Source: a virus (lineage: Duplodnaviria; Heunggongvirae; Uroviricota; Caudoviricetes). Taken from it: a DNA stretch of 9,218 bases. The notes under the pieces are model-generated. The model made no database searches and was not told where the DNA came from. It saw nothing but the letters and a program-made list of their open reading frames with translations. The stretch lies in IMG/VR virus record IMGVR_UViG_2534681649_000003, one strand, 5' to 3'. Positions within the stretch are counted from its first letter, which is position 1, and each line of letters opens with the position of its first letter. The position numbers were made by a program, and so were the translations under genes. Shown in pieces: positions 1-9,218 of this stretch.

Positions 1-64
1 TGAGGTAGCCTGAGTTTAACGGACACTCCTTCCTGAAATAGAATGGCATCAGAAGGAGCTAATA

Positions 65-367
65 ATGAGCAGAAAAAACCAACGTTACTCTAAAGAGTTC
101 AAAGCCGAAACTGTCAGAACGGTTCTTGAAAATCAACTTTCGAACAGTGAAGGCGCTTCCCGATTATCCCTTCCTGAAGGCACTTTAGGACAATGGGTTA
201 CCGCCGCCAGAAAAGGGCTCGGTACTCCTGGTTCCCGCACGGTGGCTGAACTGGAATCTGAAATTCTGCAACTGCGTAAGGCGTTAAATGAAGCTCGCCT
301 TGAGCGAGATATATTAAAAAAAGCAACAGCGTATTTTGCACAGGAGTCGCTGAAAAATACGCGTTAA
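65..367 (+). CDS. IS3-family transposase OrfA (HTH DNA-binding subunit), IS600-like
   Basis: 100-aa ORF with the characteristic C-terminal leucine-zipper-like segment (...LQLRKALNEARLERDILKKATAYFA...) ending just after an A7 slippery run; ATG at 65 preceded by GGAG. Confidence 0.9.
   Translation: MSRKNQRYSKEFKAETVRTVLENQLSNSEGASRLSLPEGTLGQWVTAARKGLGTPGSRTVAELESEILQLRKALNEARLERDILKKATAYFAQESLKNTR
316..362 (+). promoter_or_regulatory. Programmed -1 ribosomal frameshift site of IS600: A7 slippery run plus downstream hairpin
   Basis: AAAAAAA at 316-322 (codons TTA AAA AAA GCA in orfA frame) followed 6 nt later by a 9-bp perfect stem GCGTATTTT (329-337) / AAAATACGC (354-362) with a 16-nt loop; orfA stop at 365-367 lies just beyond. 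Confidence 0.75.
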
Positions 368-402
368 TCGAACAATGGCGACAACAATTTCCCATTGAAG
401 CG

Positions 403-1221
403 ATGTGTCAGGTATTTGGTGTATCCAGGAGCGGTTATTACAACTGGGTACAGCATGAACCCTCAGACAGAAAACAAAGTGATGAGCGGCTAAAACTGGA
501 GATTAAGGTGGCACATATCCGCACTCGCGAAACATATGGAACCCGGCGGCTCCAGACGGAGCTGGCAGAGAATGGCATCATCGTTGGTCGTGACCGACTG
601 GCACGTCTTCGTAAGGAGCTAAGGCTACGCTGTAAGCAGAAACGCAAGTTCAGAGCGACTACGAACCCGAACCACAATCTGCCAGTTGCGCCAAATCTGC
701 TGAACCAGACGTTCGCTCCTACAGCACCAAATCAGGTCTGGGTGGCGGACCTGACGTATGTTGCCACACAGGAGGGATGGTTGTACCTCGCTGGCATCAA
801 AGATGTTTATACGTGCGAAATTGTCGGCTACGCCATGGGAGAGCGCATGACAAAAGAGCTGACAGGTAAAGCCCTGTTTATGGCGCTCAGGAGCCAGCGC
901 CCACCTGCCGGGCTAATCCACCACTCTGATCGAGGTTCACAGTACTGCGCATACGATTACCGGGTCATACAGGAGCAGTCTGGTCTGAAAACATCAATGT
1001 CGCGTAAAGGTCACTGTTACGACAACGCTCCGATGGAAAGCTTCTGGGGAACGCTGAAAAATGAGAGCCTGAGCCACTATCGTTTTAATAACCGGGATGA
1101 AGCCATCTCAGTAATACGGGAATACATTGAGATTTTCTACAATCGTCAGCGTCGTCACTCTCGTCTGGGGAATATCTCCCCGGCAGCCTTCAGGGAAAAA
1201 TATCATCAGATGGCTGCTTAA
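403..1221 (+). CDS. IS3-family transposase OrfB (DDE catalytic domain), expressed as OrfAB fusion by -1 frameshift
   Basis: 272-aa ORF in the -1 frame relative to orfA. This frame is open from 304, so a -1 slip at 316-322 fuses OrfA to OrfB. Contains integrase-core motifs (VWVADLTYV..., HHSDRGSQY..., ESFWGTLKNE) typical of IS3-family OrfB. Confidence 0.9.
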   Translation: MCQVFGVSRSGYYNWVQHEPSDRKQSDERLKLEIKVAHIRTRETYGTRRLQTELAENGIIVGRDRLARLRKELRLRCKQKRKFRATTNPNHNLPVAPNLLNQTFAPTAPNQVWVADLTYVATQEGWLYLAGIKDVYTCEIVGYAMGERMTKELTGKALFMALRSQRPPAGLIHHSDRGSQYCAYDYRVIQEQSGLKTSMSRKGHCYDNAPMESFWGTLKNESLSHYRFNNRDEAISVIREYIEIFYNRQRRHSRLGNISPAAFREKYHQMAA

Positions 1222-1261
1222 AAAAAGAACAAATGGTAGTGTCCGCTATTGCCAGTACACC

Positions 1262-2020
1262 TCACTGAGCCGGAGATTCCGGATCAACGGCAATGCTGAC
1301 CACCGTCTCTTCCTGTGGTGGATTCTGTTGCTGGTGGGCGTGAGGCAGCAGCGCAAGATTTTTTGTGCGCTGCTTCAGTATGCTGGTGGCGGTCTGCTCT
1401 CCCGGCACGATGTCGCTTTCACGGTACATTGAGCGGATTTTTTCCGCACGCAACCCCAGCGAACGACGTAATACTGCTTCCGGTAGCGCGTCCGCCACCT
1501 GATTGCGGACCGCCCACCAGGATAATTCAGCCAGAGATAATTCACGCTCCTGCGTACCGCTTATTGCGTGACCGATGACGTCAATCATCCATGCTGACAG
1601 GTTTTGATGAGCAAGTTGCTCGAGTGATTCGGATGTCTGGTCACGCAACTGGTTGTCGCAGTGCCAGCACAACACCATTGCGCCGGTACCATAACGGTGA
1701 ATGACGGTTTCGCTGTGATGATAATCGCCGTGTGGCCACTGGCAGGATTTAATATGGCGCAACAGCCAGTCAGACAATGCACCAGCACCACCAGCAGCAC
1801 GAATCACCCGTGCGTTACTGAAAAACGGCAGCAATGTTTTGTCTTCCACTAGCGGCTGGCGAACGGCAGGAACGACCCCGGACGGCAGATTACGCATGCT
1901 TTTCGGTTCCGGCTCCACCAGTACCCGGGTATTGTGGAATACCGGCATGGATTCACGGCCTGGCTTAAGGACCACCAGCCCGAGTTCCGGAACCAGAACA
2001 GGTCGAAGTAATACCCGCAC
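1262..2020 (-). CDS. Prophage HNH-like protein (tentatively DUF968/YdfU-like), 3'-truncated by IS600; probable pseudogene
   Basis: 252-codon ORF on minus strand whose stop codon (TGA, 1262-1264) is supplied by the last three bases of the IS600 terminus, so the native C-terminus is missing. Contains Cys/His motif CQWPHGDYHH...LCWHCDNQ resembling an HNH/zinc-finger core. GTG start at 2020 directly follows the stop of the upstream ORF. Family name is from memory, not a search. Confidence 0.55.
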   Translation of the reverse strand: MRVLLRPVLVPELGLVVLKPGRESMPVFHNTRVLVEPEPKSMRNLPSGVVPAVRQPLVEDKTLLPFFSNARVIRAAGGAGALSDWLLRHIKSCQWPHGDYHHSETVIHRYGTGAMVLCWHCDNQLRDQTSESLEQLAHQNLSAWMIDVIGHAISGTQERELSLAELSWWAVRNQVADALPEAVLRRSLGLRAEKIRSMYRESDIVPGEQTATSILKQRTKNLALLPHAHQQQNPPQEETVVSIAVDPESPAQ

Positions 2021-2021
2021 A

Positions 2022-2300
2022 TTACCTCCAGATCCGTTGCTGGAATGTGCAGGACGGACGCGGTGGCCGTTCGGAATAAGGGAGCCTGACGAAGATTATC
2101 CAGTGACGATAATCGAGACTGAGGGCTTTCTTAATCTCGTATCCGTGTCTGCGGTAGCGCTGAATCAGCCATTCAGCCTGTTCTTCGGTGCAGGGGTCGT
2201 GCTGATACCAGTCAGATTTGAATGCATGAGAACGCCGCCCGTGCCTGCTGGCAGGCGCGGCAGAGTTATCCGAATTGTAAAATTTGGTATCGTGCGCCAT
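2022..2300 (-). CDS. Small hypothetical prophage protein (92 aa); possibly N-terminal part of, or coupled to, the downstream HNH-like gene
   Basis: ORF with ATG at 2298-2300 but only a weak SD; stop TAA at 2022-2024 lies 1 nt from the GTG of the next ORF. Position downstream of hok parallels the hokD-rem-ydfU order I recall in the K-12 Qin prophage, but the sequence was not recognised directly. Confidence 0.4.
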   Translation of the reverse strand: MAHDTKFYNSDNSAAPASRHGRRSHAFKSDWYQHDPCTEEQAEWLIQRYRRHGYEIKKALSLDYRHWIIFVRLPYSERPPRPSCTFQQRIWR

Positions 2301-2370
2301 CTGTTTTCTCTGCTGGCGCAGCAGGTGCCAGTTGTTCAGGCTGACGGATGGATTGTAAACCAGAACGACC

Positions 2371-2398
2371 AGAAAAACAAAACCCGCCGAAGCGGGTT
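2371..2398 (-). terminator. Rho-independent terminator downstream of hok
   Basis: On minus strand: AACCCGC-TTCG-GCGGGTT (7-bp GC-rich stem, UUCG tetraloop; plus-strand coordinates 2381-2398) followed by TTGTTTTTCT. Confidence 0.8.
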
Positions 2399-2466
2399 AA
2401 GTGCGGGTGCGTTGAGGATGCCTGACACATCAGCGGTGGCGAGGGATTTCTCCCCCGCCGGGTCTC

Positions 2467-2622
2467 TTACTCCTCAGGTTCGTAAGCTGTGAAGACAGCG
2501 ACCTCCGTCTGGCCGGTTCGGATTCGTACCTCGCAGAGGTCTTTCCTCGTTACCAGTGCCGTCACTATGACGGTTAAACAGATGACGATAAGGGCGATTA
2601 ACATCGCCTTTTGCTGCTTCAT
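2467..2622 (-). CDS. hokD: Hok/Gef-family type I toxin (51 aa membrane peptide)
   Basis: Translation MKQQKAMLIALIVICLTVIVTALVTRKDLCEVRIRTGQTEVAVFTAYEPEE has the Hok family signature (single TM helix, ...TRKxLCEVRIRxG..EVAxF.AYE). ATG at 2620-2622 preceded by AAGGAG at 9-nt spacing. Assignment to the HokD/RelF paralogue is from memory of the K-12 sequence; family assignment is firm. The ORF track's 70-aa version starts at an upstream in-frame ATG (2679) with no SD. Confidence 0.85.
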   Translation of the reverse strand: MKQQKAMLIALIVICLTVIVTALVTRKDLCEVRIRTGQTEVAVFTAYEPEE

Positions 2623-2798
2623 AGCCTGCTTCTCCTTGCCTTTCGGCACGTAAGAGGCTAACCTACATGTGTTCAGCATGGATTGAGCCTCAGATTAATG
2701 TTAAGCGTCTTGCAGGACGCGTAGTGTTAACTGGGGCTTTTCTCTATCTGCCTTTTGGTGTTCATGCCTGAGACAGATAGCCTCAAGCACCCGCAGTC

Positions 2799-2826
2799 AT
2801 TCTACTTAACTAAGATTTCCCTGCAA
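2799..2826 (-). promoter_or_regulatory. Predicted sigma70 promoter for the hok mRNA
   Basis: Minus strand -35 TTGCAG (plus 2821-2826), 16-nt spacer, -10 TAGAAT (plus 2799-2804); gives a leader of about 170 nt before the hok start, the length expected for hok mRNAs that carry sok-target and fold-back elements. Confidence 0.4.
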
Positions 2827-2881
2827 ACCGTTTTTGTCCGGCACAGTAAATATCCAACTAAACCAATAGCGTTCGCTGTAT

Positions 2882-3061
2882 TTACCGCCAGTATTCAATG
2901 CACATGACCGCCATGAACACCCCTAAAAAAAGGGCATTTATATGTCCAAACATTAATATCAAAACATCAATTTTTTCCATATACCTTGCTGTGAAGATGA
3001 TGGGCATACATGATGCGAACAACCAGAACGCAACAAACAAAAACTGCAATGCGTTTTTCAT
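2882..3061 (-). CDS. Possible small hydrophobic two-helix membrane protein (59 aa) in AT-rich island
   Basis: ATG at 3059-3061 preceded by AGGGGG with 4-nt spacing; product MKNALQFLFVAFWLFASCMPIIFTARYMEKIDVLILMFGHINALFLGVFMAVMCIEYWR is almost entirely hydrophobic. AT-rich context makes spurious ORFs likely; no homologue recalled. Confidence 0.3.
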   Translation of the reverse strand: MKNALQFLFVAFWLFASCMPIIFTARYMEKIDVLILMFGHINALFLGVFMAVMCIEYWR

Positions 3062-3273
3062 TATTCCCCCTACAATCAATGTGCAATAACATTTAAACAC
3101 ACCTCAATTTGGCCGGACATATAAATATCTAAACCAGAAAAAATCACTTACATAGCGTTACAAACTCTTTAGTCTAAATACTCATCGTAAAACATTCCCC
3201 ATACTTATCAGTCCGTTCCGCGCCAGGTAGCTTATTGCCTTATCTGGCAACCTATAATCAGGTTTCCGCTTTT

Positions 3274-3696
3274 TCAGTTGGCTGGTCGTTTAACCGACAT
3301 AGTTAACCCATTAATCTGGTTGCCGGATGCTGGTGGATTTTCGCGTTTTAGTTGTTCATAAAAGTGCACAGCTTTAACCAGTTCTTCTGATGTAACCGGG
3401 ACTGGTGGGGCAGTGAATAAGGCCTGAATTTCATAGTTCGGCCTGTCGTTACAATCCTCTTTTTTCGGTACATATTTCCAGTCACCAACCCACAACTCCC
3501 CCTGAGAGTCCATAACACCTTTTTTCACGTAGCGATATCGCCACGCTATCGGCTCTGCTTCCAGCGATGCCCGTGCAATTTTGAATAACTCGCCCTCTAC
3601 TCGCGCCATCCCTGAATTGGGGTGGCATTTCGTAATCGCTATTTTTAATTTGGCTTCTTCGATTAATTGTTCTTTTGTTAATTCAGTCATTTTCAT
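3274..3696 (-). CDS. Hypothetical prophage protein (140 aa)
   Basis: Long ORF; preferred start ATG 3694-3696 (MKMTELTKEQ...) with SD AAGGG 5 nt upstream. The ORF-track start at 3729 lies inside the IS1 terminal repeat and is rejected. No family recognised. Confidence 0.75.
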   Translation of the reverse strand: MKMTELTKEQLIEEAKLKIAITKCHPNSGMARVEGELFKIARASLEAEPIAWRYRYVKKGVMDSQGELWVGDWKYVPKKEDCNDRPNYEIQALFTAPPVPVTSEELVKAVHFYEQLKRENPPASGNQINGLTMSVKRPAN

Positions 3697-3706
3697 TACC
3701 GCCCTT

Positions 3707-3715
3707 TCAGGCGGC
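3707..3715. repeat. IS1 target-site duplication, left copy (TCAGGCGGC)
   Basis: Identical 9-bp direct repeat found immediately outside both IS1 ends (3707-3715 and 4484-4492). Confidence 0.9.
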
Positions 3716-3770
3716 GGTAATGCTGCCAACTTACTGATTTAGTGTATGATGGTGATTTTAAGGTGCTTGC

Positions 3771-4046
3771 GTGGCTTCCATTTCCATCAGATGTCCTTCC
3801 TGCTCCGCTACTGAAGGCGTGGTGCGTAACGGCAAAAGCACTGCCGGACATCAGCGCTATCTCTGCTCTCATTGCCGTAAAACATGGCAACTACAGTTCA
3901 CTTACACCGCCTCTCAGCCCGGTACGCACCAGAAAATCATTGATATGGCCATGAATGGCGTCGGATGTCGCGCCAGTGCACGCATTATGGGCGTTGGCCT
4001 CAACACGGTTTTACGTCACTTAAAAAACTCAGGCCGCAGTCGGTAA
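3771..4046 (+). CDS. insA: IS1 InsA (transposition inhibitor / DNA-binding protein)
   Basis: 91-aa product [40 protein letters not shown]... matches IS1 InsA; GTG start; the -1 frameshift motif AAAAAAC (4022-4028) lies near its 3' end. Confidence 0.95.
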
Positions 4047-4072
4047 CCTCGCGCATATAACCGGGCAGTGAT

Positions 4073-4468
4073 GTGATTGTCTGCGCTGAAATGGACGAAC
4101 AGTGGGGCTACGTCGGTGCTAAATCACGTCAGCGCTGGCTGTTTTACGCGTATGACAGGATACGGAGGACGGTTGTGGCGCACGTCTTCGGTGAACGCAC
4201 TCTGGCCACACTGGAGCGTCTTCTGAGCCTGCTGTCGGCCTTTGAGGTCGTGGTATGGATGACGGATGGCTGGCCGCTGTATGAATCACGCCTGAAGGGA
4301 AAGCTGCACGTTATCAGCAAGCGTTACACTCAGCGCATTGAGCGACATAATCTGAATCTGAGACAACATCTGGCAAGGCTGGGACGGAAGTCACTGTCGT
4401 TCTCAAAATCGGTGGAGCTGCATGACAAGGTCATCGGGCATTATCTGAACATAAAACACTATCAGTAA
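4073..4468 (+). CDS. insB: IS1 InsB frame (transposase catalytic part; made as InsAB' fusion by -1 frameshift)
   Basis: Product ...[41 protein letters not shown]... matches IS1 InsB; frame is -1 relative to insA. Confidence 0.9.
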
Positions 4469-4483
4469 GTTGGAGTCATTACC

Positions 4484-4492
4484 TCAGGCGGC
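4484..4492. repeat. IS1 target-site duplication, right copy (TCAGGCGGC)
   Basis: Exact copy of 3707-3715 immediately following the IS1 right end. Confidence 0.9.
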
Positions 4493-4563
4493 CTCCTGAT
4501 GTTCTGAGGGTGCAGAAATCCCTCCGGTTAAGGATTAAATTTTATTTGCTGTGCTAAATTTAA

Positions 4564-5019
4564 TTATTCAGTTTTTATTCCTGCTCTCAAAACAGCCTCT
4601 GCCATTCTGATATCCGGATTTTCTGAAATCATCTTTTCCGGCGAGTCGCAATCACCACCACATTCAGTTATGCGTTCATGACCAAAACGAATTGTGGTTT
4701 TGTGCGCATTAATCATTTGTGTAAGCGCATCTGTCAATTCTGCAATGCGTTTGTCTTTAACTTCCAGCTCTTTCAGTAAAGCCAGTACGTCAGGAGCGCT
4801 AACATCAACGACGGTTACGCGCGATTTCAGGTAATGCTCATCCGCAAAAGTTCGACCAGTTTTAAAATATCCATCATCCCCCTCACCTGTGCAGGCATAC
4901 ACAATATGCGTTCTGGAAAATATGCGCTGTATCGACATTTCATCGCCACAAACAGGACATTCCGGCACCTGAATTGGTGAATAACGTTCACGTAATGCCT
5001 GGTAATTAGTCTTGCACAC
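4564..5019 (-). CDS. Hypothetical prophage protein with N-terminal CxxC zinc-ribbon-like motif (151 aa)
   Basis: ORF with GTG start at 5019 preceded by AGGAG (7-nt spacing); contains CPVCG...C and C-terminal ECGGDC cysteine clusters; start overlaps the stop of the upstream gene by 14 nt. Vaguely resembles Ead/Ea22-type lambdoid accessory proteins from memory; unverified. Confidence 0.7.
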   Translation of the reverse strand: MCKTNYQALRERYSPIQVPECPVCGDEMSIQRIFSRTHIVYACTGEGDDGYFKTGRTFADEHYLKSRVTVVDVSAPDVLALLKELEVKDKRIAELTDALTQMINAHKTTIRFGHERITECGGDCDSPEKMISENPDIRMAEAVLRAGIKTE

Positions 5020-5311
5020 TGGCTGTCTCCTGAAAAATCACCGCATGCCCCAGTTTCTCCGCCAGCGCCAGTTCTGCCTTAGCGCCTGCTGACCGCTGCC
5101 AGCCTTTCAGCATGTAAATCGCATCCACACAACGAATCATCGCCATGCAGATATCCATGTACTGCGGCTGTGTCAGCCCGTCCGGAAGTACTGCCGGGTT
5201 TAAGACGGTATGCCCTTCCCGTTTCAGTTCCTCTTCCGCATTGTGAAACGCCTCACGGTTGAAATTTTTATACCCGGTCATTGGACCGGCGATATAGACT
5301 CTCACCCTCAC
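5006..5311 (-). CDS. DUF4406-family protein (nucleoside 2-deoxyribosyltransferase-like fold), prophage accessory gene
   Basis: 101-aa product MRVRVYIAGPMTGYKNFNREAFHNAEEELKREGHTVLNPA... carries the YIAGPMTG...F..A...L...GH.V.NP signature I associate with DUF4406; GTG start at 5311 preceded by AGGAGG; GTGA start/stop overlap with upstream gene. Confidence 0.8.
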   Translation of the reverse strand: MRVRVYIAGPMTGYKNFNREAFHNAEEELKREGHTVLNPAVLPDGLTQPQYMDICMAMIRCVDAIYMLKGWQRSAGAKAELALAEKLGHAVIFQETASVQD

Positions 5312-5730
5312 GCCATCACCTCCTGAAAATTACCCTGATAAAACGACAATATGCGCTGCATAACTTCGCTCTTCCGGCACTCGCGACAGATTATGTTTAG
5401 GCGACTGTCGTAGCGACGTATTTCTCCGTCAGGTAATGACCAGATAAGGTCCGGATCAACCGCAGATGGTTTCTTCAGCTTTGCCCTTGAGAGCTTTTTA
5501 CGGGCATTTTGCCAGTCCTTACGCGCCTGTTCAGACGGGAATAACCCGTAACCAGAGTTGTATACATCGCCACTGGCAACCAGCTCTCTGGCCAGAACGC
5601 TCATCAGATATCTTGTTGCCCCAGTTTTAGCTTCCAGTTGTCGTAACGTCTCGCGCCCACTCTGGCGTACGAGTTCAAGAACCTGCCCTTTAATTTTTTC
5701 CCGCTCTTCTTGTGTAAAAACTTTTGCCAC
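5308..5730 (-). CDS. Hypothetical prophage protein (140 aa), basic, with C-terminal CxxC pair
   Basis: ORF with GTG start at 5730 preceded by AGGAGG; no family recognised. Occupies the position where lambda P / DnaC-like helicase loaders usually sit but does not resemble them. Confidence 0.75.
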   Translation of the reverse strand: MAKVFTQEEREKIKGQVLELVRQSGRETLRQLEAKTGATRYLMSVLARELVASGDVYNSGYGLFPSEQARKDWQNARKKLSRAKLKKPSAVDPDLIWSLPDGEIRRYDSRLNIICRECRKSEVMQRILSFYQGNFQEVMA

Positions 5731-5770
5731 AAGCCCTCCTGAAAATTACCTCATGACCAGAAATTAACAC

Positions 5771-6841
5771 TTACTCCCTGAAGCCCGGCGGAATTTCGTT
5801 ATCCGGTTCAGAAATATGATTCACACAACGCTGGTTGTTCGTGCCGCTTACCGGGAGCAACCAGGGGTTCTCAAAATTCCGGTCCGGTCCAAAAAACGTC
5901 GTCGCTCGCTGAACAAATTCCGTTCCCGTTTTCCCGGTAGCCGCCAGGTATCTTGCGTAACGCCTCACGCCATCCAGCATGGCCTCTGGTGGCACCCCCT
6001 CGCGTAATCTGGCCTTCCAGGCACTGAAAGCGGATTTCTTCGGGTTTGCCCCGGCACGCAACGGGTACTCCCGCCAGACCTGTTCGAACACATCCGGATA
6101 ATCCACTCGTCCCACAGACTGCCCGGTGTTTTCCGGGACTACCCGATCGGCTTCCCGCTGAATGGCGGAATCGGCTTCAGGCTGCTGCAGTTGGTGTGAT
6201 TGCTCCGGACTTGCGGTCATCGCCTGCTGCACAGCGCCCGAATCGGCTTTCAGCGCATACGCTGAATCGGCTTCCGGTGTCGTGCCTGCTGGCTGACCAG
6301 GATTGACGGTCTGAACATCCCCTGCCTGGTTCGTGGCGTTTTTTACGCCATGGACCATAGTGTTTTGATCTTCTTGATCTGTATCTTTATCTGTATCTTT
6401 ATCTGTCGTGACTCGTCGTGACATGTGCGTGACATATCGTGACGCGCCGTGACAATCGCCATTTTGTTCCCGCTTTCTTTCCCTCTCTCGCTGCGCCCTC
6501 TTGCGCTCTGCAGGAGATTTTGCGGTTTGCGAAATATTGCCGTTGTCCTCTTTCAGCACCTGGCGTTTTTCCCATCCAGTGATTAAATCACCATCAAGTA
6601 CCCGCCCCTGCATCGTCTGCAAAATTGAATCAATTACCTCTTCTGTCACGTCGAGCGCACTTGCCAAATCTTCTGTCGTGACATCAATGTGACCTCGCGT
6701 GACATTTCGTGACGCGCTCACCAGGAGGTGGATATACACTGCCATCACTGTTGCAATTGGCTGCCCTGACACCCTGGCAATTGTTCGCCACTTAGGGTCA
6801 TTTGGCATGTCATGCCATAATCTGAGCCAGGCGTTAGCCAT
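5771..6841 (-). CDS. Putative phage replication initiation protein (lambda O-like position), 356 aa
   Basis: Long ORF directly downstream of the cro-like and YdaT-like genes; preferred start ATG 6839-6841 (MANAWLRLWHDMPNDPKW...) with SD AGAGGTGA. The coding sequence contains phased DNA repeat arrays (see repeat features), as ori-lambda does inside gene O. Functional call is by synteny and repeats, not recognised homology. Confidence 0.75.
   Translation of the reverse strand: MANAWLRLWHDMPNDPKWRTIARVSGQPIATVMAVYIHLLVSASRNVTRGHIDVTTEDLASALDVTEEVIDSILQTMQGRVLDGDLITGWEKRQVLKEDNGNISQTAKSPAERKRAQRERERKREQNGDCHGASRYVTHMSRRVTTDKDTDKDTDQEDQNTMVHGVKNATNQAGDVQTVNPGQPAGTTPEADSAYALKADSGAVQQAMTASPEQSHQLQQPEADSAIQREADRVVPENTGQSVGRVDYPDVFEQVWREYPLRAGANPKKSAFSAWKARLREGVPPEAMLDGVRRYARYLAATGKTGTEFVQRATTFFGPDRNFENPWLLPVSGTNNQRCVNHISEPDNEIPPGFRE
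6146..6273. repeat. Four copies of ATCGGCTT (GAATCGGCTT context) spaced 24/72/24 bp inside the replication gene
   Basis: Copies at 6146, 6170, 6242, 6266; spacing in multiples of 3 and 24, encoding repeated (P)EADS(A) peptide units on the minus strand. Confidence 0.7.
6377..6453. repeat. Candidate origin-type repeat block: tandem 12-bp ATCTGTATCTTT (x2 plus partial) followed by five CGTGAC repeats at 10-11 bp phasing
   Basis: ATCTGTATCTTT at 6377-6388 and 6389-6400; CGTGAC at 6407, 6417, 6428, 6438, 6448 (spacing 10, 11, 10, 10). Two GATC sites lie just upstream (6367-6370, 6376-6379). The repeat is read in all three codon phases (CHG, ASR, YVT, MSR, VT), so it is constrained at the DNA level. 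Confidence 0.6.
6645..6713. repeat. Second phased GTGAC array (four direct copies at 10-11 bp spacing plus one inverted copy)
   Basis: GTGAC at 6678, 6689, 6699, 6709 (spacing 11, 10, 10), each in a TCGTGAC-like context; inverted GTCACG at 6645-6650; TTCTGTC precedes two copies. Confidence 0.6.
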
Positions 6842-6912
6842 ACTCACCTCTTTTGATACCGAATCTTTTTACTCACAAATTGCCGGAAGTGATCCGGTAT
6901 GAATATTGCGAG

Positions 6913-7338
6913 TCAATGCACAGCCACAATATTTCCTGCAGGGCCACCACGATTCATCTGGTTGAAACCAGCGATCGCCACTGCGACAAAATCATCAGCG
7001 TCTCTCACCAGTCGTTCCCGCGTCTCCACTAGTTCCCGAAAATAGGCTGAGCTATGGCTGCGCATTCGGGCCACCAGCAGAGGTGGCATTGCTTTTTCGA
7101 TAGCTGGTAACAACGCCTGAATTTTTTTAAGCGCATCAGGGGTGTCTTTCTCCACCCAGCGGAAAATTTTCTGAGTATTGCGAGCCAGGGCTTCCGGATG
7201 GCTGTCGTCATACAGTTCCGGGAACGTCATTCCCAGCTCGAAATACGCTTTGGTAATTTTCGCAGCCGGTACTTTTTCGCCGTCCGGATGCGCCCAGGCA
7301 TTCATCGCCATGCGGATGTGTTCATGCTTGATTTTCAT
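6913..7338 (-). CDS. YdaT-like (CII-position) prophage regulatory protein, 141 aa
   Basis: Begins MKIKHEHI..., which I recall as the N-terminus of Rac prophage YdaT; sits immediately after the cro-like gene with ATGA start/stop overlap (7335-7338), the position of cII/ydaT in lambdoid early-right operons. Confidence 0.7.
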   Translation of the reverse strand: MKIKHEHIRMAMNAWAHPDGEKVPAAKITKAYFELGMTFPELYDDSHPEALARNTQKIFRWVEKDTPDALKKIQALLPAIEKAMPPLLVARMRSHSSAYFRELVETRERLVRDADDFVAVAIAGFNQMNRGGPAGNIVAVH

Positions 7339-7589
7339 GAATCAACTCCCATCAGCTTTTTCGTAGTAGTTTTATTCCTGCCAATAGTTAAAATTGCATC
7401 GGCAGAAAATAATCCGTTTGATGCAAGAGCGATTTTTTCAGCGTAATTTGTTTCGCCGGTATATTCTGTGCGAGGCAATTTTCCGTTATCCATCCATTTA
7501 TAGATTGCTCTTTGGCTGACACCACAAACGTCGGCCACAACAGCAACGCGAACAGTTTTGATTACATCTTCAAGTGTTTTCTGGTTCAT
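7335..7589 (-). CDS. Cro/YdaS-like small HTH regulator (84 aa)
   Basis: Preferred start ATG 7587-7589 (MNQKTLEDVIKTV...) with SD GAGG 5 nt upstream; HTH-like segment ...VADVCGVSQRAIYKWMDNGKLP...; divergent from the repressor gene. The ORF-track start at 7661 has no SD and overlaps the operator region. Confidence 0.75.
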   Translation of the reverse strand: MNQKTLEDVIKTVRVAVVADVCGVSQRAIYKWMDNGKLPRTEYTGETNYAEKIALASNGLFSADAILTIGRNKTTTKKLMGVDS

Positions 7590-7668
7590 ATCACCCTCAC
7601 AATGTGAACTTTGAGTACATGCTATAACAGAACTGACAGTACATTCAAGAGCGAATATCATTGAACTT
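7590..7668. promoter_or_regulatory. Divergent promoter/operator region (OR-like) between cro-like and repressor genes
   Basis: Plus strand: -35 CTGACA (7633-7638), 17-nt spacer, -10 TATCAT (7656-7661), predicted start at or next to the ATG at 7669 (leaderless repressor mRNA, as for lambda PRM). Minus strand: -35 TTGAAT (plus 7643-7648), 16-nt spacer, -10 TATAGC (plus 7621-7626) for the cro-like gene. Two direct AGTACAT copies (7614-7620, 7638-7644) overlap these elements. Confidence 0.55.
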
Positions 7669-8088
7669 ATGGTTCATGAAGATAAAGCGCGTAAAGAGTT
7701 CGCCAGTAGGCTTGCGCTAGCCTGTGAAAACGCTGGTTATGAACAACATGGAAGGCAGGCAGAAATTGCCCGTCGAATGAAATTAACACCAAAAGCGGTT
7801 AGCAAATGGTTTAATGGCGAAACAATTCCTCGCCGGGAGAAATTAAGGGAATTAGCAACACTAATAGGAACAACACCAACCTATCTTTTGGGAGAGGATA
7901 CAGAAGAAAGTGGACAGGTACGTTTCTATCAGGAGTTAAATCCAAGACAAAAAATCATCATTGACCTTCTGGACGAGCTCCCTGACAGTGAGACAGATGA
8001 ACTTTTAAAAACTCTTGAAGAGAAAAAACAGAAGTACAATGCAATTTACGAAGAGTTAGCACGAAAGAAAAAACAAAAAGCCTCTTAA
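7669..8088 (+). CDS. CI/DicA-like prophage repressor (XRE-family HTH, no S24 peptidase domain), 139 aa
   Basis: HTH_3-type motif ...RQAEIARRMKLTPKAVSKWFNGETIPRREKLRELATLIGTTPTYLLGE...; acidic/basic C-terminal tail but no LexA-like Ala-Gly/Ser-Lys cleavage module; divergent from the cro-like gene; no SD before the ATG. Confidence 0.85.
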   Translation: MVHEDKARKEFASRLALACENAGYEQHGRQAEIARRMKLTPKAVSKWFNGETIPRREKLRELATLIGTTPTYLLGEDTEESGQVRFYQELNPRQKIIIDLLDELPDSETDELLKTLEEKKQKYNAIYEELARKKKQKAS

Positions 8089-8162
8089 ACCAGCATAAAT
8101 CCGGTAGCGCCTTCCTCCGGGTTTGTGCTTCACTTTATCCCATCTCATTTTTTTACACACAA

Positions 8163-8207
8163 AATGTACCATAAGCACTTTACAACAATGAACGCAAAGT
8201 ACATTAT
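8163..8207 (+). promoter_or_regulatory. Predicted OL/PL-like operator-promoter downstream of the repressor gene
   Basis: AGTACATT (8198-8205) is the same 8-mer as in the OR-like region (7638-7645), with an inverted 7/8 copy at 8163-8170; plus-strand -35 TTTACA (8179-8184), 17-nt spacer, -10 CATTAT (8202-8207) overlapping the operator copy. Confidence 0.4.
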
Positions 8208-8385
8208 ATACCTGCCACCCACCCCGCCCCACAGAATGCAGGGCAATACTTCGAGTTACCAGGCAGTGGTCAGGGGTTAAGTAGCCAGCCCGAGGCGTAA
8301 GAACATGACGGCAGGGTTCAACTTTAATAACTATGCAGCAGGTTTTTGTTCCGCTACCCCGGCGTTAAGGGGAAATGAGGTCAGC

Positions 8386-8406
8386 ATGGATACTATCGAT
8401 CTTGGG
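8386..8406 (+). pseudogene. 5' stub of a gene (MDTIDLG) severed by the IS1 insertion
   Basis: ATG at 8386 preceded by GAGG at 6-nt spacing; reading frame runs 7 codons and meets a stop (TAA, 8407-8409) contributed by the IS1 terminal repeat that begins at 8405. Confidence 0.35.
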
Positions 8407-8845
8407 TAATGACTCCAACTTACTGATAGTGTTTTATGTTCAGATAATGCCCGATGACCTTGTCATGCAGCTCCACCGATTTTGAGAACGACAGTGACTT
8501 CCGTCCCAGCCTTGCCAGATGTTGTCTCAGATTCAGATTATGTCGCTCAATGCGCTGAGTGTAACGCTTGCTGATAACGTGCAGCTTTCCCTTCAGGCGT
8601 GATTCATACAGCGGCCAGCCATCCGTCATCCATACCACGACCTCAAAGGCCGACAGCAGGCTCAGAAGACGCTCCAGTGTGGCCAGAGTGCGTTCACCGA
8701 AGACGTGCGCCACAACCGTCCTCCGTATCCTGTCATACGCGTAAAACAGCCAGCGCTGACGTGATTTAGCACCGACGTAGCCCCACTGTTCGTCCATTTC
8801 AGCGCAGACAATCACATCACTGCCCGGTTGTATGCGCGAGGTTAC
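8405..8845 (-). mobile_element. IS1 remnant, inverted relative to the first copy, truncated at IS1 position ~328 by IS2
   Basis: Begins with the IS1 insB-proximal terminal repeat GGTAATGACTCCAACTTACTGAT at 8405; spot-checked segments are identical to the first copy, with one mismatch found (copy 1 position 4058 T vs C here at 8830); IS1 homology stops at 8845, where an IS2 terminus begins. Confidence 0.9.
8420..8815 (-). CDS. insB: IS1 insB frame in truncated copy (no insA, so no functional InsAB' transposase)
   Basis: Protein identical to InsB of the first copy over its length; the ORF-track product extends upstream as an artefactual read-through into the IS2 end. Confidence 0.8.
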
Positions 8846-9218
8846 TGGATTTGCCCCTATATTTCCAGACATCTGTTATCACTTAACCCATTACAAGCCC
8901 GCTGCCGCAGATATTCCCGTGGCGAGCGATAACCCAGCGCACTATGCGGATGCCATTCGTTATAATGCTCGAACGCCTCTGCAAGGTTCTTTGCTGCCGT
9001 TAACCCGTCTGGTTTGGGCATGATACTGATGTAGTCACGCTTTATCGTTTTCACGAAGCTCTCTGCTATTCCGTTACTCTCCGGACTCCGCACCGCCGTG
9101 TTCTTCGGTTCAAGTCCCAACATCCGGGCGAACTGGCGTGTTTCATTAGCCCGGTAGCATGAACCATTATCCGTCAGCCACTCCACTGGAGACGACGGAA
9201 GATCGTTGCCGAAGCGGC
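8846..9218 (-). mobile_element. IS2 right end (partial; continues beyond window)
   Basis: Starts with TGGATTTGCCCCTATATTTCCAGACATCTGTTATCACTTAACC, the reverse complement of the IS2 right terminal repeat as I recall it, followed by the C-terminal coding region of the IS2 transposase. Confidence 0.85.
8857..9218 (-). CDS. insD: IS2 transposase OrfB (InsD) C-terminal portion; N-terminus outside window
   Basis: Translation ...[119 protein letters not shown] matches the IS2 InsD C-terminus; frame is open to the window edge. Confidence 0.85.

Follow-up and report, generated by a model that had tools for sequence, protein, structure and literature searches.

A truncated ydfU-type gene takes its stop codon from IS600 at a probable deletion scar in a degraded Shigella prophage

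The window (the entire 9218-nt stretch of DNA analysed) opens at base 1 of an IS600 element, which is followed by two ORFs on the minus strand, a DUF968 gene of the ydfU type and a small prophage gene (Table 1). Copies annotated as 'IS3-like element IS600 family transposase' cover window 1–1264 completely (coverage 100 %, identity 99.8 %) and share its boundaries (TGAGGTAGCC...ACACCTCA), and at three independent locations on plasmids they are bordered by target duplications of 3 bp. The TG...CA termini (TGAGGTAGCC... and ...GGTGTACACCTCA-type ends), as read from the sequence, carry imperfect inverted repeats of ~27 bp (TGAGGT...ACCTCA) that match at 19/27 positions. An A7 run is located at 316–322, within orfA, and is presumably the −1 frameshift site for an OrfAB fusion, as is general in the IS3 family; a fused product of 385 aa is called for IS600 in loci related to the window. 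With its full-length identity, its imperfect-repeat ends and an HTH-containing orfA with an overlapping DDE/rve orfB and slippery A-run, this region is, by its sequence, a complete IS600.

Table 1. Features at the IS600/DUF968 locus (positions are those of the window)
Feature	Coordinates	Strand	Basis or remark
Complete IS600 (IS3 family)	1..1264	+	1264 bp (canonical length), 99.8 % full-length match to annotated copies
IS600 orfA, 100 aa, HTH_Tnp_1	65..367	+	Pfam and NCBIfam matches
IS600 orfB, 272 aa, DDE/rve transposase core	403..1221	+	NF033516 transpos_IS3 332.8 bits, plus rve, rve_3, rve_2, HTH_21
Truncated ydfU-type DUF968 gene, GTG start, 252 aa	1262..2020	-	Residues 1–252 of 352-aa protein
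TGA stop of truncated DUF968 gene, formed by the final 3 bases of IS600 (+ strand: TCA)	1262..1264	-	ORF list, alignment to intact gene
Conserved 92-aa prophage gene, PHROG 1212 (unknown function)	2022..2300	-	PHROG E = 1e-33
GGAGG, predicted Shine-Dalgarno of DUF968 gene, 4 nt before GTG, inside last codons of 92-aa gene	2025..2029	-	Read from sequence

The closest well-known counterpart of the truncated gene is ydfU of the E. coli K-12 Qin cryptic prophage (b1560, 349 aa), a DUF968 gene whose product belongs to His-Me finger group 7 (PMC5714182) and which shows 86 % ungapped nucleotide identity over window 1270–2317. The order hokD, 92-aa ORF, ydfU is common to both, a single nucleotide separates the two ORFs in each, and the ydfU-type gene begins with GTG in both; Q follows ydfU in K-12. 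Position thus identifies the window gene as a ydfU orthologue in a lambdoid nin region (hok/sok, 92-aa ORF, DUF968, rusA, Q); the upstream side of this neighbourhood is present in the window, while rusA and Q occur in intact relatives and appear to be deleted here. Unlike K-12 YdfU, the window copy breaks off after residue 252 and has no HNH module.

A complete 352-aa version of the gene is found in the intact ipaH-carrying prophage of E. coli FDAARGOS_944 (NZ_CP065613.1, 622–661 kb), which has two ISEc60 insertions of its own. Homology to this gene begins at window 1264/1265 (nucleotide identity 99.6 %); hence, the TGA stop is the reverse complement of the TCA at the end of IS600. The window protein differs from residues 1–252 of its intact counterpart at a single position (L224, where the intact protein has P). 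It ends ...DPESPAQ*; from there the FDAARGOS_944 protein goes on YLQRQKPQ..., so that the lost C-terminal part amounts to 100 residues (YLQRQKPQREEMPVYTRWVKTQKCMTCGNQ...GVLKWKA), coded by the gene's 3′-terminal 302 nt (YLQRQKPQ...KWKA). The alignment confirms, at the level of sequence, what the initial annotation had proposed, namely that the ORF runs to the IS600 boundary, is truncated there and takes its stop from the IS terminus. A natural end of the protein at this position, which that annotation had named as grounds for dropping its reading, is at odds with the 352 aa of the intact homologue; in the homologue search, complete relatives were mostly 348–354 aa, with greater lengths attributable to a different start call or a duplication, and shorter entries bearing a source name were mostly labelled partial. 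Reading into this end of IS600 gives an immediate stop in one of the three frames, a stop after five codons in the second and one after 14 in the third; an in-frame stop is therefore a one-in-three event without special meaning.

The position of the cut determines what the remnant retains. IS600 sits after codon 252, in the linker that connects the conserved first 250 residues with a C-terminal His-Me (HNH) zinc-finger module. The window protein matched Pfam DUF968 (PF06147) at 60.9 bits (cut-off 27.8) over profile positions 1–76 of 171 only, and PHROG 96 'HNH endonuclease' over positions 1–236 of 334; its intact homologue matched DUF968 at 213.8 bits over profile positions 1–169 and additionally HNHc_6 (31.8 bits, cut-off 26.6, residues 267–328), with weak HNH and HNH_5 matches at 276–324. 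The zinc-finger motif CMTC...HH...CRKCH falls within residues 267–328 and lies wholly in the lost 100 residues, a placement with which the assignment of DUF968/YdfU to His-Me finger group 7 is consistent (PMC5714182). The Pfam search of the 252-aa protein returned no HNHc_6, HNH or HNH_5 match, and no NCBIfam profile matched either this remnant or the 92-aa protein. A retained CQWP..HH..CWHCD stretch bears marginal similarity to the lost finger (BLASTP E = 0.052 over 39 residues), a non-significant match when it was considered as a possible degenerate duplicate of that finger. YbcO of prophage DLP12 (DUF1364, PDB 3g27), placed in the same His-Me group 7 (PMC5714182), is a 96-residue stand-alone finger whose comparable part is what the window gene has lost; it aligns weakly with residues 287–319 of the intact homologue (E = 0.37), and a sequence search of solved structures returned marginal matches only (3g27, E = 0.37; McrA, E = 0.93). 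The label 'HNH-like' originally given to the ORF therefore stands for the family (Pfam DUF968, PHROG 96, His-Me finger group 7) and fails for the remnant, which by sequence is without any HNH residue.

The missing HNH motif suggests that the 252-aa remnant is a non-functional pseudogene. The opposing reading, that it is a functional, selected short form comprising the N-terminal and Orf-like parts with no nuclease, could appeal to a cut at most two codons from where the conserved N-terminal part gives way to the exchangeable HNH module, to the intact ORF, start and Shine-Dalgarno, and to a near-identical allele kept in several Shigella assemblies. The exact 252-aa protein occurs on 49 contigs (names given: S. 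boydii, S. flexneri) and is deposited as ABB65625.1 ('hypothetical bacteriophage protein') of S. boydii Sb227 (CP000036), with the same IS600 junction. However, recent common descent (99.9 % DNA identity) explains this conservation among strains, the surrounding prophage is heavily degraded (it carries IS1, IS2 and IS600 and has lost 23 kb), and the lengths of the complete relatives do not favour a short form, which we regard as extremely unlikely. An AlphaFold2 model of the remnant, built with 19 homologues (89–97 % identical), was too poor to support a fold search (mean pLDDT 39.3, pTM 0.27).

The module boundary is itself a mosaic joint. Two divergent HNH-module alleles (~50 % nucleotide identity) are joined to the conserved N-terminal 250 codons at a fixed linker, K-12 and locus L003 carrying the allele alternative to that of locus L001. 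The IS600 insertion point is 5 nt from this joint, and a small palindrome, CCGGAGATTCCGG (window 1270–1282), adjoins it. It is nonetheless highly improbable that the linker is a preferred site for recombination and IS600 targeting, with the 252-aa product persisting as a nuclease-less DNA-binding protein.

Upstream of the truncated gene, a single base (2021) separates the TAA of the 92-aa ORF from the GTG (2020–2018) of the DUF968 ORF. This spacing and the different frames led the initial annotation to suggest that the two might be a single gene interrupted by a frameshift at 2021, an idea to which we now attach next to no probability. The TAA-N-GTG arrangement is the same in all five homologous loci examined (L001–L003, K-12 Qin and L017), although these span DNA identities down to 86 % (K-12) and protein identities down to 66 % (L017). 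The small protein has a family of its own (PHROG 1212), its homologues form 154 clusters, most of 90–92 aa, and none of these clusters contains a fusion to DUF968. Mismatches between the 92-aa ORF and K-12 are distributed 10/13/27 over the codon positions, with enrichment at the third position of its own frame, and the other two frames across this stretch contain two and four stops. The GGAGG preceding the DUF968 GTG, which also speaks for a separate start, is kept in K-12. Long DUF968 homologues (375–411 aa) were considered as candidate fusions and discarded, as their extra length comes from internal tandem duplications or from a start called further upstream in frame with DUF968. By the evidence of its homologues, the 92-aa ORF is a conserved gene in its own right, and its translation is probably coupled to that of the DUF968 gene. 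The K-12 MG1655 record examined has no annotation for it.

As the window starts at IS600 base 1, the state of its left flank is read from 99.9 % identical relatives. The IS600/DUF968 junction was present in identical form in ten Shigella assemblies, including S. boydii Sb227, and absent from 5426 complete E. coli genomes. Sb227 DNA is 99.9 % identical to the window over 1–8845, where the two part, the window's IS2 end replacing the rest of an IS1. In seven of the ten assemblies, the IRL end of IS600 is joined to a 3′ fragment of a baseplate J gene, its final 176 nt (...CCCCTCTGGCACAC on the IRL side); in the other three, it borders int-proximal sequence after an IS600–IS600 inversion. The flanks in these relatives read ...CTCTGGCACAC-IS600-CTGAGCC..., with CAC against CTG and no 3-bp duplication; across all ten assemblies, the triplets are CAC or CCC versus CTG, and the two halves of one gene do not flank the element. 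The initial annotation had placed the lost C-terminus beyond the other end of IS600, together with an IS3-family target duplication; neither is seen in the relatives that share the junction, and we infer from these assemblies that the C-terminus does not lie there. Two observations count against extending the relatives' left flank to this strain: three of the ten differ on that side, and this strain departs from all ten at 8845 (IS2 present), so that its left side could differ too.

Comparison of Sb227 with FDAARGOS_944 shows what the junction replaced. Gene order is the same, and identity is high on both sides of the Shigella IS600: 99.4 % up to position 18095 of locus L014 (inside baseplate J/gp47) and 99.8 % from position 41222 (inside DUF968). 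The two Sb227 flanks match colinearly and share one strand, and L014 18096–41221 (23,126 bp) is absent. The missing ~23 kb comprises the DUF968 tail, rusA, Q, tRNAs, lysis, terminase, head and tail genes and most of the baseplate; FDAARGOS_944, unlike the Shigella locus, possesses the complete DUF968 gene and the 23.1 kb running from rusA via Q, lysis, head and tail to the baseplate.

These data make it very probable that this region is a deletion scar bounded by IS600, within a degraded lambdoid prophage (ipaH type) of a genome like that of Shigella boydii. The IS600 end, reading 5′-TGA on the gene strand and in frame by chance, ends the ORF at the first IS base, and the other end, as in the relatives, would be joined to the last 176 nt of baseplate J without target duplication, ~23 kb having been lost. 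A simple IS600 insertion would instead place the gene's 3′ 302 nt and a CTG duplication directly past the IRL end, so that ...GGAGATACTG (...GGCGCTGGAGATACTG) would stand 5′ of window position 1, with HNH-module coding sequence further upstream. The window's own left flank is outside view and IS600 normally generates 3-bp duplications, both of which suit such an insertion, but in each of the ten assemblies that share the right junction, the IRL meets baseplate J or int-proximal DNA without duplication, and the predicted reciprocal junction was absent from the 5426 E. coli genomes, genome_contigs and metagenome_contigs, leaving a simple insertion very unlikely.

The search for reciprocal junctions (DUF968 3′ part–IRL; IRR–rest of baseplate J) yielded no place covering both halves in the 5426 E. 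coli genomes and no exact match in genome_contigs, nor, for the DUF968 junction only, in metagenome_contigs; no simple insertion intermediate in DUF968 or baseplate J was thus found in these collections. The deletion may have arisen by recombination of two directly oriented IS600 copies or by intramolecular transposition of IS600. The lack of intermediates in these searches would also suit a deletion that came first by another mechanism and was followed by insertion of IS600 exactly at the joint. This sequence of events would require the element to land precisely on a pre-existing joint and, as a later simple insertion, should have left a 3-bp direct repeat, whereas the flanks are CAC and CTG; moreover, IS600–IS600 recombination is demonstrably active at the locus. 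We consider it most improbable, and retain the IS600-bounded deletion scar as our reading of the locus.

Such a scar is an ordinary, already known kind of IS-driven decay in Shigella. Five insertion sequences, IS600 among them, have expanded in every Shigella species; they interrupt genes and give rise to deletions and inter-copy rearrangements (Hawkey et al. 2020, PMC7373316). The window-type locus exhibits all three effects (disruption, deletion and rearrangement) and is a typical instance that differs in nothing from this picture: one more case of IS600 gene disruption with a large bounded deletion, in a process described at population scale. Its value is mainly one of annotation, in that the DUF968 ORF would be treated as a pseudogene remnant, the prophage as defective and the 92-aa ORF as a real, separate gene. 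As modest by-products, the analysis points to a 92-aa gene missing from the K-12 MG1655 annotation and to a DUF968 HNH module that is exchangeable at a fixed linker.

Window positions 1–1264 comprise a complete IS600, which aligns end to end (100 % coverage, 99.8 % identity) with reference copies labelled 'IS3-like element IS600 family transposase' from Shigella boydii and Escherichia coli plasmids. Its ends (TGAGGTAGCC...ACACCTCA) are identical in four plasmid copies at three independent sites, where the 3-bp direct repeats CCA, TAG and GTA surround the element. For the adjoining sequence (window 1265–2400), 4377 complete E. coli genome records covered at least 80 % of the query, and the matched stretch was labelled 'DUF968 domain-containing protein | hypothetical protein' in the 30 records listed. 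The best record was E. coli FDAARGOS_944 (99.6 % identity), in which a 352-aa DUF968 gene is followed by rusA and Q. Local alignment places the start of homology to the intact gene at window 1264/1265, the exact IS600 end, and the window protein matches intact residues 1–252 but for one substitution (L224 versus P), terminating in ...DPESPAQ where the intact protein proceeds YLQRQKPQREEMPVYTRWVKTQKCMTCGNQADDPHHIIGHG...LCRKCHNELH.... IS600 interrupts the DUF968 gene and supplies its stop codon, and the HNH module is absent; alignment to the intact 352-aa gene hence bears out the initial annotation, which had placed an IS600-truncated HNH-family gene at these coordinates with its stop in the IS terminus. 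The in-frame stop is itself unremarkable, as one of the three frames reading into the IS600 end stops at once, the others running for 5 and 14 codons. This is an ordinary feature and has been known before. An identical 252-aa protein is deposited as ABB65625.1 from S. boydii Sb227, is also recorded from S. flexneri and was seen on 49 contigs.

Coordinates of features in the window and of the paired IS600 copies in related loci
Feature	Position	Strand	Basis or remark
IS600 orfA	65–367		HTH_Tnp_1
A7 run in IS600	316–322		
IS600 orfB	403–1221		rve; NF033516, 332.8 bits
Truncated DUF968 ORF	GTG at 2020 to TGA (complement of TCA 1262–1264)	minus	
GGAGG	4 nt upstream of DUF968 GTG		within final codons of small gene
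hokD-type type I toxin gene	2467–2792	minus	Pfam HOK_GEF, E = 3e-23
sok antitoxin RNA	2617–2792		Rfam, 115.6 bits
Complete IS1	3716–4483		9-bp direct repeat TCAGGCGGC at its ends
Partial IS1	8405–8845		interrupted by IS2 end
IS2 end	8846–9218		100 % identical to F plasmid IS2
Inverted IS600 pair (Shigella loci L004, L010, L011)	3712–4975 and 10757–12020		CCC target duplication split between hybrid copies

DUF968 proteins combine an Orf-like N-terminal part with a C-terminal zinc-finger HNH motif (PMC4118853); published work assigns them, along with Qin YdfU and DLP12 YbcO (PDB 3g27), to the His-Me finger superfamily (group 7), and RusA and Q are typical neighbours (PMC5714182). K-12 ydfU shares 86 % DNA identity with window 1270–2317, ungapped. 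Pfam recognises DUF968 in the intact protein (213.8 bits, residues 160–344) as well as HNHc_6 (31.8 bits against a cut-off of 26.6, residues 267–328), with weak HNH and HNH_5 matches at residues 276–324, and PHROG 96 'HNH endonuclease' spans the whole protein (E = 5e-165). The window protein retains only DUF968 profile positions 1–76 of 171 and returned no HNH-type match in the profile search. The earlier label 'HNH-like' is therefore apt for the family, but the catalytic finger is exactly the part lost. A retained Cys/His stretch shows marginal similarity to this finger (E = 0.052), and an AlphaFold2 model of the remnant has a mean pLDDT of 39.3. Elsewhere in the family, DUF968 proteins P0136, P0198 and P0217 (411, 379 and 393 aa) carry internal tandem duplications of 27–60 residues, which could be real or assembly artefacts.

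Across intact alleles (gene alignment of L001, L002, L003, K-12 and the distant locus L017), the first ~250 codons share 80–100 % DNA identity, while the HNH module occurs in two forms with only ~50 % DNA identity to each other. The switch between modules is fixed, directly after ...GATCCGGA(A/G)TC(T/A)CCGG, and IS600 lies 5 nt beyond it, making the truncation domain-precise; we regard this precision as coincidence. The palindrome CCGGAGATTCCGG (within window 1265–1285) adjoins the module joint.

The 92-aa ORF upstream had been proposed to form a single frameshifted gene with the truncated ORF, but homologues show two separate conserved genes. The small gene has its own CDS in the annotated intact loci L001–L003, with the one-base gap kept, and an intact homologue lies between ydfU and rem in K-12 MG1655 Qin (NC_000913.3; positions 4307–4585 of our extract L015, minus strand), where the junction reads TAA-C-GTG versus TAA-T-GTG in the window. 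The RefSeq record NC_000913.3 carries no annotation of this homologue. Even in L017, whose homologue is only 66 % identical, the small gene stops at 3273 and its 349-aa DUF968 neighbour starts at 3275. A database search returned 154 clusters at 63–89 % identity, mostly of 90–92 aa, none of them (0/154) fused to DUF968; the family is PHROG 1212 (E = 1e-33). Long DUF968 entries (375–411 aa) were considered as fusions and rejected: either the start is called upstream, in frame with DUF968, or the protein is internally duplicated. In the small gene's own frame, mismatches between the window and K-12 number 10, 13 and 27 at codon positions 1, 2 and 3, and both other frames contain stops. The placement of GGAGG is usual for translational coupling, suggesting from sequence that the small gene may be coupled to the DUF968 gene. 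As in the window, a hokD-type gene lies directly upstream of the small gene in K-12 Qin. In another E. coli assembly (L016, 3001–3778), the small-gene homologue measures just 85 aa, with an IS transposase orfA (HTH_Tnp_1) directly behind it; the same gene pair is struck there by a different IS.

As the first base of the window is also the first base of IS600, its own left flank is out of view, and the far side of the element was read from relatives: ten Shigella assemblies with the exact protein, each taken with 10-kb flanks. Six matched window 1–8845 as a single block (99.91–99.94 %), and a seventh, L009, matched at 99.8–99.9 % without the complete IS1, this empty site indicating a simple, more recent IS1 insertion. 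All ten diverge from the window at 8845, and the IS2 joint at 8845/8846 was found in none of them (0/10). In the seven assemblies, ...CCCCTCTGGCACAC meets the left IS600 end and CTGAGCC... the right; the flanking triplets (CAC versus CTG) are not a duplication. Alignment to the 49.5-kb FDAARGOS_944 stretch (L014) identifies the left flank as the 3′ end of a baseplate J/gp47 gene. Sb227 follows L014 up to 18095 (99.4 %), which reduces the 1083-nt baseplate J gene to 176 nt, and again from 41222, within DUF968 (99.8 %), in the order and strand of the intact prophage. The 23,126 bp between these points are missing from Sb227; they hold the DUF968 tail, rusA, Q, four tRNAs, lysis genes, an HNH endonuclease, terminase, portal, head, tail and tape measure genes and most of the baseplate, along with two ISEc60 insertions peculiar to FDAARGOS_944. 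In the nearest relatives, IS600 joins two distant points of one prophage without a target duplication. The lost C-terminus, which had been expected beyond the other IS600 end, is instead very probably deleted, with baseplate J or int-proximal DNA there in the ten relatives.

The int-proximal flank belongs to the DUF968-side IS600 of L004, L010 and L011, where the baseplate J fragment adjoins a second, inverted IS600; the exchanged flanks and the split CCC show that recombination between IS600 copies inverted a prophage segment. In the Shigella locus L007, a called 74-aa ORF (11972–12196) begins within the left IS600 end and extends into the baseplate J fragment; it is a hybrid created by the IS600 joint. 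The near-intact, ipaH-bearing prophage of FDAARGOS_944 (NZ_CP065613.1, 622–661 kb) is 99.4–99.8 % identical to the Shigella remnant, and the strain's 261-kb IncF plasmid (NZ_CP065614.1) has nine IS600 matches; this 'E. coli' resembles enteroinvasive E. coli or a Shigella-like strain.

Among complete E. coli genomes the DUF968–IS600 junction was found in none, and the reciprocal junctions expected of simple insertions turned up neither in these genomes nor in the contig collections searched. The deletion probably arose by one of two routes, and the data fit either: homologous recombination between an IS600 copy in DUF968 and a second, directly oriented copy in baseplate J, or intramolecular transposition by a single copy. 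Most simply, the remnant is a pseudogene, in a prophage that would lack antitermination, lysis, all head and most tail genes, and the scar agrees with the IS600 expansion and IS-mediated deletion known in Shigella (PMC7373316).

Follow-up and report, generated by a model that had tools for sequence, protein, structure and literature searches.

A 16-nt sequence preceding consecutive genes in a prophage operon turned out to be a gene boundary of a type already known in phages, of which it is a clear instance, and not a new element. In the window (the whole 9,218-nt stretch of DNA that was analyzed, from the Caudoviricetes record IMGVR_UViG_2534681649_000003), this 16-mer occurs twice as an exact copy and once as a near copy. 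Our best explanation, which we consider probable, is that it serves translation initiation at gene junctions and that tightly packed cassettes have come to share it through descent and exchange; its SD part would have been retained by selection for translation.

The genes belong to the rightward early operon of a Rac-type lambdoid prophage (E. coli/Shigella), which is tightly packed and has accessory cassettes just past the replication genes, all on the minus strand. Upstream of the first copy lies a replication initiator/replisome organizer gene (5771–6847; phrog_3729, 1e-254), whose RefSeq homologs begin at an ATG 6 nt downstream of the GTG in the list of open reading frames (ORFs) and whose TAA stop (5773–5771) is 40 nt before the lygF start. 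lygF (5308–5730, GTG start) encodes a 140-residue DUF977 protein (Pfam PF06163, 3.2e-30, residues 1–136; phrog_142, 7e-47), which is labeled a Ren-like exclusion protein in PHROGs. It is followed by a GTG-start gene for a 101-residue DUF4406 protein (5006–5311; Pfam PF14359, 9.1e-38, residues 4–93; phrog_355), assigned to a family with a nucleoside 2-deoxyribosyltransferase-like fold, and the sequence shared by the lygF TGA (5310–5308) and the DUF4406 GTG is a GTGA overlap at 5308–5311. Next comes a GTG-start gene for a 151-residue Ead/Ea22-like protein (4564–5019; Pfam PF13935, 4.2e-20, and RefSeq annotation of a homolog), which overlaps the 3′ end of the DUF4406 gene by 14 nt (5006–5019). 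The RefSeq coding sequences of a 97% identical locus agree with the lygF, DUF4406, and ead GTGs, and the sequence suggests that the DUF4406 gene uses the first GTG, at 5311, rather than the one at 5305. A lygF–DUF4406 frameshift fusion was rejected, as the sequence ahead of the stop contains no slippery heptamer. Since no promoter-like or terminator-like site was predicted on the minus strand from 7661 to 4564, we consider these genes to form one operon.

The first copy (J1) is the exact 16-mer GGTAATTTTCAGGAGG at 5735–5750, in the noncoding lygF leader, where it consists of an AU-rich tract and an AGGAGG SD and is followed by GCTT and then the GTG at 5730, a spacing of 4 nt. The second (J2) is the same exact 16-mer, GGTAATTTTCAGGAGG, at 5319–5334; it encodes the last conserved lygF codons, G-N-F-Q-E(V), carries the SD for the DUF4406 gene, and is followed by TGATGGC and then the GTG at 5311 (7-nt spacing). 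The third (J3) is the near copy GGTGATTTTTCAGGAG at 5027–5042, which encodes the last conserved DUF4406 codons, V-I-F-Q-E, carries the SD for the Ead/Ea22-like gene, and is followed by ACAGCCA and then the GTG at 5019 (7-nt spacing). The coordinates, the spacings to the three consecutive GTG starts, and the upstream C-terminal peptides at the latter two sites, all of which had been proposed in the initial annotation, were reproduced from the minus strand.

J1 and J2 bracket lygF and were recovered by a repeat search of the window as a pair spaced by 416 nt. Two matches were seen in 0 of 200 dinucleotide shuffles, even with up to three mismatches allowed (mean of 0.07). This bears on the idea that two strong ribosome-binding sites with AU-rich tracts became identical by coincidence or convergence, without shared history, to which we give almost no credence: an AT-rich stretch ahead of AGGAGG is found widely, many unrelated IMG/VR sequences match NGTAATTTTCAGGAGG just upstream of ATG or GTG starts, and J3 taken alone is statistically unconvincing, but besides the shuffles, all 10 non-SD bases are identical in the exact pair, and graded relatives occur at neighboring junctions in many prophages. 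J3 differs from the 16-mer by three edits (two substitutions and one insertion), a quality of match for which 0.26 occurrences are expected per window-sized Markov sequence and of which there is an evident chance example at 7252–7266 on the plus strand; a local-alignment test of J2 against J3 gave a z of only 2.3. Since J3 is weak on statistics, it counts mainly by its location, at the next gene junction and 7 nt before a GTG.

The 10 nt conserved past the SD had been read as more than ribosome binding needs. Initiation regions in E. coli reach ∼20 nt upstream of the start, and the bases in question are upstream codons at J2 and J3, so that this conservation is not remarkable by itself. What does exceed the needs of translation is the 16/16 identity between a coding and a noncoding copy. 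This identity probably reflects common descent or exchange.

The part of the earlier proposal that concerned initiation held well: the motif supplies the SD for each next GTG-start gene. We found an SD, a spacer, and a GTG at all three sites, with AGGAGG and 4 nt at J1, AGGAG and 7 nt at J3, and at J2 an SD extended to AGGAGGTGAT, in which 10 nt are complementary to the 16S 3′ end and the AGGAGG core is 7 nt before the GTG. The suggestion that the motif keeps these genes at low expression fared badly, since the SDs are strong (10 nt against 16S at J2), the spacing is optimal, and the regions are predicted to be unstructured. Folds of ∼111 nt per junction were no more stable than shuffled sequences (z-scores of 0.41, −0.76, and 0.58) and had no structure common to the three junctions, and the 16-mer was unpaired in the centroid folds. 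There was no Rfam family at or near J1–J3, the sole match in the window being sok at 2617–2792. A structured RNA or riboswitch was therefore rejected.

In the mechanism that we propose, the 16-mer combines an AU-rich tract, GGUAAUUUU, with a canonical SD (CAGGAGG) downstream of it, and translation of lygF, DUF4406, and ead would draw on both GGTAATTTT and AGGAGG. At J1, ribosomes would start de novo on lygF, 40 nt past the stop of the replication gene. At J2, the 3′ end of lygF would carry the SD for whichever gene comes next and, since the GTG of that gene overlaps the lygF stop (GTGA), coupled translation would be allowed. J3 would do the equivalent job at the DUF4406/ead junction, where the overlap is 14 nt. 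Translation thus may be coupled both between lygF and DUF4406 and between DUF4406 and ead, as the arrangement of starts and stops suggests; J1 is not coupled because it is 40 nt past the previous stop. J2 and J3 are like the ATGA/GTGA overlaps of translationally coupled genes in phage and bacterial operons, with the SD contained in the final part of the upstream ORF and a distance of 7 nt from SD to start. They differ in that an extended sequence, beyond the SD alone, recurs here at successive junctions.

AU-rich translational enhancers directly 5′ of the SD, such as that in the T7 gene 10 leader, bind ribosomal protein S1. The 16-mer is similar, since its U-rich, unstructured UAAUUUU abuts a strong SD, and by this analogy its AU-rich part may enhance initiation. 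Unlike such enhancers, the tract at J2 and J3 is also constrained as codons (N-F and I-F).

A few variants have departed from this arrangement. In the Stx phages 75/02 and PhiR5_2, the gene after lygF is convergent, and lygF ends in FWRGSAEGLMFSPS and a stop, without AGGAGG, while variants with a damaged SD (CAGAAGG) stand before a truncated remnant ORF. These cases hint at functional constraint on the SD, although only one diverged lineage and anecdotal variants connect its loss with that of a downstream gene.

How widespread the 16-mer is, and in which contexts, was determined in related prophages. There were 143 exact copies in the first 120 IMG/VR loci, 140 of them in two lygF contexts (89 in lygF leaders and 51 at lygF 3′ ends, the latter with varied genes downstream), and both exact copies around lygF were present in 22 of these 120 loci. 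In related prophages, the sequence thus marks cassette boundaries; it is not common in unrelated contexts, which account for only 3 of the 143 copies. The three other first-base variants of the 16-mer had 61 matches together in all of IMG/VR, 15 of which represent one further prophage junction, between Ea22 and the next gene (AAGTAATTTTCAGGAGGATTT ATG). Parts of the 2.4-kb region matched 4,250 of 5,426 E. coli genomes in BLAST searches. Our scan of genome contigs for the 16-mer gave scattered single matches in unrelated phyla and is uninformative, because ∼280 matches are expected by chance (596 Gb, both strands, divided by 4^16). When the whole genome of phage Rac-SA53 was inspected, 3 of 64 gene starts resembled the motif, all three in this region, and it was not found at the other 61. 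A generic phage ribosome-binding site was rejected on this ground.

Next, we mapped where homology ends. BLAST alignments against the 5,426 E. coli genomes and a phage set ended at window positions 5739, 5333–5307, and 5027–5017, and among 73 distinct lygF loci, diversity jumped at the outer edge of each exact 16-mer. It was 0.41 upstream of J1 and 0.25 across J1; 0.08, 0.07, and 0.23 at lygF codon positions 1, 2, and 3; and 0.10 across J2, where the right edge of lygF homology falls. In the spacer that follows it ranged from 0.03 to 0.66 per site (mean of about 0.38); the GTGA overlap was invariant (0.0) whatever gene comes next, and diversity rose to 0.55 past the stop. The sampled loci are mostly close relatives, most with ≥92% protein identity, so that much of the conservation is simply recent ancestry. 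The same sequence joins nonhomologous modules: behind lygF, genes of at least five unrelated families are joined in the identical GTGA register, and the sequence is also found at the O/lygF, ydaV/lygF, and Ea22/next-gene junctions. Likewise, among 80 DUF4406 loci, the conserved part of the protein ends with VIFQE, and the tail then varies with the downstream gene; when the DUF4406 gene is in a non-lygF context, it is preceded by another leader and spacer, and homology begins with the GTG, outside the motif. The three sites are thus boundaries, in line with the module-boundary linker that the initial annotation put forward as a possibility; use of the motif in recombination is conjectural.

Related versions of the sequence occur at neighboring junctions, namely GTGAAGTAATTTTGTCCGGAGG at ydaV/ydaW, GTGAAGTAATTTCAGGAGGACTT at ydaV/lygF, and AAGTGATTGCCGGAGGCGCTT at ydaW/lygF. 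Pairwise local alignments of the O/lygF, ydaV/lygF, and Ea22/next-gene junctions, and of Ea22/next gene with J2, gave z-scores of 6.0–8.9. These similarities suggest that the junction segments of the region are related to one another, through descent and exchange rather than convergence. Such segments would be inherited and exchanged along with the cassettes; the copies would be alike because they belong to one family, and the motif would coincide with mosaic boundaries because these are the places where one cassette replaces another. Among loci, the variant present at J1 is largely independent of that at J2, so nothing actively holds the two copies identical, and concerted evolution of the two was rejected. 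We make no claim that the 21 intergenic nt upstream of J1 are a remnant of a ydaV 3′ end, to which the similarity beyond the motif is 6/11.

The main alternative is that the 16-mer genuinely works in recombination, as a linker or boundary sequence at which RecT, Red-beta, or RecA cross over to exchange cassettes in register, and that it is kept, at least in part, because it enables this shuffling. We consider this unlikely, although some of the evidence would fit it. The homology edges coincide with the motif both in BLAST ends and in diversity, and the identical GTGA register of at least five unrelated families, in most cases GTGAG, is unexpected under random illegitimate joining. The 3′ end of ydaV is identical through GTGAAGTAATTT and then continues into either the ydaW leader or the lygF leader, a partner switch that looks internal to the motif, inside GTAATTT, and the same 15-mer is present at the unrelated Ea22/next-gene junction. 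There is precedent in the boundary sequences of lambdoid phages (Susskind & Botstein 1978; Clark et al. 2001, as cited in PMC3233612 and PMC3029335), and Rad52-like recombinases work on short, diverged homology (PMC3945230). However, minimal efficient pairing segments are 23–27 bp for Red-beta and 31–34 bp for RecA (PMC3945230), and since 16 nt is below these reported minima, a causal role of the motif in recombination is conjectural. Neither exchange product was found in IMG/VR, with 0 matches for the lygF-deletion joint, in which one 16-mer remains and lygF is absent (TCATGAGGTAATTTTCAGGAGGY), and 0 for the tandem-lygF joint (TATCAGGGTAATTTTCAGGAGGRCTT). When E. coli genomes were searched with a synthetic deletion joint, the best 30 of 151 high-coverage matches all had the normal two-piece, 732-bp arrangement. 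Moreover, DUF4406 behind another gene has a different leader and spacer, with homology from the GTG, and boundaries at gene junctions are also expected from random recombination combined with selection for intact genes. A further step, which we regard as improbable, is that GTAATTTTCAGGAGG through GTGAG might be a dual element, both a ribosome-binding site and a preferred annealing site for the single-strand-annealing recombinases of prophages.

It is very doubtful that the motif is an operator common to these genes, at which a translational regulator acting in trans (a T4 RegA-like protein or a small RNA) would bind the common GUAAUUUUCAGGAGG. An extended sequence past the SD does recur within one operon, at three to four of its initiation regions, and is absent from all other gene starts among the 64 of Rac-SA53, and the region, being unstructured, is accessible. 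Yet we found no candidate regulator and no Rfam match in or around the sites, and the extra bases at J2 and J3 are accounted for by codons. The variants GGTAATTTTAAGGGGG, AGTGATTGCCGGAGGC, and GGGAATTATCGGGAGG differ at exactly the positions that a sequence-specific operator would need and serve the same genes nonetheless.

The reading of lygF as a mobile cassette with a 16-bp target duplication or an attC-like site, suggested by the exact 16-bp direct repeats that flank one gene with a 416-bp spacing in 22 of the first 120 IMG/VR loci, is already largely refuted, and we give it scarcely any weight. The empty site expected from it (J1 left flank, one 16-mer, J2 right flank) is absent from IMG/VR, the sites have neither terminal inverted repeats nor a hairpin, and no transposase or integron integrase adjoins the cassette, the insertion sequence copies in the window being elsewhere. 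Furthermore, lygF occurs with different left junctions, such as ydaW/lygF and the PhiR46_1 leader AAGGAGAATCGTA, and keeps its right junction. The region does resemble integron cassettes with attC in its series of promoterless single genes, its recurring boundary element, and a gene order that differs between genomes, but the 16-mer has no attC-type imperfect palindrome, integrase, or excised or empty forms, and at 16 nt it is a ribosome-binding site.

The closest counterpart of the 16-mer is found in the boundary sequences of lambdoid phages (Susskind & Botstein 1978; Clark et al. 2001, for HK620), which, as far as the descriptions in PMC3233612 and PMC3029335 go, are also short sequences at junctions of nonhomologous genes that coincide with the edges of homology blocks, as the 16-mer does. 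The setting is shared as well, namely a lambdoid prophage with a run of accessory genes past the replication genes. The 16-mer differs in being mostly a functional SD region, with upstream codons at two of the three sites, and, set beside the HK620 sequences as described there, it is a putative crossover site below the pairing minima.

According to reviews, boundary sequences cannot be located at most junctions (PMC3029335). The present locus shows such a sequence clearly, and it is found in thousands of sequenced E. coli prophages; with its many independent in-register gene combinations, it offers a readily available set of natural sequences, as well as an experimental entry point, with which to examine the boundary-sequence model. 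As regards annotation, the C-terminal tails of the lygF and DUF4406 proteins past FQE are variable and determined by the junction, and the junction architecture supports the GTG starts. If the dual-element idea were true, small accessory cassettes could be swapped in register between coresident lambdoid prophages, which would amount to a homology-based, integrase-free analog of an integron and would give the boundary-sequence model of phage mosaicism, long under debate, a specific example.

The repeated junctions lie in the immunity and early-right part of a Rac-type lambdoid prophage, which insertion sequence (IS) copies interrupt at other places in the window. On the plus strand lies a divergent HTH_3 (Cro/CI-type) repressor-like gene (7669-8088). 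The minus strand encodes an HTH-domain protein in the Cro position (7335-7661; position and profile match) and, by profile matches, a YdaT-like protein (6913-7338), the phage replication initiator O (5771-6847), the DUF977 protein LygF, a "Ren-like exclusion protein" in PHROGs (5308-5730), a DUF4406, nucleoside 2-deoxyribosyltransferase-like protein (5006-5311), and an Ead/Ea22-like protein (4564-5019). Since no promoter-like or terminator-like sites were predicted on the minus strand from 7661 to 4564, we infer that these genes make up one operon. The same GTG starts are found in the RefSeq annotation of a 97% identical E. coli locus. The ORF call for the replication gene also begins with GTG (6847, minus), but because its RefSeq homologues begin at an ATG 6 nt downstream (GTG AGT ATG GCT..; 6841-6847), it is probably not a fourth GTG-start gene. 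Within this gene lie iteron-like CGTGAC arrays, ~10 nt apart (GTCGTGACATGTGCGTGACATATCGTGACGCGCCGTGAC; 6415-6453 and 6675-6713, also 6402-6412/6672-6682), which, by comparison with lambda, whose ori lies inside O, probably represent the phage origin.

Read on the minus strand, the reference for all junction coordinates, the exact 16-mer GGTAATTTTCAGGAGG occurs twice, with a spacing of 416 nt in a repeat search of the window. At J1 (5750..5735), it is followed by GCTT and the GTG at 5730 of lygF (140-aa ORF, 5730..5308) and, at J2 (5334..5319), by TGATGGC and the GTG at 5311 of the DUF4406 gene (101-aa ORF, 5311..5006). The near copy GGTGATTTTTCAGGAG (J3, 5042..5027) is followed by ACAGCCA and the GTG at 5019 of the Ead/Ea22-like gene (151-aa ORF, 5019..4564). 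The initial annotation, which described two exact copies and a near copy before GTG starts, was thus correct, also in that the motif encodes C-terminal residues of upstream proteins: J2 codes for G-N-F-Q-E-(V) of the 140-aa ORF, whose TGA stop overlaps the next GTG as GTGA, and J3 for V-I-F-Q-E of the 101-aa ORF. Two matches to the 16-mer were seen in 0/200 dinucleotide shuffles with three mismatches permitted. J3 is three edits away from the 16-mer, a quality expected 0.26 times per window and shared by an evident chance match at 7252-7266 (plus strand), and its similarity to J2 has a z of 2.3; we count it as a copy on account of where it lies rather than its similarity score. An exact 12-nt direct repeat, CCTCACGCCATC, with one copy across the lygF stop/DUF4406 start overlap (5306-5317) and the other within the replication gene (5963-5974; plus-strand coordinates), is probably due to chance.

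An exact scan of IMG/VR found the 16-mer in at least 120 loci. When its occurrences were counted, as the initial annotation had proposed, 140 of the 143 in the 120 loci listed were in lygF contexts: 89 in the lygF leader (..TCATGA, 16-mer, GCTT GTG GCAAAAG) and 51 at the lygF 3' end (..TTTTATCAG, 16-mer, N7 GTGA..). The remaining 3 were in unrelated contexts, and both copies were present in 22 of these 120 loci. Because lygF-end contexts dominate, the 16-mer is not a generic repeat and is bound to the two ends of lygF. Three other first-base variants combined had 61 matches in all of IMG/VR, giving a background of ~15-20 per 16-mer, and 15 of the 61 represent one further prophage junction (between Ea22 and the next gene). 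When one genome per species was scanned, the matches were single and scattered over unrelated phyla, in line with the ~280 expected by chance. In the complete genome of phage Rac-SA53, 3/64 annotated starts resemble the 16-mer (scores of 12.5, 11.5, and 9.5 vs. ≤8 for the others), and all three fall in this region, where GTG starts cluster too.

Parts of the 2.4-kb region were matched in 4,250/5,426 complete E. coli genomes by BLAST, with alignments recurrently starting at window 5833 or 5739 (the latter inside J1) and ending at 5333-5307 (J2) or 5027-5017 (J3). The best full-length match (97.4%), NZ_JBRERL010000002.1, is labelled a 261-kb E. coli plasmid and may be a phage-plasmid or reflect an assembly or labelling issue; the other top matches are all chromosomal prophages. 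We also aligned 73 distinct lygF loci found by protein similarity. Nucleotide diversity was 0.41 in the 40 nt upstream of J1, 0.25 in J1, 0.08, 0.07, and 0.23 at lygF codon positions 1, 2, and 3, 0.10 in J2, 0.03-0.66 per site (mean about 0.38) in the 7-nt spacer after J2, 0.0 in GTGA, and 0.55 after the lygF stop. The conserved lygF block therefore extends from the 5' end of J1 to the 3' end of J2. Downstream of it, at least five unrelated gene families occur in the same GTGA register, most beginning GTGAG: DUF4406, an 84-88-aa "MSESKCQ" family, "MSAPATILDMCCGS", Ead-like genes and remnants, and "MNIDTTIT". In 80 DUF4406 loci, conservation runs through ..LGHAVIFQE, beyond which both the tail and the next gene are variable. 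BLAST ends and diversity jumps fall on J1 and J2, and BLAST ends also on J3, which bears out the idea that the 16-mer sites are module boundaries.

Related sequences are found at other junctions. The ydaV-ydaW junction is GTGAAGTAATTTTGTCCGGAGG..ATG; 17 loci have exactly this ydaV end but run on from it as GTGAAGTAATTTCAGGAGGACTT ATG/GTG-lygF. Between ydaW and lygF, the sequence is AAGTGATTGCCGGAGGCGCTT or AAGTGATTCCAGGGGAGGGCTT and, between Ea22 and the next gene, AAGTAATTTTCAGGAGGATTT ATG (phage PhiR46_1 and 15 IMG/VR loci). These versions have the upstream stop (TAA or TGA) inside GT(A/G)ATT. Local alignments of the O-lygF, ydaV-lygF, and Ea22-next-gene junctions, and of the latter with J2, have z = 6.0-8.9 vs. 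shuffles. The about 21 nt between the replication-gene stop and J1 (5751-5770, minus), GTGTTAATTTCTGGTCATGA, hold a degenerate second copy of the left half of the motif (GTTAATTTCTGG vs. GTAATTTTCAGG), perhaps the remains of an earlier junction; GTTAATTGGG lies at a similar offset in the Ea22-next-gene junction by local alignment. A second junction type behaves in the same way: an unnamed gene has the 3' end ..GTTTATTTCGACAGGAGG with GTG starts 8-9 nt on (L286:5443, L123:2501), and the genes that follow differ between prophages: one has DUF4406 there, another an unrelated ORF.

The Shine-Dalgarno sites (SDs) at the junctions are strong and optimally spaced; at J2, the SD region is AGGAGGTGAT, ten bases of which can pair with the 3' end of 16S rRNA. 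The motif thus supplies the SD for the following GTG-start genes, as first proposed, while the accompanying suggestion that these genes are kept at low expression is unsupported given such SDs. Conservation does extend beyond the SD, but the Pfam models end at ..VIF (DUF4406) and ..GNFQ (DUF977), so at J2 and J3 some of this "extra" conservation simply reflects protein coding. In Stx phages 75/02 and PhiR5_2, where a convergent gene follows lygF (64-66% identical), the lygF 3' end is ..FWRGSAEGLMFSPS and stop, without AGGAGG, and CAGAAGG variants stand before a 20-aa remnant ORF. These few lineages suggest that the SD portion is retained for the sake of the downstream gene.

That the joints are all in register, and that the ydaV end switches between the ydaW and lygF leaders, could mean that the junction sequence itself causes the cassette exchanges. 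Against this, the sequence is shorter than the minimal pairing segments of 23-27 bp for Red-beta and 31-34 bp for RecA (PMC3945230), homology in the DUF4406 case starts at the GTG, and products of unequal exchange are missing. Recombination products of J1 and J2 (lygF deletion or tandem lygF) are absent from IMG/VR, and the top 30 of 151 high-coverage E. coli hits to a synthetic lygF-deletion joint all have the normal arrangement. J1 and J2 variants assort independently among loci; hence the identity of the copies is not actively maintained. A structured regulatory RNA was rejected, because folding, another suggestion of the initial annotation, gave no stability above shuffled controls around any of the three junctions, with the motif unpaired in centroid structures and no Rfam match there, as was a mobile cassette, since the sites have neither an inverted repeat nor a recombinase close by.

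The only Rfam match in the window is a sok antitoxin RNA (2617-2792, minus; 115.6 bits), which overlaps a 70-aa Mok/Hok-like ORF (2467-2679, minus; ..MKQQKAMLIALIVICLTVIVTALVTRKDLCEVRIRTGQTEVAVFTAYEPEE). Together they form a type I toxin-antitoxin locus of the hok/sok type, and related prophages have hokD annotated in the corresponding position. The prophage is cut up by insertion sequences at 65-1221 (+), 3771-4468 (+), 8420-8872 (-), and 8857-9186 (-), comprising an IS3-family orfA/orfB pair resembling IS600, two copies of IS1, and a further IS3-family transposase fragment. Their density suggests a Shigella-like host and a late region that was replaced or truncated.

In the best-supported reading, the junction would be a translation-initiation segment, an AU-rich tract plus SD, that tightly packed accessory cassettes would have in common through descent and exchange and that coincides with mosaic boundaries. 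Such a segment fits the "short conserved boundary sequences" that Susskind and Botstein (1978) and Clark et al. (2001), cited in PMC3233612 and PMC3029335, put forward for lambdoid phages. The repeat is real and explained; rather than a new type of element, it is a good example of an already known kind of phage gene boundary.

Follow-up and report, generated by a model that had tools for sequence, protein, structure and literature searches.

Three overlapping genes downstream of a prophage replication initiator belong to the Ren-like, DUF4406 and Ead/Ea22-like families

Gene organisation and start regions

Three intact ORFs, each starting with GTG, are located on the minus strand of the window, i.e., the whole stretch of 9,218 nucleotides that was analysed, and are immediately preceded by the gene of a replication initiator (Table 1). 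The first-pass annotation described them as small, tightly coupled genes, and their coordinates, their starts and both overlaps were verified: stop and start codon of the first two genes share a GTGA at 5308-5311, and the second and third gene overlap by 14 nt at 5006-5019. An SD sequence is situated 5-8 nt upstream of every start, namely AGGAGG in case of the genes encoding the 140-aa and the 101-aa protein and AGGAGA in case of the gene encoding the 151-aa protein. The three are more than chance ORFs: they match their families strongly, are about as long as their homologues usually are, and start at the same points as these. Plus-strand ORFs within the region are short, lack matches and were discarded, and an assignment as pseudogenes was rejected, since all three ORFs are intact. 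In most DUF4406 homologues the start corresponds to the second GTG (codon 3); this alternative start could replace the -4 overlap by a gap of 2 nt, and the SD spacing favours the first GTG.

An 11-nt motif, ATTTTCAGGAG, occurs with at most one mismatch in three copies in the window, exclusively ahead of the three starts. By chance 0.17 copies are expected, and none of 200 shuffles contained three. Copy 2 is also found in the relatives L001, L002, L005, and L090, and in L002 the motif of copy 3 stands before another downstream gene. Neither a minus-strand terminator nor a promoter exceeding chance was found in the interior of the trio. The three genes would be independent early genes, presumably co-transcribed with the initiator gene from a cro-side promoter and translated by coupling. 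Tight overlaps are usual in operons of this type, as the -4 overlap occurs with the alternative gene rac21 in 12 out of 12 loci.

Table 1. Position of the trio, the initiator gene, the motif copies and the insertion sequences in the window
Feature	Position	Strand	Remarks
IS3-family element	65-1221		truncates a DUF968 gene
IS1 insertion	3717..4483	plus	72 nt downstream of the Ead-like gene stop; 9-bp target duplication TCAGGCGGC at 3708-3716 and 4484-4492
Ead/Ea22-family gene	4564..5019	minus	151 aa
DUF4406 gene	5006..5311	minus	101 aa
Motif copy 3, form TTTTTCAGGAG	5027..5037	minus	in the 3' end of the DUF4406 gene (codes ..IFQE..), ahead of the Ead-like gene
Ren-family gene (DUF977 / 'LygF' / phrog_142)	5308..5730	minus	140 aa, pI 9.7
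Motif copy 2, ATTTTCAGGAG	5320..5330	minus	in the 3' end of the Ren-like gene (codes ..NFQE..), ahead of the DUF4406 gene
Motif copy 1, ATTTTCAGGAG	5736..5746	minus	SD within; ahead of the Ren-like gene
Replication initiator / replisome organizer gene	5771..6847	minus	ORF of 358 aa; likely start is ATG at codon 3; 40 nt upstream of the Ren-like gene
Second IS1 copy	near 8420-8872		
Transposase fragment	8857-9186		

The position of the Ren-like gene matches the lambda O-P-ren-nin map. Alignment to the uninterrupted sequence of E. coli FDAARGOS_944 places the IS1 insertion downstream of the trio in an intergenic spacer, where it parts the three genes from the rest of the nin-like region. The nearest database copies of the region are found in Shigella, and a search of species-representative genomes with the C-terminal half of the initiator yielded a single locus, in Shigella flexneri, with 99% identity. 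The region probably represents the "ren plus nin-like" stretch in the early-right operon of a defective, IS-riddled lambdoid prophage of the Rac/Qin type.

Family assignment of the three proteins

All three families, DUF977/Ren-like, DUF4406 and Ead/Ea22-like, are already annotated and common in E. coli and Shigella prophages. By profile comparison, the 140-aa protein is a member of DUF977/LygF and a distant homologue of lambda Ren. It matches PF06163 over its full length (E 3e-30, 105 bits, cut-off 22.1) as well as phrog_142 (E 7e-47), which is also matched by lambda Ren itself (1.6e-41). The hhalign comparison of the DUF977 alignment to lambda Ren gave 95% probability (E 3e-8) over Ren residues 16-93, and pairwise BLAST of the two proteins detected the C-terminal 20-aa motif alone. 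A winged-helix N-terminal domain is followed by a basic disordered linker and the conserved C-terminal motif N-x2-C-x-E-C-R-x-S-x2-M-x-R. The protein is indeed basic, as initially described (pI 9.69, 26 K+R vs 18 D+E). The earlier guess of host-interaction, anti-defence or exclusion genes in this slot was reasonable insofar as the 140-aa protein shares its family with lambda Ren, whose gene is a classical example of anti-exclusion. The name LygF is inherited from a Salmonella annotation, and a literature search gave no function for it; for DUF977 just a 2009 Fido paper was retrieved, in which it is a winged-helix domain fused to Fic.

The assignment of the 101-aa protein to DUF4406 was confirmed by its match to PF14359 (E 9e-38, 129 bits, cut-off 22). 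A fold similar to that of the nucleoside 2-deoxyribosyltransferases (NDT), for which a check had been proposed, was found by structure prediction: the model shows a three-layer alpha/beta fold as in NDT, Rcl, and MilB, and this confident model matches MilB, nucleoside 2-deoxyribosyltransferases, and Rcl. NDT and Rcl carry an S/D-x-G-x3-E motif with the catalytic glutamate after the fourth strand. The corresponding stretch S74-A-G76-A77-K-A-E80 of the 101-aa protein, of which S74, G76, A77, and E80 are invariant in 43 homologues, begins at the helix after strand 64-67 of the model. Judging from this motif and from the overall fold match rather than from a residue-level superposition, E80 is the putative equivalent of the deoxyribosyltransferase catalytic glutamate. 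A PDB sequence search with the DUF4406 profile returned no NDT. Neither this search nor PDB sequence searches with each of the three proteins gave a meaningful match, and the lone match among them, to a sulfhydrylase (E 0.009), was judged spurious. On the basis of the model, we infer a minimal enzyme of the NDT/Rcl/MilB fold with a predicted activity. It may act on the bond between base and sugar in a (deoxy)nucleoside or nucleotide, by cleavage or transfer, and in this way adjust nucleotide pools during lytic growth.

DUF4406 occurs in 519 phage records with Vibrio, Arthrobacter, Gordonia, Mycobacterium, Pseudomonas, and other hosts. Fusions to MazG or to a dCMP deaminase, as suggested by phage annotations, were discarded, since the proteins of Mycobacterium phage Ariel and Arthrobacter phage Cote stand alone, comprise about 125 aa and are labelled inconsistently. 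Literature searches retrieved DUF4406 in passing annotations only and yielded nothing for PF14359 and DUF1937.

The 151-aa protein matches PF13935 (Ead_Ea22) with E 4e-20 and 73 bits (cut-off 27), whereby residues 4-105 align to positions 3-90 of the 139 profile positions. A conserved N-terminal module of about 90 aa is followed by a predicted coiled-coil stretch and a short variable C-terminal part with the family-typical tail GIK..E. The E. coli protein P0341 has the same length and is 99% identical. An alignment of 24 homologues shows conservation of C21, C24, C43, and H62 and a mosaic make-up of the C-terminal halves. The four conserved residues possibly form a Cys3-His metal site. Sub-threshold, weak Pfam matches to zinc-ribbon models cover residues 9-33, which include the only conserved CxxC (C21, C24). 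The initial label "zinc-ribbon" is only partly right, as the conserved residues point to a candidate Cys3-His site rather than to a classic CxxC...CxxC ribbon.

The three proteins were also compared to defence-related profiles, as the first-pass annotation had proposed. No family of PADLOC-DB 2.0 was matched by the three proteins or the initiator at E<=0.01, and NCBIfam gave no match for the three proteins. A toxin-antitoxin pair was discarded due to the lack of matching families.

Gene order and the helicase loader

Some part of the region is present in 4227 out of 5426 complete E. coli genomes, and the whole trio in 19 of them. Among the related loci the whole trio was found in approximately 5 out of 80. 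The Ren-like gene lies 3' of the initiator gene at a fixed distance of 40 nt in 59 out of 78 loci and follows a loader gene and a DUF1627 gene in the other 19; in the reverse test, starting from the initiator, it follows in 67 out of 69 loci (37-40 nt). As these loci are closely related (>=92% identity), the linkage counts owe more to shared ancestry than to events that happened independently. The slot after the Ren-like gene is occupied by DUF4406 in 14 of approximately 74 loci and otherwise by other families. Due to the rarity of the trio, the variable slot, and the wide occurrence of DUF4406 alone, including the phage records mentioned above, the three genes assort independently and are not one unit, in disagreement with their earlier description as a cassette and a site for an uncharacterised system. 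Homology of the 140-aa protein to a replication factor and confinement of all three genes to replication modules had been considered as well: the former applies, as this protein is confidently homologous to the product of ren, the third gene of the replication operon in lambda, but the other two genes show no such confinement.

The lack of a loader gene, noted in the first-pass annotation, was confirmed across the window by tblastn with five queries, i.e., E. coli DnaC, YdaV, the 75/02 DnaC-like protein, lambda P, and a P-like protein, none of which gave a match at E<=1. Pfam and PHROG searches of the three proteins revealed no loader match, the hhalign comparison of DUF977 to lambda P gave 0.7% probability, and no AAA+ or P-type fold was seen, the model of the Ren-like protein being a plain winged helix. 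The notion that the trio stands in place of a helicase loader was not upheld. The Ren-like gene, at times with the same DUF4406 and Ead genes, also follows DnaC-like and P-like loaders, and the loader-less order occurs in the isolated phages mEp460_ev081 and HannyBb as well. Absence of a loader gene is a normal, functional state of this module type.

The initiator matches phrog_3729 (E 1e-254), and its C-terminal half matches phrog_1701, annotated as "DnaD-like helicase loader". BLASTP against E. coli DnaT revealed 14/24 identities at the extreme C-termini (E 6e-7). The same DnaT-like tail also ends YdaU, gp15 of 75/02 Stx, and the initiators of mEp460 and HannyBb, and it is common to initiators with and without a phage DnaC gene, whose N-terminal/DNA-binding domains differ. 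DnaT takes part in DnaB-DnaC loading (PMC13220808). Host DnaT is the primosome protein which brings DnaB-DnaC, and its C-terminal tail is copied by that of the initiator; this identity of about 20 residues probably serves to recruit host DnaC-DnaB. No phage loader would be needed, and most likely the phage uses host DnaC via the DnaT-like tail of its initiator. That initiators whose DNA-binding domains are unrelated have this tail in common hints at the way in which lambdoid phages lacking a loader get hold of host DnaB-DnaC.

Interpretation and comparison with known systems

Taken together, it is likely that the trio consists of unremarkable early genes of a lambdoid prophage of the Rac/Qin type, each shuffled on its own, which encode a Ren homologue, a DUF4406 enzyme, and an Ead/Ea22 protein. 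With its winged helix, basic linker, and conserved C-terminal helix, the 140-aa protein would be the Ren equivalent of this prophage, and its gene would be passed on jointly with that of the initiator. By extension from lambda, it may act at or near the replication-initiation complex and stop this complex from triggering a Rex-type abortive infection, and it would not be a helicase-loading factor. The 151-aa protein is a mosaic member of the Ead/Ea22 family. By analogy with lambda Ea22, which is tetrameric and pro-lysogenic (PMC10834534), it is probably an oligomeric factor which interacts with a host protein and tips the balance between lysis and lysogeny.

In lambda, ren is the third, co-translated gene of O-P-ren, and every initiator-loader module has a ren gene (Thomason et al. 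2021, bioRxiv 10.1101/2021.04.19.439022, supplement). On Rex+ lysogens, ren mutants show poor growth, which is suppressed by mutations in O and P, and they are viable outside Rex+ hosts; O and Ren are interaction partners of RexA and RexB, and a replication role of Ren is suspected (Thomason et al. 2021, bioRxiv 10.1101/2021.04.19.439022). Alternatively, the Ren-like DUF977 protein might be the missing helicase-recruitment partner of the initiator in loader-less modules and, with a new fold, do the work of lambda P; the slot would then hold a loader substitute after all. The suspected replication role and the location of the suppressors in O and P agree with this idea, as does the fixed junction to the initiator gene, which is the same for initiators with differing N-terminal domains, and isolated phages do exist which have an initiator and a Ren-like gene and no recognisable loader. 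We nevertheless regard a loader substitute as quite improbable, considering that the Ren-like gene is also present where a DnaC-like or P-like loader precedes it, that its product has a plain winged-helix fold with no similarity to lambda P or DnaC, that lambda can dispense with ren outside Rex+ hosts, and that host DnaC-DnaB could be reached more simply via the DnaT-like tail of the initiator. Similarly slim are the chances that DUF977 is a winged-helix adaptor which aids DnaT-tailed initiators in bringing host DnaB-DnaC to the origin in loader-less modules of the Rac/Qin type. If true, the lambda Ren family would gain a molecular role, and it would be explained why replication modules regularly end in a ren gene.

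Decay of the prophage has to be considered due to the two IS1 copies, the IS3-family element truncating the DUF968 gene, and the transposase fragment, and the trio might accordingly be regarded as functionless remnants of a defective, IS-rich prophage. This is unlikely, however, as none of the three ORFs is shortened, their products are 99% identical to proteins that occur widely, comparison with homologues revealed neither frameshifts nor premature stops, the start regions are intact, and the neighbouring IS1 lies in an intergenic spacer outside the ORFs. That the trio forms one anti-defence or exclusion system, in which for instance a sensor binding DNA, an effector cleaving nucleotides, and an adaptor binding zinc would cooperate, appears very improbable. 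The tight overlaps between the genes are normal for this type of operon, as seen with rac21, the trio is contiguous in 19 genomes compared to 4227 with parts of it, and the gene after the Ren-like gene usually belongs to another family. Moreover, hundreds of unrelated phages have DUF4406 but neither of the other two genes, genes of the Ead type are mosaic and widely distributed, and PADLOC gave no matches. In the preferred reading as separately shuffled early genes, the trio is an uncommon grouping of genes which are freely shuffled, and the finding in itself matters little. It is a useful negative in that the slot most probably conceals no system of defence or anti-defence, and the tight linkage of the Ren family to initiator genes is a side point for specialists in phage replication.

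Compared to lambda Ren, the 140-aa protein falls into the same PHROG (142, "Ren-like exclusion protein") and is homologous to it at the profile level, both in the winged-helix region and in the C-terminal N..ECR.S..M.R.L motif. In the rightward early operon, each of the two genes comes right after replication genes and is tightly coupled to the gene before it; the Ren-like gene of the window adjoins the initiator gene directly, whereas the P gene intervenes in lambda (O-P-ren). Lambda Ren comprises 96 aa and lacks the basic disordered linker of about 45 aa, which together with an extra helix is present in the 140-aa protein. The latter furthermore has a second Cys, which results in a C-x2-C in the C-terminal motif, unlike lambda Ren. 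Protection against Rex (RexAB) is a trait of lambda Ren and might be carried over to DUF977 proteins by analogy.

The 101-aa protein is considerably smaller than the solved enzymes of the NDT-like superfamily (NDT, Rcl/DNPH1, the CMP hydrolase MilB, and the DUF1937 structure 1t1j), which comprise 125-165 aa, shares 16-24% identity with them, and belongs to a separate Pfam family (DUF4406). With lambda Ea22 and P22 Ead, members of a mosaic family in lambdoid phages of E. coli and Salmonella, the 151-aa protein has in common the conserved N-terminal module, a coiled-coil-like segment, and a variable C-terminal part. This part is short and apparently unrelated to the C-terminal domain of lambda Ea22 solved by NMR, and the Pfam match ends at profile position 90. 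The lambda Ea22 gene is situated in the leftward exo-xis/ea region, whereas the gene of the 151-aa protein, like that of Rac-SA53, is found in the rightward nin-like region after the replication genes.

The same trio in the same order occurs in Rac-SA53 (ydaU-ydaV-ydaW-lygF-rac19-ead), with a DUF4406 protein of 93% identity. In the ydaU-ydaV-ydaW module of E. coli K-12, the DnaT-like tail known from the initiator of the window is likewise found at the end of YdaU. In these Rac-type modules of K-12 and Rac-SA53, a DnaC-like or P-like loader and a DUF1627 protein are encoded between the initiator and the Ren-like gene, whereas the window has neither.

Layout of the prophage fragment

The window covers part of a Rac/Qin-type lambdoid prophage that is interrupted by insertion sequences. 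Its early-right genes are all located on the minus strand in the order cro-like gene, YdaT/CII-like gene, replication initiator, and three small genes encoding a Ren-like, a DUF4406, and an Ead/Ea22-family protein, respectively. The complete IS1 is situated in the spacer that separates the Ead-like gene from the 138-aa gene, and this site is found uninterrupted in E. coli FDAARGOS_944. The InsB-like ORF of the second IS1 copy and the one at 4073-4468 match perfectly over 131 aa. The closest database copies are an S. boydii protein and an S. flexneri locus, both at 99%; together with the high number of insertion sequences, they point to a Shigella genome.

Coordinates of the features of the prophage fragment
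Feature	Position	Strand	Remarks
IS3-family element	65-1221	+	two ORFs, 65-367 and 403-1221; truncates DUF968/HNH-like gene
DUF968/HNH-like gene	1262-2020		cut off by IS3-family element
hok/sok-type toxin-antitoxin locus	2467-2792	-	
Hok-family ORF	2467-2679	-	70 aa
sok antitoxin RNA	2617-2792	-	Rfam, 115.6 bits
Prophage gene	3274-3690		138 aa; next after Ead-like gene beyond IS1
Complete IS1	3717-4483	+	9-bp target duplication TCAGGCGGC
Ead/Ea22-family gene	4564-5019	-	151 aa
DUF4406 gene	5006-5311	-	101 aa
Ren-like gene	5308-5730	-	140 aa
Start-region motif copies	5736-5746, 5320-5330, 5027-5037	-	one per start codon of the three small genes
Replication initiator ("replisome organizer")	5771-6847	-	
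DnaT-like tail of initiator (..SEPD..IPPGFR.)	5774-5845	-	last 24 codons
YdaT/CII-like gene	6913-7338	-	
cro-like gene	7335-7661	-	
Repressor-like HTH gene	7669-8088		opposite orientation to early-right genes
Second IS1 copy	8420-8872	-	opposite orientation to first IS1
Integrase-core transposase fragment	8857-9186	-	

The first-pass annotation described three overlapping genes with GTG start codons and a basic 140-aa product, and this description is exact with regard to both overlaps (4 nt, GTGA, 5308-5311; 14 nt, 5006-5019) and to the basic character (pI 9.69). All three starts are preceded by a Shine-Dalgarno sequence at a distance of 5-8 nt. Since no minus-strand terminator was found within the three genes and promoter-like matches in this region do not exceed chance frequency, with the sole minus-strand match at the extreme 3' end of the last gene, they are most simply assigned to the cro-initiator transcript. 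Ahead of each of these three starts, and nowhere else in the window, lies a copy of the 11-nt motif ATTTTCAGGAG with at most one mismatch (chance expectation 0.17; three copies in 0 of 200 shuffles). The longer shared form is GGT(A/G)ATTTT(T)CAGGAG, and in the related locus L002 the third copy sits ahead of a different gene. Two copies double as the 3' end of the gene in front, where they encode ..NFQE.. and ..IFQE... The motif may act as ribosome-binding site and as short homology for gene swapping at the boundaries.

Gene neighborhoods of the three small genes

Some part of the 1167-nt region spanning the three genes is matched in 4227 of 5426 complete E. coli genomes, with a median of two places per genome, and at least 80% of it in one place in only 19. 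Among 80 viral contigs with a closely related Ren-like gene, an initiator of one of two different types (26 and 33 loci) is located at a fixed distance of 40 nt upstream in 59 out of 78 loci, and in the other 19 a DUF1627 gene, itself situated behind a DnaC-like or P-like loader gene, takes this position. Downstream, DUF4406 follows in 14 loci, in all of them with a -4 overlap, the different small gene rac21 in 12 loci, also with a -4 overlap, a third family in 25 loci, and unknown genes in the remainder; the complete set of three is present in approximately five loci. In the reverse test, with the C-terminal half of the initiator as query, the Ren-like gene is located 37-40 nt behind the initiator in 67 of 69 loci, followed by DUF4406 in nine and by the complete set in five. 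These loci are close relatives, and thus the counts are a sign of linked inheritance from common ancestors and not of an association that arose independently several times.

The same arrangement of the three genes follows ydaU, a P-like gene, and a DUF1627 gene in phage Rac-SA53, and at 99.9% identity it is located behind yet another initiator in E. coli FDAARGOS_944. In Shigella phage 75/02 Stx, a Ren-like gene is situated behind a DnaC-like loader gene and DUF4406 is missing; DUF4406 by itself occurs in 519 phage records with hosts such as Vibrio, Arthrobacter, Gordonia, Mycobacterium, and Pseudomonas. The Ren-like gene goes with the replication module, and the DUF4406 and Ead-like genes are interchangeable passengers of a nin-like region.

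The three genes are real, as first proposed, and their first interpretation is supported in part, but the reading as an accessory cassette forming one uncharacterized system is disfavored by the rarity of the whole set relative to its parts and by the variable downstream slot. Furthermore, none of the three proteins matched a PADLOC defence or NCBIfam model, nor did they match PDB sequences. Decayed remnants are likewise a poor explanation, as all three reading frames are undamaged and share 99% identity with widespread proteins, and the nearest IS1 is inserted in an intergenic spacer.

Initiator tail and helicase loading

As noted in the first pass, a loader gene is absent, with no loader homologue anywhere in the window. 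The view that the three genes stand in its place was not upheld: the isolated phages mEp460_ev081 and HannyBb carry cro, a CII-like gene, an initiator, and a Ren-like gene and likewise lack a loader, and elsewhere the Ren-like gene also follows loader genes. Due to its occurrence in isolated phages, we regard the loader-less order as a functional state and not as a gap filled by the three genes.

The last 24 residues of the initiator (..VNHISEPDNEIPPGFRE) share 14 identities with the C-terminal end of E. coli DnaT (..VNTVSEPDSQIPPGFRG; E 6e-7). This tail is common to YdaU of K-12, gp15 of 75/02 Stx, and the lambda-O-like initiators of mEp460_ev081 and HannyBb. The N-terminal halves of the DnaT-tailed initiators are unrelated, and some, though not all, precede a phage DnaC gene. 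In the primosome, PriA-PriB rely on DnaT for loading DnaB-DnaC (PMC13220808), and dnaT adjoins dnaC in E. coli, as ydaU adjoins ydaV in Rac. The sequence similarity suggests DnaT mimicry by these initiators as a means of capturing DnaC-DnaB; in a phage devoid of its own DnaC, the initiator would use that of the host.

The 153-aa "ydaV" product of Rac-SA53 (locus L005, 4727-5188) is not DnaC-like and shows weak similarity to lambda P (25% over 113 aa, E 7e-6), thus Rac-type modules possess at least two loader types or none. The initiator gene also contains an array of three tandem 12-nt repeats (TCTTKATCTGTM, 6372-6407), next to which lies a CGTGAC-containing repeat cluster (6406-6454) in a strongly AT-skewed stretch. 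The repeats at 6372-6454 are probably replication origin iterons within the coding sequence, an arrangement known from lambda O.

Protein families and predicted roles

Gene structure, family membership, folds, and gene-order statistics are results of the analysis, and the activities proposed below are inferred. The 140-aa protein belongs to Pfam DUF977 (E 3e-30) and to PHROG 142, "Ren-like exclusion protein" (E 7e-47), which is also matched by lambda Ren as taken from the lambda record (1.6e-41). A profile of 20 diverse DUF977 proteins matched lambda Ren with 95% probability (E 3e-8) and lambda P with 0.7%; the alignment to Ren spans the helix-turn-helix region and the C-terminal motif N-x2-C-x-E-C-R-x-S-x2-M-x-R. 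Among 1.8 billion proteins, the DUF977-type family counts 100 representatives at 50% identity and is thus narrow, and phage records label the protein "LygF", a name without function. According to the supplement of Thomason et al. (2021, bioRxiv 10.1101/2021.04.19.439022), lambda ren is co-translated with O and P, a ren gene is present in every initiator-loader module, and two-hybrid assays show binding of RexA and RexB to O and Ren; the same work describes poor growth of ren mutants on Rex+ lysogens and places the suppressors in O and P. Based on this evidence, we read the 140-aa protein as a replication-initiation accessory which, by analogy, would bind DNA or the initiation complex and would stop initiation from triggering a Rex-type abortive infection. 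That the Ren family has a true replication role in loader-less modules appears very improbable. A function as loader adaptor is possible but disfavored, given that the Ren-like gene coexists with real loaders, its product adopts a plain winged-helix fold, and lambda ren is dispensable.

The structure model of the DUF4406 protein (E 9e-38) is confident (pLDDT 90.5, pTM 0.84; 43 homologues in the alignment). Among the invariant positions are the first-loop glycine and S74-x-G76-A77-x2-E80, a motif that may, judged by its position, correspond to the site of the catalytic glutamate in NDT and Rcl. Most likely, the protein acts on the bond between base and sugar in a nucleoside or nucleotide, by cleavage or transfer, and this activity would alter nucleotide pools in lytic growth.

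The 151-aa protein, previously described as a zinc ribbon, is a member of the Ead/Ea22 family (E 4e-20, residues 4-105). In an alignment of 24 homologues, the first approximately 90 residues are conserved with nearly invariant C21, C24, C43, and H62, and the C-terminal halves are pieced together from unrelated segments, many of them closing with a short tail GI(K/R)..E; the earlier term is therefore only partially descriptive. Lambda Ea22 favors lysogeny and forms a tetramer, with a coiled coil linking its N-terminal part to its C-terminal domain (PMC10834534). By analogy, the Ead-like protein is most likely an Ea22-like oligomer that acts as a host-binding factor.

Public databases already contain annotations for all three families, none of them with a worked-out mechanism, and E. 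coli and Shigella carry the three proteins at 99% identity.

Follow-up and report, generated by a model that had tools for sequence, protein, structure and literature searches.

The minus-strand gene at positions 5771 to 6841 of a viral DNA stretch of 9,218 nucleotides (IMG/VR record IMGVR_UViG_2534681649_000003, here referred to in its entirety as the window) raises the question of why a coding sequence should contain two helically phased arrays of a short repeat and whether these could mark a replication origin. A preliminary description, made from the sequence alone, had interpreted them as iterons of a candidate prophage origin, and the motifs that it listed were all found, i.e., nine copies of (T/C)GTGAC in the same orientation, forming two arrays with a spacing of 10 to 11 bp, and one inverted copy at 6645. 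On the plus strand, GTGAC starts at 6678, 6689, 6699, and 6709 in array 1 (6678 to 6714) and at 6408, 6418, 6429, 6439, and 6449 in array 2 (6408 to 6454), with C or T before each. Read in the sense of the gene (minus strand), array 1 consists of four GTCAC(G) sites at gene nucleotides (nt) 129, 139, 149, and 160 (spacing of 10, 10, and 11) and array 2 of five GTCACG sites at nt 389, 399, 409, 420, and 430 (spacing of 10, 10, 11, and 10), the two being ca. 260 bp apart. The single inverted site occupies 6645 to 6649 (GTCAC on the plus strand and GTGAC in the gene sense, nt 193).

The total number of GTGAC copies in the window, 22 versus 16.5 expected, is in itself unremarkable. However, 2,000 dinucleotide-preserving shuffles of the window never gave more than 5 same-strand copies within 310 bp (mean, 2.3; 9 observed) or more than 2 adjacent pairs at 10 to 11 bp (mean, 0.03; 7 observed). 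Along similar lines, permutation of synonymous codons with the protein held fixed gave a mean of 3.1 GTCAC copies, compared to the 9 observed (P of ~5e-5). Chance does not explain the clustering and phasing of the arrays. Phage Tritos, whose rep gene is 98.5% identical, has no GTCAC clusters other than the two rep arrays in its complete genome of 46 kb.

The product of the gene (356 amino acids [aa]) was classified on the basis of its open reading frame translation, protein family, RefSeq name, and gene context. It had been proposed to be a replication initiator, and profile searches bore this out: there was a full-length match to PHROG 3729, “replication initiation protein” (aa 1 to 355 versus profile positions 1 to 355 of 356; E value of 9.9e-255), while no Pfam or NCBIfam family reached the threshold with the full protein. 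The isolated N-terminal domain scored 14.6 bits (E value of 0.034; gathering cutoff of 23.3) against PF09681 (Phage_rep_org_N, “N-terminal phage replisome organiser”) in a collinear and nearly full-length alignment (aa 5 to 110 versus profile positions 1 to 105 of 121), and a distant relative, L116, gave the best value among the relatives tested, 18.9 bits against the same cutoff of 23.3. A PF09681-type name was chosen by those who deposited phage Tritos and MW202785, and the RefSeq name of the product is “phage replisome organizer.” By family assignment and gene context, this is the predicted replication initiator gene (rep) of a phage. The gene context is cI-like, cro-like, YdaT-like, and rep, with rep occupying the place of O in lambdoid early-right operons, followed within the window by DUF977 and DUF4406. 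No helicase or loader gene adjoins rep in this prophage. Among relatives, the gene next after the homologue is a DnaC-like loader gene in Aeromonas phage pAEv1818, a DnaB-like helicase gene in Ralstonia phage Firinga, and a gene annotated by the depositors as “replication protein P” in Pseudomonas phage phi1. IS elements are present on the flanks of the region, so this copy of the prophage may be defective.

An AlphaFold2 model of aa 1 to 167 predicted an N-terminal winged-helix-like domain (ca. aa 1 to 97) and a basic helix (aa 110 to 126), followed by a linker predicted to be disordered (pLDDT of <50) that leads to the C-terminal domain. When the N-domain model was compared with the PDB by Foldseek, the hits were weak and of the winged-helix type (all with E values of >0.2), and no significant match of this domain with lambda O or with a DNA-binding initiator of solved structure emerged from profile or structure searches. 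At the other end of the protein, the tail ...NHISEPDNEIPPGFRE (aa 333 to 355; 5777 to 5845, minus strand) shows a weak likeness to the C terminus of the host primosomal protein DnaT, confined to the last 22 residues. In a phmmer search against the PDB, the DnaT chains 6aep, 2ru8, and 9zbt were matched with E values of 0.014, 0.12, and 0.33, all at the extreme C terminus. The Pfam DnaT-like C-terminal domain (PF17948) was not matched by this protein; it is carried by relatives whose N-domains are 85 to 90% identical, and a similar tail, PD..IP.GF(R/K)G, is found in relatives with other C-domains. Projected onto this layout, array 1 codes for aa 43 to 56, which in the model cover the last part of helix 3 and the loop preceding the helix-turn-helix, the inverted site overlaps the D-V-T codons in the turn of the helix-turn-helix, and array 2 codes for the linker peptide CHGASRYVTHMSRRVT.

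A first scan of viral contigs yielded only relatives that were 98 to 100% identical, too close for conservation tests. A diverged set was therefore obtained by tblastn on phage records and a scan of genome contigs, and 22 sequences were aligned (median identity of 73% at the amino acid and 69% at the nucleotide level; loci of 34 to 70% GC). All four array 1 positions (nt 129, 139, 149, and 160) were kept in 19 of the 22, the exceptions being L092 and L094 (without 129) and L100 (without 149), and the spacing was 10/10/11 wherever all four sites occur. The codons involved were nearly fixed, with V47 as GTC, T48 as ACG, G50 as GGT, and V54 as GTC in 22/22, H51 as CAC in 21/21, and S44 as TCA in 21/22, while the spacer codon R49 varied freely. 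The frequency of the commonest codon had a median of 1.00 for motif codons (range, 91 to 100%) versus 0.50 elsewhere (Mann-Whitney P value of 1e-6, from phylogenetically related sequences that are not independent samples). Since array 1 overlaps an invariant protein segment, its conservation could be partly at the protein level, although, given the result at synonymous sites, probably not wholly so. The preliminary description had argued from translation of the motif in all three phases, which we verified in the gene sense, that selection acts on the DNA, and it had pointed to the positions and phasing of GTGAC at synonymous sites of homologues as the place to look. The outcome was clearly positive: synonymous motif codons are near-fixed in the 22 homologues, and ordinary degenerate codons vary.

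The other sites followed a similar pattern. Val65, within the inverted site, was encoded by GTG in all 19 homologues with Val at that position; the inverted site was missing from a few homologues without DVT and is less universal than the arrays. Array 2 had 3 to 5 copies at 10 to 11 bp in 23/23 homologues examined. Its copy number and peptide were variable, while the motif, the spacing, and a trailing AGATAAAGATAAAGA tract were constant, and the only invariant residues of the linker were H131, S134, R135, V144, and T145, those encoded by the motif. A logo of 163 sites showed GTCAC followed by G in 88%, and the conserved core deduced from the alignment is GTCACG.

Next to array 2 there is an AT-rich, purine/pyrimidine-asymmetric tract (6360 to 6407, minus strand; GACAGATAAAGATACAGATAAAGATACAGATCAAGAAGATCAAAAC in the gene sense) that is a candidate DNA unwinding element. 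As had been described, it contains a tandem 12-mer, ATCTGTATCTTT (6377 to 6388 and 6389 to 6400), which abuts the first iteron, and two GATC sites (6367 and 6376). Positions 6360 to 6399 have the lowest GC of the gene (0.30) and an AT skew of −0.64. Every homologue has the AGATAAAGATAAAGA tract after array 2, at a GC of 0.22 to 0.46 irrespective of the GC of the locus (0.34 to 0.70), and in 19 of 20 homologues the gene-wide minimum-GC window of 30 nt begins 0 to 22 nt past array 2. By this comparison, the 12-mer represents the local version of a GATAAA-repeat tract found throughout the family. The possibility that the GATAAA tract is a DnaA box was discarded on inspection by eye, since the two have only the GATAA half in common, without the remainder of the box. 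On the flank distal to the iterons, there is an imperfect 13-bp inverted repeat (hairpin or palindrome) at 6327 to 6357, with a DNA folding energy of −10.9 kcal/mol (z of −4.5). It scored as terminator-like on the plus strand, and rep of Shigella phage 75/02 Stx carries it too, with one compensatory T:A-to-A:T exchange. Across homologues, a hairpin past the AT-rich tract was significant in only some.

Other subfamilies retain both arrays at matching gene positions, built on a different core, namely, CGAACGC, GTAACG, GCAACGC, or GTGACGC. Between the closely related proteins of Erwinia L110 and Enterobacter L111, the central base was switched at nearly all sites and in both orientations (GTCAC/GTGAC versus GTAAC/GTTAC), with one site of the other type retained per locus. 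This concerted switch is consistent with coevolution of the sites and a single specific binding protein. Wherever the arrays were found, in hosts ranging from Entomomonas to Pseudothauera and Ralstonia, they accompanied this N-domain, and in Shigella phage 75/02 Stx, in which the N-domain has been replaced and the C-domain kept, the arrays are gone.

These observations bear on what the repeats could be if not binding sites of the initiator at an origin. That they result from selection at the level of protein or mRNA, through a repeated peptide (VT, SR, or CH), codon usage, or RNA structure, is highly unlikely, even if the peptide ASRNVTRGH..VT is invariant within the subfamily. Translation of the motif occurs in all three phases, a six-fold degenerate Ser is TCA in 21/22 and four-fold degenerate Val, Thr, and Gly codons are fixed in 21 to 22 of 22 across hosts of 34 to 70% GC, the spacer codon and ordinary codons vary freely, and the invariants of the disordered linker are limited to motif-encoded residues. 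Moreover, inverted sites switch base along with the forward sites, and with this joint switch a peptide or codon bias model fails. A different reader of GTCACG, a host factor or another phage protein acting at a true origin, with the organizer acting only downstream, would be in keeping with the weakness of the winged-helix matches in the fold search of the N-domain (E values of >0.2). We regard this as very improbable because the arrays are found only with this N-domain, though neighbor genes and host factors differ among hosts, the motif class shifts with the N-domain subfamily, and the swap of the N-domain with retention of the C-domain in phage 75/02 Stx coincides with the absence of arrays.

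Operators, transcriptional roadblocks, partition sites, and packaging sites are likewise built from helically phased direct repeats. It is nevertheless improbable that the arrays are protein sites of such a non-origin kind (autoregulatory operators, a roadblock, a centromere-like partition site, or a packaging site), since the module is without a partition gene, the terminase genes of Tritos are ca. 30 kb off, and the location in an initiator gene beside a conserved AT-rich GC minimum is the signature of an unwinding element rather than of an operator. The points in favor are the apparent resemblance of two arrays of about five repeats, phased at 10 to 11 bp, to parC of plasmid R1 and the fact that autoregulation via iterons is common among initiators; an autoregulatory side role would be compatible with the origin model and no substitute for it.

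We consider it likely, with a probability of roughly 0.8, that a Rac/Qin-like lambdoid prophage has its vegetative replication origin at 6327 to 6714, inside the gene of its own initiator. The comparison of homologues strongly supports the origin interpretation put forward in the preliminary description. Literature searches found no described origin, GTCAC iterons, or experiment for any member of the family, nor did the papers retrieved on the replication regions of Shiga toxin phages contain an origin analysis. As a working model, derepression would start transcription of the rightward-operon type on the minus strand (cro-like, YdaT-like, and rep), and transcription of rep would both yield the initiator and traverse the origin. 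The N-terminal winged-helix-like domain would then bind the GTCACG iterons cooperatively in the two arrays, one with 4 sites and the other with 5, ca. 260 bp apart, as well as one inverted site; with sites 10 to 11 bp apart, bound protomers would lie on one face of the helix. The resulting nucleoprotein complex would strain the GATAAA-type AT-rich tract adjoining array 2 until it melts, and the C-terminal part of the initiator would recruit the replicative helicase. Given the lack of a loader or helicase gene and the DnaT-like tail of the initiator, host DnaB-DnaC or primosome components are probably recruited.

A close parallel in layout is ori-lambda, which is situated midway within gene O and combines iterons with an AT-rich tract, extra iterons lengthening the O protein; in Stx phages, two more iterons add 13 aa to O (PMC7466680). 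[quoted passage not shown] Here too, a change in the number of iterons alters the length of the protein (two more iterons, 21 nt, add 7 aa), and the operon order is repressor, cro, cII-like gene, and initiator. Beyond the AT-rich tract of ori-lambda there is a palindrome, to which the hairpin at 6327 to 6357 can be compared. The proposed likeness to ori-lambda holds for the combination of iterons and AT-rich tract and for the position of array 2 and the AT tract in the interdomain linker. It does not extend to array 1, which is separated from array 2 and lies within the sequence coding for the predicted DNA-binding domain, not the linker. The iterons of lambda are ~19 bp long and internally symmetric, whereas here a 6-bp core is repeated every 10 to 11 bp in a single orientation. 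Unlike lambda, this prophage has no P-type loader gene after the initiator, and no similarity between the sequences of the initiator and lambda O was detected, with no match to PF04492 (the lambda O family) even at E values of up to 1, the N-domain alone included.

In the replisome organizer system of SPP1, oriL is located in gene 38 (PMC5737612), and G38P binds repeats that adjoin an AT-rich unwinding element (PMC5737612, PMC6316719), while a second origin, oriR, is found elsewhere in the genome (PMC6316719). Both systems have a replisome organizer gene that carries its own origin, with direct repeats beside an AT-rich element. SPP1 has a loader and a DnaB-type helicase downstream, of which relatives of the present gene have one or the other (a DnaC-like loader in pAEv1818 and a DnaB-like helicase in Firinga). 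The repeat sequences are unrelated, and in contrast to the two origins of SPP1, the clusters in Tritos are intragenic only. G38P matches PF09524 and not PF09681 in the Pfam copy used, and hhalign of the family alignment against G38P gave a probability of 0.1%, with a spurious match in the linker only. By sequence, the initiator is not homologous to lambda O or G38P.

In one subgroup, an extra iteron falls in the codons of the recognition helix, where the central base (GTCAC or GTAAC) sets His or Asn, and the same C-to-A difference in array 1 sets His51 or Asn51. These cases raise the speculative and, in our judgment, unlikely idea that the iterons and the protein segments reading them are the same DNA. 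If iteron-encoded residues did contact bases, one mutation would alter the binding site and the reading head together; new origin specificities could then arise through a built-in mechanism, and the existence across the family of separate motif classes at constant positions in the gene would be accounted for.

With the putative origin narrowed to a 390-bp segment and a 6-bp core, the postinduction replication of Rac/Qin-type and related prophages, among them relatives with toxin genes, has a testable target, and the sequence signature can be used for origin annotation in the family. The cores GTCACG, GTAACG, CGAACGC, and GCAACGC form a natural specificity series for the coevolution of initiator and origin, with the sites in the coding sequence of the initiator. 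The origin region was present at ≥80% nucleotide identity in 2,036 of 5,426 complete Escherichia coli genomes, and relatives are found among gamma-, beta-, and alphaproteobacterial prophages and beyond. Looked for in plasmids as a possible driver of autonomous replicons, the module turned up in 11 records, the majority of them large E. coli replicons, along with two Pseudomonas circles of 51 kb, which says little about such a role.

Comparison of homologues supports the candidate prophage origin that the preliminary description had placed at 6340-6720, and an iteron-type origin is, on sequence evidence, the best-supported reading of this region. All of its elements lie within rep (5771-6841, minus strand), which encodes a protein of 356 aa named "phage replisome organizer" in RefSeq. 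The search for initiator domains that had been proposed gave a mixed outcome: in the Pfam scan there was no match of Rep to PF04492, and that to PF09681 fell below threshold, while PHROG 3729 ("replication initiation protein") was matched over the full length (E 1e-254).

Sequence inspection and pattern search recovered the nine same-orientation GTGAC copies described earlier, in two arrays with a spacing of 10 to 11 bp, on the plus strand at 6678, 6689, 6699 and 6709 (array 1, 6678-6714) and at 6408, 6418, 6429, 6439 and 6449 (array 2, 6408-6454). The single inverted copy (6645-6649), the GATC sites (6367 and 6376) and the AT-rich tandem 12-mer ATCTGTATCTTT (6377-6388 and 6389-6400), which directly abuts the first GTGAC copy, were likewise found. 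Read in the sense of the gene, the motif becomes GTCAC (GTCACG in most copies) and is translated in all three codon phases, as had been claimed. The total number of GTGAC copies in the window was unremarkable (22 versus 16.5 expected). However, nine same-strand copies fell within 310 bp, versus a mean of 2.3 (maximum, 5) in 2,000 dinucleotide-preserving shuffles, and seven adjacent pairs were spaced by 10 to 11 bp, versus a mean of 0.03 (maximum, 2). When synonymous codons of rep were permuted with the protein held fixed, a mean of 3.1 GTCAC copies was obtained versus the nine observed (p ~5e-5).

Rep homologues with 42 to 99% identity were recovered by tblastn on phage records and by scanning a single genome from each species; their hosts are gamma-, beta- and alphaproteobacteria, Acidobacteria and one planctomycete. 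Conservation was analyzed in 22 sequences of the subfamily with the common loop NVTRGH..VT (median identity of 69% at the nucleotide and 73% at the amino acid level; locus GC, 0.34 to 0.70). The four array 1 sites, at gene positions 129, 139, 149 and 160, were all present in 19 of the 22, the exceptions being the first site in L092 and L094 and the third in L100. Array 2 appeared in every sequence of the set, with three to five copies at 10 to 11 bp around positions 380 to 430 (479 to 499 in L100). We regard codon choice in this set as the decisive sequence-based result for the DNA-level test. In array 1, Val47 GTC, Thr48 ACG, Gly50 GGT and Val54 GTC were invariant (22/22 each), as was His51 CAC (21/21), followed by Thr55 ACG and Ser44 TCA (21/22 each) and Ala43 GCG (20/22), and Val65, at the inverted copy, was always GTG (19/19). 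The commonest codon reached just 26 to 50% of sequences at the spacer residue Arg49 and at ordinary fourfold codons. The difference between motif and other codons was significant (Mann-Whitney p = 1e-6), in 22 sequences that are related and therefore not independent samples. The suggested test, whether GTGAC copies and phasing are conserved at synonymous sites, thus gave a positive result. In a logo of 163 sites, the base after GTCAC was G in 88%, and the spacers were free.

An AT-rich tract of the form AGATAAAGATAAAGATAAAGA directly follows array 2 in every homologue, with a coding strand that is 70 to 90% purine. The 50 bp after array 2 had a GC content of 0.22 to 0.46 irrespective of locus GC, and the 30-nucleotide window of minimum GC in the whole gene began 0 to 22 nucleotides past array 2 in 19 of 20 homologues. 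In the window, the tract spans 6360-6407 (GC of 0.30, the minimum of rep), and the tandem 12-mer is, by sequence comparison, a local variant of it. Just past the tract, an imperfect 13-bp inverted repeat (6327-6357; DNA fold of -10.9 kcal/mol, z of -4.5) is followed by a T-rich run on the plus strand and was flagged as terminator-like. This hairpin recurs, with a single compensatory exchange (T:A to A:T), in rep of Shigella phage 75/02 Stx, whose N-domain is of another kind, and other short GC-rich hairpins lie 28 to 80 nucleotides past the last array 2 iteron in several homologues.

Judging from the sequences compared, the two-array architecture is family-wide, but the motif sequence is not. 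In other subfamilies GTCAC is absent, and the two arrays, at unchanged gene positions, are built on another core: CGAACGC, paired with the loop NATERGRT (for example, L120 at 133/143/153 and 354-405), GTAACG (L119, L126 and L127), GCAACGC (Ralstonia phage Firinga, at 130/140/151/161 and 401/411/421/431) or GTGACGC (L139). Between the closely related proteins of Erwinia (L110) and Enterobacter (L111), the central base of almost every iteron, forward or inverted, differs (GTCAC/GTGAC versus GTAAC/GTTAC; 1501-2000 compared), with one site of the other type kept in each locus. Such a joint switch is consistent with every site being read by a single specific protein. A further site, at gene nucleotide 224, falls in recognition-helix codons, so that the C-to-A difference is also His to Asn, and iteron-encoded residues might possibly take part in recognition. 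In phage 75/02 Stx, with its N-domain replaced and C-domain kept, the arrays are absent, and in the complete genome of the isolated phage Tritos GTCAC is clustered nowhere but in the two arrays. Copy number shifts in steps of 21 nucleotides (two iterons or seven codons), which keeps the frame; array 2 has five copies in the window versus three in most relatives, and array 1 has six in an Escherichia albertii prophage (L088:1501-2553).

In the AlphaFold2 model of Rep residues 1 to 167 (mean pLDDT of 72), three helices, a loop (46-55), a helix-turn-helix (56-63 and 67-77) and a short wing are followed by a basic helix (110-126) and disorder from residue 127 on. In this model, the stretch encoded by array 1 covers the last part of helix 3 and the loop that leads into the helix-turn-helix, and array 2 and the AT tract code for the disordered linker. 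Foldseek returned only weak winged-helix matches in the PDB for the N-domain. We propose that the N-domain would bind the phased GTCACG sites along one helix face, the adjacent AT tract would open, and the C-terminal part would bring in a helicase. In relatives, a DnaC-like loader or DnaB-like helicase gene lies directly downstream of rep, and in Pseudomonas phage phi1 the next gene is annotated "replication protein P"; directly after rep, the prophage of the window has no such gene. The C-terminal tail of Rep, ...ISEPDNEIPPGFRE (5777-5845, residues 333 to 355), weakly resembles the extreme C terminus of the host primosomal protein DnaT (last 22 residues, E of 0.014), and a similar PD..IP.GF(R/K)G tail ends relatives with other C-domains. 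The DnaT-like domain PF17948 is present in close relatives, and on single-stranded DNA the C-terminal domain of DnaT forms filaments and marks a site for helicase loading (PMC13377028). Together, these features make recruitment of the host helicase plausible.

The suggested parallel to ori-lambda held for the layout, since there too iterons and an AT-rich tract lie in the middle of the initiator gene, O (PMC7466680). SPP1 oriL is similar, with repeats and an AT-rich unwinding element within gene 38 (PMC5737612, PMC6316719). Sequence comparison found no similarity between G38P and Rep, and, given also the missing PF04492 match and the subthreshold PF09681 match, sequence does not establish Rep as a member of these initiator families. 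Unlike both, rep has a very short core at single-turn spacing, bipartite arrays, one of them within the sequence coding for the DNA-binding domain, and a hexamer-repeat AT tract. No prior description of the rep-embedded origin was found in the literature outside subscription journals.

The window belongs to a Rac/Qin-like lambdoid prophage, in which a DicA/cI-like repressor gene (7669-8088, plus strand), a cro/YdaS-like gene (7335-7661, minus), a YdaT-like gene (6913-7338, minus) and rep are followed by DUF977, DUF4406 and Ea22-like genes; Tritos has the same module (98.5% identical). This copy, bracketed by an IS3-family transposase gene (403-1221, plus) and a partial IS1 transposase gene (8420-8872, minus) and with an apparently truncated DUF968 gene (1262-2020, minus), is probably a remnant. 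It also holds a hok/sok-type toxin-antitoxin locus (2617-2792, minus), with the sok antisense RNA matching Rfam RF01794 (115.6 bits); a small ORF (2467-2679, minus) overlaps it, and related prophages have hokD annotated at the equivalent position.

At a nucleotide identity of at least 80%, region 6340-6720 was found in 2,036 of 5,426 complete Escherichia coli genomes; the copies were chromosomal in nearly all cases and numbered up to five per genome. This wide spread adds interest to the candidate origin, as does the possible role of iteron-encoded residues in recognition. Two circular Pseudomonas aeruginosa records of ca. 50.9 kb filed as plasmids (CP137943.1 and CP124671.1) carry the Pseudomonas version of the initiator and could be phage genomes, either episomal or circularised.

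Follow-up and report, generated by a model that had tools for sequence, protein, structure and literature searches.

The window analysed here is the whole 9,218-nt stretch of a viral genome (Caudoviricetes, IMG/VR record IMGVR_UViG_2534681649_000003). Its part from position 7335 to 8845 holds two divergent regulatory genes with their promoters, a long untranslated stretch and the start of a gene cut by an insertion sequence. The features of the regulatory part are as follows, where operators are scored against the pattern TGWAC-N5-GTWCA.

7335-7589, minus strand: cro-like gene, 84 amino acids, ATG at 7589, with homology to HK022 Cro.
7605-7619, no strand: predicted operator ORa, TGAACTTTGAGTACA, exact match, aligned with an HK022 OR site; the operator closest to cro, spanning the -10/+1 of the putative PR.
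7621-7648, minus strand: putative promoter PR of cro, -35 TTGAAT (7648-7643), 16-nt spacer, -10 TATAGC (7626-7621).
7629-7643, no strand: predicted operator ORb, AGAACTGACAGTACA, one mismatch, aligned with the middle HK022 OR site; 24 bp from ORa, centre to centre, and a member of direct-repeat family D1.
7633-7661, plus strand: PRM-like promoter of the repressor gene, CTGACA-17-TATCAT, 10/12 matches, the best in 7300-8500.
7662-7676, no strand: predicted operator ORc, TGAACTTATGGTTCA, exact match, a perfect palindrome across the repressor ATG (7669).
7669-8088, plus strand: repressor of 139 amino acids (WP_000233320.1), with an HK022-CI-like HTH domain and a DicA-like C-terminal tail.
8092-8129, plus strand: strong hairpin right after the repressor stop (-19.2 kcal/mol, z = -5.0, 0/200 shuffles).
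8165-8179, no strand: predicted operator OL2, TGTACCATAAGCACT, two mismatches, the poorest match, aligned with HK022 OL TGTACTATTGGTACT; it adjoins the -35 of PL and lies 24 bp from OL1.
8179-8207, plus strand: predicted PL or dicBp-type early-left promoter, TTTACA-17-CATTAT, from the promoter scan and HK022 homology.
8189-8203, no strand: predicted operator OL1, TGAACGCAAAGTACA, exact match, aligned with HK022 OL TGAACTTTAAGTACA; within the spacer and -10 of PL.

The cro-like product shares 60% identity with HK022 Cro (73 aa, E 1e-33) and gives weak matches to HTH_17 and P22_Cro, both under the Pfam cut-offs; in E. coli SCU-113 the gene is annotated as an HTH regulator with the same start. 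The N-terminal half of the repressor is 47% identical to HK022 CI over 99 aa (E 6e-32), and this alignment stops at residue 102. K-12 DicA matches over 112 aa, tail included, at 29% identity (E 5e-15). Of the Pfam families, just HTH_3 and HTH_31 exceed their cut-offs in the repressor, and no S24 peptidase or self-cleavage domain was matched by Pfam. The repressor differs from HK022 CI in being 139 aa long with a DicA-like tail, whereas HK022 CI has about 235 aa and a C-terminal part that is absent here, which we take to be LexA-like. The gene layout and the HK022 homology agree with the lambda-like logic proposed in the preliminary description, in which the repressor gene sits between OR and OL.

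In that description the operator was an 8-mer, AGTACATT. Its copies at 7638-7645 and 8198-8205 are both there (2 matches in the window vs 0.24 expected), and 8/200 shuffles reached two copies as well. The heptamer AGTACAT is also found at 7614-7620, with 4 matches in the window vs 0.68 expected, a number equalled by 0/200 shuffles. The fourth of these matches lies on the minus strand at 5157-5163 and is unrelated. The inverted copy proposed at 8163-8170 is present but imperfect, matching at 7 of 8 positions; since the plus strand there is AATGTACC, the copy reads GTACATT and not AGTACATT. The reading of the motif as an operator held up in the alignment with OR and OL/PL of phage HK022, but its extent as an 8-mer did not, for AGTACAT(T) forms the right-hand half of a 15-bp dyad site, TGWACNNNNNGTWCA, of the pattern TGWAC-N5-GTWCA. 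This pattern occurs exactly 3 times in the window vs 0.02 expected, and 5 times vs 0.81 expected at one mismatch or fewer, with 4 of the 5 inside the two control regions; the window pattern search confined the dyad matches to 7605-7676 and 8165-8203, plus one in IS600. Moreover, a 22-nt direct-repeat family connects 7605, 7629 and 8189. From these matches we recognise five probable operator sites, three in OR (7605, 7629, 7662) and two in OL (8165, 8189), so that the OR-like and OL/PL-like regions were borne out while the OR site at 7662 had been overlooked.

The OR and OL/PL of the window align site for site with those of HK022, and the two share a divergent repressor and cro as well as dyads at the same positions, three in OR and two adjacent in OL. 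The 15-mer of ORc is found unchanged at the same place in HK022, across the cI start, and the PL hexamers are nearly the same, the HK022 PL being TTTACA-17-CATCAT. A search of HK022 with the derived pattern gives a pair of adjacent sites in OL, three in OR and one about 270 bp beyond OR, consistent with the layout described for this phage, which has adjacent OL and OR operators and one more about 300 bp downstream of OR (PMC8053113). No operator site beyond cro was found in the window with the pattern at up to 2 mismatches. The operator spacer and flanking bases differ between the two, and the similarity ends at PL +1, after which HK022 has putL and then nun, whereas the window has another RNA and then ydfA.

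The PL-like promoter TTTACA-17-CATTAT is as first described; it is homologous to HK022 PL and takes the position that dicBp has in Qin. The promoter scan of 7300-8500 found only 8179-8207 and 7633-7661, 2 vs 2.4 expected; the count is not above chance, and therefore the support for these promoters comes from homology and not from the scan. The consensus match of PR, with its weak -10 TATAGC, is too weak for the scan, and this promoter was placed only by alignment with HK022 TTGACT-16-CATAAT. The +1 of PL is predicted near 8213-8216 (about 8214), and the transcript is expected to start 2-5 nt ahead of ACCCACCCC; the repressor mRNA is predicted to be leaderless or almost so, with a start that would lie near 7668-7669. 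Heteroimmune relatives become similar from about 8217 onwards, a few bases past the -10 of PL, and each of them has its own promoter and dyads immediately upstream of the shared part. The hairpin at 8092-8129 is the probable terminator of the repressor transcript; its U-tract is imperfect and it was not called by the terminator scan, and relatives of other immunity types carry a canonical terminator where it stands. An ops-like CGGTAGCG occurs at 8101-8108 in the loop of this hairpin, upstream of PL, and was taken as chance.

Downstream of PL the following features are found.

8214-8320, plus strand: leader RNA 5' module, about 107 nt, with helices P1 (8221-8225/8273-8277), P2 (8229-8232/8266-8269), P3 (8238-8243/8259-8264), which closes the conserved apical CAAUACNNNGAGUUA (8244-8258), and P4 (8284-8286/8294-8296).
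8279-8313, plus strand: near-invariant 35-nt leader block, including GAGG and the AUG at 8305.
8348-8380, plus strand: leader RNA 3' module, consisting of GUUCCGCUA (8348-8356), then a hairpin (CCCC 8357-8360 / GGGG 8369-8372, loop GGCGUUAA), then the SD GAGG at 8377-8380.
8386-8404, plus strand: start of ydfA (DUF1391), 6 codons and 1-2 bases of the seventh; ydfA heads the ydfA-dicF-dicB operon, which encodes cell-division inhibitors.
8405-8845, minus strand: partial inverted IS1 truncating ydfA, 441 nt, 100% reverse-complementary to 4043-4483.
From about 8846: IS2 fragment cutting IS1; InsB-like and IS2 InsD-like ORFs mark this IS1/IS2 part.

An RNA element had been suspected in the untranslated stretch, and its helices are now supported by compensatory changes; the C-rich tract is present as described, but it forms the 5' strand of helices and is not unstructured. 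For the 5' module, both partners differ in 13 of 21 pairs vs 4.4 +/- 1.6 in shuffles (0/500), counted on an alignment that was not fitted to the structure, and 89% of cells are paired vs 25-44% with slid partners. The covariation also holds in 53 distinct sequences from six genera, and divergent copies show compensatory stem variants such as ACGAAG/CTTCGT, GCTGAG/CTCAGT and GGCAAA/TTTGCC, while the apical loop and the near-invariant block stay constant. The stem of the 3' module covaries as well (CCCC/GGGG, GCCG/CGGC, GCCAG/CUGGC), and this module is conserved before different first genes and also occurs in K-12 Qin and phage mEp237. The covariance model of the 5' module, R1, scores 123 bits at 8214-8320. 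G-U pairs are frequent (for instance, three pairs have them in 15, 10 and 5 of 53 sequences, and an invariant U-G is seen in 52/53), which fits the PL strand and not its complement. The fold is not unusually stable (z +1.2 over the full leader, -0.6 for the 5' hairpin), and since a single-sequence fold is no stabler than shuffles, thermodynamics alone would miss this structure. Judged by its covariation, the leader is a conserved structured cis-acting RNA that would extend from PL +1 (about 8214) to about 8375.

Several other identities of the leader were considered and rejected. A conserved protein does not fit, as the ORF from the ATG at 8305 varies in frame and length among variants, and the ORFs at 8125-8280 (plus strand) and 8056-8232 (minus strand) both straddle the promoter, the former also crossing about 8217, where heteroimmune similarity ends. 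The prophage anti-sRNAs AgvB/AsxR lie downstream of PR', not here. Nor is the leader a homologue of HK022 put, because in the whole HK022 genome the best R1 match has E 0.58 and lies elsewhere, and the alignment decays past +1.

The leader is present in 3748 of 5426 complete E. coli genomes (about 69%) at a cover of at least 80%, with up to 8 copies, and most of these copies are 95-100% identical. It recurs behind heteroimmune repressors and before different first genes, and it also occurs in Serratia, Pectobacterium, Superficieibacter, Arsenophonus and Phlomobacter. R1 finds a single copy per phage, only behind PL, with one each in the window, in Tritos and in the K-12 Rac stretch; the last scores 124.5 bits (NC_000913.3, 1419511-1419617, minus strand) and lies between racR and ydaG. 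A whole-window scan with Rfam 15 gave nothing in 8089-8404 at E<=1, and the best hits of a focused scan of 8190-8404 were unrelated families with E 0.59 and 4.6. The leader is annotated in none of the genome records inspected, and a literature search by gene names and element sequence found no account of it; King et al. 2011 (J Bacteriol), which reportedly deals with put-like RNAs, and Carlson & Little 1993 may describe it. The immunity switch is of an ordinary kind; the leader RNA is widespread and, from these searches, apparently undescribed.

The SD-ATG at 8386 reads MDTIDLG and then runs into IS1, as the preliminary description had stated, and the gene starting there, which was to be sought in an IS-free relative, is ydfA, of which this ATG is the true start. 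The IS-free E. coli loci are 99.6% identical and annotated as ydfA, DUF1391 family protein, and the intact YdfA of K-12 matches Pfam DUF1391 with E 1.7e-28. The region 7560-8404 is present at 80% or more in 1043 E. coli genomes, mostly with at least 99% identity, and ydfA comes next. The suggestion that the early-left operon has been removed is confirmed by the IS-free relatives, which show ydfA-ydfB-ydfC-dicF-dicB-ydfD-exonuclease-xis-int; the full order ydfA-ydfB-ydfC-dicF-dicB-ydfD-recE-xis-int is seen in E. coli SCU-113 and phage Tritos (99% identical). The window itself holds just 19-20 nt of ydfA, the full operon being seen in IS-free relatives at 99% identity, and the remainder of ydfA was not found anywhere else in the window. 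An IS1-driven inversion of the rest of ydfA was rejected, since none is present in the window and the arrangement of PR-operon genes on either side of the first IS1 copy speaks against it. The insertion of IS1 behind codon 6-7 of ydfA has thus left the promoter, operators and leader in place but cost this genome the operon.

The arrangement can be compared with known lambdoid systems. In Qin, DicA represses dicBp, DicA and DicC act like CI and Cro, and DicA has no RecA-cleavable bond (PMC10448788); the dyad to which it binds is Oc (PMC3441716). The dicA-dicBp region of Qin resembles the window in its short non-cleavable repressor with a DicA-type tail, in a PL-like promoter directly after the repressor gene, which in Qin drives ydfA-ydfB-ydfC-dicF-dicB-ydfD (PMC10448788, PMC3441716), and in the ydfA start with the preceding 40 nt, which are almost the same. 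It differs in its dyad, TGTTAG-N6-CTAACA, and in a leader of about 70 nt without the 5' RNA module; no such dyad, the DicA operator Oc (TTGTTAGTCATAACTAACAA type), was found in the window at up to 2 mismatches. The racR-ydaG region of Rac has the same leader RNA right after a TTGACA-17-TATAGT promoter, but another repressor and other operators, and its first genes are ydaG and ydaF, then sieB, kilS and kilR. The function of the racR-proximal ydaFG operon is still undetermined in PMC11014345. In lambda, nutL also occupies the PL leader position before the first gene; in contrast, the window has neither boxA nor an N gene, the hairpin at the place of boxB has the loop GGCGUUAA, and no match like boxA (CGCTCTTTA) was found in 8200-8400. 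In Arsenophonus the 5' module is followed by CGCTCTTTAACA, a GAAAA-loop hairpin, an GGGGTGTGTGA box and an N-like gene. Because it lies upstream of nut where both occur, the 5' module is an element separate from nut, and its identity as a nut site was rejected (no boxA, and coexistence with a real nutL in Arsenophonus); the 3' module may be one.

Considering these comparisons, the region is very probably the immunity switch of a defective Rac/Qin-type lambdoid prophage, with HK022-type recognition and a conserved leader RNA, and the preliminary interpretation is supported overall, every element being kept with refinements. In the proposed mechanism, the 139-aa repressor would bind the 15-bp TGWAC-N5-GTWCA dyads as a dimer, and two OR dyads 24 bp apart would cover PR while two OL dyads 24 bp apart would cover PL; since one OR dyad lies over the start of the probably leaderless repressor mRNA, autoregulation is possible. 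Once repression is lifted, PL would transcribe the leader of about 170 nt and then ydfA-ydfB-ydfC-dicF-dicB-ydfD-recE-xis-int. The nascent leader would present, in order, the three-helix hairpin with its invariant apical loop, the near-invariant 35-nt block, the second covarying hairpin and the first gene. Our best guess is that the leader controls transcript elongation or the translation of the first gene, and in the reading we prefer this RNA would alter the elongating transcription complex or first-gene translation, so that PL transcripts pass the internal sRNA terminators.

As for the way in which the leader acts, one possible, though tentative, explanation is that it works after transcription, as a 5' stabilising hairpin with a translational control region. 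In this case the GAGG-9 nt-AUG (8293-8307) would start a short upstream reading frame or, in the window, a YdfA extended at its N-terminus, and the last hairpin would gate the ribosome-binding site of the first gene. From Escherichia to Arsenophonus, neither the GAGG nor the AUG varies, even in copies collected with a pattern that left the GAGG free. The ORF itself is short, differs between versions (MTAVVD*, MKASDDS*, 18 aa in Rac) and stops ahead of the 3' module, whose hairpin adjoins or contains the SD; in Tritos the annotators called the extended ORF. However, PGAP puts the ydfA start at 8386, the peptide is conserved in neither sequence nor length nor frame, and the conservation reaches far past the SD and start codon, to AAGUAGCCAGCC and the apical loop.

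It is rather unlikely, though worth consideration, that the 5' module is a put-/nut-like device making RNA polymerase resistant to the terminators of the early-left operon, in which the folded nascent RNA would act by itself or together with Nus factors of the host or a small phage protein. The module starts at PL +1, which is precisely the position of HK022 putL, a structured RNA likewise beginning at PL +1 (PMC9378689), and the E. coli versions of the leader have no evident N-like partner, the first gene products scanned there (YdfA, YdaG) giving no N-family match in Pfam. The PL operons hold intrinsic terminators of sRNA genes before dicB or kil, recE, xis and int: dicB or kil is preceded by DicF or DicF-like terminator units, in Rac kilS is upstream of kilR, and the title of Faubladier 1990, cited in PMC10448788, says that DicF is produced via transcription termination. 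RacR silencing switches on the Rac genes up to intR (bioRxiv 10.64898/2026.09.06.749655). In addition, the 3' module stands where the Arsenophonus versions have a canonical boxA with boxB, and downstream of a Pectobacterium version comes a 43-aa protein, rich in Arg/Lys, that ends in ...KKWDAAN and has no Pfam match. This protein presumably resembles the RNA-binding peptide of lambda N. On the other hand, R1 finds nothing in HK022, where putL consists of two stem-loops of about 70 nt in total instead of the long three-helix hairpin with a conserved block; the window leader, in contrast to nut and put, is not repeated behind PR; and boxA is absent from it. Arsenophonus has the 5' module upstream of a complete nutL and an N gene, so the module is not simply a nut/N substitute. 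Furthermore, K-12 Qin, mEp460 and HannyBb have the same operon without the 5' module, which speaks against elongation control, and Qin-type leaders lacking the module still express dicB, which in Qin is strongly induced once DicA falls (PMC3441716). With the same doubt we suggest that the 5' module, perhaps the whole 170-nt leader, could be an undescribed cis-acting RNA family in the first transcribed bases of the PL operon of many Enterobacterales lambdoid prophages, acting on polymerase or on Rho/Nus-dependent termination as a third solution beside N/nut and put. If true, this would account for how N-less Rac/Qin-type phages pass the DicF/KilS terminators to reach dicB/kil, recE, xis and int.

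That the leader is conserved as DNA only, as a recombination linker between mosaic modules or through recent spread, is quite improbable and was already disfavoured: it does lie exactly at the mosaic junction between the immunity and early-left modules, and the near-identity of most E. coli copies would suit recent spread, but divergent copies retain the helices via compensatory changes, the slid-partner controls fall to 25-46% paired, and the apical loop and block are invariant as the stems change. Hardly credible, and already disfavoured by homology, is the idea that the AGTACAT recurrences are chance and 8179-8207 is not a promoter, for although short motifs recur, AGTACATT arising twice in 8/200 shuffles, and promoter-like sites are no more numerous than expected, the full dyad occurs 3 times exactly vs 0.02 expected, the alignment with HK022 OR and OL/PL is positional, and the module boundary falls just past the -10.

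The preferred reading, a repressor-controlled PL with a leader acting on elongation or first-gene translation, describes a textbook switch in a new combination, in which HK022-type recognition is joined to a DicA-type tail. It would explain the silencing of the toxic dicF/dicB in a very common prophage type of E. coli and Shigella, and in this genome IS1 took the toxic cargo and left the control region behind. The weightier result is the leader, which some two thirds of complete E. coli genomes carry, often more than once. Should it control elongation or translation, it would bear on the delayed-early programme of N-less lambdoid phages, on the control of the cryptic-prophage toxins KilR, DicB and DicF, and on the tolerance of internal sRNA terminators.

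The window derives from a lambdoid prophage, now a remnant carrying many insertion sequences, whose density suggests a Shigella-like genome. Its two IS1 copies, which are inverted relative to each other and 100% identical across the 441 nt common to both, bracket the entire replication-immunity segment, and the operators, promoters and leader occupy two non-coding stretches either side of the repressor gene. Only two sigma-70-like sites were found in 7300-8500 by a promoter scan. The features are as follows.

65-1221, left end: IS600, its genes recognised
3716-4483: complete IS1
between the IS1 copies, minus strand: replication-organiser gene, ydaT-type gene and cro-like gene
between the IS1 copies, plus strand: repressor gene (139 aa)
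minus strand: putative PR for cro, TTGAAT-16-TATAGC, placed from the HK022 alignment only and a weak consensus match
7633-7661: predicted repressor promoter, CTGACA-17-TATCAT, with its start at or beside the repressor AUG
8092-8129: strong hairpin directly after the repressor stop codon (z = -5)
8405-8845: inverted partial IS1, cut from about 8846 by an IS2 fragment

In addition, positions 2467-2792 (minus strand) hold a complete type I toxin-antitoxin locus of the hok/sok type, placed as hokD is in intact relatives, with an Rfam sok match of 115.6 bits (gathering score 59) and, after sok, a Hok-like ORF (MKQQKAMLIALIVICLTVIV...). Directly downstream of it, an isrK-like stretch (2377-2458, minus strand; a weak match of 27 bits, under the gathering score of 50, E 0.011) ends with a GC-rich hairpin and a U-tract.

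The operator motif of the preliminary description, AGTACATT, does occur at both 7638 and 8198 (0.24 expected in the window), and AGTACAT is also present at 7614, with a window total of 4 vs 0.68 expected that was reached in 0/200 shuffles. The inverted copy proposed for 8163-8170 is there in imperfect form, GTACATT matching 7 of the 8 bases. A repeat search showed that the motif is part of a 22-nt direct-repeat family, TGAAC-N4-AGTACAT, at 7605, 7629 and 8189. Searched as a dyad, TGWAC-N5-GTWCA is matched exactly three times in 9.2 kb against 0.02 expected (0/200 shuffles), and five times against 0.81 when up to one mismatch is allowed, four of the five being inside the two control regions; 8165-8179, with two mismatches, is an additional probable site. 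The spacing is 24 bp centre to centre for the 7605/7629 pair and the same for the 8165/8189 pair. Moreover, a perfect palindrome overlooked earlier (7662-7676) lies over the repressor ATG (7669).

The OL/PL region of phage HK022 is homologous to 8150-8210 (AAAATGTACCATAAGCACTTTACAACAATGAACGCAAAGTACATTATA in the window, AAAATGTACTATTGGTACTTTACATTAATGAACTTTAAGTACATCATA in HK022), and its OR aligns with 7590-7680, the identical TTGAACTTATGGTTCA lying over the repressor start codon in both. In the HK022 genome the same dyad pattern hits OL twice at adjacent positions and OR three times, with one further hit about 270 bp past OR. The proposed PL-like promoter, TTTACA-17-CATTAT (8179-8207), holds up as the homologue of HK022 PL and the counterpart of PL/dicBp. 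From the spacing of the promoter at 7633-7661 the repressor mRNA would be leaderless, like that of lambda cI, and HK022 also has an operator over the repressor start codon and a promoter so placed. The cro-like protein shares 60% identity with HK022 Cro, and the first 100 residues of the repressor share 47% with HK022 CI (E 6e-32), while the C-terminal third of the repressor resembles DicA of the cryptic prophage Qin; HTH_3 and HTH_31 were its only Pfam families above cut-off, and no peptidase domain was found in this Pfam search. This HK022-like N-terminal region, the DicA-like tail and the lack of a peptidase domain suggest that the switch joins HK022-type DNA recognition to a DicA-type non-cleavable architecture. 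In Qin, dicBp is repressed by DicA, the antirepressor Rem lifts the repression, and DicA/DicC act like CI/Cro (PMC10448788). The Qin operator sequence is missing from the window by pattern search, which argues that its immunity differs from that of Qin. The hairpin at 8092-8129 probably terminates the repressor transcript ahead of PL, and at its position a canonical terminator is present in relatives with other immunity types. Its loop holds an ops-like CGGTAGCG.

Loci in 1043 complete E. coli genomes match the region 7560-8404 (99.6% identity), as does Tritos, an IS-free close relative phage (99.1%). The frame expected to start at the 8386 ATG is indeed a gene in IS-free relatives, ydfA (DUF1391), after which come ydfB, ydfC, the sRNA gene dicF, dicB, ydfD, the exonuclease VIII gene, xis and int. 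Since IS1 starts at 8405, past codon 6-7 of ydfA, and the remainder of ydfA was not found anywhere in the window, the description of the early-left operon as ‘decapitated’ is accurate: promoter, operators and leader are kept and the cargo is lost. The conserved AUG of the leader, at 8305, opens a frame that continues into ydfA and would give a 27-codon N-terminal extension (8305-8385); the longer protein is annotated in Tritos and the shorter one by PGAP. The switch and the truncated dicB operon fit known kinds, HK022 and Qin/DicA.

The suspicion that the leader holds an RNA element is borne out by three stacked helices preserved by compensatory changes in divergent versions. P3 is GCAGGG/CCAGGC in the window and ACGAAG/CTTCGT or GCTGAG/CTCAGT elsewhere, P2 is CCAC/GTGG against CGCAT/ATGCG or GGCAAA/TTTGCC, and P1 is CCCC/GGGG against GCAAC/GTTGC. 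With 26 distinct sequences, aligned by MAFFT without regard to structure, 89.2% of cells were paired vs 82.8% in shuffles, and 13 of 21 pairs had both-side changes vs 4.4 +/- 1.6 (0/500 shuffles); when partners were slid, pairing fell to 25-44%. RNAalifold independently arrived at the same architecture, and covariation was above all controls with 53 distinct sequences, in an alignment fitted to the model and hence biased towards structure. G-U pairs are frequent, which points to folding of the PL strand. Hardly any variation is seen across versions in the apical loop CAAUACNNNGAGUUA and the block AAGUAGCCAGCCYGAGGCRUAWGAACAUGAMGGCA; the block contains GAGG, nine bases and AUG, followed by a short, variable ORF (6-18 codons in other variants). 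Ahead of the first gene, the 3' module consists of GUUCCGCYA and a hairpin whose stem covaries (CCCC/GGGG, GCCG/CGGC, GCCAG/CUGGC). No Rfam 15 family matches the leader RNA.

In BLAST searches the final 190 nt of the query (from about 8217) also turned up behind unrelated repressors, each copy with its own, different promoter and dyads just upstream, and the similarity started 9-12 nt past the -10, at the predicted +1. The first gene varies: the window has ydfA, Rac-type phages have ydaG, as does the K-12 Rac prophage, and phage Evi and strain M19 have other small genes; the window-type immunity region also occurs fused to the Rac-type leader. Of 5426 complete E. coli genomes, 3748 carry the leader at >=80% cover (median 2 copies, maximum 8), always without annotation, and a scan of viral contigs gave >120 loci with 93 distinct versions. 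A species-level scan whose pattern left the central block unconstrained, used together with R1, a covariance model of the 5' module, extended the family to Shigella, E. ruysiae, Pectobacterium, Serratia, Superficieibacter, Arsenophonus and Phlomobacter. R1 found one copy per phage, only behind PL; the copies in the window, the K-12 racR-ydaG spacer and Tritos score 123, 124.5 and 118 bits, and HK022 gave no match. The 3' module occurs without the 5' module in K-12 Qin, mEp460, HannyBb and mEp237. In the lambdoid phage mEp237 (L196 1380-1560) the leader is degenerate, with the GAAGTAGCC…GGCATACGAAAAC block kept and the P1-P3 hairpin missing; its 3' module is intact (ACGTTCCGCCA and a hairpin with GGCGACAA loop) and kil comes directly after. 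In the record ‘Actinobacillus phage vB_Apl-pPE4’ (L008, about 3230-3470), a DicF-like terminator unit is tandemly duplicated (GGCGGGTATCC…GATACCCGCCCTTTTT) upstream of kil in the early-left region; the leader and early genes (ydaT, DicA-type repressor, kil, exonuclease VIII) closely match those of E. coli strain M19, which casts doubt on the stated host. Among the papers searched, none prints the leader sequence or discusses the racR-ydaG or dicA-ydfA leader, and a prior description may exist in the older literature. Put-like RNAs were reportedly treated by King et al. in 2011.

In the insect symbionts Arsenophonus and Phlomobacter (L138, L142, L146, L162, L172, L186 and others), many copies of the module stand each behind a different repressor gene, on many separate contigs in some assemblies and up to three within one 8-kb stretch. 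Downstream of the 5' module, all six loci inspected have a canonical boxA (CGCTCTTTAACA), then a boxB-type hairpin, a boxC-like GGGGTGTGTGA and an N-like gene with a Pfam N_peptide match just below cut-off; its leader presumably has UUUGGGGUGUGUGA in common with that of lambda N. As complete nut-type elements and an N-like gene follow it there, the 5' module does not replace nut, the place of which is taken by the 3' module in the E. coli, Serratia and Pectobacterium versions. Among the E. coli versions scanned, the first gene products, YdfA and YdaG, gave no N-family match in Pfam. In Pectobacterium (L155 about 6460-6600, L195) the first gene encodes a 43-50 aa Arg/Lys-rich protein (…RMAQRLAQKARAQNSSKKWDAANRIMARA…) with no Pfam match and a resemblance to the arginine-rich peptide by which lambda N binds RNA (…RRAEKQAQWKAAN).

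Translation or stability might be controlled through the conserved SD-AUG and hairpins, a tentative reading. Control of transcript elongation in some form is attractive, because YdfA/YdaG-type operons hold intrinsic sRNA-gene terminators (DicF, KilS, DicF-like units) upstream of dicB/kil, recE, xis and int, and silencing of racR switches on Rac genes as far as intR (bioRxiv 10.64898/2026.09.06.749655); yet dicB is still expressed in Qin, which lacks the 5' module (PMC3441716), and the R1 search gave no copy behind PR. This second reading is about as tentative as the first and has slightly less weight. The remaining share of probability falls to other roles. Whichever applies, the leader is very likely a functional, conserved cis-acting RNA, and the K-12 MG1655 Rac prophage, with a full 5' module in the unannotated racR-ydaG spacer (NC_000913.3 1419511-1419617, minus strand; L009 3512-3618), offers a ready-made experimental system for it.
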